Position numbers and translations under genes: made by a program. The notes beneath the pieces are model-generated. The model ran no database searches, was not told where the DNA came from, and saw nothing but the letters and a program-made list of their open reading frames with translations. Positions 1-64,000 of a DNA stretch of 64,000 nt are shown one piece after another. Origin of the DNA: Diplonema japonicum (lineage: Eukaryota; Protista; Euglenozoa: Diplonemea); the NCBI GenBank assembly GCA_964019335.1, contig OZ025714.1, positions 186,001 through 250,000 of the forward strand, written 5' to 3'. Position 1 is the first letter of the stretch; each line of letters opens with the position of its first letter.

Positions 1-1385
1 TGTATGTTGCAACACGCGTTTCCTAAGTCCAAGCATTCTGCCCTCCCCCATTGGTTCAGTCCACATGTTGTCCCTTCTTTGCATTGACCTCCACAGCCTG
101 CTGTTTCCGTTGTGGTCTTGTAAGATGTGGTAAGGTGTGCTGTGGGGATTTTCGTGCACTTCGGTCTGTTCCACTCGTCGGGTTTGCATACTGTGCCTGC
201 GGGGCACTCCATTGCATCGCACAGCCCTGTGTTGTTCCTGCACTGCACGACACCTTCCTTTGCGGAGCAGTGTGTTCCCGTGGGGCATAGCACGCTGGTG
301 CATTCGCTGTCGATCCTGACACACTGCTGCGTGCCCCATTGGTTTACCACACAGGTCGTACCCGTTGGGCATATGACACCGCGGCACTGATGGCTCGCAG
401 CCATACACCTGGGCACACCCGATGCACCGTACACGCAGATCCCATCGGGGGCAGTGCATTTGACATCGGAACAGGTTGTTCCCTTGATCATGCATTTTGA
501 GCTTTTTTCGCTGGTTACAATGCATATATCGTCTTCGGTGCATGCATTCTTCGCGCAAAGGTCTGCGGTGCTGCTGTTTGCAACGCACAAAGCAAGGCCC
601 TCCTTCGCGATGCAGGGTGCGGAGGAAGGGCACAGCAAGAAGTTGCAAGGGTCGGCGAGGTTCCTCACGCACCTTGCCCAACCATCAGAGGTGGGCTCGC
701 ATGTCGTGTCACTAGGGCACACCACACCCACACAGGGCCCTGAGGGGGGGGTGGCAACACATGTAGCTACGTTCCAAAAATCCGTCTCACAATGCGTGCC
801 CTCACGGCAGGTCATGCTCGCACAGTGGACGCTGTTGTTCATACAAGCAGCGTAACCCCAACGGTCCCTCCCGCAGTAAGTACCAGAAGGGCATGTGGAG
901 TGGCCACAAGGAGTCGCGGGCGGGTTTTTCACACAAGTTCCGTCGGCACAGTGCGTACCATCCGGGCAGGATAAATCACGACATGTGGGAGTGGGGTCCG
1001 CTTCGCAGGTTGCAACACCCCAGAAATCAGTCTCGCAGTGCGTGCCCTCACGGCAGGTCATGCTCGCACAGTGGACACTGTTGTCTATGCAAGCCACGTA
1101 GCCCCAGATATTTCTTTCACAGTGGGTTCCTGGGACACATGATTCGCTTCCGCAGGGGACGCTGTGCTTCATACATATGGGATGTCCGATCACGTTCACG
1201 TCACAGAGGTAGCCTAGAGGGCAGATCACTTGTTCGCAGGGGCCCTTGGTTTTGTTGATACACTGGGACAAGCCCCAAGGATCGATGTCACAGCTAGTGC
1301 CTTGGGGACAGATGGTGTCCTTGCAAGGGTTCGCAAGGGCTTGCGTTACAAATAGTAGTATTAATAGTGTTACTGTTGAGGTTTT

Positions 1386-1388
<3 letters not shown>
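1..1388 (-). CDS. Secreted cysteine-rich repeat protein (FOLN-like C-x4-C-x5-C repeats); 3' end runs off the window
   Basis: ATG at 1388 directly after a long A-run; signal-peptide-like MKTSTVTLLILLFVTQALA, then repeats such as CKDTICPQGTSCDIDPWGLSQC and CASMTCREGTHCETDFWGVATC. Spot-checked segments are in one frame and it is open at position 1 (presumably why the ORF track omits it). Confidence 0.85.
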
Positions 1389-1416
<28 letters not shown>

Positions 1417-2105
1417 CCCAGAAGAGGAACTGTGAGGTGTTTTGAAGTCCGGGAAAGAAAGTAAGGGGGAAGGGGTGAAAAAAAAAAAAGAAGAGGAAGA
1501 AAGAAAGAAGAAGAAGAAAGGACAAAAAAAAAAAAAAAAAAGAAGAGAGAGTAACGTTTGAGCACTGCCTTTTGTTATTATTATTTTTTTTTTTTTTCCC
1601 TCTTCTTCTTTTTTTTTTTTTTTTTCTGCATGGAATGGGTTACATAACAAGCTGTTCCCCCCGACTTTGCTTTGCTTTTTTTTTTCCCCTAATTTTTTAT
1701 TTAGAGTGAAAAAAAAAAAAAAAAAAAAAGTATTGCAGGTATGAAAAAAACCCGATGGCTCCATCCCATAAACAGTGAAAGGCCTCTTCTTTAAAAAAGG
1801 AAAAAAAAAATACTAATGAAGAAACTTTAAAAAAAAAAAAAAAAAAAAAAAAAACGAAACTGCATATTGTTGGGGGGAAACGGTAAAAAAAAAAAAAAAA
1901 AAAAAGAGAGAGGAGGGGAGAAAAAAAAAAGAAGAAGAAAAAACTTGACTCCTTCTGCCGGAGTATCGATTGCCGGTGCAACGCCCACAAGATGATCACT
2001 ATCGGATCACAAAGAGTTAAACACAGACGGGAAAGTAGCAAGTAGAGAGGGGAAAAAAAAAAAAAAATCCACGCAATGTAGGTAGGGTGGACCCCTTGGT
2101 GTAGG

Positions 2106-2139
<34 letters not shown>

Positions 2140-2205
2140 ACCCCTCGTCCGCGAACGCGTGACTAAGAAATCTTTTTTTTTTTTTTTTTTTTTTTCTTTC
2201 CCCCT

Positions 2206-3156
2206 CTACAAGGTGATCGATTTCAAAGCACCAAGAAGAGGAGGGTCTCTTCCAAGCATCGAGAACAAGAGCATCACCGACGGCAGCCCGATCGACAAAA
2301 TCCCTGTATTCACGGCCTTCGACGCGGCAACAAGAGAAGATCCCCCTGAACGGTTAATACTCTGCCTCAGCTCCTGATAATGCGCAAAAACAAAGTGCGC
2401 AATGTAATATTCTGCAATAGTCCGAAGCCTGCTCAACGGCTCGAAAGCGAACAACGCAACAGGGCCGGCCCCGTGAAGAGGAGGTTCTTGTCCGTAGTAG
2501 CCAAACGCAACATTCGACCAAGTAGCACACCCCATGTAAATTGCCTCAGTTCGAAGAGCCTTCTTGAAAGCGTTCTTAATCCTTGCGATAAGGTCAGACC
2601 GTTTTTTATCCTTCTTCGTGAGCCACCCCACGACTGCCTGAAGGAAATACACCGTGAAAAGCGCCTTAAACCCCCACACCCCACCACGGACCGTGTTCTG
2701 AAGAAACTCCGGCATAGAAGGAACAGTTGGGTTTGATCCGAATTTTACAACAGCTGATCGGGAAGGAATTCCGAGGAGTTTTCCCATTGTGGATGTGAAC
2801 TCTGGGTGTACCGTGGTGTCGATGCCCGATGCAGCCTTAGGCCATTTTGCCCATAGAACACTGGCGATTGGGAAGAAAACGTAACATACTGCTGCTTTGC
2901 AGGAGGTATCAGCGTCCTCAAACATTGCCAAGAGCTTCGCTACTAGGGCCGAGATCAGCAGGGATTTATTCGAGGGGGTCCACCTGCTGCCCATCACCAG
3001 CAACGCAACGGCCGCGCATATGGCCGCCCTCCTGTTTTTTATCTCCTCTTCCGTGCCTTTTAAATGCTTCCTCCCCCAGCTTTGGCTGAAAACCTTCGAC
3101 GCGGCAGCATGCACACCCACTACCCCTCCCAGCTCTAAAAAATTCGATAGTTTCAT
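2206..3156 (-). CDS. Multi-pass membrane protein, possibly TMEM135/PXMP4-like
   Basis: 316-aa ORF with ATG after an A-run and several hydrophobic segments; the family resemblance is weak (C-terminal FEPLSRLRTIAEY). Confidence 0.65.
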   Translation of the reverse strand: MKLSNFLELGGVVGVHAAASKVFSQSWGRKHLKGTEEEIKNRRAAICAAVALLVMGSRWTPSNKSLLISALVAKLLAMFEDADTSCKAAVCYVFFPIASVLWAKWPKAASGIDTTVHPEFTSTMGKLLGIPSRSAVVKFGSNPTVPSMPEFLQNTVRGGVWGFKALFTVYFLQAVVGWLTKKDKKRSDLIARIKNAFKKALRTEAIYMGCATWSNVAFGYYGQEPPLHGAGPVALFAFEPLSRLRTIAEYYIAHFVFAHYQELRQSINRSGGSSLVAASKAVNTGILSIGLPSVMLLFSMLGRDPPLLGALKSITL

Positions 3157-3669
3157 TTTTTTTTTTTTTTTTTTTTGCTCTCTCGCGTTCTCCCCCCTCT
3201 TTTTTTTTTTTATGGGTGCTGGCTTCTTGAATTGAAAAAATAACTTTTTTTTATACTATTTTTTTTATTTTTTTTTTTAAGAGTGACGGAGAAGGATAAA
3301 AAAAGGGGGGGGGGGGGCGAGGGTGAGAAAAAAAATTCCATGTACAAATGAAATATTTCCAATAAAAAAAAGGTTGGGGATGGAAAAAAAAAAAGTGGTA
3401 GGGGCGTGGGGGATTTTTTTTTTGCAGGTTTAATGCACTAGAGATGTAACAGGTGTGTGGGATGGTGAACAAAGGGGGGGGGGGGGGGGGAGAGGGGTTA
3501 GCCAGCGAGTGAAAAAAATGATTTTCTTCCCTTCCGTGACTTGGAGACGTGCTGTGTTGCAGAAAAGATGAGGACGGGTTTCTTTGTACTATTTACCCCC
3601 TTCTTTTTATTATCCCCCCCCCTTTACGAAATGACAAGGCTATGAATATACAAAGTAAATACCAGTTGG

Positions 3670-3702
<33 letters not shown>

Positions 3703-3957
3703 ACCTCCAGATATGAAATCTGGATAAGTGGACAAATAAAAAAATTCAAAAAAAAAAATACTTGCATGATCTTTCGTCAGTTCAATTTAGAGCCATAACA
3801 GGGGGGGGGGGGGGGGGGAGGGAGGAAAAAAAAGGTGCTTCCTGCACAAACACCCTGCATTTTGTTGTTGCATTTTCCCCTCCTCTTTTTTTTCTTCTTC
3901 CTTTTTACTCCCCATTTCTCTAGGACAATGGCTCGGACAGTAGGTTCAGACTACGGG

Positions 3958-4011
<54 letters not shown>

Positions 4012-4487
4012 AGCAAGGGGGGAGGGGAATCAATGGGGGCGAGAGACACAACAGACAGGGAATGAAGAATAAAAAACGAAAAGGCGGAGGGAAGTAGGGA
4101 AACTGTAAAGAAATATCACATTTCTTTTCCTTTTTTTTTTACTCCCCCCCCTTTTGTTTGTTTGAATGGAGGATGGAAAACAAAAGGGGCGGGGGGTGGG
4201 GGTGGAATCTATCTTTTTTTATTTTTATTATTATTATTGTTCCTCCTTCTTGACATCCTTCCCCCCCCCCCCCCCCCCACTTCCGTTTACTTCTCTTTCT
4301 GTTTTGCGCAAACCGGATTCTATGTTTAGAGGGAAGACTTTTTTGAAAACTTTCTAACATCTTTTTTCCAACAACAACATCGCATTATTAGAGCGACCGG
4401 AAAAAAAAATTATTGACTTACATCATGGATCCCCCCCCTCCAGATACACTCCCTCCCCCCCAAAAAAATACAAGAAAAAAAACTTTT

Positions 4488-4531
4488 TCAGTAAGGAAGC
4501 AACATGAGGTAAGACAGCACTCGCAACGCCT

Positions 4532-4566
<35 letters not shown>

Positions 4567-6110
4567 CCCTTCTACATACGTGCCGCGCTTCGGGCCACCT
4601 TTTATGCTGGTTTCTCGACCATATTAACAAAAGCAATTTTGCCTGCCGTCTTCTTGGCTTGTAGTCAGGGCACCGTCGTAGGACCTGATTGATGGACGGC
4701 CGGGCCTCAGGGTGGCTATTAAGCATGTCTTTTACGAGCCTGCTCGAATATTTCGGCGCATCTGCAGGCGGCTTGCACTCCAAGAGCTCCAACAAGTTCA
4801 CATAAGGCTTCCTACCCTTCGCCATTTGGTAGAGAATACACCCGAGCGCAAAGATATCCGCCGGCATCCCATAAGGCATTCGATTGTGCACCTCAGGTGC
4901 CATGTACAACTCGGTCCCGCAAATGGTTGTCGCCACCTCTTCTTCAGGAAGGAGAGCGCGGGCAAGACCGAAATCAGCTAGTTTAACAACCCCTCTTGTG
5001 GTTAGTAAAATATTCGCGGGTTTCAGGTCGCGGTGCAGAATGCTCCTTTCGTGCATGTATCTTATCGCCTCTGCGATTTGTTGGAAAATCGTCCATTTTG
5101 TGGAAATTGATGCCGTGGACCTGTGCCGGGTCAGCCAAGCTGCAAGATCGCCTCCATCGCAGTACTCTGTTACAATAACAAGCGCGCCGTGCTCCCAGTA
5201 GGCTTCGATGAAACGCAGGATGTTCGGGTGTTTCAAGCGCATTAAGTGTGCAGCCTCTTTCTGCACCTTTCTCATACGCTTTGCATCGGCGGCTTTCTTC
5301 TGCGGTGTCATCGACCCCACTGGACGCTTCGGCTCTTTCGTCACCAGCTGCAGCCCGTCCGACTTCCTCTCCACAAGATACACGATCCCGAAGTTCCCTT
5401 CTCCAAGCTTCTTGACCCTGTTGTACCTGTCCCCTGGTTGCTGCGGGAACATGGGAGTGGAAATATCGTAATGTTTCGTCGGTTTTTTCGGTGTTGGGAG
5501 ATGCTCTGATGTGGCGGCCCTTGGTATCGAAGGCTGCGGCGGTGGAAGAGGACGAGGCGGTGTCACCGACCGATGCTTCGGTGTAACGTTTCGAATAGCA
5601 GGAGACGGTGTTGGCGGTGACTTAAACGGCACTGCAACAGGAGGAGGCTGTGGCTGCGGGGTGTGCTGCGGGGAGCTAAACGCATGTTGAGGTGTTGGAA
5701 CAGGCGGCTTGGAGGGCTGCGGTGCAACGGACACCCTACGACGAGCTACAGCACCCACCACAATCGCCATCAGAGCCGCCTGCGTAACTGCATTGACAGC
5801 CGCCTTTCTCTTTGGAGCCTGCAGCTTCCGTTTCAACTCTTCAGAGAAAAACCTGTAAAAGTCGTACCACATTGTGACTCCAGTGTCACTGGTGTCCAGT
5901 GCTCTCCAGACTTCTTTCACGTCGCCCACTCGCCGGTTTAAGCACCGTGCCACCTCTGATTCCTCCAAAGCGTCGCCTAGTTCACACGCTCCTATGAACC
6001 CGTCGTGTGCACTGTCTGCTCGTGACCATGCCCACCGGATCTTGAGAAGGGTTTCCACCGCTTCCAAAGTCGGGGTTGGTCCAAGGCTGCCGATCACCGA
6101 TGCAGGGCTG

Positions 6111-6144
<34 letters not shown>

Positions 6145-7483
6145 GAAAAATAACATACTCAGGCCATCCCAACTCTAGCTGTAGGTATCTATCTGCTTTG
6201 AACCTGTCTATGATCTCGGCAGCCTGGACGTATCCCTTTGCATCGGGTACTGGCACCAAGCGTTCCAACACGTTCTTGTACGACTGTATGGGTTCGGACG
6301 CAAACCGAAGAGGGATGTTGTGGAAGTATGTGAAGAATTCTTTGAGGGTCGCGGTGGGGCTCCCTGGGGATATCTGCCGGAAGAGAGGGGTGGCTAGGTA
6401 CGGCGGGATGGCGAGCTCCCGACTAACGTCTGCGGAGTCCCGCAACGCAGTGGCAAGGTCCCACGCCGTGAACTCACCTTTTCTTCGAACATCTATTTGC
6501 TCGAAAAGCCACCGGCAGGTACAATAATGTTTGATGGCGGTTTGAGTCACAATGGTACCGTGAACGGCACCACGGGACGAATCAAGGAGGAGGTCGAGAA
6601 GTGCCACGTGTTCATCTGGAGGCCAACCTGTCGACTGCCTCAACGAAGCGTCGCATTCCATAGCCTTCCGAAGCTTCACGACAGGAATACCACTGTCTTC
6701 TATGTCCCCACCTTGCATTGCGATCCCGAACAGAATATTCGCCCGTGCTGTGGGCTGAGCTAAGGTGGGATCGCCTACACCGGAATACTTCGATTCCTGC
6801 ATAGTGTTGCGGTATGTGATTGTAGGCTGCATGTTGTCATCGTCATGGTAGAACGAGTGTTGGTTTTCAGGGCTGTCGACGTTGGCTGGTGAGTACCCGC
6901 CTCCTCCAGGGCTTCTAGTGAGCTGGTCGATTCGACGGTTAAGCATCGCGTTTCCTTTTTGTGAGGACATTAACATCCGGCCGCCTTCTTCTAATGTCAG
7001 TGATCGACCGTGTCGGAAGGGCGGGGGTGTTTCATGGACTAAACCATTCTCAATAGGGTTCACCATGCCCAGTCTCGGGGCTTCAAGAGCAACAGGGAAA
7101 GAAGAGTAGCTGTCGAAAGTTGGTTTTTCCATCGTTTCAAGTAATCTATTGCGGGAGTCCGCTGTTCCATTGTTTGTTTCCACAGTGACGATGGAACTGT
7201 CACGCCGTGGGAACATGCCGTGGTGTGGTGGAGGGGACTGATAGCTTGCATTTCCTTGGGATTGAGATATTGCTCGCATATATGGGACTCCTTGATTGTG
7301 CATAGGGGACAGTTTTGTGGAGGTGTCGCGGATGATCGGGCTGGGGGATCTTTGTCGTTGGTGTGGTTGTTGTTGTTGTTGTTGTTGTTGGGGGCTTCTC
7401 CGCCTGTCTTGCGGCCGTTGGGTTTTGCTTTTTTTGTTCAGCTGCCGCGGCTTCGGGGCTGGGTCGCTTTGACAACATCCCAT
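4488..7483 (-). CDS. NEK-like Ser/Thr kinase with N-terminal acylation motif and EF-hand-like region
   Basis: GEGNFG, HRDLKPAN, DFG and APE kinase motifs; MGCCQS N-terminus; EF-hand-like DVRRKGEF, DSAHDGFIG, DTSDTGVT. Introns 6108-6158 and 4530-4579; the spliced C-terminus is EARHALRVLSYLMLLPY* (stop at 4488). Confidence 0.9.
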
Positions 7484-8290
7484 TTTCTTTTTTTTTAATT
7501 CCCCCGCCCCCCGTCTTGCCTTGGCCCCCCGCCCTCTCCTCCTCTCCCTACCCCCCCTCCTTTTTTTTGTGAAATAATGTTTGGATTATACAGGGAGATA
7601 TTTCAAAAAAAAGGTAAAAACAAAATCTTCAAAAAACAAGGAAGGTGGGTTTTTTTTCAAAAAAAAAAATTTTTTTTTGGGGGCGGCATAAAAAAAAAAA
7701 TACTTTATTTGGGGGAAAAGAAGGGCAGAGTGGAGTGGGGGGTGGAAGGGGAATTGAACTATGCCCCCCCAAAAAAAAAGAAACCAAAAAAAAAAAAAAC
7801 ACACACACACAACCCCCCTTTTTTTTTCGTCTTTTTTCTTTCTATATTAACGTTATTAGAGCAGGGGGGAAGAAGAAGAAGAAAAAAAAAGGCATAAAAT
7901 CGTCGGAGAAAATTAGGTGACGGAAGTGGGGATAAGAAAGAAAAAGAGAGAAAAAAAAATAACACCAAATCTTTTTTTTTTCCTCCCGTTCCGGTAATAC
8001 TTATTTTACAGTCGGAATCAAAAGGGAATAAAATATAATGAGTAAGGAAGTCAAAAAGGAAGTCTTTTGTGAGACGCCCCCCTGTTTCTCAATTTCTTTT
8101 TTTTTTTTTTTTGAGAGTCAGACACTGCCGCAAAAAAAAAAAAAAAAAAAAAAAATCACAACACCATTTTTTTTTTTTGTTATTTCTCCTTATTTTCAAA
8201 AAAAATGGGAGGGGGAAAAAAAAACGTTTTTACTGGGAAAAAAAAAAACGGGGGGGGGGGAGTTTTTTTTTTTTTTCTTTTCTCCTTTGC

Positions 8291-9574
8291 TCAGCAGTTC
8301 AGGGCAGTGGCGAGGTTCTTAGCCAGCGTGTCCATAAACTCGTGCGTGTTTTGGTAGTTCTCCCTGGTCATTCTGTTCCCGTGGATAAGAAGCGCAAGAT
8401 CCTTGGTCATGTAACCCTGCTCGACGGACTTCACGATGACCTTGTCAAGCGTGTCGGCAAAGTGGACGGCTTCGGTGTTACCATCAAGCTTCCCACGGTG
8501 ACGAATCCCCCCAGTCCAAGCGTAAATAGACGCGATGGGGTTGGTGGAGGTTTCCTCACCCTTTTGCCACTGGCGGTAGTGGCGGGTGACGGTACCGTGC
8601 GCAGCTTCAGCTTCGACAGTTTCACCATCAGGGCACACAAGCACGGATGTCATCAACCCAAGCGACCCGTAGCCCTGCGCGACAATGTCGGACTGGACAT
8701 CACCATCATAGTTCTTGCAGGCCCACACAAGACCACCGTTCGATTTCAGCACTTGTGCAACAAGATCATCGATCAGACGGTGTTCGTACCAAATGCCAGC
8801 GTCCTCGAACTTGCTCTTGAACTCCTTCTGGTAGATGTCCTCGAAGACCTGCAGGAACATCCCGTCGTACTGCTTGAGGATTGTGTTCTTAGTCGACAGC
8901 TGGCAGGGGTAGCCCTTCACCAAGGAGTATGCGAGGCACGACCTCGCAAAGTCAACGATCGACTGGCGGTAGTTGTACATACCCATGCCAACACCACCAT
9001 CATCGCCGTACTCTGCAATTTTAAACTCTTCCGGGGCTGCGAAGGATTTTTTTTTTTTTTTTTTTTTTTTTTGTAAAAAAAAAAAAAAATTGTAAAAAAA
9101 CACACACCAGAACCGTCCTTCGGTGTGAAGGTCATTGTCAGTGTGCCTGCCTTGTCGAATTGTGCGTCGGTTGCCTTGTACTGGTCGCCGTGGGCGTGCC
9201 TTCCGATGATGATGGGCTTGGTCCACCCGGGGACCACCCTCGGGATGTTCCTGATCATGATCGGTTCTCTGAAGACGGTGCCCCCAAGGATGTTCCTAAT
9301 GGTTCCGTTGGGAGACCTCCACATTTTCTTGAGCTTGAACTCCTCCACTCGTGCCTCGTCTGTGTGTAGATTTTTTTTTTTAAAAAAAAAAATTATATAC
9401 ACCTGGGGTGATGGTCGCGCACTTCACGGCCACCTTGTGCTTGATTGTGGCGTGAGCGGAGTCGGAGGTAACTTTGTCATCTGTGGCGTCTCTGTGCTCC
9501 ATCCCGAGGTCGTAGTACTCAAGAGGGACGTCGACGTGGGGGAGGATCAGCTTGTCTTTGATTTCCTTCCAGCT

Positions 9575-9633
<59 letters not shown>

Positions 9634-9761
9634 CTCCCTCCATACATAATCCTTGTCATCTCATCACCATCCATCTCCACAATGGTGTTCTTGATCTGTA
9701 TCTTCCCCATCTTGGCCGCGGTGGCGCTGAACGCCCGTCTTCCTGTGGTGCCGATCATCAT
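8291..9761 (-). CDS. IDH: NADP-dependent isocitrate dehydrogenase, probably mitochondrial
   Basis: Motifs [60 protein letters not shown]. Introns 9573-9645, 9360-9402 and 9037-9107 restore the frame exactly; short Arg-containing presequence. Confidence 0.97.
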
Positions 9762-10789
9762 TCTTTCCCTTTTTTTTTTTTTTTTTCCTTTTCCTGTTTT
9801 GTGTTTTTTTTTTTTTTTTTTTTTTTTTTGGAAGTCAGAATAAAATTATAAAAAATAAAAAATAAAAAGAGAAAATCACACCGTTACTCCATGAATGAGT
9901 CGGGGAAGGGCATGTGGAAAAAAAAAAAAGAAGTACTAATAATAAAAATAAAGGGATAGGGGTGAGAAAGAGACAAGTGTGTGTGCTCAGTGAAGGTGGG
10001 AAGGGGGAAGGGGGGGGTTTTTTTTTTAAAAAAAAAAGTCCGTAACTTATTTGAATAAAAACGGGTTAAAGAAGGAACTGACCTGATTTTGGAAAAGAAT
10101 GATAGAGGCACCCCGTAGCTTCGCAGGGCCGCGCTCACAAGAGAAAAAAAAAAAAAAAAAAAAAAAAAAAAGATGAGGATGAAGAAAAATGAAAACTTGG
10201 AAACCAACAGAGCCGAGGGTAACTTTGGAAGGGAATTTTTCCTTAACTTTCATCCACTAACTTTAAGGTTACTTGTTTCCAATCAAGTTCAAATTTCGTT
10301 CTTTTCACTCATGTTTCATGGCCAAAAGACACCTACACTTGAACTCCGAACTTGACCTTGCATGTAGGTAACTTAAAGTTGTAGCACCCTGTTCTGTTAA
10401 TCCCCATTTTTTTTTTCTTTTTTTTTTTTTTTTTCGTTCAATTTTCTTTCCAACGCAAAAAAGAAGAAAAAAAAAGTGGAAAAAAAAAAAAAAAAAAAAA
10501 AATCATGAGGCACAAGGAGGTCGTTTTTGCCCTCTCCCTTCTCATATTTTTCTACCTGCATCATGTAGGCAAGGTACTGGGAAAAAAAAAAAAAAAAAAA
10601 GCAAACGGAAGGGCTTATAAAAGTGCCTGTTTCCAGAATTTTCTTCTTTTTTTTTTTGTTCTCTCTCTTTTTTTTTTTTTCTTTCTTTTTTTTTCTCTCC
10701 CCCCCCTTTGTATCTCCTAATCCAGCGACCGGCAGGAAAGGCCGCCTATAGTGCCGCATAAGACCACGTGAGCGTGTCAAGGGAGTGAC

Positions 10790-10875
10790 AGTGGTGAAGT
10801 AATTTCAGAATGTCGTGGAATAAAATCACTTAAAAGAATGATTTGTACCGGCCTCTGGTGCCGCATTTAATACAA
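10790..10875 (-). mobile_element. Degenerate fragment of the 44.1-44.9 kb hairpin element family
   Basis: Reverse complement AAATGCGGCACCAGAGGCCGGTAC...AAGTGATTTTATTCCACGACATTCTGAAATTACTTCACCAC matches about 44213-44298. Confidence 0.75.
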
Positions 10876-11535
10876 CATTTCTTTTTTTTTTTCTTTTTTT
10901 TTTCTTTGCGTTGGTTTAGTTTTTTTTTTTTTTTTTTTTGTTTCTACATCCCCCCTCTTTTCGTTGGGACGAAAGCTTCTTCCGCTCTAAAAAAAAAAAA
11001 AAAAAAAAAAAATGGCACATAAAAACCATTCTCCGTAAAACAACAAAGCTTGGCAATGATGAAGAGTCCCATTGATGAAGACTGTCTGTTTTGGGGGGGT
11101 TGGGTCTATCTCTCGATGCTCCCCCTTTTCTGTTTCCTTGGACATCCCCTCACAAGATGACCATTTCTTCCTTTTTCTTTCGTTCTTTTTTTAAAAAAAA
11201 TATTTTTTTCGGAGGTAAACCTTTCATGAAGTTAAAAAAAAAAAAAAAAAAAGAAGAAATTGTGAGGTTAGGTACTCGGCTCCAAACATTTGTATTTTTT
11301 ATTAGACGGCCCAATATATGCCTTTCCTCTGTTAACCCCAATTGTTTGCTCATAATAGCGATATCCGGTGAGAGACAAAAAAAAATAAAATAAAAAAAAA
11401 ATAGCAAGGTTTTCCTTTTATACTGAAAAAAATCTTTTTTTTTCCGCCCCTCCCCCCCCCCCTTTTTTTTTAACACACAACTTTTAAAAAATAACAAAAA
11501 AAATTCTAACAAAAAAAAAACCCCCCCCCCACACT

Positions 11536-12809
11536 TTATTCCAGGCTGCTCATGCTGAAATCACCCAGCACTGCTGGTGCCTCTGCATCATCAGGCCGTC
11601 TTAACGGGGGAGAAGGGGGCCTCAGCCCGGTATTCTCATCAATACAAACAGACTCGACATCAGTGGACAGACACTCAGTGAGACATTCTTCAATATCGAA
11701 ATCTTCGTCCACAGGCGCTTGGGTGTAGACATCCTTCTGGGCACATGTCCTGTACATGACTCCTATGAACACTACGAGACAAAGAGCAAGAGGTATCCTA
11801 TAGAATTTGATTTTTTTTTTTTTTTTTTTTTTTTTTCAAAATATACCCCAACGAAGGTTGCACGGTTGCCCATGTAATTCCAATGGTGAGAATCGACACA
11901 ACCGACGCCGCAGCATTACCGTGTACAAACATCATAACAGTGCTGAGACGTGTTAGCCAAGAAAAGTGTTCTGGGGTTTTTTTTTTTTTTTTTTTCTTTT
12001 TTTTTTTTTTTCTTCCCAATACCGTTCACAAATGGGACTGTTCTCGAAAGCTGGACCAGCCAAGACAGAACCAAGTGCACGCCCATCCACACCACAAACC
12101 ACCCAAAGGCCCGCAATGGGTACATCAGCCCAATAGAAGCATGAGCCTTGACGAACTGATCAAACCTCGCACTGCCCACAGGATCCGGTATAAACACAAT
12201 AAGCGTTGAAGAATCAACAGGGTTCGACCAAGGAAGAAGCCTGTCGTTCGACGATTGTAAAGCAAGGAACGCAACATTGGCAGGCTTGGGCAAGTACGTG
12301 TAGACAGAACGCGTAGTGGGCGAGATGTCATAAACATGTTGCGACAGGTACTGGTCTTGCCATAATGGACATGATTGAAGCTCGAAGTCCGAACAGTCTA
12401 AAATCCATGTGGTGTGTCCTTGGGTACCGATGCTGATGGAAAATGTTTGTGTGTTTGTTTCTTTCTCGATCCAGGATTTTTTGTCGGGGTCGTATTCTTC
12501 ATGAACTACATGGTAGGCTGCTGTGGTGATGTTGGGCATTCCCGGCAGAGGGGTTCCTTTGCTCAGAACAGGTACACCCCAGGCCCCTACAAGCTTGCCG
12601 TTGTCCTCCCTCTTCAGGTGGTTGTCAGTGTTTAACACGATGGCTTCCTTGGCCGCCTTGCTCTTTTCCCATACTACCACGCCGTGTCTCTCTGTTACCG
12701 CCAAGGTCACCAAACCCGAGATTATCGCCATTAAGCCCAACGGGGCGACTGCCAAGCCCAGGCATCTGCACTGCAGGCCGTGGTTTCTTTCTTCTATCCA
12801 GTCCTTCAT
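11536..12809 (-). CDS. TMEM43: TMEM43 (DUF1625)-like membrane protein
   Basis: N-terminal TM followed by DNGKLVG; C-terminal LRAFGWFVVWMG...SILTIGITW..QP pattern as in TMEM43. Introns 11971-12022 and 11798-11846 join three ORFs in frame. Confidence 0.75.
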
Positions 12810-13559
12810 CGCACAGTGGGGGGGGGGGGGGGTTTGTAAGGGGGTTTGTTAGTTATTAGTTATTGTAGGTTTTTTTTTTTGTTTCAAAATTGCATATTCG
12901 TGTGTGTGTGTGTTTTTTTTTTTTTCTTTGTGCAGAGGATGTATCGAGGACATAATCGCAGACACAGAGCTGATGAGGGACGCGGGAAGAAGGCGAGAAG
13001 GAGCAAAGGATAATGAGGAACCACCCTGAGAGAGATTCAACGCAGTGTCTCCTAACAACCAAGGGGCACTGTGAATCGTCAAAAGGAAGAAAAGAGTAAA
13101 AAATAAAATAAAGGACTACTTAGAACAAATACCGAAAATATGAAAGAGGCGGGGGAGAAGAGTGGGGGGGAGAAAGTGAGGGGGGGGGGGGGGGGGGGGC
13201 TGGTACCTTAATTTTTCTGTGAAACATCACCTACATTTCTTTTTTTTTAATCCCCTCGAAAAAGTTTTTTTTTTCTTCTTCTTTGCAAAAAAAATAATAA
13301 TAATAATAAGAGGGCAAGGAAGGGACCAGAGGGGGCAAAAAAAAAAAAAGAAGAAGAAGAAGAAAACGTAGTTTGCAAGAAAGGAGATGTGGAAATAAAA
13401 AACAAAAAAAAAAAAAAACAAAAAAAAAACCGCTTGCCATTTTTTTTTTCTTTTTTTTTTTCTTCTTGCATGGGGGGAATGCTCACCGTTTCAAAAAAAA
13501 AAAAAAAAAAAAAAAAATCACCGATAGCCTAACTTATTTATCGTCACCCCTTATATTAA

Positions 13560-15276
13560 CCACTAAAGGACCGGGGGTTTTGGCGAAAAAAGTACCAAGG
13601 ACCGTCTATTTATGAACCCGGGAAAAAAAAAATGCGAGAGTTTAACCATAGGAAAGTACACTATACCCTTTAAAAAGCAGTTTATTTTCCATGCAGGGGG
13701 GCTTACTTAGTGTTCATACGGGGTCGGGAGAGGAAATATACGACAAAGTACTGAGCATCACGAGCGACTTTGCTCAACCCACTCGAGGGCGCTTGGGCGG
13801 AGGACAGCCTCCCTCACTTTTTTTTTCTTCTACAGATGTCGATTTTCTTCCAACATTGGGTCCTAGCGGACGCTGAAGCCCTTGAGGATTTTTTTTTTTC
13901 AAGCGTCCCCAGAATTGTCGGTATTTTATCATGTCAGGGTAGTCATTTTTTTGTATGAAAAATCTCAAAGCACTCAGGGCACAGGGCAACATTGCACGTT
14001 TTGCAGGTGTAAAATTGTTTTTTTTTTTTTTTGATTTTTGGCACAGCCTGAGGTGAATTTCATACTATAGGCAAAGTCGTAGAGATTAAAGGCAAAATTA
14101 TAGGCAAAGCCGAAAAGGTTAACACGGGTTTAGTACGGCCGTGCCACAAGAGGAACCAGATGCTGTCCGAACTCTGCCGCATAACTCTGTCATGGCGTGA
14201 GATTTGTTTGCTGGCCTCCTTTTTCGTTTTTCTGCCCACTGTCGTCTTCCGGAGTTGAACCGTGCCCACGGGGTTGTATTTATCTGTTGCGCTGAACCTC
14301 CGATAGCATGCATACCCGTACTCAAAAGAGAGCAGAAGAACTGGTAATTAGAATAAAGATTACCCTTCGCAACCCAGTGACCACGATGCTCGAACTGTCG
14401 AAGAAGACATGGTACCGTGTCCTTTGGGTCCCCACCAGGGTAAATTCTAATGTTAAGCGCGCACCCCGGCGGAGTACCTTAACGCCATAGCGCTTGCGTT
14501 TAGCTGGTTGAAAAACGCTGTGCTTAAGGCGGGAGAAGGAGCGAATCAATGCTCAGCCCTTGACCGGGGGTGGTATGCAGCTTTCCAGCTGGGGGAGTCC
14601 GGGAATGCAGCATCTCCACTTTTGATAGTGTCCCGTTGCCCTGTGAGCCAAAGTGGACACAACAAGAAGATATGGAGAAATGTGTCGCGGCCCAGGACAC
14701 GGCCTATGTAAGGCGTTGTAATCTCTTCCTTGTAGACCAGTAGTCCTTGACGCCCGCCCTGCAGACTTCGTCCATCAAGGCGGGCAGAACCCAGACGGCG
14801 ATCCAGGTGTTCAGTTGTACCACGTCTGCGTCGAATGTGGTGCCCTTGGATGTGGCATACACCTTTGAACAGCTGATAATGGACCTCAGCAAGCTGTTTG
14901 TGATGAAACAAACTGAAAAGTTGTAGCCTATCCATGTTGCTGGACCCCTGTACCCATGTCATTTCTTGGCCGGTATACGGTTGATATTTGTCCCCCCAAC
15001 GCACACCACCCTCATCTGAGGTGGTGCTGGAGTTGGAAGAAGCTCTTCAGAAGGTCCTGAGAGCTGCTCTCAAATACCAAGTACAAAAGGACACCAAGCA
15101 ACCCCCTTGGGGACGGGTTTTTGTGTTTGTTCTTCGCGCAAAAGGGTATTTCAAATAAAAAAAGAATCGCGGAACAATGGGTCTTAGTAAAGTCCAGGGG
15201 CTGTGTGGCACAAAAAGTGTCACATAGAAAAGATAATTTTTCTTAAGGACACATATGTCCTCATGGTCCTTAGTGG
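13560..15276 (-). mobile_element. Defective piggyBac-type DNA transposon
   Basis: TTAA|CCACTAAAGGACC (13556-) and GGTCCTTAGTGG|TTAA (-15280) give TIRs with a TTAA target duplication. Frameshifted transposase remnants inside: KDYWST, TPYIGRVLGRDTFLHI, IRSFSRLKHSVFQPAKRKRYGVKV. Confidence 0.85.
14322..15004 (-). pseudogene. piggyBac (DDE_Tnp_1_7-like) transposase remnant
   Basis: Conserved motifs are split over three short minus-strand ORFs by frameshifts and stops. Confidence 0.75.
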
Positions 15277-15323
15277 TTAAAATAAAATCTATCCTACAAA
15301 AAAAAAAAAAAAAAAAAAGAAAC

Positions 15324-16007
15324 CTAAGGCAGGGGCCTGTCCGACCACAGGTCTCTATCTGTGAGTTCCATGTCGGCGGGCCCGTCAAGGGGGATGTGAT
15401 CGACATAATCGCTATCTTCAAGGCAGTTTGTCTTCTTAATGATGAAGATGGCCAAGGTGTAGATAGTCCAGAGAGCAATGAATGTGACAGAGACCACAAT
15501 GAGGGTAGTACCCAGGTAGCTGTCATGTGTCGACCAAGAGCAAAAACGGACCTCCGACGTGTCAGAGGGGTTGTAGCAGCATCTTTGCGGTGCTGTGATC
15601 ACCGGATTGAAAATTCTGAAAAAATTCTCCGCCGCCGATTTTGAACGTTCATAAGAATCATCTATGTGAGAATAACAGATAGCCTCGATGAACTCATCCT
15701 TTGTAGTGAAATACCTAACAACCACCCAAGACCGCCACTCGTCAGGACAGGGTTCCCCGTCGCAGTCGCTCGTGAACTCTTTCCTCTCGAGACCCTTGCT
15801 CGACCTCCCCGTTATGTTGCACTCTGTTTCCAGGTGGATCCTGTCCGTTAGCTTCGCCCACTCCCTGTCCTCGTGGATCTGCTTGACCCCGTTCATCCCC
15901 AACAACCCGATGCACAGCACAAACGCAAAGCTCACTGAGCAGTACGAGCATCGAAAAACCCAAGGTTTGTACTTATCCCAGTCTTCAAAACCTTCATATT
16001 GGGCCAT
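15324..16007 (-). CDS. Two-TM protein with Cys-rich loop, resembling BK-channel beta subunit (CaKB) topology
   Basis: 227 aa; TM1, then ETECNIT..CDGEPC..ICYSH..CCYNPSDTSEV, then TM2. Family call is tentative. Confidence 0.65.
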   Translation of the reverse strand: MAQYEGFEDWDKYKPWVFRCSYCSVSFAFVLCIGLLGMNGVKQIHEDREWAKLTDRIHLETECNITGRSSKGLERKEFTSDCDGEPCPDEWRSWVVVRYFTTKDEFIEAICYSHIDDSYERSKSAAENFFRIFNPVITAPQRCCYNPSDTSEVRFCSWSTHDSYLGTTLIVVSVTFIALWTIYTLAIFIIKKTNCLEDSDYVDHIPLDGPADMELTDRDLWSDRPLP

Positions 16008-16181
16008 ATTCTATTTTTTTCTCTCTTTTTGTTCTTGGATCTCTTGGGGGAAATGAAAAAAGAGAAAAAAAGAAAAAAGAAAAAGCAGGTACTTAGCGTG
16101 CGCCGTTACTGGGGGTGTACGCATGGGTCAGTTACTGTCCACACCCAGCGGCGTGGAAGAAAGAATGAATGGAGGAAAAAT

Positions 16182-16928
16182 TCAATCCCCCCCGACATCG
16201 CCCCTCGCCTTCATCGCCTTCAGACGGGTTTGCATTTCTGAGCAGCAGGATTTGAACTTCACCCCGGACCCGCAAGGGCAGCTCTCGTTTCTTGAAAACC
16301 TCCCCTTTGAAAGCGCTTCATGCAGTTCAGGGGTGAGACCGGCGGTTGCCGATGGTTTCCGTTTCTGAAGATTGCTTGTTGGTAGAACATTAAGCAGCGA
16401 CGCGCCTGTCATGCCCCCAATAAGGTCCTCAGTGGTCATTTGGCCGGGTAGACGTTCAAAGTTTGGGTTAAAAATGGAGTACGCTGACAGAACAGTCTTA
16501 TCTCTGTCGAAGAAAGAGAGGGAAAGAAACATGGAGAGGAAGAAGCAACCAATCCACCACAGGCGGTCGATGAGCACCCCCCGTACGCTTTCGTGGATAT
16601 AATACAACAGCGTAGTCCACAGAAAGATCGCCATGCTCAAGACCTTCCATTGGTGATGTATTAGAAACCTTCTTACAGTAGATTCGGGCAAAGGGGCTGA
16701 TGTTGGTGGTGGTGGTGGTGGTGGTGGTAGTGGACAAACCACCTTCTTCTTGACTTCCTGTTTTCGCTTTTCTTCCTTCAGCTCCACAGCCCCGTCTACG
16801 TTCCCTTGTTCCACTAGCGCGATGCTCTCATCCCAGTTCTTTTCTGGTGTCTGTCCCACAGCCTCTCCTCCCTTGTCTCCTTCCACTTCTACCTTCATCA
16901 TGGCTTCCCAGTCGGCTTCTTCAGACAT
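16182..16928 (-). CDS. SAYSD1: SAYSvFN-domain protein with C-terminal SEC-C zinc motif
   Basis: Hydrophobic hairpin, then SAYSIFNPNFERLPGQMT; RNESCPCGSGVKFKSCC at the C-terminus; ATG at 16928 after an A-run. Confidence 0.85.
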   Translation of the reverse strand: MSEEADWEAMMKVEVEGDKGGEAVGQTPEKNWDESIALVEQGNVDGAVELKEEKRKQEVKKKVVCPLPPPPPPPPTSAPLPESTVRRFLIHHQWKVLSMAIFLWTTLLYYIHESVRGVLIDRLWWIGCFFLSMFLSLSFFDRDKTVLSAYSIFNPNFERLPGQMTTEDLIGGMTGASLLNVLPTSNLQKRKPSATAGLTPELHEALSKGRFSRNESCPCGSGVKFKSCCSEMQTRLKAMKARGDVGGD

Positions 16929-17122
16929 TTTTTTTTTTTCTTCTTCCACCTGATTTTTTTTTTTTTTTCCCCCTCCGACGATGATCGAGAATATCGTGAA
17001 TAAAAGTAGAGTGTGTAAAAAAAAATAGATTGGGGGAAAACGATGGAGGGAATGGGATATCCACATTTTAAAAAAAAAGAAAAAAATAATAAGGGTGGAG
17101 AAGGAGAATAGAGAATGAGGAA

Positions 17123-18282
17123 TCATTCTGCTTCTAGCTTCGCCCTTCTCTGCGACTCTCTTGACGCCTTTAACCGGTGTTTCTCTTTCTTGGCGTGGTG
17201 GGTTTTCATGCTATTCTGGATAACAACGGCTGCTTCGTTAGAAGCAATCGAATCGAGAACAGCTGCTTGCTTGGTGCGGACGGTTTTCTTGGCAACATAA
17301 ATGTAAAAAATGCCTTGTATAGTGCAGGCTGCCTGGTGGTGTGTGGAGCGAAGGCTGTGGCCTCGCCAGGTTTTTTGGATGGTGACGGCCTTCTCGTACA
17401 AATTTTCCTCTTGTTGAGAACTTGAAGCTGCTTTTTGTAGATCTTGGGCCTTGCATCTTGCGGTGGACGACCTCCAGGCACATTGGATGGACACGGCAGC
17501 ATTGTCTTCGTTACTCTCCACAGTCACGATGTTGCTTCGATACGTCCCGGAGAGCGAAGCCCGCTCTAAGTAGTTGCAGCGTGCTATTTTGCCCCTGACC
17601 TGCTTTTGTATTTTGATGGCGGCGGTGGTTTGCTCTTCCAGTTCATCTTGTAAAGCTTGTTGTTTTATTGTGTTTTCCATATCCTGTCGAAGGTAGTCTG
17701 TCGTGCCCCGAGCTTGTTTCATCTTCAACAAGCCTTGGATTCTTGTTGCAGCGTGATCGGCTTCGCTCCATGCCGTTGGGTTGGGGTCTTTGTAAGTTGC
17801 TGCGAGGGCGACTTCGTTGTCGCGCATTGCGGTTGCTACTTGTTGTTTTCTTTTGGTTTCTTTGCGTGCTGCGGTGCTTCGTGCCATTCTTTGTATCCGA
17901 TTTGCCGCGGCTGCGCGTTTTGCTGGGTCTTTTGAACTGATCTGCTTGACATTCTCTGTTGCGACGTCCAACGCATTGAAGCACATCCCATCTACGGTAT
18001 CGAAGCCCCCGCTTACCTTTCCTTTCCCTTCCGCTAGCTTCTTCTCCTCTTCTTCGATCTCCTCTTTCAACACCTTTAACGGGTGTTTTGTTGTCACCGT
18101 GGGTTGTTCCTGGTTGTGCTGCTTCTCGGTGCGTCCAGGTGTCGTTGATTCTTCCTCCCGCTTGATATTCTCCTCCTTGCCGTGTTGGGAGACCGGTCGC
18201 GATGTCGGCCTCGCTTTTTTCGCAGCGATGGTTTCATCTCGTATCACGGATTCGAGGTATCTTTTGGCGTTTGCGTCCTGTG

Positions 18283-18314
<32 letters not shown>

Positions 18315-21300
18315 CCCCCGATACCACAAGCTCCTGTACTTTCGCGTCTATATTGTCCTGTTGTTTCTGACCGTCCATGTAAAGTAGGATGAGTTCCTTT
18401 TTTTTTTTTTTTTTTTTTTTTTTTGAAAACAAAGGTATTTTTATACCTGGTCGCGTTGCAAGCGGTCCTCGTCCTCGTCGGGAGTTAGCGCGACGGGTGG
18501 GTGGGGGACAAGGGTGGTCGATCGACGGCGCTGTTGTTGTTGTTGGTGCTCCTTCTCCCGTCTTCGGTCCTCCGCTTTGGAGCGGTCGCGGTTCCCCCTG
18601 TGGAGGGCTTGGATTTTAGCTGCAGCGGCTTCTTGCTCTTTCTGTTCCTGTTTGTCCGAGTCCATCTCGGACGCAAAGGCATCGACGTCGAAATTCTTGT
18701 TCTCCTCCTCCCTCAGGCGTTCCTCTTCTTGCTCCATGTAGATGGCGTCCAATCGTTTCTCCTCTGCAACCCTCCGTTCAATTTCGTTTTGGGCGGCTTG
18801 CTTCAGTTTCGCTGTTTTGGGTTTCGCCCACAGCCGTCTGAGCTCCTTTTGGATGTATTCCACAGCAAAGGTTTCAAGCTCGTCGCGTGCGACCTGCGCG
18901 TGGTACTCCTTCAGCGCTCTAACTTCTTTTTTCGCGTGCCATCTCCTCGCGATGCTTTGTAGCTTAACCGTGCTTGCCAGCTCCAGCTCCTGTACCGCGT
19001 CGTGAAGGTTGTGCGGTATCCCAGCCGAACAGCACACGGCAACCATATCACCGATGAACGCCAGCAAGCACTTCGACCGCACGTTAACCGTGTCCTCACC
19101 GCTTGGGACGGCACGTTCCAAGGTGACATACTTCGTTTCCATGTTCCATGTGACAGAGGTGACGTAATGTGAAAAAAGCTTATCCTGATACACAACAGGC
19201 CGCGCGTCTTCAATGGTGAACATGTACTCCGATCCTGTCAAAGATGTGAACGAAGCATGCGGCGGCGGTTCCGGTGTAACCGCGGTAACCGCTTGCGAGT
19301 AGACCAGTCTAAGCTGTTTGAACTCATCTTTTCGGTCATCGGTAAGACGTATCAGCGAGCGCAACGCGGAGTACCCTGGAAGGTCGTCTGTGTATGACGA
19401 ACCTCGTGATATGCACGTAGTTCTGGTGGCACAGTCATCCGCAACAGGTGGAGATGGGGGCGGTATGGGTGTTAAAGGGTGTTGATCCTCTGCCTCTGCC
19501 TCTGCCTCGGCGTAGTCACGCAGGAAAGGATGTATTGCGGGTGGAAGAGGGGCTTCGTTTCTTCTGTTCATCTCGTTTCTAACCAGTTTTCCTCTTGCCA
19601 CGCTTTGTATCTTTACTGCTGCAGCGTTCATGTCTGCAACCTTGAGTGTCGTTATCTCTTGCACCATCTCCTTTCTATACGCGTATCCTATCCTTGCGAG
19701 GTACCCTTTCCACACCGCTGCTATCGTTGTTGCGTAGTAGTCTTGCTTGCTTTTCACGTATAGTCTTTCTCTTGTCTGTTTCAGCTTTTTAGTCTCTTCC
19801 CTTGCCCGCGCGCATTTATAGAAACACTGGAGGCAAACCGCAGCTTGCTGCCGTCTCCCCCTCAAGCATTTGGTTCGCTCCACTTTCTGCTTTTCCAGAA
19901 GATCCTGAGCTTGCATCATCCCGTGGTGCCTTCTCCAGCTGTTTTGTATTATCAGGCACGCGTAGCTTCGTTCCTGTGGTTGTTTTGGTTAGGGTTTGGG
20001 GGATGCTTACCTCTCGTGACTCTGTCTTCAGTTTGAGGGCATTTCTTTCTTCTCGTTTTTTGTATGCTCGGACTCTGGAAAGGTATCCCTTCCACCATGC
20101 CTGTGTGGTGTGGTAGGGGTGTGTAAAAAAAAAATACCGCTATCCGCACTGCTTCATGTTGTCTCAGTGCCTCGCCGTCCAACAATCGTTGGCTTCTGAC
20201 CTTGCCTTTCAACGCGTCTGCAATCTTTCTCTCATGATAGCCTCGCCAGACCTTTTGGATTCGTGTGGCAGCCACGCGGAGAGCTTCTGTGCGCCGCCGC
20301 TGTGTGAGGCCTTCTTGGGCCGCGGCCTTCTTCGCCTTGGTGACGATGATGGCGTGCGTTCGGCGGAAAAAGCACTGAATGGCCTTGACGGCCCAGTTCA
20401 TCTTCTTGTAGTAGGTTTTCAACCATTTTGTCTTCCGTCGGGCCAGCCATCCCTTCGCGTGTTTTTGAAGCATGATTGCTGCCTTGTTGCACCTTTCCAA
20501 GACAACCTGCTCTTCAAAGCGTTCGTTCCGCTTCGCGGCGCTGTGCTTTGCCACCATCCGCATGAACCTCGTGACGACCTTAGCGTTGTCGTCCTCACGG
20601 TACAGTCGGGACACTTCGCCGCGGTGGCGGATCTCTTTCTTTTTTTCAACGCTGGAGCGGGCGGCCATGCAACGCAGTGCGCATTGTATCCTCAAGGCAG
20701 CCTGGAACTGCTGCTCGTACACATCCTCGTCTCGGAGAAGCTTCATTAAAAGCTGGTGCATGTAAGTCACAGCGTCTTCCTTCTTCCTCTCCTCATCCTT
20801 TGCGTCTTCGTACCTCCCCCGACGCTGCTGCTTGATAGGCGCACTTTTGGTTTCTTTAACGTGCACCGCCGTTGTAGCTGTGGTAGTGTTTTCAGTCTGC
20901 GTATTAGTGTTGTTGTTGTTGTTGTTGTTGTTATTGTTGTTATTGTTGTTATTGTTGTTGTTGTTGTGATTCACGTTAGCAGACGGATTCGTGCTGTTCA
21001 GCGGTTTCCTGTTCTCTTCGGAAGACACGGGCCGTGGCTGTCTTGGTGCCCTGTCCTCGACGGGTTTGGACGGCGGCACAGGACGCTGCGCTGCCTTTTT
21101 GCGTTCTTTTTCCCGTTCTTTTTCGCGCTCGCGTTCCTTTTCGCGTTCCCGCTCCTTTTCCTCCTCCCGCTTCGCTGCCTTTGTCATGATGTTGTCGCGT
21201 CTGGCCGGTTTCGGTTCCTTCGGAGGCACGGGCGGACTAATCTCCTGCACCACCCTCGTTGGGATCGGCCGGGTCTTGGCGGGCTTTTTAATTTTCTTCG

Positions 21301-22387
21301 CTGGACGCCTCTTTGTCTGGTGCTTCTCGACAAGGATCAACCCGGTCTCCCCAGAGTACGATGGGTTCAGTTCCCGCTGAAGCTCCTCTGTGGTGAGCAT
21401 GTCGTTCACTGTATGGGGGCTTTGGGACGGGGCTTGGGAAACCTGCGCAAGAGGTGAGATCGGTGGAAGGGTGGTGATCTCAGACGCCATAGTGGGGCTT
21501 CCCTTTATGGGTTTATTGTGCTTCCGGTTCCGTGTGATGCCGAGACTTGCTTGGGGTTGCTGCTGCTGTCGTTGCTGCTGCTGCTGTTGCTGGGAGTTGG
21601 ATTTGTATTTCTGAATGCACCTTGAGACGGCGAGGGTGGTGGAATGCCCTGGCCCGAGCTCCTTTTTGGAGATTTGAAGCGCCATGTTGTAGCTTTTTGC
21701 AGCATCTTGACGATCCTCGAAAATTGGAGAACACTCCTGGGCCATGCCTAGGTTGTGATAAGCGATGACGAGAAGCGAGAGGTCGTCGGTCTTTCTATCA
21801 CGCGAAGTGAGGAGGCCTATCGATCGGCGTGCGGCTCCGATGGCCTCCTGATGCCGCCCGGCTTGTGTGAGTATTGCTGAGATGTTCAGATTAGTTGCGG
21901 CGCTGTTGTTGCCCTCCAGTTTGGAGCAGTTGGAGAGGTGGCTGAGAGCAACGTCGAAATTTCCTCTTCTGCGTTCCATGCAGCCGAGATTGTTCAGAGT
22001 GGCAGCACGCATCTTCAAGCGCAGGCCGTCCGCATTAGGGAAATATGCGGGTCCTGCATCGTCGTCGGTAAGCTTCATGGATCTTGAGAAGAATGCCATG
22101 GCCTGCTCGTACTTACCTCCTTTGAAGCATCTAACACCCATGTTGTTGTACTTTATGCAGAGCTTCTCTGCGGAGGCCACGAGGTCGCTCGGTTCTGCCA
22201 TTTCGTTGTCGACCACTTCCTTCCTGCACGCGAGGAGGCGTTCCTCGCACTGCAGCATCCCGAGCTCATCTCCCTTCTTCTCCATCAGCACGTGCTGCTC
22301 TTGCAGGGTCCTTAGCATTTTCAAACTCTCGCTCTGCTGGGGATGTGCTGTCGGATGCTCCCTTCCGGGGCCCATCGCTTCTGTCAT
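17123..22387 (-). CDS. Large TPR plus multi-IQ (calmodulin-binding) protein, about 1700 aa
   Basis: TPR-like YNNMG, LNNLG, YHNLG; many IQxxxRGxxxR motifs. Introns 20101-20137, 19974-20010, 18397-18446 and 18278-18324 join three large ORFs in frame. Confidence 0.85.
20908..20966 (-). repeat. AAC/AAT trinucleotide repeat encoding poly-Asn
   Basis: (gtt/att)n on the + strand inside the TPR/IQ gene. Confidence 0.85.
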
Positions 22388-22410
22388 CCCGCACCCACTC
22401 ACCCCCCTTC

Positions 22411-22442
<32 letters not shown>

Positions 22443-22760
22443 GCGGAAGAAAAAAAAAGTTTTTTTTTTTCATAATTTGATTTTCTTTTTTTCTTTCCCC
22501 CGTCGGTTTCATTTTTTTTTTCTTCCCTTTTTCTTTTTTTTTTGTCATCTTTTTACTAATACGGAACCAAGAAAAAGGGGGTGGAGAGAGGGGGGGGGGG
22601 GGGGGGGGGGGGGAGCGAGACGAAGCATAAACTTTTTTTTCCCGAAAAAAGTTGGAAAGAAAAAAAGAGAAAAAAAAAAGACAAGGCGAAAAAAAAAAAA
22701 AAAACTAAAACACACGTAAAAAAAAAAAAAAAAAAAAAAAACGTAGTACACTTTTAATTC

Positions 22761-24388
22761 TCAAATCCCAATCTGAGACCTCACGATCATGGCAATGTCT
22801 TTCACATGGATGGGATCACCACAGACCTTGCTGTACGTTCCGGGGCGGAGGAGCTCAGCTGCGCTCAAGACAAGCAAGACGTCCTCATCTGTAGGCAGCT
22901 CCAGCAGATTTTTCATGAACTTAGTTTTCTCAGAAGAAAGGTACATCCTGTTTCGCTTAAGCTCCTCCTGCGCCTCAACCCCTGAGGGCACCGACCGGAC
23001 GGAGAAAGACCCGTTTTGACTAGTGCTCATGTCGCCATGGATAATGCTGTTCTGTGCTGTTCCCACATCATCATGGTTTAGATAGTTAGCAGTGATATGT
23101 CGTTGGACGTAGTGTACCATCGCGGCTGCTTTCCTGAAGTACCACCGCCGCCACTCCATTGCGAAACCCGCTCTGAGGGAACTGTGGATCTGCAACAAGA
23201 TCGACACCATGCTCTTCACGCACACCGCGGCCTTAAACGACGGCAACGCGTGGAAAAGATCGGACTGCGGCGCCGTGATGGCGTTCTTCTTGTTGTGCTC
23301 CCTCATCCGGAAATAGCTCTGTGTTTTTTTTTTTTTTTTTTTTTTTTGTTTCCCTTCAAATACATACATTAAAAGGTTTGCAGACCATGATCTGCTGGGC
23401 ATCAACATCGATCAAACAGCATGGATTCCTCGACAGTTGTACGTCAGAATCCGGGATAGGAACGGTGCTCAGAACGCCTTGCAGAAAAAGCTCCGGTGTG
23501 AACCGTATGGAGGCAGCAGCCGATTCTGTTTCAGGAAGCAACCGCGACAACTGCCAAACATCCGGGGACGACTGCAAGCACAGCGCACGCAACCATAGGT
23601 TCGCCATGAGCGGGCGTCGGCTTCTGATTACCGTACGCTGGTGGTATGTAAGATGCGTGCTGATGACAGCCGCAAGGAAGTCCTTGTCAATGGTACCGTC
23701 GTTTAGAATGGTGGCATTGATGTGCATATCTGGAGGGATTGTGGAGGAAACCCAAACATCAAGGTGCGCGATGAAGAGAGAGAGGGGCTTCATGAACGCA
23801 CTGCAGAAATCTTCCCGAGTGATGTCCGACGATAGAAGAGCAAGAAGCCTGTTCAATATCCACTGCAGCCTGTCATTAACCGAAGATGACAAATACACAA
23901 ATCTGTCTGTTTTATGCTCCGGGACCACTAGATTCATACAGTACTGGACATTTGTATCGGGTTTCCCCAGTAACGGGGCTTGGAACAGAACCGCAGTCAC
24001 NNNNNNNNNNNNNNNNNNNNNNNNNNNNNNNNNNNNNNNNNNNNNNNNNNNNNNNNNNNNNNNNNNNNNNNNNNNNNNNNNNNNNNNNNNNNNNNNNNNN
24101 NNNNNNNNNNNNNNNNNNNNNNNNNNNNNNNNNNNNNNNNNNNNNNNNNNNNNNNNNNNNNNNNNNNNNNNNNNNNNNNNNNNNNNNNNNNNNNNNNNNN
24201 CATTCTTTGCCCGTGCAGCTGTGTCCTGTTTCTATAATCACCTCCCGCAAAGCCCGCAGATGTAAACACCCTTGCAAGCAAACATTCAAAAAACAATGAT
24301 ATGCGTCGAACTGGTTGTCCATCCCTTTTAAGTGCCCGGTATTTTTTTGGGCCGTTGGCTCGCCCCTTACTCTGAACCGAATGGACAT
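22761..24388 (-). CDS. C9orf72: C9orf72 homolog (DENN-related); 5' part interrupted by a gap, start uncertain
   Basis: Colinear motif matches to C9orf72 as recalled: HINATILND~DIADTVLND, FLAAVISTHL~FLLNAISSHL, LRALCL..LSRL~VRTLCL..CSRL, LFLQGVL~LFVQGLL, NPCCLIDVD~YPTTHIDVD, AELLRPG~AEKIKPG. Intron 23319-23367. Confidence 0.8.
24001..24200. other. Assembly gap or masked block (200 N)
   Basis: Run of exactly 200 n. Confidence 0.99.
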
Positions 24389-24779
24389 CTCTTATTGCAT
24401 GTAAGTAATCCCCTTCTTTTTTTTTTTTTCTTTTTTTTTTTCGCCTCTCTCCCTCCCCCCGTTTCCTTTTTTTTTTTTTTTTTTTTTTCCCCGGTCATAC
24501 ATATACAAAGGTCTTACTGCCCCATTAAAAAAAAACTCGATAAAATTTCAGTGTGCATGGGGGTGCTCACTGTTCAGGTAGAAATTCACACTAATCGGTC
24601 ACCGTTCTGCGGTTGCTGTCTGGTGCCTGCGGTGGCTGTTTGTCGCGATGAGATGGACGGCATCTGGGCGAGAAACATTGCTTGGAGTCGTGCTAGGTAG
24701 GGGGGGGGTTTGGCTCGAGGAGAAGAGTGGTCTCCTGTCGTAGCCGTGTGCCGTCGGGCCCCAAAAAAAGAAAAATGAG

Positions 24780-24813
<34 letters not shown>

Positions 24814-25316
24814 AGTATTTAGCAATGACAATAGAATATTGATACAAAAATAGGAGGGGGAGGGGGGGAGTAGCAGAGTGAGAGAGGGAGAGAGAGAAGG
24901 AGAGAGGAGTGGGGAGGCGAATAATTAGCATTTAACAATTTTACTGCGGGAAAACATTTCATATCTCTAATACCCGTTATTGGTGCCCCTTCTGTAAGAG
25001 GGAAGAAAATGGGGGGCCCTATCAAAATATCAAAATCTCCTCACCTAGCCGACTTTTGCAAGATTTTCTCGAGGTTTCTCCCAAATTTCCCCTATGCGCC
25101 CTTAGAGTGTTTCGGACTTCACCTAACAGGTTTTAGAGATACGGAGCGTATAAAAAAATAAAAAAAAGGGTGGTGGTGGGGTGGTGAATGTCTCATATTC
25201 CCTTTCTTCTTTTCCTTCAAATTCCTTAAACTCTTACATAACCTGTGCCTCAAAACACAAAGAATTCACTATGATAGGAACAAAATGGTTAGCAACGGCC
25301 CGCCGCGGTGGCGTGC

Positions 25317-26460
25317 CTACCTTATGATGCTCCCCTTTTGGGGTCGTTCCCTGCTACCCACCGTAGTGCCTAGCTGTCGTTTATATCTTCCAATCCTTTC
25401 TTTCCGGTAATCTTCTCTCAGTCCTTTCAGCTTGGTCGCCGTCAGCCCCGATGCAAACAGGGCCCTCCTATCAAAGCCAACGACGTGGTCGCGGCCAATG
25501 GATCGTAGTGATCTCACGTTCTTGCATGACTGCGCCGGAAAAGCGCGTCTCCTCTTCTCCCTCATCCATGTCGCTTGCAGCGTATCCAGGATCCGCTTGA
25601 TCCTCACCGCCTTCTTGTCGATGTCAATCGTCGTGTTGATGTTAACCCCCAGCGTCTTCTTCGTGTAGCACTCGAAGTCAATCGCCAGCTCGATCGCCGA
25701 CACGGACGTTCCCTCCTCCGCCCACCGCAGCGCAGCCAGCCATCTCAGCACCTGATCACCATACTCCCTGAGCTGCGGGGTCAGCTTGAGCTTGTACAGT
25801 TCCACAACCTTTGGCGCCTCGAAACGCCTTCCTTGAGTCGTCACCATCCACGGCGGTTCCTTCTCAACCGCGAACCGCTTCATCGCCAGAGCACCTCTGC
25901 CAAATACCTCTGCAGCCTCTCCAAACCGCGAAACACGACCTTCCTCGGGAGAATCCCGTGCAGCTCCAAACAGACCGGCCACCTTTCGCTCCTGACCAGA
26001 CCGGTTTTTACCTCCTTCTTCTGCACCTCCAATGCGACCTCGCACTCCCAAAGCTGGTGTCGCAGCAACCTAACTGTGCTGCCCTTCGCAGCATCACAAA
26101 CATCGCAATTGAGCGTTCCCGCTGCTTTGTCCGTCCTCCCCCTACCCAGGTGGTCGGCTTCTTCCTCGCTCCCTTCACCTCCCTCTTCAGGAGGGGAGAG
26201 TAAAACTTGTTTCGCATACGGGCTGAGGTACGGCACCGCCCCGGCGATTATCCTCCTCACCCGCCACGCTTCGAGCGGTCTGCGTGCGCTGCACTTCATC
26301 CAGTAAGCGTTCGTTGCAGGGGCCGCGCCCTCCCAAGCCCGGCCATCGTGCTTCGCGCCTTCACAATACCCGATGTCCTCATCCTCCGCAGAGCCTCCCT
26401 GAGGTCGTGCCCAGGATTCTCTCCTCTGTGCCAGCTTGCCAGCCTTTCCCACTTCCATCC
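25317..26460 (-). mobile_element. 5'-truncated non-LTR retrotransposon remnant (zinc knuckle and C-terminal domain)
   Basis: CDVC..HQLWEC knuckle, WPVCLELHGI and ELAIDF motifs are shared with the RT-bearing remnant at 45.6-47.6 kb; one frameshift. Confidence 0.7.
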
Positions 26461-27951
26461 AAAAAAAAAAAAAAAAATTCATTTTATAGATCAAAACGAG
26501 ATTAAAATATATGAGTTAAAGGAGGCCGGTGTTGGCGGCGCCCTGCACAAGAACTATCTACTTGATTACAGGGGGCGCACCGCGGCCGAGTTGTAGCTTC
26601 TTCTGCGTTCCGCGTCGTGTCCTTAATGCGTGCGGTGTACAGCTCAACCCCAGCCGGTGCGTCCCGGGTAACCAAGATTCTGCGCTCGTGCAGTTTGCTG
26701 CCTGTTCGTCACCCTGAGCATCTGCAATATGTTCTTCCACTCGGGCGCTACCGGTGATGACTGACGAGGAGGTCAACAGCGAACAACACATCTGATGGTT
26801 TTCTTATATTTTCATGTTATCCCCACCACCTTTTAAAAAAATGTAAGCGAAAAGAGAGGGTGGAAAAAAAAAAGGGGGGGGGGGGGCAGCGTGTATTTTT
26901 AGCTTTTCGTGTAAACAAAAAGGTGCACCAACCAACAATTGATACTCCCTCTCAGAAAGGGCTTGTAATGTCCCGGGGGGGGGGGGGGGGGGGGTGCCCC
27001 ACTCCCTCTGGGCACTACCCATAAATAAAAGGCCATGTTTAAGGGTAAATCCCAGGCGAAGACATAAATTTCAAAAAAAAAAAAAATTGTTTGTGCAAGC
27101 CGTTTTCACCTACAGTAGGGATAAACGGACAAGCTGCCTCTACTCTTTTTTGCAATAACAATTCTTTTCAAAAATCTGTTTACTTGTTCCAGCAAAAAAA
27201 GAAAAAAAAAAAAAAAAAAAAAAAACCGTTGTTGTTGTTGGTATTCATTAGAAGATTATAATAAAAAACTCAGACAGCTGGCTAAAGTTCGCCTTATTTC
27301 TGTCGTTCTCGTTCTCCCCCCTGAAATGACTCGCATAAGAGGAGGTGCCGTCGTGCACCTTTACCCGACCAAAGGCCTTGCTACCAATAATAAAAGATGG
27401 GGGGGGGAGGAAGGGTATGGGGAGAGAATGAAAGGGGCCAAAAAAAGGGGGGGGGGAGTTTTCTTATTTTTTTATTTAAGGTCTTCTTTTTTTTCTTTTG
27501 GCATGTAAATGCCATGTGTACTATTTTTTCAGAAAAAAAGGAGGGGGGGGGGGGGGGGGGGGAATGAGCTCTCCTGACCGTTTTTATTGTAAAAAACCCT
27601 TTCCAATTATTGTCTATGCAATATGGTCAGTTATTCTAGAAGTTGTCCCTTTGGACTGACGTGTTGATGGCTCCTCCTGCGAATTTTAATCTAATTTTCG
27701 CAGTTTGCACCGTTCTTGGTAGATTCCATGGGTTCGAAAAAAAAAAGAAGAAAAAAAAAATCATCAAATAAATATGTCCGTGGCTCCCGTGCTGCGACCA
27801 AAACGCTTTCTCCGAACCGATGGTCTTTGGGGGGATTGATCTAAAAACTTTTTTTCAAGTGACACATGCATGAGTATTTTTTTTTTTTCTGAACGGGTTT
27901 GTAGAAGTGGAAAAAAAGAAGGTAGAAAACTGTAAAATCTTTGGACGGACT

Positions 27952-27990
<39 letters not shown>

Positions 27991-28043
27991 CGGATAGAAG
28001 CGAAATGAAGCAATACTACCATATTCCGAAAAAGGGTGCTTAA

Positions 28044-28390
28044 CCATCTACCAACGAGCGTCTATATATATATATAGACGATTTGAAAAAAAAAACTCAA
28101 AGTGCAGGACAAACCCCCTCATGGAGGGCCGCCCTTGCAGTGTAAAAAAAAAAAATCTTTTGCGCTAAGGGCTTCCTATTTGGATACTCCGGTGAAGTCA
28201 AATCTGACGTGCAAACGCTGGAGCGGTCTAAAGAGAAAGCCAGAAAGGGGGTGGGCCCTGCTGTGGGGCACACTCTCTCTAGAATTGGGACATCTAGAGG
28301 CATTTCTGGGGGCATAACTTAGAATAGTTTTTTCTTGAAGTTTTAAAAAATTACCCCCCTGGTGGGCAAAAATGGTCCGTTGGTAGATGG
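28044..28390. mobile_element. piggyBac-type MITE
   Basis: Perfect 13-bp TIR CCATCTACCAACG / CGTTGGTAGATGG flanked by TTAA at 28040-43 and 28391-94; no coding capacity. Confidence 0.85.
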
Positions 28391-28529
28391 TTAAAAAATA
28401 ATAATTATATGAGTCGGGAGGGGAGGGCCCCTTCTTCTTTTTTCCTCTCGTTCCCCCCCTCATTCCGCAGACAGCTCATACAAGGATTTAAGCCGCTGTA
28501 AATCGTATTTTTATTTTTTTTCTCCCGTT

Positions 28530-28822
28530 TCACCCCCCAGTATCATCTGCTTCCTTGACTTTTTCTTCTAGCGTTTGGCGGATGAGTTGCATGTTCTTCT
28601 GAAGAGTCGCTTGCGTGAGTTCCTGAAAAAAGAATTATTTTTTTCCCTTCCCCCACCACCCCAACATACAAAGCTATCTTGATTTTCTTTTACCACGCAA
28701 GGCACACTGGAGTAGGGGTGCTTGTCTAACCAAAGGCGTATCCGCGCATAACGCTCTGCGTTACCGGCTCTAGCACTGTGCGTCTTCTGCGGGGGGATTT
28801 TTTTTTTCAAAAAAAAAAAGGG

Positions 28823-28855
<33 letters not shown>

Positions 28856-29388
28856 GGTTGAATTTCCCGCATTTTCTTGTCCTCGTCGGTCGATCGTTTC
28901 AACGATTTTTGCGCCTTTTCGGAGTTTTTCTGGGACCCCGCAAACACGGATAAAGGGAGGCTGTTATGTTGGACAAACCCGTCCATCCCGCGATACTTCA
29001 CTCTGACCCACGTGGATTTGTATACTTGTAGGTGTTCCCCGTCCTGTGCTTCAGTTACAGAGCATCCTTGAGCTGTGCAGTGTATGACCCGAATGGGTGG
29101 CCCTGCGACAGATACTTTCCGGTGGGTGGAGTCACATGTGAAGATGTCTTCTTGTACTTGAGACGGCAAGAGAACTTCAGGTTCTTTCTCTTTCTTTTCT
29201 TTCTCGTTGTCGTCCGGTTTTTCCTTCTCGGCAAGGTCGCTGCTACTTTCGCTCGATTCGGCAGGTTGAGATACCTTCTTGTTGCTGGTGTTGTCCTTCT
29301 GTGATCGAGACTTGGCTCCTTTTTCGGACTGCACACCCTTCACGTTTAGAAACTCCGCCCGGTCCTGCTTTGATACCTTGCACCCCAT
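28530..29388 (-). CDS. Small N-acylated protein with SH3-like segment
   Basis: MGCKVS N-terminus; WVRVKYRGMDGFV resembles an SH3b-type fold. Introns 28787-28851 and 28623-28669 give an open frame ending ...KEADDTGG*. Confidence 0.7.
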
Positions 29389-29703
29389 GGCAAGGAGGGG
29401 CGGGGAGGGACTCTCTCTTTTTCTTTTCCTCTTTTATTTCCCCTTCTTTTTATTTAACACTACTTCGTTTGTACCGGTACGAGAGCGATTCGCATTTTTT
29501 CTTTGGTCGTACCCCCCTCCCCCCTTTCCTTTTTTTTTTCCCCTTCTTTTTTTTTTTTTTGAAAAGCGAGAGTTTAAAAAAAAAAAAAACAGCCCCGTTT
29601 TTTATTTTGTATCCCCCCCCCCCCTCGTTCTACGTGTATTTCTCCTTCTCCGGTCTCTTTTTTTTTTTAAACTTTTATTTAATTTTTTCTCTTTTTTTAT
29701 CCG

Positions 29704-32700
29704 TCACCCCTGCAGCGTATCGCTAGTAATGTTCCCCCTTGTCTCGACTGAGAATGAAGGGAGAGTCAATAAAACAGCTTTGTCAGGAGACGCGGGAGTG
29801 GCCTTGGAAGAGGGAAACACGCCAGAGTCAGGATCGAGGATCTGCACAGGGTATATCAGCGGGTTGACTGTGTGGCAACAATACAACAAAACAAAACAAA
29901 AAAAAAAATACCTGTTCCATCTGGTGCGTCCCACTCAGATTGATAATACACCTCCTTGGCTTTCTTAAAACTTTCCTCAGTCACAGGACGGATGACAAGC
30001 TTCTCTGTTTCCCGCAACGGGAGCCCGCGTGAAGGAACACCAGTGTACCTCACCTCATAACCAGCACCACTCCCATTGGGACACATGAAAACCCACATTG
30101 AAATCTCTCGATCATCCCGACCAGACGGGTCCCACGAAGTTAAAAAAGCAAGCGCTTCGGACGAAAGAAGCGACACATCGGCTTCGACAAGAGCGGATTT
30201 CGAAGGAGACAGAAAAACCTGCGCGAACCTCACCGGTCCGTAGGGGTATGGATGGTACACCTTGCAAACTATCGGAACAGTCACCCCGTTCAACATCATG
30301 TCCCTCAACAGGATTATCGGGTTTGTCATAGGGTCAGAAACGTACCGTCGGAGGTTCTTAACATAGATACGATGCCAATTTGCAGCAAGGGTACGCCCGT
30401 ATCTTGAGACGGCACCATGACCTCTTCCTCCCAAGACGTGAAAAAGATCAGCTGATGTCGTTTTACCATCTGTCAAGTACACTGGCAACGGTGTTATTTC
30501 GTGTAAGGCGGAATCGCTGTCGGGAAGCGTGTTCTCAGCACATCTCTCCACACCGATCAGCGATCGTATCAAGATTTCAAAGTGTCGTTCCGTCCAGTCG
30601 TCTTCTGTCGTGTACAAGGCTGGTAGAGTGTTGTAGTCAACATCTGACGTCACCGGTTTCACACAGTCGCAACATGGTAGTGCTGTGACGCTGTATCCAC
30701 CCGGGGTGTTTTTTTTCGTCGGTGTGTGGTTGAATAGGTGGTATAGGTCTATTCGTTGCCCCGCCTTCGCAGCTTCTAGATATTTAGGATTTCGTTGCAA
30801 ATATGAAGCGTCTTTGAACAGTGTGAGGAATTCCCGTTTCCCCAACCAAGAGGCCAGTTCTAATGCGTTCGCGTACTCCGTCACAGGGAAGACTTCCGGG
30901 CTTTGCAACAACACGCACGCAGCGGGATCTTTTCGCAACACTGCGAGGGACAGGATTTTATCTGCAGTGTGAGGATCCGGTTTCAAGCTCGGCCCAGCTT
31001 GCAGCAGTTCCATGATGATTGGGATCGAACCCCGTTTCACGCCGGTTTTCAGTATATCACATGTAACTCGTTCTCCGTACGAGATTAACAATTCCACGGC
31101 ACGGAGGTGTCCTGTCCAAACTGCTTCGCAGAGAGCGGAGTTATCCTTGAGGTCTCTGTACTGATAGGGTTGGGAGAGGTACGACTTCTTCGACAATTTC
31201 CAAGCGACCTCAATGAGCTTCTCGTCGTTCAGTCGGATTGCAACGCCGAGAAGGGAAACGTGGAGACTTGGTGTGGCGGTTGTGTCCAGCGAGTCGTCGC
31301 TCTCTTTACCGCTGTCGTCTGCGTTTGCGATGCAGTAGTGTCCCCAATAACTGGATTCTTTGGATTTTTCAAGCAGCTCGAAGCACCGATTTAGTACGGT
31401 GTCCCCTCCGATGGACAAGGCTAAGACGATTGGATGGATGAATAAATTCCGCGAGGCGGAGTCGTAGCCCAGCCCGCAGCGTCGCGTCCGGAGGTCCTTG
31501 GGCAACGCGGCAGAATGGGATTTCGTCGGGAGCAAAAGGATTTCGGTGTGACCGGGACCTTCCAAAGCGTGTAGGTCCAGGACGAAATTCGCCTCGGGCT
31601 TCTTGTCGACAGTTCTTCCGAGTATCGCGTACCCCGACCAACCGTGTAGAATTCGTGTTGAAAACCCCGGGAGCGGTCCCGGTCTCGTCAGCTCTGCAGT
31701 ACTCGCAGAGGCCACGCAACGACAGTTCCCAAGGAAGACGCCCTTTGAAACAGCGTGCGAGATAACGTGCTTGGGGCACGTCACGGATTCGGGGTCCGGG
31801 AGAGGCTCCTTCCCTTTAAGCTTGATCCGAGTGTAGTGCGGCGACCGTTCCGAGGCTAGTTTTTTCAAACACCTCAACGCGATCAACCAATACCCCCCGG
31901 AGGCTATCACATCGTGAAGACCTTTGCAAGTCATCTCCACCACAGCCAGTTCCCTAGCTGGAAGCCATTTCGCCACGATGCTCCATACGTCGCGTGGTAA
32001 TGGTCTCGGCGCGAAGGTGTCGAATACCACGGGTTCCGTGAGCCACGGGGATTCGGAGATCCGCACTGTGGTGTTTCCGAAACTCGTCCCTGGTTCATTC
32101 ATTTTATCCAATATCTTCCGGAAGATTTTATAATCGCGTAACGATGCGGCGAGGGCCAAGGGTGGGATACCCAGGACTTCTCGTCGATCACCGTAATGGA
32201 GCAAACAGGCGTCTGCCATCTCCGATTCAGAGTAATGTTCCAACACCAAATCAAGCGCTTCTTCATCGCCAGATTCCATCGCAGCAGCAAGAACAGACTT
32301 CTTGCTGGAACCCTCCCGAGAACCCGGAAGCACTGTTGGGGAACGAACGCAACCAGCTTCTAATATAGTTTGCAGGATTCTTTTGTTGACCTTCTTTCGG
32401 GTTAAGCATATGTGCGCCATAGCAGGGGCATGTTGTCGCAGTTCGTTCATCACATCAGGTTTTTCTTTGGCGAGGTAGCAGAGTATGTCGCCGCGTTGCT
32501 CACTGACGAGAAGGTGCCCGATGTTTCTCCAGGAGGCTTTTCGGCTTAATTCTTTTGTTGAATCTGGGTTTGAAAATACGGCGGTTAACAGTTGAATGGA
32601 CACCCTTCCGGTAGCGAAGAACACGTCCAGGCAATTCGTTTCGTCCCAATTTGTTTTGTTCGTCAGTGTGGTGACGATGGAGGGCTTCCCGCTGTTTCCT

Positions 32701-33560
32701 ATGGTACGTGTTGGGAGTACATTGATGGGCGTTCTTTTAAGAATGTTATCCGAGTCGAAGAAAAGAAACCGTGTTGTGGGCTCAAGGCCGCCCGCGACAG
32801 AGGCTAGCGCAGTCGCGTGGATCTCACGTGGGTTGAGGTCGTCAAAGAACATTTCAAATATTTGTTTTATGAACGTTTCGTTCCGGCTTTCAACAGCGAG
32901 AGCCAAAGGGGTTCTCCCCGCGCAGTCGACGCTGTGAAGCATTGCTAACCGTTCAGTTTTGCTCGCTGTTTTCAAAAACGTCTCTAAAAAAACTTTAAAA
33001 TCCTCTTTTCTTTCCCGCGCGGCATGATGCAAGGGGTTACCTCCATTCCACGCTGTTGTCGTCAGCCGGTCCAACGGTACATATTGAGGATACCCCGAGT
33101 CTATTGTCATAAGTATCACCAAAGGTTTCGTCATTTTACCCTTTTTCGGGTAGATGGTGTCGAAGTTGACTTTGGGTAAAGGGTGCAAGTGGTCGTAGTA
33201 GGTTGCCCAGTGGGGGTTGCCCCAGCAATGCCGGGTGTAAGGATCGGTTTCTCGTTGTAAGCTGACGAGGCCACGTTTTCCCGCGAATCGCCACCTTCCC
33301 GCCTTCGCGATTTCAAGGTGTTCCTTTGGTGTGTATGAGCATTTGTCGATTTCTCCTTCCATCACGTATCTGCGCAAGACCGACAGCGGTGTGTACTCCC
33401 CTGCCTCCAGTTCGTCTTCGAAGATAGCGATCCTCACCTCCGGGACTCCCTCCATTACCACTACGACTTCCGGTAGCTCTACTCCCTCCCAGTTCAGCGT
33501 TTTCCATAAGATCTCGCTCCGGCTGCTGTTAGCTGGTTCATCAGGTGCCGGTGCTTGCAT
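29704..33560 (-). CDS. Ankyrin-repeat protein with internal F-box
   Basis: NPLHHAA, GRTPLALAV, NSALCEAVWTGHLRAVELLI ankyrin motifs; F-box-like LPRDVWSIVAKWLPARELAVVEMTCK; ATG at 33560; intron 29868-29911. Confidence 0.8.
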
Positions 33561-34460
33561 TCGCTTCCCTTTTTTTAAAAAAAAAATATTTCGTGTGATC
33601 TTAAAAAAAAAAAGAAAATTGGGGGAGGGAAGAATAAAAAAATCCAATCTAAAGAAGGGGGGGGGGGGAGAAAAAAGAAAAGTTGGGGAGAAAGAGGGAG
33701 AGGGGAAGGAACACAAGAAAAAAAAAACAAAAAAAAAACCTGCTGCCAGGTTTTTTTTCTCGATTTTTTTTTGTTCCCCCAAAGACCAAGCACAGTCCTC
33801 GCATTTTTTTTTTTTTTTTTTTTTTTTTTCCGTCTTCTTTTTTTTTTTTTTTCTTCCTCTGGAGCTTCCACTCATCGTCCAATGACGGGAGGTACATATT
33901 TTGTGATAAAGAAAAAGGGGGGGAGATGGGGAACGGGAAGGGAAAGAAAAGAAAATAGGAGTAAAAAGGGGATTAAACAGGATCATTTAAAAAAAGAATC
34001 AGAAGGGGATAATAAAAAAAGAAGAAAACGAAAGGCAATGACAGAAACGCAAAGAGGAAGGTATATATCCACACCCCCATTTTTTTTTCTTCTGCCCTTC
34101 GAAATTCACACCCTTTTTTTCCCTCCCCCACTCTGCCTTTTTTTTTAAAGGTTTTTTTTTTTCCTCCTGTTAGTTTCCTCCTGCGCTTACGAAGGAACAA
34201 AAGAAAAAGAAAAAAAATGGGAGCCAAAAAAAAAAAAAGAGGTAGAGATGAGATAACAATAAAGAAAAAAGGGGAGGCACCAGCTTTGGTAACACTCCCC
34301 ATTTTTTTATCTGTACTTATCCACCCCCCCCTAAAAGAAAATATAAAAATAGTGGCAAGCGGAGGGGGAAAAAAAAAACCTTTTTCTCTTTTCCCCCCCC
34401 TGCCCCCGCAACAACACACACAAAGCAATAAAAAAAAGGGGGGTAAGTAAAAAAAAAAAA

Positions 34461-35294
34461 TAACTATTTATTTAGTGAATATAAGATCCTATGAATTCAC
34501 GCGTGGTGGCAGTGGTTTTGACGAGTGACGGTTATATCACGAGCGAAGTTATAACGTTTAACGAGTCAAAACTGCCACCACAAGTGAAATCATCAATCTT
34601 ATATTCACAAATACGATATTTTATTTAACGACAGCAAAATTTGAGTGGGTGGGAGGTACAGGTGGTACCAATTACAACAGGTGTCGGATATGTGCCTCGG
34701 TAGTGCACATGTTTAGCGTGGCGGATGCCATACCTCGGTGCTAAAGAATTCTGTTATTTGCTCTTGGGTAAAGATGTTCGCCTTTTTTGTTGACTCGCCT
34801 TCTTGGAACCTCTTGAGGGGGAGTGGTCTTGCAACTGCTTGTTGTAATTCCTCCTCACAACCGAGTTTAGCCTTGAATAAGCCGTCCGGACTGAACGGGC
34901 AGCAGGCCTTGCTTCATGTCGTTGAACTAGAGAATAGAATCCTCTTCTTTCGGACGGGCCCTTCTTTTCCTTCCTATAATTATGAAACACACAAAAGCGT
35001 GCCTACTCCTTTTCGTATGGCTCTTGGAAGGGGGTGAACCCTGTTGCGTCCGCCTCTTGTGCAGTCGGGCTCTTGCCTATCCCAAAGGAACCTTGGTAGG
35101 AATTCTTGGAGGGTTCTGCTTAAATTAGGCCCAGGAGTGAAATAATATTTCTTATTTTAACGCTATCAGAATTTTTTCACTCCTGGGCCTAATTTCTTTT
35201 AGAAGCCGGAGCGTGAAAATAAAGTCAAGAGTGAAATAAAGTGAATTTTTATTTTCACTCCCACCCACGAAAATTTTGATGGAGTTAAATAAAA
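34461..35294 (+). mobile_element. Non-coding A-A'-B-B' inverted-repeat element (Crypton-like?), family 1
   Basis: Hairpin 34475-34608; inverted repeat 34619-34653 with 35260-35294; perfect 21-bp internal IR at 35122-35195; flanked by A-runs. Confidence 0.7.
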
Positions 35295-35326
35295 AAAAAA
35301 AAAAAAAAATCCCACACACAAACACA

Positions 35327-37945
35327 CTATTTCTTCACGTTCCAGGATTTCTTTGGAGCAGACCGAGACACACTGGACCCGGCAGACGGGGAGCGAGGGT
35401 CGGTGGGGCTCTCAAGGTCGTTGTAAAACCCTGACGCTGTGTTCTTGCGTGCTTTTCCGAACATGCGATCAGTCATAGGGCCTGCGTTGGCACCCGCTAA
35501 GGTGTGCGTAGCGGCGCTGTTCTCCATAAAACCAAGCGGGGATCCGCTCTTGGAGGGTGGGTAAGAAGGAGGACTGTCTTCGTCATCAGACTCCTCATCA
35601 GACATCTGTATCTTCGGGAGATGTTGCTGAGACTGCCTGAGCTCCTGTCGCCTTGCCTCTCTGTGCCTGGAACGCTGTTGTTTAGCGTCCTTCAGAACGG
35701 TGATACGGTGGCCGACCTTGCGACGGGTCCCCTGTTCGAAATCTTCCTCATTGACCTCGACAGTCTGGATGATGACGGGCATGGCCTGGTTGTCCCTCCA
35801 CACGGTGAACTGTACTTGGTCACCAGGCTTGACTGTTCTCGCACATTTCTTGAAGTCCGACAGTGTTCTAACCTTCACAGCGTTGAACTGTGTGATGACG
35901 TCGTCGCTTGATATCCCAGCAAGGTCGGCAGGGCCGTTCTGAGCAACGTTGAAGACCTTCACACCTTCGATGTCCGTGTTGACAGGCTTGCCGTCCTTGA
36001 CAAGCTTCCCTACCTTCTCCTTGTGGTTCCTTATCGTGATGCCGTCGGACACCTCGATCCCCATGTATGCTGTCTTTCTTACTTTTGCTGTCTTCGCCTT
36101 GAACTCTCTGATCCTTCTCCTCCTGAGGATCTCGATGACGTTGTTGAAGTCCTCGTCGGCTTCCTGCATCATCAGGTTCCATTCCGCGTCTTCCAAATCT
36201 TCGACGTCCAAACGTGCTTCGGACTCGAGATACTCCGCATCCTCCATCCTCTCCTGGATGTAGTGGTACTTCGCCGCCATCGCCCCCGAGTTGATGACCG
36301 ACCACTCGCCTTTCTCGTTTTCCATCAAGTCCTTCCTACCCACCTCTTCCGACTTTTCGAACTGCATGATTTTCTGGATCCTTGCTTTTTCCAACCTCTC
36401 TTCCTCGGCCCTGCTCTTCTCCTCCTCCCACTTCCTCCTCAGGTCGTCGATGATGGCTTCCAGCTCGTTGACCTTGTCGCGGTGCTCCTTCATCATCTTG
36501 TCCCTTGCCTGTTGGTTCTTGGTGTCCTCTTCGGCCTTCTCCCATCCGTGAACCTCCATCAGTGCAGATAGCTGGTCCATGATGGCTTCCACTCTGTCGA
36601 CCTCGTCGGGAAGCACTGCGGGCTCGTATGGTTCTTCCTTGGGTCTGGACTGCGACCTGCCTCGTGCGGTGCGAGGCGATGCGCTCTTGATCTCCCTGCC
36701 GTACACGTCGGTGTGCACTGGAGTGGATGTCGACCTGCTGTAGTTGTCGCCGCCGAACTCCGTCTCGTCGTACTCTGTTCCGCGGTGGCTGTGCTCTCCG
36801 TCCTCGGGGTAGCGGTGCCCGTGTCCGCCGTTCTCGCTGTCAGCATGCCCAGGCGACAAGTCGTCATCGTCGTTGTCCCCTTGGTTGACAAAGATGTTGT
36901 CGATGTTGTTGTTTGCCCTCTTCAACCTGTCCGTCGCACGCTGCACGGCGTCGGCAAGCTGGTCCACCGACTCCCTCTCGTTGTCGAGCCCGCGCTGCCT
37001 CTCCTGCAGCTTCTGCTTCAGGTTAGCGTTCGCAGCCTCCTTCTGGTTGTTGACAAGCTCCAGCTTCCTCAGCTCGATGGAAAGGTCGCCTTCGATCTTG
37101 CGTGTCGCGTCTAGCTCCGACTTGAGACGTCTGACCTCCGCATCGAGGCGGGACCTCTCCATCGCCAGCTCGTCGTTCACAAGCTCGAGGGAGTTGACTT
37201 TCGCCACGAGCTGTACGTTCTCAGCACGTTCCTGCTGTGCTTGGAGGATGGCTTGGCGGGCTTTGGAGTTTGCGTTTTCGAGTGCAGCAGCTTGGCGGAG
37301 GACCTCAGCCTTCATGGTAGCCTTGTGCAGCTTGAGGTCTTGCACGGCACGGTCCGCGTGGCGTTCGGCGTTGTCGGCACGCTGGTTGGCGCGCTGCAGC
37401 TTGTCGTCGGCCTGCTTGAGGTTGGACTCGAGGGCAGCGACATCAGCATCGCGCTCGTGGAGCTGTGTGTTGCGTGCTTTGACGAGTCTTTTGAGGTCAG
37501 AAATCTCTGCGTGGAGGTCTTCTCTCTCCCTGTTGCTGGACTCGTCCTGCTCTTCCGCCTTCAGAGTCAAGACAGACACCTTGTGGTCCAGAGCGGATTT
37601 GTCCAGCTCTGCGAGCTGCAGCTCGCTTTCTTTACAAGTGAGGTCCGAAGCCTGCGAATCAACAAGCGCCTGCAGCTCGGCGATGGCGCGGCCCTGTCGT
37701 TCCTTGAACCGTGTGTTGTCGCTCTCGCCATCACGTTGCAGGTCGTAGATCATGTCGTCCTTGCCCTTCAGAAGCCTGTTCTTTTCCTTGAGCTCGTCGA
37801 GGAGCTTCCTGTAAGCGTCGCCTAACCTCTCCATCTCCACCTGATGCTCGCCTATCTCATCTGAGACAGTCGTCAACGTGTCGATTTGCGCTGTGGTCAG
37901 CCCCTCGGTGGACATGTGGTGCCGCGTCCCTAGTTCGAGGATCAT
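35327..37945 (-). CDS. Coiled-coil protein with C-terminal PDZ domain
   Basis: Long heptad-rich region; AYMGIEV...GVKVFNVAQNGPADLAGISSDDVITQFN PDZ signature; start at 37945 or 37915. Confidence 0.85.
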   Translation of the reverse strand: MILELGTRHHMSTEGLTTAQIDTLTTVSDEIGEHQVEMERLGDAYRKLLDELKEKNRLLKGKDDMIYDLQRDGESDNTRFKERQGRAIAELQALVDSQASDLTCKESELQLAELDKSALDHKVSVLTLKAEEQDESSNREREDLHAEISDLKRLVKARNTQLHERDADVAALESNLKQADDKLQRANQRADNAERHADRAVQDLKLHKATMKAEVLRQAAALENANSKARQAILQAQQERAENVQLVAKVNSLELVNDELAMERSRLDAEVRRLKSELDATRKIEGDLSIELRKLELVNNQKEAANANLKQKLQERQRGLDNERESVDQLADAVQRATDRLKRANNNIDNIFVNQGDNDDDDLSPGHADSENGGHGHRYPEDGEHSHRGTEYDETEFGGDNYSRSTSTPVHTDVYGREIKSASPRTARGRSQSRPKEEPYEPAVLPDEVDRVEAIMDQLSALMEVHGWEKAEEDTKNQQARDKMMKEHRDKVNELEAIIDDLRRKWEEEKSRAEEERLEKARIQKIMQFEKSEEVGRKDLMENEKGEWSVINSGAMAAKYHYIQERMEDAEYLESEARLDVEDLEDAEWNLMMQEADEDFNNVIEILRRRRIREFKAKTAKVRKTAYMGIEVSDGITIRNHKEKVGKLVKDGKPVNTDIEGVKVFNVAQNGPADLAGISSDDVITQFNAVKVRTLSDFKKCARTVKPGDQVQFTVWRDNQAMPVIIQTVEVNEEDFEQGTRRKVGHRITVLKDAKQQRSRHREARRQELRQSQQHLPKIQMSDEESDDEDSPPSYPPSKSGSPLGFMENSAATHTLAGANAGPMTDRMFGKARKNTASGFYNDLESPTDPRSPSAGSSVSRSAPKKSWNVKK

Positions 37946-38309
37946 TTTACCCTCTTTTTTTTTTCCCTTCTTTTTTTTTTTCCTCCCCTCCTTTTTTTTT
38001 ATATTCTTTGTGCTTAAACAAGGGAGGGGGGAATACAATACTTCTCCGCCAACTATCCCCCCCTTTGGTCCTTTTTTTCGTGTACAAGTGGCCGGATGGG
38101 GAAAGCACACTTCTTTAAATCACTCAGAGGAACGAAAAGACAGCACGGCGGATTGTGCTGCAATGTGCACCGCCGGACTAGCTTGATGTGACGAACAGAT
38201 TGAATACCAAAAGAAATATAAAGACAAAGAAGATTGTGAAAAACATTCTATGAAACAGAAGGGGGAGGGGGGGCAACTCTGGCTTCAAAAAAAAAAAGCT
38301 TTTTCAATC

Positions 38310-39111
38310 TCACTCGTTTTCATGGTATAACAAATTGACTTGAAGATATAGGGCAAGAAGGAGAGCCTTGTTGTAGGCAGAGGTTGCCTCGGATGGGTAA
38401 GAGAAGACGAACGTATCTAGTTTTTTTATTTATTTTTTCCCCCTTCCATTTCTTTCCCCTATCCATACCAGGCTCGGGAGCACAACACGCACAGCAGACG
38501 TTAGAGGTAGACACAAATTCACCCAAGGTATCGGAAGCATAGTGGAGCGGCGCCCGGCAGCACGGACGAAGGCAAAGAAAGCAAGATGAAGGGCCCTTGA
38601 GGGTATGAGTGGTAGGGCTGCTTCCACGAGTCTCAAGGTACAAAGTGTTCGGGCAACAGCAAATTATATTGCAAGCGGATTCTGTGATCGAAGCTAAGGC
38701 TCCACCTGACCCTGATGTTTCGTATAAGAATGAACTTTGTAAACAGATGTAACAAGGCCTGTGGAAGGTAAGAACTGGGATTACAGGGTACTCCGGGTAG
38801 TGCAACTGCAGTTTTTGATCGATCGTGTGTTTAACAGCAAAGGGTGGTCCGAGGTTGATCTTCAGCCCCCTCCTACTTCGCAGCGGCCACACTCTGCAGC
38901 AGCACCCCGACTCTTCATACCCAACCAGCTCCGTTCCGTCTGCTTCGTTTTCGATGCCGTACTTCCCGGCGGTCCCGAAGCCGAAAAGCTCGCAGGGGGA
39001 GCTCAGCATGCGTTCCTCCTTCTCCCTCTCCTTCATTTGTCTCACCCGCACACCGTCCTTCATGACTTGCTCCAAGGGTTGCGTCCATTGGCTACCCGTG
39101 GTGCCATACAT
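38310..39111 (-). CDS. Phospholipid scramblase family protein
   Basis: EESGCCCR, TFHRPC, LKGP motifs; removing intron 38417-38468 gives the scramblase-like tail DTFVFSYP...NKALLLALYLQVNLLYHE*. Confidence 0.75.
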
Positions 39112-39329
39112 TATGTCCGCATCTCCCTTTTTTCTTTTTTGTTATGCCTTTTTTTTTTTCCAGTGAGCACCCCCATGCACACTGAAATTTTATCGAGTTT
39201 TTATTTTTTTTACTTCCACTGAATCCAGGGGGAAAAAAAAACATAAAAAAACACCATTTTGTTTACACATGAAGATGGGGAACGGGAGAGAAGGGAGGGG
39301 GGGGGAGATCTAAAGCACAAAAAGAAAAT

Positions 39330-42146
39330 CTAAAAGCGATCTACTGGGGTTGCCTGCGACAACACCGAACCTCCCGAAGCACCAGAGTTCCCCGAGGTGG
39401 AGGGCTGCCTTCCTGGTAGCCCTGCTAGCAGGTGCACGGTATCGTGGTTTGCAATGTCTTCGTCTTCAAGCCTACAAGGGGGAAGGGTTGTAAGATTCTT
39501 TTTTGTTCTTTCTTTCCCTCACATACTGTTTCTCGTCTATGAGCAACCTCCCTCTGAATATAAGCCTTTGCGTGGCAACCGGGTGTTTCCATGCGGTCTG
39601 TATTTTCTTTCTTCTTTTTTCTTCTATCTACACACCTGAATGTGCATTTTCAAATCCTTGACTGAACAGGGCTGGGGCACCGGTAGAGCAAGCATGTTTC
39701 CAACAAGGTCTTGAATGGTGAGCTGCCACATATTACCACCAACAGCAGGCGGAGCTGAGGAAGAAGAGTCGCTTCGCATGTATGGCGTGCTGCTGTGCCT
39801 GCGAGGCACGGGGGGGGTGTCGCCCAAAAAGTGCAGGATGCACCCATCGACAACGCCGCACTCAGCCAGCGTGCTGTTGTCGTGCAGGGCCGCACCTTTG
39901 AATATCAGCCTCTGTGCGGGGACCTCGTACGCCCACACTTCTTTAATGCTCTTCTTCACCCTGTTTATGGTGCTGCTATCATCCATTGTGAAGGCTACCG
40001 CATTTCCATCCAGATCCTCAATCACGATCTGCACCTTTTTCGCCGGCGCTGCTGTTGAGACGGGACTCCCCGCCCCTAAGCTCTGCACATCGATCTCCAC
40101 CTCCGTTTCTTCGTCTTGCGGCGAAGGTACAGCAGTGGCTGGTGTCCGCTCCGATCTCACCGATTGTACAGAAGGCTGCCTGTCAGCCGACACCAGCCTC
40201 ACAGAACTTTGCGGTGTCGACGCCCTCCGTACGGGCTCCTGCTTCATGAGCTGCACGCTGTGCACAGGCACAGAGCCCTTCCTTTCCATGCGGCGTGTGT
40301 CCGACTGCACGGAGCCCTGTCGCATGTCCTGGACTGAGTGCACAGACGGCTGCCTGTTGCCCTGCACGTTGGGTTCTGATGGCATCGAACGCACTGACGG
40401 TGCCGAGTCGCAGCTAAGCACCTCACGTGCCTCGTGCAATGCTTCCGACCTAGCAGACAGCACCGAGCCTTGCCGCGACTGGGGCTTCGGGGCCTCGGGT
40501 AGGGTAGACCGCACGAATGGCACTGGAGCCATGCCCTGCGGTGTGGGCTGTGCACTGGCCACACTTCTCAGATCCATTGAAGGCATGGACTGCACGTCAC
40601 CAGGTCCTTGGGAATGATTCCTCTGGTAAAAGTGCACGGAGCCCTGCCTAGGTGCGTCTTGTGACAGGTGCTGAACAAACTGTGCGCTTGCAGAGCTTCC
40701 CGACCTCTGCTGTGCAGGCTGGGGTACGTCGTGTGGCTGGGACGGTGCATCGCTACGTGAAGATGCTAGCGAGGGCACTGACCTGCGAATGGGCTGCAGG
40801 GTGGACTCTTGAGATGCAGTTGCTGTAGGAGTGCTCTGCCAGATCGGTTGCCGTACATGACTGGAAGGGAAAACCTCCGATTGTGTAAGTATCGAATGCA
40901 CGGACTGCCTGTCGTCGCGTAGTGTGGCGTTGTGGTCAGGGGAGGGCAGCACCGGCACCACCTGAGGGCTGAACGGAACTGGTGGCATTACGGGCGTGGG
41001 AGGTGCTGTTCCCTGAGGCAAGAATAGGCCGTCATAGGCAGGTGTAGGAAGCGTGCGCCGAGGCGATGCAGGCGTAGGGGGGTCGATGCCAACAGAGACG
41101 GTGGTCTTCTCCCTCACCTTATCCTGCTCTCGCGCGTGATTCATGTCGCAGATCGACGCCTTTAGAGTATCCAGCTCCAACTGCACTCTTATCTCCCTGT
41201 TGGCCACCAGCGAAACCGTGTCCATGAGGTTGCTCACTTGCTTTTTAAGGTAGCCGACCTCTCCTTGGAGCTCGCTGGCGACACCTTCCCAGTTAGGTTG
41301 CCGTGACTGTTGTTGCTGCGGCTGCGGCTGTGGCTGCGGCTGCGATTGCAGTTGTGGTGCCAGCAACTGTCTGGATGTGTGTACTGCAGAGGGCACAGCT
41401 ACGGTAGGAGCGGAAGGAGGAGCAATAGAAGCAGGAGGAGGCACGGTGCTTACGTCTGGAGAGAGGCGGCCGTTTCGGCGCTGTGGTGACGCGGGTCCCG
41501 GCGAGAGCCTTTGCTTGGGCTGGCTCCGGGTGTTCTTAGCCTTGACGGAGAGCATCTCAGACGGGAGCGTGGCAGGTCGCCGCCATGCTGGCTCGTCGAC
41601 CTTCTTGGGCGTGCCGGAGGAGAGGCTGGAGAGGTTCACCGCGTTGACGAGGTTTGAGTCCCACTGCAGCTCCCGGTCACGTGTAGGAGGTGACGGGAGG
41701 GCAGGCGGTGGAGGAGACGAGACCCGTGGAGCAGGGAGAGACGGCGGAGGCGACGTTACTTTTGTAGGCTGTGTCCCCCAAGTGTTGGAAAGAAATGACA
41801 CGCCCGTCGCCACAGCAGCAGGTGGGACTGGCGATGCTTTGCCCTTCCCGCTCAGCTTCCTGCTGGAGACGACGATGTTGGGGTGTTGGCTGGAGAGAGG
41901 CTTGAAGTCAGAGTCAGCGCTAAGCTGCGAGATGTCGATGACCCTTGTGGGGGAGAGGCACGGCACAGGTGGCGTCGATGGTTTCGGCTGCTGCATGAGG
42001 TGCCCCGTCAAGGCAGCGTTCCGAAGCTGCGGCACCGGGGCTGGCTTCGACAGGTCGGCCCGTCGGCCCCTTATGATCTCCACCCCACCAGACCCAAGCG
42101 AGAACCCGGCATTGTACACGATGGTACCAGACCCCGCAGCAGGCAT
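39330..42146 (-). CDS. Pro/Ser/Gln-rich protein with two C-terminal ubiquitin-like domains
   Basis: QRLIFKGAALHDNSTLAECGV; a second UBL (QRLIFRGRLLIDEKQLEDEDIANHDTVHL) appears after removing introns 39598-39635 and 39472-39526. Confidence 0.8.
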
Positions 42147-42313
42147 CCCCTCCTGAAGCAAACATGGTAAGGTCATAAAGTAAGTAACGAATAAAGGGGA
42201 AAAAAAAAACACAAAAAAAGAATTCTTTTTTTCTTTTTTTTTTTTTTTTAAATTTGAAATCTTCACGAGGGTTCCAAAAAAGAAAAAGAGAAAGGATAAA
42301 AAAAAGATCATCA

Positions 42314-43432
42314 TCACATGACAGCGCACGAAGAACCGGATTTGGCAGCCCGTTCTTCCGCAGCTTGGAGGGTGGCGAGCTTCTGCTGGAGGGTGGTAAC
42401 GGAGGCACGCCATTGAGGGAGCACCGAGGTGCGGAAGGCCTCCCAGTTGTCTTTGTGCCGGACGAGGAGCTGCTGGAGGCGAAGGGTAGATGCATCGTGG
42501 ATGTGTTTGATCTGCGGTGCATGGGCGACGCTGAGGTTGGTGGAAGCGGAGGCAAGTCTCTTAGTAAGAGCCGCCTCTGCCCGTTCAAGGCTTTCCTTAT
42601 CGTGTTTTAGCTGCTGCACGGCCTTAGTTAGTTCAATGTAATCGGGGTCGTTGCTATTCTGAAGCAATGTTCCAAGCGCTTCTCGTCTGTCCTCCATCAC
42701 CCTCCCCACCGGACCTACCAAGTCCCGCAACCCCACAATAACCGATTTATTCCGTGCCTCTAGAACGGCTATCTCCGCGTAAAAATCAAGCTTTGCCTGC
42801 AACGCTTGGATCTCGCTGTGCACCCCTGCCAACGACGACAGTGATGTGACCGCCACCAGCTGATCTTCAAAAGACTCCTCATCGAATTGTTGAATTGCAG
42901 GGATCGCCGCCATTTTCTCCCTGGTGGCATTTTTTTTTTTTTTTTTTTTTTTTTTCCCCCGCAGGGGGTTGAAATATAAAAGAAGAAAAAAAAAAAGAAA
43001 ATTCTACATTTACATGGAAAACACAGGTGAATCCATCTCGGTTCCTCCTATACCGGCAGCTATCGGGGAGGGCATGAGCTTTGAAGCTGACGGGGTCATG
43101 GTATGGGTGTAGGAAATGTTGTTCAGTGCCGTTACAGCGGGGGCCGAAGACAGTGGAGCTCTGGCCGGCTGGAGAGAAACGGCAAGAGACGGCATCACGT
43201 CGGAGGCTAGGTCTACGGGGTTGCTGGGCTCTGCGTGCCAGGATGCAACCTGACAAGAGTGGGAGTGCTCGCTGCATATAATGGCCACTGCTAGAGACAC
43301 AGTGCTGACAAATTTTCCTTCTCCCCTCAATGTCACCCCAGAGCTGCTACCTGTTACATTTCCACCCAACCTGGACATCACTTCTATTACTAATTTGCCT
43401 GAATCGAGGCTGTTGCATTCTATTACATACAT
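42314..43432 (-). CDS. Coiled-coil protein with C-terminal CaaX (CAVM) prenylation motif
   Basis: Two ORFs joined in frame by intron 42921-43013; ends SSCAVM*. Confidence 0.7.
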
Positions 43433-43574
43433 TTTTTTCCCCTCTTTTTTTTTTTTTTTTTTTCCCACGCGTTTTGCTTGCTGAGAAGTATGCTACTGGA
43501 AACAAATGGCTGGAACAAATTCGAGGGGAAAAAAAAAAAGAAAATAAAGAGCAGGAGGGTTAGGTGTCGTGTGT

Positions 43575-43610
<36 letters not shown>

Positions 43611-44123
43611 TGGGACATAAAATGCAAAAAAAAAAAAAAAAAAAAAATGGTGTAAAAATCATTTTGACTTTGATGCAGCCAAAAGAATGGGTAGGTGAAG
43701 AGAGTAAAAAAAAAAAAAAAAAAGGTGTAAATCAGGAAGGGAGGTAAAAAAAAAAAAAAAGAAAAAAAATTGGGGCGTTGTGCCCTTCTTTTTTTTTGTT
43801 ATCCTTTTTTACTTGCTTTCTTATTAATTTTTTTTTCTTCATTTTCCCTCCTCCAGGGACCGGAGGGGCAAGAAAAAAAAAAGAAGAAAAAAAAAAAAAA
43901 AAACATCCTTGCCAAGCTATTATTCCCCGTGGTATATATATTTTTTTCTTTTTTCTTTTTTTTTTTTTTGCTACAATACACCGAAAAAAGAAGAAGAAGA
44001 AAAGAATATCACATAAATATCACACACCCGTACTTTTTTTTTTTTTTTTAATTTAATTACTAAGGTTTCAGGGGGGTAACTATCTTATCAATTGGAAAAA
44101 AAAAAAAAAAAAAAAAAAAAAAA

Positions 44124-44862
44124 TAGCTATTTACTGCCAACAAGTAATGACTTTACCGTTACCTCGAGGTTCCGCATTTTACCGTCGAGGGCCCGCAGGG
44201 CCCGAGATGGTAAAATGCGGAACCGAGAGGTCGGTAAAGCATTACTTGGCGGTAGGTAAGTGGTTTTATTTCACGACACTCTGAAATTACTTCACCACGA
44301 GGGGCACAACAGGGTGACAAGGGGTACAACAAGAGAGGGGTTACAAAGGTTACAATACAAGTTGTTTTTCCTCCTTTTGTTGACTAAGAGCTGCCGCTGT
44401 CGCTGGCATTGCCACTGTCACCATCTCTAATCAGGCCTTCTCATACCTGGCGCGGCCGCTGGCTCCTTTTTTTCTGCTGCTTCGGTATTTTGAAGTCTTT
44501 TGGGGAGCTTGGGTAAGCTGACTAAGTTACCCTTACCCACAGAAGAGTTACCCCCAAAAACTGGGAACAAGGCCTAGCAAAAGTGGGCAAATTGGGAGGA
44601 AAAAGTAGTCCAACTTGGAAGCCGAGGCAAAAGTTGGCCAATTGAGCTGAACCTGGGGGGAAATTAGCAAACTGAGAGGAAAAAGTAGCCCCACTGGGAA
44701 CCGAACCGAGGCAAAAATTGGCCTACCGAGGCATATTATTTAACGGAAACCCCCTATTACTTCACGGAAAACAGGCCATTATTTCACCGTGAAGTAATGA
44801 GATTTAGCGTGAAGTAATGGGCCCCCCAGTGCGTGAAGTAATTTCTGAAGAGTGAAATAAAA
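44124..44862 (+). mobile_element. Non-coding A-A'-B-B' inverted-repeat element (Crypton-like?), family 2
   Basis: Hairpin about 44128-44258 with GGGCCC-GCA-GGGCCC apex; IR 44264-44295 with 44833-44862; repeated GTGAAGTAAT near the right end; flanked by A-runs. Confidence 0.75.
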
Positions 44863-45134
44863 AAAAAAAAAAAGAGAGAGAAAAAAAAAGAAAACTACGG
44901 GTGGGAGGCTTTTCTTCTTTTTTTCTACTTAGGATTTTCACTCAAAAATAAAACATAAAAATGAGAAGAACGGTCTAAATTCATAGGAGAGAGAATCAAG
45001 GGGAAGTGGGGTGGTGATTATAAAAAATAAAAAAAATAAAAAGAAACGAACAGAACTGAGGCAAGCGAAAAGAACAAAATAAAATCCTTTCTATTTTTTT
45101 TTTTTTTTTAAATTTTTTATTTTTTATTTTTATT

Positions 45135-45414
45135 TTATTTTTTTTCTATTGCAAAAGGGAACAGTTGATAACTTTGACCCGTGTTGGGTAGTGTAAGGTT
45201 TTTACCTGTTTTTTTTTTTTTTTTTTAATTTCTTTTTATAGTCCTCCTGCCCTCCCTCCATACCAGGGGCCCATTGTATTGTTATCGATTGCGCATTAGC
45301 CGGGATGACAAAATTAGTGACACCACTGGACCCCTCCTGCTGTTGATGCTGCTGTGTGCACGACGAAGGGAGAGCGGTGGTGGTAGCTGGCCTCGAAGCG
45401 CGTGTTATTGGCAT
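45135..45414 (-). CDS. Possible small protein (about 73 aa)
   Basis: ATG after an A-run; intron-like GTATGG...A-tract-CAG at 45206-45263; no recognisable domain. Confidence 0.3.
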
Positions 45415-45576
45415 TTTTTTTTTATATAAAAAAAAAAAAAAAACGGGGGGAGTGATCCTTTTTTTTTTTTTTTTTTTTTTTGGAAGGCGATTAGAAATGG
45501 GGGAATAAAAAAAAAAAAAAAAAGAGACATTTAAGGGTACCTGCGGTATGTGGCAGGACGCCTGAAGAGTCTCAAT

Positions 45577-47580
45577 CTATCTCTTGATCGAACCATTCTG
45601 CTGTGGTGTGGCCTTCGGCCCCTCGTTCACCCTCCTCGGTACCTTAGGTATAAAACCCTCAACCGAGTTGGTAAGGACACAATAGTTGTACAGTTGTTTC
45701 TCAAGGATGTGGCGGGTCACCGGGGAGGCGAATACCGGTCTAGAGGAGTAGCCCCTTACGGAGCTGTTGTAGTAACCCAACGTGCGTAGGGAGTGGACAG
45801 AAACTACTGAAGCAGCTGGGATGAGGGGCGCTATGCCCTTACTGGTGTGGATGCGTTCTAGTGCCGTTATCACCCGGCCTATTACACGCGCGCTCACTTG
45901 GATGTCCTCACCCTCTTCACAAGGCGAGAGTCCCACCGTGGCAATGAAGTCTATGGCCAGCTCAAGCCTGGAGACCTGTCCACCATCGGATGACGTGCGG
46001 GATGAGCCGTGGGAGGTACTGTTGCCTCAAACCATTGTCGCAGTACCACCTCAGTGGCCGTGGCTTAAGCAAACTCCCCTTCTCGAAAGGCCTGTTCCAC
46101 AGGTGAACGCTGAAGTTCATCGTCTTTTTCCGTGCGAAGGTGAGTTGTAAGCTACCAGTAATCTCCGCCATCATCAGCTGCAACTCGGCAGTGTCCAGCC
46201 CGAGTCCCACTGTCGCGATGCCGTGCAGTTGCGTGCACCGGGGCCACTGGTTGTGCACAGCGCCGCCCGCGTCTCGGAAGCTGTCCTGATGTGCTCGTGC
46301 GCCTGACAGTCCCAGAGGGTGTGCTCCAGGAGTCGCAGCCCATGCATTTCGTCCGCCCCCCGACCGTGTCGTTGATGATCTTGGGGTGGAACGGGAAAAC
46401 AGCCCCAGTTATCACCTGCAGTACCCTTCGTGCTTTGGGAGGGTTGCGGGTCGCCAGGTGCAGGTGTAGCCCGTTGGTTGCCACTTCGTCGATGTCGCCC
46501 GTCCCTTGAAAGGAGGGTCTGCTCTCCTCGAGGTCCGCTCGCAGGTGGACCTTCAGGAGCTTCCTGACCTCATGCTTCAGTGCCCCAGGCTCTAGGGGGA
46601 CCCATTGCCGCGCGAATTGCGCCCAGCTGGACCCTAGTTCCTCCAGCAGCTCGTGGGTCTGTCCGAGTATCCCGCGCGGGGCGAGGGGGTTTCCTTCGGG
46701 CGGCCTCCTTGTAGCCGTCTCTGCACGCCCTGACGAGTGAACTGGACTCATCGTCGCTCCTCATCATCCGCGCAAACGTTGTGATCCTGCGGTATGCGGC
46801 TGCTGAGTACGGGTCCAGCCTGTGTCCTTTGAAAGCCACCCCGAGAAGGGCGCCTGACGAGCGTGTTGGGTTGTGTGGGCCCCATATGCAAGAGGTAATC
46901 TTCTTCCTGAGGGAGTCCAAGAGCGAGTCCGTGGGTGGCGTGTAGAGCACTCCGTAGAGCGCCGCTGGTAGGATGCAGTCTTCTATCAGTTGGGCCTTAC
47001 GCGTTCTCGTGATTTGGGTCACTGTGAGCCTGTCGACAGCATCTAGCGCCGTGGCGATCCTTGTGTTCTTCGTCCTGGTGGGCTGCAGGCACACCGTACA
47101 CCCCAGCATAGTTACGCTTTTCACCGTATCGAATAAGGTGCCCCTCATCGCCAGCTTGCTTCTGTACCCCTTCTTGGTGCTAAAGGGCTTTGTTTTCCCC
47201 GGGTGTACCGACATGTTTGTCAGGCGGCAGAGCTCGTCCAGCAAGAGTATGGAACTCTGGACCGCCTTCTCCGAGATCCTAGAGAAGAGGTATAGGCCGT
47301 CCGCGTAGGAGATGGGTAGGACTTCTGGGGATGTGGTGACGCATCGCCTGGTGTAGGCAGCGAGGATGGCGTTGATGAAGACGGGTGAGATAGGGCACAT
47401 GCCCAGTCTCTCCGCAAGGTCGAACGTTAACGTGACAGGGACGGAGTCGAAACACTTCCTGAAGTCTACCGACAGGCCATACAAGGGTTCTGCCCCCTGT
47501 CGAGCATTTTCCACCTGCGCACACACTTTGAAGAGTAGGTCATCGACGCCGTGTTTTGGCCTAAAGCCGTGCTGCGTCGG
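45577..47580 (-). mobile_element. Degenerate, 5'-truncated non-LTR retrotransposon with reverse transcriptase
   Basis: QHGFRP, LSVDFRKCFDSVP, SYADG (mutated YADD) and TMLGC motifs; the QG motif region is deleted; CMGC..HTLWDC knuckle; frameshifts. Confidence 0.88.
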
Positions 47581-47670
47581 GGAAAAAAGAAAAAGAAGAA
47601 AAAAAAATACTCAGAGAAACAGAATACTGTACAAACAATAATAATAATAACAAAAAAAAAAAAGAAATGC

Positions 47671-48660
47671 CTAACCCAGCAACGACCTTGGGTTCCAACC
47701 ACTACTCAGCGAAGTCGTCTCAACTGCCCACCTCAAAGGTGTCGCGAAGGCCAGCACCGATTGCCACTGCTCGGCCTCTTCCCGCTTGATGCTATGCCGT
47801 GCCTGCGTCTCGTCTGGTGTTGTTAACTCATAAGCCTTTATATATTGGTAGGTAGTGAACTGTGGCTCTTTTGGCTCTACCTGTAGTGGTGTTGCCATCA
47901 GTTTTTCCTTCGCTTCTTCCAGTTCTCGGCTCAGCGCGGAGATCTCTCTGGTTTTTGCCGCGCTCACCAGCCTCAGCTTCGCGCCCTCTTCCTTGAGCAT
48001 TTCTCGTTCTTCAACAGCACGGAGCAGCTCGGCCTTGTGGGCTTCTTTTAAAACCATGCATTCTTCCCGCTGCTTGAGGAGCTCCTCGCGCAATTTTTGA
48101 TTGTCTTTTTTAGATTCCTCGAAGAGCTGGGTTTGAATCTTTGCACATTCAAGTTTTGTGGACATATCTTGTAGAAGGCCGCGCATTTGAAGAACCTCAT
48201 GCTGCGCTGCTTTAAGAGCAACGTCACTGAGAGGAACTGGAGGGGCTACTACAACAGGCACGGGCGGTGGAAGGGGTTCCGATGCGTCTTTTGCGGGTTC
48301 GGGTTCGGGTTCGGTACCCGTTTCACCTTCAATACTTAGCCACGAAGGTGTCCCTCCTGGGCCTACTACAACCACAAAATCTCCAGCTGACTCTACTCCG
48401 TATGAGGTGAGGGGTAGGTCGATGTTCATTTCTTCTCGTACAGACAGTGTACTCTGAGCTCCCTTCCACTTCGTCGCATCTGCCTTGTCGCAGACAGTGA
48501 AGAGTTTGTACCCTTCAAGGGTTTTGAGCTTTAGCTTGTCGGCTATTTTGCCCAAATAGGTGTGGATCGGGTCAGAAGGGGACTTGATGGCAGCTACTTT
48601 CTTGTCTTTTGGGACCCACATATCGGTTCTATTCCCGCCTACCAGCCGGATGACAACCAT
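47671..48660 (-). CDS. Hypothetical protein with globular N-terminal domain and coiled coil
   Basis: About 330-aa ORF; ATG after an A-run; heptad-rich C-terminal half. Confidence 0.7.
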   Translation of the reverse strand: MVVIRLVGGNRTDMWVPKDKKVAAIKSPSDPIHTYLGKIADKLKLKTLEGYKLFTVCDKADATKWKGAQSTLSVREEMNIDLPLTSYGVESAGDFVVVVGPGGTPSWLSIEGETGTEPEPEPAKDASEPLPPPVPVVVAPPVPLSDVALKAAQHEVLQMRGLLQDMSTKLECAKIQTQLFEESKKDNQKLREELLKQREECMVLKEAHKAELLRAVEEREMLKEEGAKLRLVSAAKTREISALSRELEEAKEKLMATPLQVEPKEPQFTTYQYIKAYELTTPDETQARHSIKREEAEQWQSVLAFATPLRWAVETTSLSSGWNPRSLLG

Positions 48661-49582
48661 TTTTTTTTTACCCCCCTTCTCCTTTGGTTTCATCATAAGT
48701 GCAGGGAGCGGGTAAAAAAAAAAGAAGAAGGGGGGGAAGAAAAGATGTTACTTACTTTTTTTTTTTTTTATAAAAAATTATTTTCTATATTTTTTTTCTT
48801 CTTTTATTTTTCCTTGCCCCTTCCATTGTGGGGGGGGGGGGGGGGGGGTGTGGGGGAGAGTAACATACATAAGTCGTATGGCAACAACCTAAGGACACAC
48901 ACACCTTTTTTTTTTTTTTTATATAATAATAATATTATATATTTTTTCCCCTTCTTCTTTTTTTTTAAAAAAAAAGAGGGTGGTCTGGGTGCAAGTCACG
49001 AAGAACCGCTATAACTGGCTTCTGTATGAGAAGGATACAGGGGGGGGTGAAGGAAGGTCGAAAAAAAAAAACCGAAAAATTATTACTTCTTTGTGTTGAG
49101 AAAAGGATTTAGAATGTATGGAACATCAAAGAGTGAATAGGGGGGGGGGGGTATTTTGCCAGAGAAGATGGAAGGGGTGCAAAGTGTAGGCGAGTGCAGC
49201 TTCTTCAACGGAACAAAAAAGAAAATAGACATCTAAGAACAGAGTACAGTACCGTGATACCAAGCCAGAATAAGGAAACGTTGCTTTGTGTTTACTTTAC
49301 TTTTTTTTTTTTTTAAATCTTTTTTTAATTTATCCGCCTTCCTTTGTCATCTCTTTAAGCTAACTACCACTTTTTTTTTCTTCTTTCTTTTTCTTTCTTT
49401 TTGACACCGAGGCAAGCTTATTATTTTTGGGAGAAAATAAAAAAAAAAAAAAAAAAATAAAAAACCAATACAGAAACGGACCTAAATAAAAAAAAAGGGG
49501 GTGGGTGCGGGGGCGGGGGAACTTTTTTTTCTCTTTTACACGCCTATGTTTGTATAAATATCCCCCCCCCCCCACTCTCCGT

Positions 49583-51853
49583 TTAGAAGTAAGGCAAGAA
49601 ATTATTGATAACCGCATTCAAGAAATCAATGTCGACCAGAAACGCAATGTGAACAGATTTTCCAACAACACGGTCCAGCAAGGACGTGAGCTCCTTCCGT
49701 CCATGGGGCATGAACCGAACCCGGAACTTTCTGAACGAAACACATCGACTGTGCGACATATTCAAATTCCTAGCAATATCGTCGATCATGCTTTGCTTCC
49801 GAGAGGCCTTCGGGTAGGACCGGCACGACAAGGCCAGCGCAGACGAAGGTGCAACAAAAGTGTCCATCTCACTACCGAACAACAACACATGTTTGAACAT
49901 CCCAAGCTTGTCGTTCATCGACAATGAATGCAAGAATGCGGTATCCAACCGCAGCTCCCTAATATTCGAAGTTCTCTTAACACTGCTCAGCAGCCCCACT
50001 ACGCAACCTATTCTCATTTCAACTTCATGTTGCGCGATACCCAAATGCGGTCCGGACAACGAAATGTACGACCACAGAACACCCAAATAAGGCGCGAGGT
50101 GAGAACTCATTAGCGCTGCCCTGATGACAATTGTACCCATGGAATGCCCGATGAATGACAATCTACCAACGTTGAGCTGCATGTCGTCGATGTACTCCAC
50201 GACCTCCCTCGCAACTTTCTGTCCGAGCTTTTTGATGGATGAGTTCGGGGTTGGGCCCATTGACGTTACACAGTGAAACTCCGTACCCGGTGGAATGTAA
50301 AGTTGTAAATAATTCTTAAGAATAGAAAGATCTGTCGGTGCACCCTTCCACCCATGAACAAGCACGACTAGATGAACACCTGTCGCTGGTTCCGTTCGAA
50401 CTTTTGGAGCGGATTCTTTCCTTGAATTCGATAACGGCGTCTCGTCATCGAAGACCTCGTGTATTTCAATTTTGGTGTGTTCCGGGAAGTTGAAATATTG
50501 CGGGGCGGCCGGCGGGACGGCCGGCGGGGCGACCGGGTTCAGCATGGACTTGTAATGTTCCTTTATCGATTTGAAAAACGACGCGCGTGAGTACAATTCC
50601 TTCAGGTTGTATATCGCCCCGTTCGGTTCCTGAAGATGCCGCCACGCACCGACAACCTCTTTCGACAACACCGACAACACCTCGCTCAACGGTTTCACAG
50701 AGTCGACAAATGCTTCAACAGCAAGCTTCGCGTCTTTAATACACAATTCTGTGTCTTGCAAACACTTTGCTTCCGTGTTCATGAAGTGACAAACGTGGAC
50801 CGGGCTTAAATTCCTCGCTTTTTCGACTTTTTCCCATGCCAGGTCGACTGTTAGAGTGCTGCTGGTACTTGTGGATTCGGAGCCGGGGAAATCGGTGATG
50901 TCGATTTCTTCCATCCCAACCTCATTTTCCCTTTCCGAACGGTCTTTTTTCAACGCGAAAAGTCTGCCGCCGTGGTCTTCGTACAGAGAACGATGGTCCT
51001 TGCCCCATACTTGCAACAAATAGTACGCGTAGCAAAGATACGAACAGAGTATTCGAAACCTCTGTTCCTGAAGGAGATCGTACTCCTCTGTCGAAGGCGG
51101 TATTCCAAATGCAGAGCTTCCATCCGTTACTTCAGTGATGCCTGTTATGGACGAGCAAACGTGTACATCTATTTTAGAGAAATACCAGTTTGTGAAAACA
51201 ACAGGTACCCATTCTGTGTGCGGGAGGAGCCCGAATTTGAAAGGGATTGTTACCGTCGACACCACCGCCATGTCCTTGATCTCAACCTCGGGTGTCATTT
51301 TTACTATTTTCCGAACCTGTCCGTCGCTTGAAATCTCTTCCATTCTTTCAAGGTCGAGCGTGGCTTGCTGGCCGTCGATGGTTACCTTTATGATTTTCTT
51401 GCTTCCGATGGAGGATGCAAGCTTGCTTAGAATCTTTGGTGGATATGCTTCTCGGCGGGTGCCGCCGCCACGCACACGGCCGTAAATATCGTCTGTGCTT
51501 CTTTTTTCCAACGCCTCTTTCGCCAAATGCCACAGTTGGAATTTTAATAAAAGCGTGTCGCCAAAACCCCGCATTGACCGCAGCCCGTTCAGCACGATGC
51601 TGAATTTTGTCACAGTGTCCAGCACCTCCAGCTGGTCCTTGTATTTTACATAAAATGTTTTTGTGTGTGTTTTTCCCTCACCGAAGCTTCCGATGCCGGT
51701 TGTCTCGCCCTTCACGAAATGGTCGTACGGGCGGCCTACCTCGCCGGTCTCAGCGCTTAGTTCTACCGAAATTGCGTATATCCCCTGGGAGAACAGGTCA
51801 ATGTTCAGATAGCGAACCAAGTCCACAACCACCTCCGCTGAGGCAACGTACAT
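49583..51853 (-). CDS. FAM135: FAM135-like protein (DUF676 alpha/beta-hydrolase) with WWE-like insert
   Basis: NIDLFSQGIY N-terminal motif; HLVVLVHGWKG, SFIGHSMG, SLSGPHLG; C-terminal HIAFL. Confidence 0.85.
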   Translation of the reverse strand: MYVASAEVVVDLVRYLNIDLFSQGIYAISVELSAETGEVGRPYDHFVKGETTGIGSFGEGKTHTKTFYVKYKDQLEVLDTVTKFSIVLNGLRSMRGFGDTLLLKFQLWHLAKEALEKRSTDDIYGRVRGGGTRREAYPPKILSKLASSIGSKKIIKVTIDGQQATLDLERMEEISSDGQVRKIVKMTPEVEIKDMAVVSTVTIPFKFGLLPHTEWVPVVFTNWYFSKIDVHVCSSITGITEVTDGSSAFGIPPSTEEYDLLQEQRFRILCSYLCYAYYLLQVWGKDHRSLYEDHGGRLFALKKDRSERENEVGMEEIDITDFPGSESTSTSSTLTVDLAWEKVEKARNLSPVHVCHFMNTEAKCLQDTELCIKDAKLAVEAFVDSVKPLSEVLSVLSKEVVGAWRHLQEPNGAIYNLKELYSRASFFKSIKEHYKSMLNPVAPPAVPPAAPQYFNFPEHTKIEIHEVFDDETPLSNSRKESAPKVRTEPATGVHLVVLVHGWKGAPTDLSILKNYLQLYIPPGTEFHCVTSMGPTPNSSIKKLGQKVAREVVEYIDDMQLNVGRLSFIGHSMGTIVIRAALMSSHLAPYLGVLWSYISLSGPHLGIAQHEVEMRIGCVVGLLSSVKRTSNIRELRLDTAFLHSLSMNDKLGMFKHVLLFGSEMDTFVAPSSALALSCRSYPKASRKQSMIDDIARNLNMSHSRCVSFRKFRVRFMPHGRKELTSLLDRVVGKSVHIAFLVDIDFLNAVINNFLPYF

Positions 51854-52512
51854 TGTCTTGATGGTTGGTTCTTCTTCGCAACCCCTGCCCCCTTTTGTTG
51901 TTGTGAAAATCGTGCTTACAAAAGTTTTTTTTTTGAATAAAAAACGTGGGGAGGGGGGGGGAGAAGGAATATTTCTTTTTTCTTAAGCATTTGAGGACTT
52001 TTCAAGTGGAAGAAATTTGGAACCAGCCCTCTGTACAATGCGGGCGCTCCAAAAAAAAATCTGGCTTTTTTTCCCACCTCCGAAGAAAATAATTAAAAAA
52101 AAGAAAAAAAAGTGAGGGAGAAAAGAAAATAATTAAAAAAAAAAAGGGTTTGTACATTACTGTATTTTGTATTTAACATGGAACGGGGGGAAAAGAAAAA
52201 AGAAAATGGAACTTTCCCCCGTATATTAGATCCAAATACGGTATAAGAAAGGGGGGGAAAAGGGGAGGACGGGACGGTAAATACGCGATGTTTTTTTTTT
52301 TTTTTTTTTTTTTTTTTCTTTCAAAAGGAATATTCTACCTTTTTTTTTTTCTTTTTTTTTTTTTTTCCTATTCTTTTTTTTTTCTCTTGAGGACCCAAAT
52401 AAAGGGCGCCTTCTTTTTCTTTTTTTTTAGCTCATTTTTTTTTAATTACGGGAAAAACCTGGAAAGGCCCCCTCATTTACAGAATCTTTTTTTTTTTTTT
52501 TTTTTTTCTTTT

Positions 52513-53722
52513 GAGAAAACTGCTAACTTGACCCCTAAGTTTGAAAAGCCACCCCCTTAGTTTGAGAAATGTTCAAGGTCTATCTTTAAAGAGGAAAAAG
52601 TTTCTGATCCAGTCCCCAAGGTTTCCTAAATCTCTGTGTAGTACCCCAAATCTTCAAAAAAACTCATACTCGACCCCTAGGTTTTAAAATGCTTGAATTC
52701 GGTCCCCTTAGTTTCATAAATGCTCAAAGTAGACCCCCTTGGTTTTCAAAATGTTCAGTTTCGGAAATACACAACCTGGGCCCCCTAGGTTTCCAGAATG
52801 CCCAACCTGGGCCCCCTATGTTTCCAGAATGCCCAACCTGGGCCCCCTATGTCTCCAGAATGCCCAACCTGGGCCCCCTATGTTTCCAGAATGCCCAACC
52901 TGGGCCCCCTATGTTTCATAAATGCTCAACAACATTTTTTCACCCCAACATTTCCTAGCTCTTTTTCCCATCATTATATCACAAAAACCAATCCATTTTA
53001 AAATGCCTACAACCCAGTCAAAGATTGTTGCTGATGCGGTGTTCTCAGACATGGCTGAAGAGAGGCCTTCTCGGACTGCTACAAGAGCGGTCGGGTGTTT
53101 AGCACTGTGAAAACCACCAGCGAAAAGGTGGTACTTGCCTGCTGCACTGAAGACTGCCAATGGAGGGTGGTGTTCCGGAATAAAGAAGGGGGGACATATG
53201 TAACATGCCTCCCCATACCTGCACCCTATCCAACCATGAAAGAAGGCACCAGTTGGCATTGCTGATTGGGTTAAGGATGCTTCGGGACAAGGTGGAGAAA
53301 TCCTCCGGTTAAGGGCCGACCCAGGCGATGACTGACATACTGGTCTTCAGGGAGGCAGGCATTGGACTTTCCTCTGCTAGGAGGGCTAGGGAGACTCTTT
53401 TCGGATCAGTGCAATGCGCACAACCTTGTTGAGCGCTAATAATGAAACTTAGGGGACCCATTCGGGTTATTTGTGAAACTAAGGGGGAGTTTTTTGAGTA
53501 TGAAAACTAAGGGGTTGACTTTGAGCGATTTCCCGCCGTAGGGGCCTAGTTAGGGCATTTGAAAACCTGAGGGGGCGGACTTTGAACACTACACGACTTT
53601 GGAAACTTAGGGGGCGGGATTTGAGCGTTTTGAAGACTTAGGGGGTGGACTTTGAGCATTTTGGAAACTTAGGGGTCGGAATTTAAGCATTTCGAAAACT
53701 TAGGGGTCATGTTAGGACTCTA

Positions 53723-53725
<3 letters not shown>
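52513..53725 (+). mobile_element. Non-autonomous Mutator-like (MULE) element with repeat-rich long TIRs
   Basis: Ends GAGAAAACTGCTAACTTGACCCCTAAGTTT / AAACTTAGGGGTCATGTTAGGACTCTACCC within T-runs. Internal MuDR DNA-binding remnant C.TEDCQWRV...HTC and SARRARETLFGS at about 53100-53410. Confidence 0.8.
52772..52927 (+). repeat. 31-bp tandem repeat, about 5 copies
   Basis: Unit CAACCTGGGCCCCCTATGTTTCCAGAATGCC. Confidence 0.93.
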
Positions 53726-53762
<37 letters not shown>

Positions 53763-53763
<1 letters not shown>

Positions 53764-55242
53764 CAAATAGAATTCTCGCCGCTGCGGTAAAACTGGTCCC
53801 TCTGCGCCCCCAGGTTCGTCCTCATCCCCTCAGATATGTACGACATAAACTCCTCAAAGTGAATCCGTTTCTTATTCGATGTGTCGATCTCGTTAAAGAT
53901 CCTCTGCGTGATAGATGCTATTGCTTGCTTCGGCACCCCAGAAAACACCTCAAGCCACATCACCTCCAGCTCCGCCTCATCTAACGTCCCATCACCAAAT
54001 TTATCGATACGTGAGAACGACGCTTCGAAAAGAGCACGCTCTTTATTGGTGATACCGGTCTCGGGAGGGGGGCCTTTACCACCTGTTTCCGACCCACCGT
54101 AAATAAATTCTTTGTGCTCGAGAAACTGGTAGTAATGGTAGGCTTGACTAAATTTCGGTGAAATGACAATCTCCTCGCGAACGAGGACGCCGAGCTGGTC
54201 AATTGGTTTCTCCAGAATCGTCTCGCATGGTTCGAAACCGATAGTGTCGTAGCCGAGTGTAAGTGTGGACCCGTCGATGTGGACTAGCGTTTGGTTTAAT
54301 ATTTCCAGTTCTTTTAAAAGCTGGTAGTCGTTGCCGGTTGCAACGGCGTCTAGAGACGCACGCTGATGATGCTGAAGGTTAGAAATCCACTCATCGACAA
54401 ACTCCTGCTCTATCTGAACCCTCTCGTTGTAGTTCTTGTGGTAGTGCTCCACCTTGTCGAGGAAGAACGACTCCTTCTGCGCGGCGATCTTTTTAAACAT
54501 CGAAAACTCGTCCCTAATCCGTTCCGTTGTGTCTGGAACAACAAGCTCCACTTCAGATATGAACGTGTTCAAGGTTTCAAGGGTGGTGGAAGCTTTCTCA
54601 CGCGCCGTGGCGAGCGTTTCTACTAAACGTGAAATTATATCGTGGACCGCAGTTGCACGAACACCTATCATTTGTTCGGAAGCCTTTGCTGTGATCATAT
54701 CGAAAAGGTACCCAACGTCCCATGGAAGGAGAATCTGTCGAAGGTGTGTAAACTCGTCTTTTATCTCAGCTAAGGTTTTATACTCACCCTCCGGGGAGTC
54801 GTTTTCATCTTCATCTGTGCATCGTGGTCCGGACATGACATGTTGAGCTTCCATCACAAGATTGTCTAATGTTGATAGGAGCTGTTCAACGACTGTTTTT
54901 TCCTTTTGGATTTTGTTGATTTCCCCGGCTTTGTGGCGTTGTAGGTCTCGGATAATCTGTGCTTCTCGTGTATCAAGCTGTTCGTTGTACTTCTTGAATG
55001 ATTTGTGGATATCCGCTATGGCGGTGTCTCCGCTGCTGTTTATACTGTCGATGGCTTTGTCTAGGATGGTAGATGCATCTTCTAGCTTTTCCAGGCGGTC
55101 CTCTGCGATTCTGCATGATTGCTTGATGTCTTTCTGAACATTTAAAGCGGTGTTCTTCTCGTGGGCGGAGAAGAATTCGTGGGTTACGTCGTAGTTTAAA
55201 GCGTCTTTTGCTGCTTTTGTTCTCGGTGTTTGGAACTGAATG

Positions 55243-55289
<47 letters not shown>

Positions 55290-55655
55290 TGATATATACA
55301 TCGCTGCTTTTTAAACAGTCCCCGTCGTGGAATTTATGCCGTTCTTTTTCTGTGGTGGTGAGCGCTCCCGTGTTTGGGTTTAGTACGGCTTCTTTTTTTT
55401 GAGAAACTTGGGCTTCTGTAGTGGGGGGGGGGGGGCTTTTTTTTTTGGAGGGGGTGGGTTTATACGTTTCAAGGCTTCGATCTCCTGGCGGAGTCGTTTG
55501 TTTTCTTCTGCTAAATTTTCCGACATTTTTATTTTATTTTTATTATCTTCGAGTGAATCCCCGGGCTTTTGTCCTGCCCCGCCCCCTCTCTTCGTGTTTG
55601 CTCCTGTGATGTTTGTTTATTCGTTTAAAAAAAAAAAAAAAAAAAACTCACCCAT
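53763..55655 (-). CDS. Coiled-coil (BBC/TRIM-like) protein with C-terminal EF-hand pair
   Basis: DKFGDGTLDEAE and DTSNKKRIHFEE EF loops; introns 55604-55651, 55416-55465 and 55236-55299 give an open frame from ATG 55655 (start less certain). Confidence 0.75.
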
Positions 55656-55887
55656 GTATTGGAAAAAAAAAAATCTAAGTAATAAACAAAAAATAAAATT
55701 GTGGGAGAGGGGTGTATGTGTGTGTGTGTGCGGGTGTTATCAAAAAAAAGGGGAGAACGAATGGGGGGGAAAAAAAAAGAGACATTTATATAAAAAAAAA
55801 AAAAGGACCCCTCCCCTGTTTTCTCTCTTTCTTCTTTCTTTATTTGGAAATAAAAAAAGTTTTATAAAAAAAAAAAAAAAATGAATA

Positions 55888-55922
<35 letters not shown>

Positions 55923-55927
<5 letters not shown>

Positions 55928-56795
55928 ATTTTGTAAAGTTACATGAGGAAATTCCTAAAGGACCATAAAAAATCAGAAATCACTTTACCGTTCACAAGTA
56001 AGTAAAAATAAAGTGAACAGTCAAGCATCCGAGGCAAAAGAGGCATAAACACACTTTACCACGTTTCCGGGCCACCAAGCATCACACCTGAGGCTGGCAA
56101 ATGCCGAAAATTACACTGGCCATGCATACAGGCGTTCTTTTGCACAATACCTTGTTGATGAAGGAACCTGCTATTTTGGCTGGAAGTCAGACCTGATCAA
56201 GCCCCCGCGCAAAACCAGCAGTTTCTGAAGAGCGATGATCAAGTGCCGACACAAATTACACAAAACCTACAGAATTCTGTCAATTTGACATCGTCTTCTC
56301 AGGCACTCAGGCTTAGTTTTGACATCAGTGTGAACATTTCGCAGAAGTGAACATAAAGGGTTCACAGTGTCCGAAAAACTTCCTCATTTAACTTTACAAA
56401 AATTAAATAAAATATCATATTAAATAAAAATCATGGCTGGATGGGTTGCATCCGCACTTAAATACAAGGCAAAGCGGGAACGCAACCGGCAGGTATTATC
56501 CATGCCCAGGTCAAGCACCCGCCCATCGAATGGAGCCTAACGGCATCGCCCAATCATTGGGCTAATTATGATACTCGGTATCTGGGTTACGGAGCTGTTT
56601 CTTCCTTTTTGCTATAAATCATCGATTCCCATGGTTTTGCCTAACGGGCCGCACAACTCTCATACGACCTATGCCTATGGGTTCGTAGAGTTGTGGGGCG
56701 TGTGAAGAAGAAATAAGAAAGAAGGAGGCATAGTTAGTTTATTACTTTCGTGCAATTGAACAGTGTTCCGGCCACGGTTTTTTTTTTTTTTTTAA
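55923..56795 (-). mobile_element. Inverted-repeat element, probably a third A-A'-B-B' family in reverse orientation
   Basis: About 31-bp IR at 55923-55953 / 56378-56408; adjacent junction ATATGATATTTTATTTAA (minus strand) is nearly identical to 34611-34628; weak second IR at 56421-56441 / 56767-56795. Confidence 0.55.
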
Positions 56796-56966
56796 TTTCT
56801 TTTTACAAATAAGCGAGAAGAGAGAAATAAAAAAAGAGAGAGGACATAAACAAAAGAAGAAAAAAAAGATGGAAAAACACCCGCTCCCCCCCCACCCCTA
56901 CCCCCACCCTATTAAAAAAAAAGATTTTGCGGAAAGAGGGGGGTTTTTTAACCCCCCCCCACCCAC

Positions 56967-56999
<33 letters not shown>

Positions 57000-57138
57000 T
57001 TTTAGAACAAGAAAAAAAAAAAAAAACATCCCCTCATCAGAGAGAGAAAAAAAAAAATTCTAACACTTTTTTTTTATTTTTTTTTTTTTTTATTTTTAAA
57101 ACACTCATCACCCCCTTTTATTTTTTCCTGTTTACGCA

Positions 57139-58620
57139 CTACAACAAATATTTCTGAAGATCGGTTTTGGCAAGCAGAGACTTTACCCTCTCTCTGACGT
57201 ACTCCGTGTCAATCGTCACAGTATTGCCGTTCAGCTCGGGGCCTCTGAACGAGATATCTTCCATAACCCTCTCCAACACAGTAATAAGCCTCCTCGCACC
57301 AATATTCTGCACAGAACGGTTGACCTCTGTCGAGATCTTCGCGATCTCTTTAACGGCGTCATCGGTGAACTCCAAGGTGAGACCCTCAGTTTCTAGCAAC
57401 GCAATATGCTGCCTGATAAGGTTGTGCTTGGGCTCAGTCAAAATGCGAAGAAAGTCGAATTCAGTCAAAGCCTTAAGTTCCACTCGAATTGGAAGCCTTC
57501 CCTGAAGCTCTGCAAGCATGTCTGACGGAGACGCAGAGTGGAAGGCCCCAGATGCAATGAACAGGATACGATCTGTCTTGACCTGTACCTGGCTTTTTGT
57601 TGTCACGGTAGAGCCTTCTATCAATGGCAAGAGATCTTGCTGGACGCCTTCTGCTGAGGCTTGCGGGCCTTGCCAGCTGTCTTTTGTAGTTACAATTTTG
57701 TCGATTTCGTCAATCACTACGATTCCGTCTTCTTCGCAAGCTTTTAACGCTTCCTTCTGAACGTCTGCAGAATCAAGAAGCTTCTCCATTTCTTCGGCTT
57801 CGACAGCGGGAAGCGCATCTTTAATCTTCATCTTCTTCTTAACCGTTCGCTGTTTACGTTGGTTCCCCGACAATGCTGAAAGGTCCATCATTGTAAGCCC
57901 CGCTGTGTATTTTTTTTTCAATTTTTTTTTTTTTTTTTTTTTTTTTGAATACCTTCCGAGAGCTGCATTTTCGGGCCTGGGATTTTCTCGGTCATTTCTA
58001 TCGTAACGACCATGTCGTCAAGGCCGCCTTCTTTCAGGTGTCCCCGGAAGGATTCCATTTCGTCCTTTCCAGCAAGGGCTTCTAGGACTCTGTCTTCGGC
58101 TCTGCGTCGTGCCTCGGCAGCGTTCTTCGCTCTTATCTTCGCTTTTGTGATGGAAATGGCGTTTTTCAACAGATCGTCAATGATCGTGTCGACGTCACGA
58201 CCGTGGTACCCTACTTCGGTGAATTTTGTAGCTTCAACCTTGACGAAGGGGGCGTCCGTGAGCTTTGCCAGCCTCCTTGCAATCTCTGTCTTCCCGACGC
58301 CTTTTTTTTTATTTTATTTTATTTATTTTATTTTTTTTTGTTTTGTCCCCAGTACCTGTCGGCCCGATCATGAGGATATTTTTCGGGAAGACTTCCTCCT
58401 TCATCTCCTCTGGGACTTGGTGCCTTCGCCATCTGTTTCTGAGAGCGATCGCTACTGCCTTCTTCGCATCCTTCTGTCCCACGATGTGCCTGTCCAGCAC
58501 GTCTACTGTCTCCCTGGGCTTCATCTCCGACGGTTGCAAAACAACCTCGATCTCCTCAGCAGGAGGATTCACAGCTGTCTGTGTGCACCATCGTCTAGCG
58601 GCCCTGAACCCTACCCTACG

Positions 58621-58623
<3 letters not shown>
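57139..58623 (-). CDS. hslU: Mitochondrial HslU (ClpY) AAA+ ATPase
   Basis: [20 protein letters not shown], spliced Walker [56 protein letters not shown]-terminal KYLL. Introns 58301-58355 and 57903-57952; Arg-rich presequence. Confidence 0.97.
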
Positions 58624-58664
<41 letters not shown>

Positions 58665-59028
58665 CCCTCTCTTTTTTTAAGACTTTCTTTCCCCTACCCT
58701 ACCCTTTTTTTTTTTTTTGGTACTGGGCAAGAAAGCACATAGAGTGAATAAAAAAAAATAAGAAAAGAATGTCTTTAGTTGCTTCGCAAGTCACTGATTT
58801 GCGGAGCAACTTCGTTTTCTTGAAGTACTACTATGCATGGTCGCTTTGAACTTTTTTAGCCGTTTGAAAAAAAAAAAAAAAAAAAAAAGGTAGGGGCTAA
58901 AAAAAAAAAAATAATGAAAAAAGAGAGAGATGAAACAAACATTGGGGTGGAGTTGAACAAAAAAAACTATCGCACATTGAATAGGGAGAAGAAAGCTTTA
59001 GTTAAACATTTAATCAGCTTGCCTACTC

Positions 59029-59065
<37 letters not shown>

Positions 59066-59532
59066 CAACGCCAACCGGGTCCTGTAAACCAAGAAAAATA
59101 TTTCACGCGAAAAAAAATAGTGATTCGCAAAAAGAAGTGAATAATTCTTGTGGTGAGTTAATTCTTAACTTCTTCTGAGAAATTGTTTTCCCGGTGATAC
59201 GATTTCTTTGTTAGCACACAATCATTCCCCGCCCCCTCTCAAAAACAGATGAGTTAGCACAAAAAGCTCAAGAAGAGCCCGCATAAGATTCGTATCTTTT
59301 CTTTTTTTTTTTGTCTTGCTATAGGAGGTTGGGGGGAACAGAAAAGTACTTTTGCTTGAAATGAAAGGTAGAACTGCAGAGAACGATAAAAAGTGATCAG
59401 ACTGCTAGAAGCACATCTTCACCATCAATTTTTTTTGCACTTCAGGATTATTCAAACAAGGGGGAGGGTGTCATGTTGCAAAATCACACTGTGGAAGGAA
59501 AAAAGATTCATTTCTTGGAACGTAACTTCAGC

Positions 59533-60963
59533 TTACTGCGGGATCTTGCAGAACTCATCGAATTTGCAGTCGCCCGCCATGGGGTAGGCGGTGAAGAGGT
59601 CGTCGGGGCTGCAGAACTGCACGTTCGTCTTGTCCGCCCCACACTTCGGCCACCTGATGCGCCTCTCGTTGTGGAGGAGCTCCGTCTTCCAGCTCGTCAC
59701 GCCCTCAGCATTCTCACACCTGTGCAGAACCATGTCCACGTTCGCCGCCATCGGGGAGATCACACCAGTGCGCCACTTCCTTGCCATCGCCTGTTCCCAA
59801 GGCATGTCCGCAGTGAGGGGGACAGGGTCCACGTACAGCCCAAGCTGGGCGAGGAGGGGCTGGATCGTGTCGCTGTGCCCGAACATGAAGGCCGCCTGCA
59901 CCTCGTTGTCGTCCTCAGAGTACTTCTTCAGACCATTCAAGAGTTTCGACATCAGAGGGCAAGCGAGCTCCTGTGCGATCTGGGTACCGTGGCCACCCTC
60001 GTAGTACTCCCCAAGGTCCTTCAGGAAGGCGAACATCTCGTAGTCCTTCTCCTCGAACACAGCACAGGGGCTGTGGCGGCGGGGGGTGTCGAGCACCACA
60101 GTCTCGAACATGCACGCCTTGTAAAGAAGCTCCAACCCGTCGAAGTCAAGCTTCCACACAGAGGTGTCGAGCTGGAGCTTCGCCGTCACACGGGCACCAA
60201 CCTCCTCCTCGAGCTTCTTCTCGAAGATGTCCTCCTGCACCTTCCCAGGGAAGTTGTCGTCGTCGGTGATCGCATCGTAGTTGGGGCAGTTGTCCGAAAA
60301 CCTGATGATCTTGTCACCATCGTAGTCCTCTAACCCGTTCCACAGGCAGAACATCGCAACAGGCTCGTTGTTGTCCCTCCCGAGTTGGCCCCTCCCCTCC
60401 TGGAAGGAGGACAAGGCGAAGGCGCTGGCTGACCTAGAGGTCCTGGTCTTCCAAGTGTGCTGGAAGGTGTGGTAGATGGGGTTGTAGTCCTCAGAGAGGA
60501 TGTCCCTACCGTATTTGCGCCTGTACCTTGCCCCCATCTTGTAGAGCTCCTCCTTCCCCACCTCGTTCAGGTGCTTCTCAACGTTGGTCGGGAAGGGGTT
60601 CGTCCAGGACTTCAGGAAGGCGTACCTGGGGTTCTTGATGGCACTCCCCTTGCTCGCGAGGAGCTCCTCCAAGTCCTTCACGTCGTCGTTGTCGTCGTAC
60701 CTCGACCCGTGCCTCCCGACGTGCTGTAGGTGCACAGCCTCACACCTCTCGTCACCCTCCCCCACGGGACCCTCGTGCTCGTGGTTGGACAGGGACTTCG
60801 AGCTCCAGTAAGGGGTCTTCGTTGTGAAGTCGTACTTAGTCGGCCTCCTGGAAGGAGGGTTCCTGTTCCTGTCCCACCAGTGCCACCCGTGGTGGCCCCA
60901 GTGGGAGGTGAAGGTCCCCTCAGCAGCGGCCAGAAGGCCCAACAGAAGCACGGCTTTCATCAT
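59533..60963 (-). CDS. MINPP1: Secreted histidine acid phosphatase, MINPP/phytase-like, copy 1
   Basis: Signal peptide; TKTPY, RHGSR and FGHSDT motifs; intronless. Confidence 0.88.
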   Translation of the reverse strand: MMKAVLLLGLLAAAEGTFTSHWGHHGWHWWDRNRNPPSRRPTKYDFTTKTPYWSSKSLSNHEHEGPVGEGDERCEAVHLQHVGRHGSRYDDNDDVKDLEELLASKGSAIKNPRYAFLKSWTNPFPTNVEKHLNEVGKEELYKMGARYRRKYGRDILSEDYNPIYHTFQHTWKTRTSRSASAFALSSFQEGRGQLGRDNNEPVAMFCLWNGLEDYDGDKIIRFSDNCPNYDAITDDDNFPGKVQEDIFEKKLEEEVGARVTAKLQLDTSVWKLDFDGLELLYKACMFETVVLDTPRRHSPCAVFEEKDYEMFAFLKDLGEYYEGGHGTQIAQELACPLMSKLLNGLKKYSEDDNEVQAAFMFGHSDTIQPLLAQLGLYVDPVPLTADMPWEQAMARKWRTGVISPMAANVDMVLHRCENAEGVTSWKTELLHNERRIRWPKCGADKTNVQFCSPDDLFTAYPMAGDCKFDEFCKIPQ

Positions 60964-61903
60964 TTTAGTTTTCGTTGAATCTGATTTGCTGTTGTCAATA
61001 AAGCAAAGTGAGGGGGGGCTAAGAAAAAGCGTAAAAAAAAAACAAAAAGAAGATTACAAGACCAACAGGAATTACTTTCTGTGATCCCTCACCTTCTATT
61101 TTGCTGTCATTCATTTTCTTTCTCTTTACTTTAGTAACCATGCATTTCAAAGAGGTGGTATTCAAACGCAACCATTCTGTCATCCATGTTGTCAATATTT
61201 CGATCAGCAAAGTCGCTTCACAGCAACACTGCGACTGACAACAGGGGGGAGGGAGGGGGTACTCTTTTTTGTTTTGTTAAATTTTGTAGTTTTTCTTTGT
61301 CGTTGCTTTGTGTTTTCTTTTTCCTTTTTGTTGTCCCATTCATACAGACGCACTTCAATCCTGTTTTTTTTTTCTCCAATTTCTTATGTAGGACAAAAAA
61401 GAGGAGTGTTTTAGGAATGAAATGAAAAAGGGAACGAAAAAAGGTAAGTTGTGAGTATCTTCTTCTTTCTTTTGTTTTTCATTTTTTTTTTTTGTAGTTT
61501 AGATGTAGTTTGGTCAGGGTTTGAGTAACCTTCTCGCAGAATCTTCTTGCATCGTGTCGTTTGGCTTAATTTATTCCTTTCACACGGAGCAGGTTTGAAA
61601 GAAATGCAAGAATAAAAAATGGTTCAAAAAATTCATATTGAGCAGAGAGGAGGGAGGCAGAGCCTCTATAGTGAGACGAGGGTCAACACCAAATCACATA
61701 TGAACCGAACGAGTATGGGGGCAAGTGCCTCCATAGCTAGAAAGGAACAAAGAGGGATGGCGGACACAGTACTTTTTTTCTTTTTTAAATCTCACACGAG
61801 AGTTTCGACTCAGATTTCGCAAGTGAAAAGAAAAGGAAACTAAAAAAACGGCCACCAAAACAAAGGCCGGAACAGAATTGAGTTGTAGTACCATCAACTT
61901 CGC

Positions 61904-63346
61904 TTACTGCGGGATCTTGCAGAACTCATCGAATTTGCAGTCGCCCGCCATGGGGTAGGCGGTGAAGAGGTCGTCGGGGCTGCAGAACTGCACGTTCGTC
62001 TTGTCCGCCCCACACTTCGGCCACCTGATGCGCCTCTCGTTGTGGAGGAGCTCCGTCTTCCAGCTCGTCACGCCCTCAGCATTCTCACACCTGTGCAGAA
62101 CCATGTCCACGTTCGCCGCCATCGGGGAGATCACACCAGTGCGCCACTTCCTTGCCATCGCCTGCTCCCAAGGCATGTCCGCAGTGAGGGGGACAGGGTC
62201 CACGTACAGCCCAAGCTGGGAAAGGAGGGGCTGGATCGTGTCGCTGTGCCCGAACATGAAGGCCGCCTGCACCTCGTTGTCGTCCTCAGAGTACTTCTTC
62301 AGACCGTTCAAGAGCTTCGACATCAGAGGGCACGCAAGATCTTGTGCGATCTGGGTACCGTGGCCACCCTCGTAGTACTCCCCAAGGTCCTTCAGGAAGG
62401 CGAACATCTCGTAGTCCTTCTCCTCGAACACAGCACAGGGGCTGTGGCGGCGGGGGGTGTCGAGCACCACAGTCTCGAACATGCACGCCTTGTAAAGAAG
62501 CTCCAACCCGTCGAAGTCAAGCTTCCACACAGAGGTGTCGAGCTGGAGCTTCGCCGTCACACGGGCACCAACCTCCTCCTCGAGCTTCTTCTCGAAGATG
62601 TCCTCCTGCACCTTCCCAGGGAAGTTGTCGTCGTCGGTGATCGCATCGTAGTTGGGGCAGTTGTCCGAAAACCTGATGATCTTGTCACCATCGTAGTCCT
62701 CTAACCCGTTCCACAGGCAGAACATCGCAACAGGCTCGTTGTTGTCCCTCCCGAGTTGGCCCCTCCCCTCCTGGAAGGAGGACAAGGCGAAGGCGCTGGC
62801 TGACCTAGAGGTCCTGGTCTTCCAAGTGTGCTGGAAGGTGTGGTAGATGGGGTTGTAGTCCTCAGAGAGGATGTCCCTACCGTATTTGCGCCTGTACCTT
62901 GCCCCCATCTTGTAGAGCTCCTCCTTCCCCACCTCGTTCAGGTGCTTCTCAACGTTGGTCGGGAAGGGGTTCGTCCAGGACTTCAGGAAGGCGTACCTGG
63001 GGTTCTTGATGGCACTCCCCTTGCTCGCGAGGAGCTCCTCCAAGTCCTTCACGTCGTCGTTGTCGTCGTACCTCGACCCGTGCCTCCCGACGTGCTGTAG
63101 GTGCACAGCCTCACACCTCTCGTCACCCTCCCCCACGGGACCCTCGTGCTCGTGGTTGGACAGGGACTTCGAGCTCCAGTAAGGGGTTTTCGTTGTGAAG
63201 TCGTACTTAGTCGGCCTCCTGGAAGGAGGGTTCCTGTTCCTGTTCCACCAGTTCCATCCGTGGTGGTGGCCCCAGTGGTCCCAGTGGGAGGTGAAGGTGC
63301 CCTCAGCAGCGGCCAGAAGGCCCAACACAAGCACGGCTTTCATCAT
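61904..63346 (-). CDS. MINPP1: Secreted histidine acid phosphatase, MINPP/phytase-like, copy 2
   Basis: Near-identical tandem paralog of 59533-60963. Confidence 0.88.
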   Translation of the reverse strand: MMKAVLVLGLLAAAEGTFTSHWDHWGHHHGWNWWNRNRNPPSRRPTKYDFTTKTPYWSSKSLSNHEHEGPVGEGDERCEAVHLQHVGRHGSRYDDNDDVKDLEELLASKGSAIKNPRYAFLKSWTNPFPTNVEKHLNEVGKEELYKMGARYRRKYGRDILSEDYNPIYHTFQHTWKTRTSRSASAFALSSFQEGRGQLGRDNNEPVAMFCLWNGLEDYDGDKIIRFSDNCPNYDAITDDDNFPGKVQEDIFEKKLEEEVGARVTAKLQLDTSVWKLDFDGLELLYKACMFETVVLDTPRRHSPCAVFEEKDYEMFAFLKDLGEYYEGGHGTQIAQDLACPLMSKLLNGLKKYSEDDNEVQAAFMFGHSDTIQPLLSQLGLYVDPVPLTADMPWEQAMARKWRTGVISPMAANVDMVLHRCENAEGVTSWKTELLHNERRIRWPKCGADKTNVQFCSPDDLFTAYPMAGDCKFDEFCKIPQ

Positions 63347-64000
63347 TTTCGTTTTTGGTTAAACTGTTATGTAAGTTAGTCATAATTAGAATTTAAATAA
63401 TCTAAAATTGCTCAGGTCGTGTTTCAAAAACCGAAGGTGATCTGTTAACCTAGATTCTATGAGAGATAAAGAAGAAGAAGAGAAGACAGAAGAATAGAAC
63501 ATGCTAAAAGATTTCTGTAGTTTTGTGCCTGGCATGGGGACCGTTACAAAATTAGAAAGCATATTGAGCATCGGGAATTGGAAACATAACCTTCTTTGTT
63601 TCAATCAACTTAGTCAATAGAAGCAGGCATGTCAGTTCCCTTTCACCGTTCGTTCAGACTAGAAATGCGTTAATAAATTGTCTATTCGCCATTGTAAGCA
63701 AAACTACCTAGAGGCAGACTGCGATGGCAGAAATTCTTTTTTTCTTTTTCGTTAACCTTTATGCTACCAATTACCCCCCCTGGTAACATAAGGGTAAAAC
63801 TAGAAGAAAAAAAAAAGAGTCAAAAGAGGATTATCATTTCGCCCTTACTCCTTGAAGAAGTTGAGGAAAAGAAATCAAAAGCAGGAAAAAAAAATGGGTC
63901 TAGAATTTTAGAAAAACATCATAGGGTCCCACTTTGAACGAGTTACGTGGCAGACGCCCCTGCAGCGAGCTAAGGGCCTCCGCAGCAGATCAAATGGTGA

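Follow-up and report, generated by a model that had tools for sequence, protein, structure and literature searches.

Small transposable elements of Diplonema japonicum with asymmetric inverted repeats and long hairpins, likely mobilised by tyrosine recombinases

Introduction

How two DNA elements that differ internally but share their ends are mobilised, and by which enzyme, is the question raised by a stretch of 64,000 nucleotides of the genome of the marine diplonemid Diplonema japonicum (GCA_964019335.1, contig OZ025714.1, positions 186,001 to 250,000 of the forward strand), hereafter called the window. An initial annotation, made without database searches, had described them as non-coding and inferred that they are non-autonomous representatives of a family mobilised by a recombinase and inserting into poly(A) tracts through a circular or folded intermediate. 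Under the most likely reading (probability of about 0.75), neither element is autonomous: both belong to a group of very small DNA transposons, numbering about 800 copies, that small Xer/Cre-like tyrosine recombinases (YRs), encoded by relatives of 1.1-1.7 kb with the same ends, move in trans through the cycle proposed below.

Architecture of the Elements

The features of the window are listed below. The sense strand of the elements of families 1 and 2 is the minus strand of the window, and no strand is assigned to hairpins and spacer site.

34461..35294, minus strand: family 1 element, about 832 bp
34461..34470, minus strand: family 1 3' terminus, sense TAAATAGTTA, then the target T-run
34470..34612: family 1 long subterminal hairpin (A-A'), from inverted-repeat pairs and folding
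34606..34626: family 1 internal spacer site AAATA-cgatattt-TATTT, separating the hairpin from the 3' arm
34619..34655, minus strand: family 1 subterminal inverted-repeat arm (B; 3' arm in sense)
34731..34921, minus strand: family 1 trace of a YR N-terminal (SAM-like) domain, about residues 23-90, in two collinear pieces
35122..35195: family 1 second hairpin, short and close to the sense 5' end, 25 nt, 96% complementary
35258..35294, minus strand: family 1 terminal inverted-repeat arm (B'; 5' arm in sense), beginning TTATTTAAC
44124..44862, minus strand: family 2 element, about 737 bp, without coding trace
44124..44133, minus strand: family 2 3' terminus, sense TAAATAGCTA
44132..44254: family 2 long subterminal hairpin, tip GGGCCC-GCA-GGGCCC, with G.A mismatches in tandem on the plus strand
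44264..44295, minus strand: family 2 subterminal inverted-repeat arm (B), preceded by the spacer AGGTA-agtggttt
44833..44862, minus strand: family 2 terminal inverted-repeat arm (B'; sense 5' end), beginning TTATTTCAC
55921..56430, plus strand: third, decayed member; a T-run, then TAAATTTAAT, and an inverted-repeat pair of about 33 nt

The strings and positions that the initial annotation gave for 34461-35294 and 44124-44862 are all present, and its description of shared termini, differing interiors and a hairpin adjoining a second inverted-repeat pair also held. Apart from the termini, families 1 and 2 have nothing in common but scattered GTKAARTAA 9-mers. In family 1, the arms B and B' (37 nt) are 86% complementary, and the second hairpin carries GTGAAATAA motifs. 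Five more motifs of the GTGAAGTAA/GTTAAATAA type are found in both orientations at 44736-44817, upstream of family 2 B'. As single-stranded DNA, both long hairpins are predicted to fold more stably than shuffled sequences, with -35.8 kcal/mol (z -9.0) for the plus and -35.5 (z -9.6) for the minus strand in family 1, and -51.1 kcal/mol (z -13.1) and -45.9 (z -11.9), respectively, in family 2.

The same plan is present in every family. The sense strand opens with 5'-TTATTTMAC, which is the start of a family-specific inverted-repeat arm, and the matching 3' arm is followed by an 8-nt spacer, an imperfect hairpin of 110-135 nt and TAAATAGYTA-3'. An asymmetric inverted repeat (30-48 nt) combined with a long hairpin was found in all four families.

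Copy Number, Boundaries and Target Choice

Membership of repeated families is shown by the genomic copies. For family 1, at least 27 near-full copies with identical boundaries were counted, diverging on average by 2.4% from the column majority, and family 2 has about 280 copies with a mean divergence of 0.7%, at least 40 of which (97-99% identity) were scored as full copies. About 800 genomic elements bear the same 3' end. With reversed patterns as controls, TTTTATTTMACGAC occurs 308 times in the genome versus 3 in the control, TTTTATTTMACTC 727 versus 21, and TAAATAGYTAT 857 versus 33.

The termini are shown by the copies as well: similarity ends exactly at those of the initial annotation in 53 aligned copies, and the family 1 3' terminus TAAATAGTTA is kept in 20 of 23. 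Only the outermost two A of the right-end AAAA (35293-35294 and 44861-44862) probably belong to the target and not to the element, because 36 of 45 end-to-end junctions read TAAATAGYTA followed without spacer by TTATTTCAC and subfamily variants alter the inner two positions only.

The elements lodge within T-runs (poly(A) tracts on the opposite strand, as had been claimed) and no target duplication is produced. In family 2, T is present at position -1 in 30/30 copies, at -2 in 29/30 and at +1 in 30/30. Target duplication was not seen either in the aligned copies lying outside long T-runs. A paralogous empty site (87-90% identity) consists of six T, while the filled site consists of four T, the element and two T, that is, a simple insertion into a T-run, the exact crossover being masked by the homopolymer runs. 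Target duplications of the DDE type were found neither among the aligned copies nor at this empty/filled site. None of the outcomes that would have refuted the initial proposal (single-copy status, boundaries unrelated to the termini, or autonomous copies with a DDE transposase and ordinary target duplications) occurred.

These data bear on an RNA-mediated origin, in which the elements would be retroelements of the DIRS/VIPER kind, or else SINE-like retroposons that carry poly(A) tails and are copied by a LINE. In its favour are the A-runs after the plus-strand right end, the AATAAA-like ends, an internal region that complements the ends and is reminiscent of DIRS, and a reverse-transcriptase ORF at 46570-47526, 1.7 kb distant. 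However, A-runs are present on both flanks, copies outside runs have neither tail nor target duplication, the empty site indicates simple insertion, and the ORF is unlinked and absent from the flanks of other copies. Moreover, the YR-bearing relatives described below cannot accommodate a reverse transcriptase. This explanation can be discarded almost completely.

The Probable Mobilising Enzyme

The genome holds 31 matches to PF00589 (tyrosine recombinase). Relatives that code for a YR between the same termini, which the initial annotation had suggested looking for among long copies, do exist. In an element of 1.07 kb (L057:2547-3613), a YR gene is surrounded by the same 5' start, two matching 48-nt arms, a spacer, a hairpin, and TAAATAGTTA followed by a T-run. 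Another, on contig 7 (C7:842138-843821, about 1.68 kb), contains an open YR frame of 429 residues at C7:842551-843348(-). The 3' terminus of the latter was predicted just below its 3' arm and was located at C7:842137-842147(-), and its inverted 13-mers, at 842268 and 843811, bracket the YR frame as predicted. The YR-bearing relatives measure 1.1-1.7 kb, which leaves no room for a reverse transcriptase, and their coding content is the recombinase only.

The EukProt transcriptome of Diplonema japonicum contains an intact YR of 285 residues, P0002, that is related to the L057 gene. Its PF00589 score is 69 bits, it matches no other Pfam domain and, aligned to XerA, it keeps R, K, H-x-x-R, W and Y. 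The solved structure nearest to this recombinase is that of archaeal XerA.

Traces of such genes are found inside family 1. By local tblastn, the window copy matches P0002 (E 3e-4) and P0010 (E 0.03), about 20 other copies match P0002, P0003 or P0013 (E 4e-9 to 4e-3), and genome-wide YR matches land within two family 1 copies (L014 and L022). Family 1 is a decayed and shortened derivative of a YR element. The third member carries a trace of the YR H-x-x-R region at 56013-56198, matched by 87 recombinase queries (best E 1e-7), while no recombinase match was obtained by tblastn for family 2. Hence the description of the elements as non-coding fails for the origin of family 1, and the claim that no mobilising enzyme is encoded in the window holds for intact genes, YR traces being present at 34731-34921 and 56013-56198. 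The same-ended YR-coding relatives support the proposal that a recombinase mobilises this family and that the window elements are non-autonomous. However, the approximately 15 genomic loci similar to P0002 are all partial matches or interrupted by at least one stop, the open YR frames of 429-440 residues are only candidates, and a proven intact partner for family 2 is lacking.

The enzyme also decides on a second alternative, according to which the elements would be non-autonomous rolling-circle elements of the Helitron2/Helentron type, like HINEs/DINE-1, moved by a Rep-helicase. A Helitron2-type plan was our initial reading, and the layout meets the published definition: an asymmetric terminal inverted repeat with the 3' arm immediately before a 3' hairpin, a 5' T, and insertion after TTTT or within TT in the absence of target duplication (PMC3627910, PMC5148889). 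It was dropped because the genome shows no Rep-helicase and a YR lies within the same termini: a search with PF14214 gave no matches in the genome, and a PIF1 search gave one gene of 488 residues, without a Rep domain upstream, plus one fragment. As elements with identical termini encode a tyrosine recombinase and family 1 bears YR traces, this alternative is largely refuted and remains very improbable.

End-to-End Junctions and Predicted Folding

End-to-end (head-to-tail) junctions are present in the genome, 45 versus 0 in the control, and include one tandem array of nine units. They fit a circular form without being proof of one, and insertion beside a resident copy could give rise to them as well.

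In the four families, the strand carrying the joined ends is predicted to form one continuous hairpin of about 250 nt across the junction (-65 to -86 kcal/mol, z -11 to -14), although the arm and hairpin sequences are unrelated among them, except for the terminal motifs and a hairpin tip that families 2 and 3 share. In the predicted fold of family 1, the spacer site faces the end-to-end junction. The claim that each element carries an internal copy of its circle junction was thus only partly upheld: one half of this copy restates the B/B' inverted repeat, and the other, in which the left terminus pairs with the spacer, is the weaker one (in family 1, 74% over 31 nt); the joined-end strand nevertheless folds continuously.

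The two strands are not equivalent. Arm mismatches on the sense strand are 34 C.T versus 10 G.A, which makes G.A the prevailing mismatch on the plus strand, although this count includes tandem mismatches and its items are not independent. The family 2 plus strand folds 5 kcal/mol better than the minus strand. Variation within families is neutral (19 G.T versus 30 A.C, and only two compensatory pairs) and no within-family covariation supporting the pairing was seen; the structural support depends on the comparison of the four families.

A third alternative keeps the same recombinase and family but invokes ordinary site-specific recombination on double-stranded DNA, with a duplex core of inverted arms, (R)TAAATA and TATTTMAC, around a short spacer. 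The hairpin and the family-specific arms would then be binding sites for accessory or multimeric proteins, cruciforms or by-products of copying, and not a folded single strand. In favour of this possibility, these recombinases normally use duplex sites in which inverted arms enclose 6-8 bp (PMC3212892), the head-to-tail junction possesses such arms, the GTKAARTAA motifs in both orientations resemble protein-binding repeats, and no selection for pairing is visible in within-family changes. Against it, a continuous self-pairing module of about 250 nt is kept in four families despite differing paired sequences, mismatches are asymmetric between strands, only 5 bp separate the putative arms at the head-to-tail junction, insertions show no duplicated overlap of 6-8 bp, and the high copy number favours a replicative route. 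We consider this alternative unlikely.

Proposed Cycle

In the preferred reading, mobilisation in trans by same-ended YR elements, the recombinase would first join the 3' end to the 5' end, creating the junction TAAATAGYTA/TTATTTMAC. One strand, most likely the window plus strand, would then fold, bringing the junction and the 5' arm against the 3' arm, the spacer and the hairpin and giving a single stem of about 250 nt whose unpaired bubble of 6-7 nt at the junction would be the recombination site. Integration would take place within a T-run, with at least two T on one side and at least one T on the other, without measurable target duplication, and the process would probably be replicative.

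The circular or folded intermediate of the initial annotation is still an inference. Folding of a single strand has no biochemical evidence behind it and could equally well prove right or wrong. The free circle is inferred as well: neither a circle nor an excision product was observed, and only assembled contigs, and no raw reads, were examined. The copy-out mode is also an inference; copy-and-paste fits because family 2 has been amplified to about 280 copies at 0.7% divergence. A bolder version, in which a circularised copy of one strand folds into an attC-like site and enters T-runs by a single strand exchange resolved by replication, remains tentative and is less likely than not. If true, this would be the first case among eukaryotic transposons of a tyrosine recombinase working on a single strand in folded form, and their copy-and-paste route would have converged with Helitron2 rolling-circle elements in the architecture of the ends.

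Comparison with Known Systems

No description of this system was found in the papers searched. Its end design, in which an off-centre inverted repeat is combined with a long hairpin and insertion into T-runs is duplication-free, appears to be unmatched among the eukaryotic YR transposons in that literature.

Cryptons (Goodwin 2003; Kojima and Jurka 2011, PMC3212892) are, like these elements, eukaryotic DNA elements whose sole protein is a tyrosine recombinase. They also share a proposed circular intermediate, the absence of a classical target duplication and abundant non-autonomous derivatives. Two criteria for Crypton sensu lato are satisfied (autonomous members with a YR that has its catalytic residues and with no reverse transcriptase, and window elements that share cis-acting ends with YR-coding members). 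However, Cryptons have been described without terminal inverted repeats or hairpins, with terminal direct repeats of 4-6 bp or none (PMC3212892), whereas arms are present in all four diplonemid families, so that the criterion of no terminal inverted repeats is not met. The diplonemid elements also differ in their 30-48-nt asymmetric inverted repeat, 110-135-nt hairpin, T-run insertion and much smaller size (1.1-1.7 kb). The recombinase matches PF00589 alone and therefore has no domain tied to Crypton groups.

DIRS-like retrotransposons also combine a tyrosine recombinase with an internal region that complements their ends, but the comparison made in the initial annotation fails on the reverse transcriptase, which is missing here together with RNase H, and DIRS is excluded by size.

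Helitron2/Helentron elements and HINEs (PMC3627910, PMC5148889, PMC4067079) show a near-identical end architecture, a T-run target and head-to-tail junctions too. The window elements meet the Helitron2 end and target criteria but not that of a Rep (HUH)-Pif1-type helicase partner, the enzyme here being a tyrosine recombinase, and their hairpin exceeds the 20-30-nt tail of the published elements in length by a factor of 4-5.

Folded-strand substrates such as integron attC sites (PMC2727003, PMC3458562) resemble the fold and cycle inferred here in their imperfect palindrome, whose fold is kept while the sequence varies, the unpaired centre at the exchange point, the preference for one strand, duplication-free insertion and replicative resolution. 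However, attC systems are bacterial, with sites of 60-140 nt and a separate platform and integrase, whereas the fold predicted here, without experimental demonstration, spans the element's own joined ends over about 250 nt. The strand-biased circularizing integrative elements of Vibrio (PMC9345347) differ in being bacterial, of about 7 kb and with four genes, two of them for recombinases, and a comparable hairpin module is not reported in the abstract; they nevertheless constitute a precedent for copy-out by tyrosine recombinases.

Two element families and their boundaries

The window spans positions 186001-250000 of contig C67 in an assembly (G000) of 62.5 Mb and 132 contigs, and its long, intron-poor open reading frames are nearly all on the minus strand. 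Two families of short elements lie on that strand, which is taken here as the sense strand. As far as the literature searched allows, both can be classed as tyrosine-recombinase DNA transposons with a previously undescribed end architecture. The preferred reading is that they are non-autonomous and moved in trans by Xer/Cre-like enzymes; the circular intermediate and the single-strand folding discussed below are only inferred.

Features of the group and a nearby ORF (window positions unless a locus is named)
34461-35294, minus strand: family 1 element, with a long hairpin (34470-34612) and an asymmetric inverted-repeat pair, or arms (34619-34655 and 35258-35294; 37 nt, 86% complementary)
44124-44862, minus strand: family 2 element, with a long hairpin (44132-44254) and arms (44264-44295 and 44833-44862)
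46570-47526, minus strand: ORF of 318 residues that weakly matches RVT_1 (29.8 bits) and lies 1.7 kb away from family 2
55921-56430, plus strand: third, decayed member of the group, a T-run and then TAAATTTAAT..., antisense to the gene cluster
55921-55953 and 56377-56410: inverted-repeat pair of the decayed member, about 33 nt
56013-56198: trace of the H-x-x-R region of a recombinase in the decayed member
L020:2343-2890 (a locus on contig C11 of assembly G000): third non-autonomous family, about 550 bp, same plan as families 1 and 2

Every string quoted in the initial annotation was found in the window, and the termini that it proposed held as element boundaries, since similarity stops exactly there across 53 aligned copies. 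The long hairpins of families 1 and 2 are far more stable than dinucleotide shuffles (z -9 to -13). The internal sequences of these families share only GTKAARTAA 9-mers; 13 of the 16 matches to this motif in the window fall inside the two elements, while about 2 would be expected over the whole window.

The hairpin tip of the L020 family (GGGCCC-GCA-GGGCCC) resembles that of family 2. This element adjoins a family 1 copy at the 5' end of the latter, and its own terminal motif often recurs in the genome as pairs spaced 400-420 bp apart. Downstream of the decayed member, neither a clear 3' hairpin nor a TAAATAG terminus was found. The ORF at 46570-47526 is likely a LINE fragment, and it is considered unlinked to family 2 because the flanks of other family 2 copies are unrelated.

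Abundance in the genome

Family 1 is represented by at least 27 near-full copies and family 2 by at least 40 scored full copies of 97-99% identity (from 646 first-look candidates). Divergence from the column majority is 2.4% in family 1 and 0.7% in family 2. Terminal motifs greatly exceed their reversed controls: TTTTATTTMACGAC occurs 308 times in the genome (control, 3), TTTTATTTMACTC 727 times (21) and TAAATAGYTAT 857 times (33), which indicates about 800 elements of this kind. Additional widely spaced motif pairs (C5:740569/746341, C5:319419/321478 and C7:840817-843811, on contigs C5 and C7) are known from their coordinates only, their letters being unread. With respect to neighbouring long open frames, 36 insertions are on the same strand and 25 on the opposite one, showing no clear bias. 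Family 2 sequence is also present in sequencing runs labelled as four organisms, these runs being stored as assembled contigs.

Long family 1 copies were sought through partial matches and two candidates were discarded: locus L065 is a 5'-truncated copy beside host-like ORFs without Pfam match, and locus L066 is a short variant. Locus L062 (G000:C91:376000-385999) carries a repeated unit, about 6.7 kb long and with three occurrences on contig C91, which contains a ubiquitin-plus-LRR gene of 402 residues as well as a portion of family 1 without the hairpin end.

Ends and target sites

On the sense strand, both families follow the plan 5'-TTATTTMAC ... TAAATAGYTA-3', and T-runs on both flanks are the usual state of the copies. 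Immediately past the 3' end, the first base was T in 30 of 30 copies of family 2 and in 19 of 23 of family 1; each of the two positions ahead of TTATTT carries T in 29-30 of the 30 copies of family 2. Of the four T at the 5' end, only the inner two differ among subfamily variants, and TAAATAGYTA followed by TTATTTCAC is the sequence at 36 of the 45 head-to-tail junctions; the element is thus considered to start with TTATTT, the outer TT belonging to the target. No target duplication was found at the copies with non-T flanks (loci L033, L044, L045, L052 and L057). The only paralogous empty site found corresponds to the copy at locus L011, whose flanks are contiguous in L062: the empty site has six T, whereas the filled one has four T, the element and two T.

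The inferred mobilising enzyme

The ends of Helitron2/Helentron elements have been defined by a 5' T and a terminal inverted repeat that is asymmetric, its 3' arm sitting just upstream of a hairpin at the 3' end (PMC3627910, PMC5148889). Helitron2/Helentron elements insert after TTTT or within TT without duplication (PMC3627910, PMC5148889). The plan described here matches that published definition of ends, and a Helitron2/Helentron origin was initially favoured on three grounds: insertion between two T, asymmetry of the inverted repeat, and a hairpin at the 3' end. However, the enzyme evidence led to its rejection: the Rep-helicase profile PF14214 has no match in the genome, a PF05970 (PIF1) search gave one 488-residue gene and one fragment, no Rep domain exists in the region upstream of that gene, and recombinase genes are located inside the same termini. 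The 488-residue gene (L064:3710-5176, contig C22) is the only clear Pif1-type helicase gene in the genome. Kinetoplastids have several such helicases; fewer are seen here.

In support of the tyrosine-recombinase reading, the PF00589 profile has 31 matches in the genome. The element at L057:2547-3613 begins with TTATTTCACAG after a T-run and ends with a hairpin and AATAAATAGTTA, beyond which lies another T-run. Its arms (48 nt, 81% complementary) enclose a sense-strand recombinase gene that has a deletion at its N terminus and is interrupted by one in-frame TAG; a spacer and the hairpin follow the 3' arm. An intact relative of this gene product, P0002 (285 residues), was obtained as an ORF from the D. 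japonicum transcriptome in EukProt and shares 96-98% identity with its nearest genomic copies. It scores 69 bits on PF00589 and, aligned to XerA, conserves Arg, Lys, H-x-x-R, Trp and the Tyr nucleophile. Genes resembling P0002 were detected at about 15 genomic loci (72-98% identity), every one with stops or a partial match; a second recombinase family has open frames of 429-440 residues at four loci. Candidate intact elements, their letters being unread, are C7:842138-843821, C73:317821-318618, C60:185386-186180 and C36:2558-3355.

The evidence on contigs C7 and C10 rests on coordinates only. A gene of the second recombinase family on contig C7, 842551-843348(-), is flanked by inverted TTTTATTTCACTC at 843811(-) and 842268(+). 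A minus-strand TAAATAGYTA was predicted about 120-170 bp below the lower arm and was located at 842137-842147(-), which gives an element of about 1.68 kb. On contig C10, the terminus is 316 bp past a P0002-like gene.

Family 1 itself retains coding traces. About 20 copies match, on the sense strand, the N-terminal domain of P0002 or of two other recombinase queries, P0003 and P0013. Recombinase matches from the genome-wide search land within the copies at L014 and L022, and the window copy carries two collinear traces (34731-34921). Family 2 showed no coding trace in the comparison with recombinase proteins. A length-limited protein search gave a single match. P0154, a member of the P0013 cluster and a 338-residue relative of the recombinase, is present in a separate ENA assembly on 37 contigs, the longest of them 2.7 Mb, which suggests a related multi-copy element in another eukaryote.

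End-to-end junctions and a proposed folded strand

Head-to-tail junctions number 45 in the genome and 0 in the control. For instance, C36:574828-588046 (contig C36) has nine junctions of TAAATAGTTA with TTATTTCAC, spaced by exactly 1650 bp. Judging from junction coordinates only, this region holds nine tandem units of a single element; genome-wide searches detected no recombinase match in it.

When the last 230 nt are joined to the first 70 nt and folded as a single strand, one long stem forms in all four families analysed (family 1, family 2, the L020 family and the coding element at L057), with energies of -65 to -86 kcal/mol and z of -11 to -14. In this stem the 5' arm is paired with the 3' arm, while about 7 nt at the junction stay unpaired as a bubble (ATAGCTA in family 2). 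The initial annotation had proposed that each element carries an internal copy of its own circle junction; this corresponds to the joined-end stem, half of it being merely the arm pair. The paired sequences differ between the four families while pairing is kept, except in the terminal motifs that they share and in the hairpin tip that family 2 and the L020 family have in common.

Hairpin variation within families is neutral (G.T 19, A.C 30), and covariation at this level is uninformative because copies decay neutrally once inserted. Founder mismatches are strand-asymmetric: C.T outnumbers G.A on the sense strand (34 vs 10), and therefore G.A pairs, often tandem, dominate the plus strand of the window. 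The family 2 hairpin is more stable on the plus strand (-51.1 kcal/mol) than on the minus strand (-45.9). The mismatch asymmetry and these energies favour the strand antisense to the recombinase gene as the one that folds, which is not proven, folding itself being inferred.

Some copies retain just the 3' end. Locus L057 (contig C12) has, at 2300-2466, a lone 3' module (arm, spacer, hairpin and TAAATAGCTA) of a family 2-like element whose 5' part is missing; the 5'-truncated family 1 copy at L065:852-1200 resembles it. Such copies might be informative on mechanism.

Comparison with known systems

Of all classes of eukaryotic transposons, the tyrosine-recombinase DNA transposons are understood least, and their ends have been described as featureless. 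In the literature searched there is no report of Crypton or other tyrosine-recombinase transposons in diplonemids, of comparably elaborate ends of such transposons in eukaryotes, or of folded-strand recombination in eukaryotic transposons. The present group numbers about 800 copies and was active recently; its ends are elaborate and point to a defined site of recombination. Since these ends are nearly indistinguishable from those of Helitron2, structure-based annotation could mislabel such elements. With a length of 1.1-1.7 kb and a single protein of 285-440 residues, the smallest members that carry a gene are potential compact, testable site-specific integration systems. It may be conjectured that T-runs constitute a substantial share of the intergenic sequence in this polycistronic genome, in which case insertions might affect trans-splicing signals.

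Cryptons have been described without terminal inverted repeats or hairpins (PMC3212892), in contrast to the elaborate ends found here. The closest mechanistic precedents are bacterial, namely the attC sites of integrons (PMC2727003, PMC3458562) and the strand-biased circularizing elements of Vibrio (PMC9345347). If the folded-strand reading is true, it would explain how an element is amplified by a conservative recombinase, and integron-like recombination would extend to eukaryotes.

Follow-up and report, generated by a model that had tools for sequence, protein, structure and literature searches.

A hairpin-ended repeat of Diplonema japonicum as a candidate Crypton-type transposon recombining on one folded strand

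The attP site of the CTX phage recombines as a folded strand, and the element described here is likened to this system. For the attC sites of integrons, one-strand exchange and its replicative resolution have been shown (PMC3458562), and the available text of a second description reports that G·T pairs are more numerous on the attC bottom strands, whose tip is often GAA (PMC5027507). Among DNA mini-hairpins, GCGNAGC is described as unusually stable, while the related RNA hairpin is far weaker (partial text of PMC13037366). For Cryptons, the description without inverted repeats (Kojima and Jurka 2011) rests on few families (PMC3212892, available part). Their transposition has never been demonstrated experimentally, and a double-stranded circle is assumed, according to the accessible sections of a 2026 review (PMC13565253). 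Crypton families share terminal similarity, with no fold described in the available part of the source (PMC5753468), and the words ‘hairpin’ and ‘single-strand’ are absent from the main text of the 2026 Glomhopper paper (PMC13465315). The genome paper of the diplonemid D. papillatum names TATE, MULE and Helitron, and ‘Crypton’ is absent from its text supplements in the parts available (PMC10161547). In the full-text literature, a scope outside which Repbase Reports and most subscription journals fall, we found neither hairpin-ended Cryptons nor diplonemid Cryptons.

Here we analysed a window of 64,000 nucleotides of Diplonema japonicum (contig OZ025714.1 of assembly GCA_964019335.1, forward-strand positions 186,001 to 250,000; positions below are counted from the first letter of the window). 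Positions 44124-44862 (+ strand) form element A, a non-autonomous, gene-less repeat of 739 bp, delimited by contig joints and by flanking A-runs of 28 and 15 nt. A long hairpin, recognised by folding and arm alignment, makes up its left end (44128-44258, + strand), and an internal mirror of the joined ends, recognised by folding and end register, extends over 44248-44295 (+). Just inside the hairpin lies the core of the left, subterminal inverted repeat (44264-44274, +), with GA after it at 44275-76; the partner repeat, at the opposite end of A, consists of GA and the right terminal inverted repeat core (44850-44862, +), which runs into the 15-nt A-run. This inverted repeat, identified by pairing, is 11 bp long. 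The interior contains degenerate tandem repeats (44572-44730; six copies of about 25 nt and an 80-nt duplication), revealed by a self-comparison, that is, a repeat and pairing search of the element, as well as subterminal repeats (44753-44848), with ATTACTTCAC occurring once and GTGAAGTAAT three times, which possibly pair mutually or with 44280-95. No recognisable ORF was found in A.

Element A was matched by 10,086, 3,260, 6 and 14 contigs in four public runs. Many contig joints drop its interior yet retain both ends, and one contig carries a different left flank. The element is abundant, and no copy number is claimed from summed contig depth; for the depth of family A, 44060-44135 and 44847-44930 were masked. 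The initial annotation of this DNA treated the feature as a family of folded stems; we recognise the hairpin as the end of an abundant mobile element, a point not stated there. Exact family patterns had no match in viral contigs or metagenome contigs. Element A is also present in runs coded as other organisms, in which the protist or a related species may occur at a low level; in run X4 there is one near-identical contig, at depth 25. At 44266, contigs of runs X1 and X3 pass directly from the inverted repeat of A into a TAACTATTTA-type left end of a third hairpin family, read as its reverse complement, and this junction represents either a tandem insertion or the mirror of another family.

The hairpin had been described from the letters as a stem pairing ACCTC-GA-GGTT with AACC-GA-GAGGT below a GCA-capped apex, and our alignment of the arms (44128-44194 against 44198-44258) bears this out. 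It comprises 53 Watson-Crick pairs, four G·T and four G·A, with bulges of 3, 1 and 2 nt and zero A·C, C·T or T·T oppositions. Specifically, the G·A oppositions form two tandem 5'-GA/GA (44166-67/44225-26 and 44187-88/44204-05), both being CGAG opposite CGAG, and the apex is a GCA triloop (44195-44197) with a C-G closing pair. The basal stem (44128-38/44248-58) contains three G·T and otherwise no mismatch, in agreement with the G-T-only mismatching claimed for it. The long-range GA/GA that had also been proposed is present at 44275-76/44850-51, with a Watson-Crick closing pair on one side only; beyond it follow a C·A opposition, a bulge and a T·T.

We compared the two strands by folding, all DNA energies quoted being from the 2004 parameter set. 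As the initial annotation had anticipated, the + strand of the hairpin is favoured, with -51.1 kcal/mol (z -14.4; 0 of 200 shuffles equal or better) versus -45.9 kcal/mol (z -11.1) for the - strand. The hairpin is a real, non-random feature. All eight of its mismatches, namely the four G·T wobbles and the two tandem GA/GA, favour the + strand. When the eight mismatched positions and the loop were randomised, the observed strand difference of 5.2 kcal/mol was reached or exceeded in 59 of 2000 versions (0.0295), so the energy bias towards the + strand is real but modest. Folding of the whole element A gave -148.7 for the + strand versus -135.1 for the - strand.

A second family is represented by element B (34461-35294, + strand), which has the left end and the terminal repeats of A and an unrelated hairpin. 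The left end common to both is TARCTATTTA, the terminal repeats differ by one C-G to A-T pair change, and the hairpin of B gave no alignment to that of A. In both elements the end pairing extends over 30 bp, and B lies between A-runs of 12 and 19 nt. It was matched by 1,029, 388, 358 and 149 contigs in four runs of one study. GA/GA is found in B both in the hairpin (34523-24/34563-64) and in the end-to-end stem (34630-31/35282-83 and 34643-44/35269-70). The hairpin of the window copy is decayed, holding C·A, C·T and G·G mismatches, and has no strand bias (-36.5 versus -36.3), while the whole element favours the + strand (-148.4 versus -144.7); the attC-like one-strand folding bias is thus seen in the hairpin of A and, for B, in the whole element. 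Other B copies carry a GA-GC-GAA-GC-GA tip, visible in runs X2 and X7 (one sample) as loose ends ahead of 34548, and B contigs of X1 and X2 have a 4-nt insertion after 34546 that matches this tip, which the window copy has partly lost.

Additionally, B contains a separate hairpin with a 25-bp stem (35122-35195), and within 35210-35294 its right terminal repeat occurs a second time, near 35229-35240. Since one X3 contig ends there in a non-A flank, shorter members of family B may use this inner end. Element C (10789-10868, - strand) is a decayed fragment comprising the right hairpin arm, spacer and left inverted repeat of A at 77% identity.

Within B lies a broken ORF (34716-35080, - strand), which is split into pieces across three frames; the D. 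japonicum protein P0005, encoded by a family transcript, matches the ORF at 96%. Two of its stops are removed by the majority letters of other copies (35004 T>C in 99% of X1 depth and 34927 C>A in 69%). Before the ESM-Atlas test, we presumed that the pieces resemble CryptonI-type N-terminal regions. In ESM-Atlas, 24 of 30 matches of P0005 fell in clusters of PF02899 (Phage_int_SAM_1, integrase SAM-like N-terminal domains) at 0.95, with recognition 2422; these family matches shared 137-143 features, below the 170 typical of same-family matches, and the top match was an unnamed eukaryotic cluster. The next ORF piece pointed to a DUF3504 (CryptonA-type) cluster at 0.82 and to Phage_int_SAM_4, both below 0.9 and leads only.

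Other searches with P0005 returned little. A Pfam profile search yielded nothing below E 0.18, searches of PHROGs, NCBIfam and PDB sequences gave no match, and a HMMER search of 1.84 billion proteins retrieved only P0005 itself and one unrelated repeat match, with no full-length recombinase or catalytic domain. Word searches produced no full-length recombinase relative, and no related viral locus was found, tblastn in phages and plasmids giving chance-level matches only (E 6 or more). The single-sequence model of P0005 is poor (pLDDT 58, pTM 0.25), and fold searches with it are uninformative and weigh neither way. In the window, 57 of the 97 frames of at least 130 aa were scanned, none of which matched recombinase or Helitron families, the remaining 40 being mostly antisense or overlapping. 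Judged from sequence, a recombinase link of the family is likely. For A this link is indirect, running solely through the ends shared with B, because A has no recognisable ORF and its ends are common to B. The analogy with integrons and CTX drawn in the initial annotation has thereby gained a lead, a B remnant resembling the N-terminal domain of a tyrosine recombinase; no enzyme was found intact.

This ORF remnant lowered a reading that we had first favoured and now regard as unlikely, namely that A and B belong to the non-autonomous rolling-circle elements of the Helitron2/Helentron type (HLE2, HINE-like), with a folded strand that serves RepHel and with a recombinase-like fragment captured by B. 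Its strength lies in the layout, since A also has most Helitron2 features, including short asymmetric inverted repeats, a 5' T and a T-rich target, and this counts against our preferred reading. Read on the - strand, A starts with T and the 11-bp repeat, and 44779-87 may form a 5' hairpin with 44852-60; it also carries the partner repeat directly before the hairpin, an ATTTT end and T-run flanks, as do Helitron2 elements and HINEs in the available text of their descriptions (PMC3627910, PMC4067079, PMC5148889, PMC11417382). The likeness to Helitron2/Helentron elements (DINE-1, HINE, FoHeli) thus covers asymmetric inverted repeats, a hairpin adjoining one repeat, T-rich sites, the ATTTT end and single-strand transposition, whereas those elements, as far as the accessible descriptions go, have much shorter hairpins and repeats, are driven by RepHel and would not be expected to carry a recombinase remnant (PMC3627910, PMC4067079, PMC5148889). 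Specifically, HLE2 hairpins are given there as palindromes of 5-10 bp, and their 3' repeat is placed 20-60 bp inside the end. The present stem measures about 60 bp, its repeat is about 140-160 bp away from the end, and the ends pair over 30 bp, unlike the short HLE2 repeats. Helitron-like ORFs are present in D. papillatum (PMC10161547, available part), and gene pieces do get captured by Helitrons; against this, the sole coding remnant resembles a recombinase domain, and the window frames scanned gave no Helitron match.

We next consider the GA/GA pairs. Across the main stems of A and B, five of the eight two-base internal loops, a count that includes one 3x2 loop, are GA/GA on the + strand; none is GA/GA on the - strand and none is TC/TC. 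If chance gave GA/GA at 1-5%, five of eight would have a binomial P of 5e-9 to 2e-5, for a pattern that was preselected and in elements that share ancestry. Outside the three family copies, stems with 2x2 mismatches held GA/GA in 0/19, 1/28 and 0/136 under three stem settings, and TC/TC in none; inside the copies, the same crude scan gave 1/2, 0/1 and 2/13, many of these being chance stems.

Conservation of the GA/GA positions among genomic copies had been proposed as a check on the initial annotation. In the contigs of the public runs, the GA positions of the A hairpin are indeed more than 96% invariant within family A, and they are conserved no better than other stem positions. Three of the eight hairpin GA positions show other letters at 2.8-3.3% in run X1 and below 1% in X3, compared with five variable ones among the other A-hairpin positions listed for X1. 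The variants at GA positions always change toward the Watson-Crick partner, and A takes the first loop position in 6.4% (run X1). Because GA positions vary like other stem positions, conservation inside the young family A neither supports nor refutes selection on GA/GA; family B is the better test. In 2.8% of X1 depth (nine contigs, 47-48 letters from their ends), TC replaces the GA at 44204-44205 and complements the other arm exactly. This double change suggests either that one arm of the folded hairpin was corrected by the other in vivo or that the template was switched while the library was prepared.

The broader proposal of a + strand made for folding, opposite in sense to the genes, is supported by the mismatch types of A and by the GA/GA pairs and GAA tip kept in B, while a role as single-stranded DNA stands as a prediction. 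As RNA, the + strand of A likewise folds far better than the - strand (-92.4 versus -77.7), and tandem GA is stable in RNA as well, as would suit an antisense transcript or small-RNA precursor. Such a role in RNA, or a selectively neutral palindrome with chance mismatches, is nevertheless highly improbable. The neighbouring genes and the ORF of B have their coding sense on the - strand, unrelated stems repeatedly hold GA/GA at rates far exceeding the background, and an Rfam search gave 35 weak matches, none of them at threshold. Moreover, the GAA/GCA triloop is a DNA-favoured motif in the available text of PMC13037366, and a tip of the GCGNAGC type, DNA-stable and RNA-weak, points to DNA rather than RNA.

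The internal mirror is predicted to bring the two ends of A together. Its segment 44248-58 pairs with the left end, 44259-63 forms an unpaired spacer, and 44264-74, continuing to 44295, pairs with the right end. When one flank A is retained, A and B have their ends in the same register on the mirror, with 11 pairs, a 5x5 bubble and then resumed pairing; the bubble contains one Watson-Crick pair and one G·T in A and neither in B. With no flank A kept, B has as many pairs (16) as with one. Circular folding pairs the junction, and the + strand is favoured in A and B at every flank length tried. Integron attC sites, in the accessible text of two descriptions (PMC5027507, PMC3458562), resemble the present elements in that one strand is favoured through G·T pairs and unpaired bases rich in purines, and they too have bulged bases, a tip of GAA type and a central spacer with mismatches. 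They differ in being bacterial and in forming one local hairpin, whereas the site of A would form only when both ends pair with the mirror; tandem GA/GA is a feature of A and B that was not encountered in the available text of those attC descriptions.

We therefore propose, at a probability of about 0.55, that A is a non-autonomous Crypton-type tyrosine-recombinase transposon, likely recombining as one folded + strand with the enzyme supplied in trans. The stems, the mismatch types, the end design of A and B, the many related contigs, the A-run flanks and the broken, transcribed ORF of B are demonstrated. Mechanistically, the + strand would become single-stranded, likely at the replication fork, and is predicted to fold into the hairpin and the end-to-end stem. 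Both ends would then be held side by side on the internal mirror, as an 11-bp arm, the mismatched 5x5 bubble and a second arm, an arrangement that we liken to a folded attC site with its unpaired central spacer. A recombinase acting in trans would exchange only the strand bearing the ends, and the product would be a closed single-stranded circle that is released, or a strand joined to A-rich target DNA. A second exchange would be prevented by the bubble, leaving the junction to be completed or resolved by replication. The GA/GA pairs and the GNA tip would favour one strand and may also be protein contact points. One-strand exchange into an A-rich target fits the A-runs on both sides and the high copy number.

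Comparison with published Cryptons (CryptonA/CryptonI) and their derivatives supports this assignment in part. In the available text of PMC3212892, they are alike in having short derivatives that keep both ends, and the tyrosine-recombinase N-terminal-like remnant is a further likeness. Of a tyrosine recombinase with the R-H-R-Y residues, as an autonomous Crypton partner would encode, the searches above recovered no more than this remnant in B. Unlike the elements here, they lack terminal inverted repeats and have 4-6 bp direct repeats in fungi and stramenopiles and none in animals. Against the Crypton reading, the published absence of terminal inverted repeats fails for A and B, which have 11-bp asymmetric inverted repeats; as to direct repeats of 4-6 bp, the ends of both run into A-tracts. 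Cryptons are reported in that source from fungi, stramenopiles and animals, while the present elements have a euglenozoan host, a long hairpin, asymmetric inverted repeats and an internal mirror.

The same Crypton-type derivatives might instead be moved by a recombinase on a double-stranded circle, with the hairpin being an origin for circle copying or similar, or a by-product. This is the published model in the available text of two sources (PMC13565253, PMC3212892), and it fits the joined ends, which have two-fold symmetric A/T-rich arms; GNA mini-hairpins are moreover found at ssDNA priming sites (PMC13037366, available part). We consider it quite unlikely, in that it leaves unexplained the mirror with a fixed 5-nt bubble in two families and the GA/GA in the end-to-end stem.

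The mirror also recalls DIRS-like elements with ITRs and ICR and VIPER/TATE, which, in the accessible part of PMC6681497, combine a tyrosine recombinase with an internal stretch complementary to both ends. A and B could then be miniature DIRS-like retroelements, the mirror being the internal complementary region and the + strand a first-strand cDNA that circularises for the tyrosine recombinase. In this sense it fits that the folding strand is antisense to the ORF of B and that B is transcribed, and recombinase retroelements of the TATE/VIPER type occur in euglenozoans according to the available literature text. Those elements, unlike A and B, need a reverse transcriptase and long terminal repeats. 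Neither A nor B showed a remnant of RT or gag, their repeats are short and asymmetric rather than long inverted or split direct ones, and the recombinase-like piece begins about 210 bp from the B end, where a lone ORF would start. We judge this origin improbable.

Elsewhere in the window, the intergenic DNA is full of A- and T-runs, and the long ORFs with a Pfam match are on the - strand. A reverse-transcriptase fragment (PF00078, E 5.6e-10) occupies 46573-47610 (- strand), and a second retroelement-like remnant without a Pfam match lies near 25320-26515. At 52450-53723, an element whose long inverted arms consist of tandem repeats of about 31 nt, and which contains a short, broken ORF (52912-53346, - strand), again with no Pfam match, is presumably Mutator/foldback-like. 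Histidine-phosphatase genes stand in tandem duplicate at 59524-63366 and are 97.7% identical. Their protein is 98% identical to EukProt proteins of D. japonicum, in accord with a host that is this diplonemid or a near relative.

The proposed recombination of A as a folded + strand would make its ends a defined substrate: they predict the strand, the position of the bubble and the bases to mutate, and are therefore testable with synthetic DNA. Elements like A can be misfiled as Helitron2 derivatives from layout alone. More generally, and tentatively, at somewhat short of even odds, Crypton-type transposons across eukaryotic supergroups, here in a euglenozoan, may move by integron-like single-strand recombination, with their ends folded onto an internal mirror and with GA/GA and the GNA tip serving as a conserved, sequence-independent strand code. 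If this is true, a eukaryotic recombinase working on folded single strands would parallel the bacterial integrons, and the diplonemid case would place this design far outside animals.
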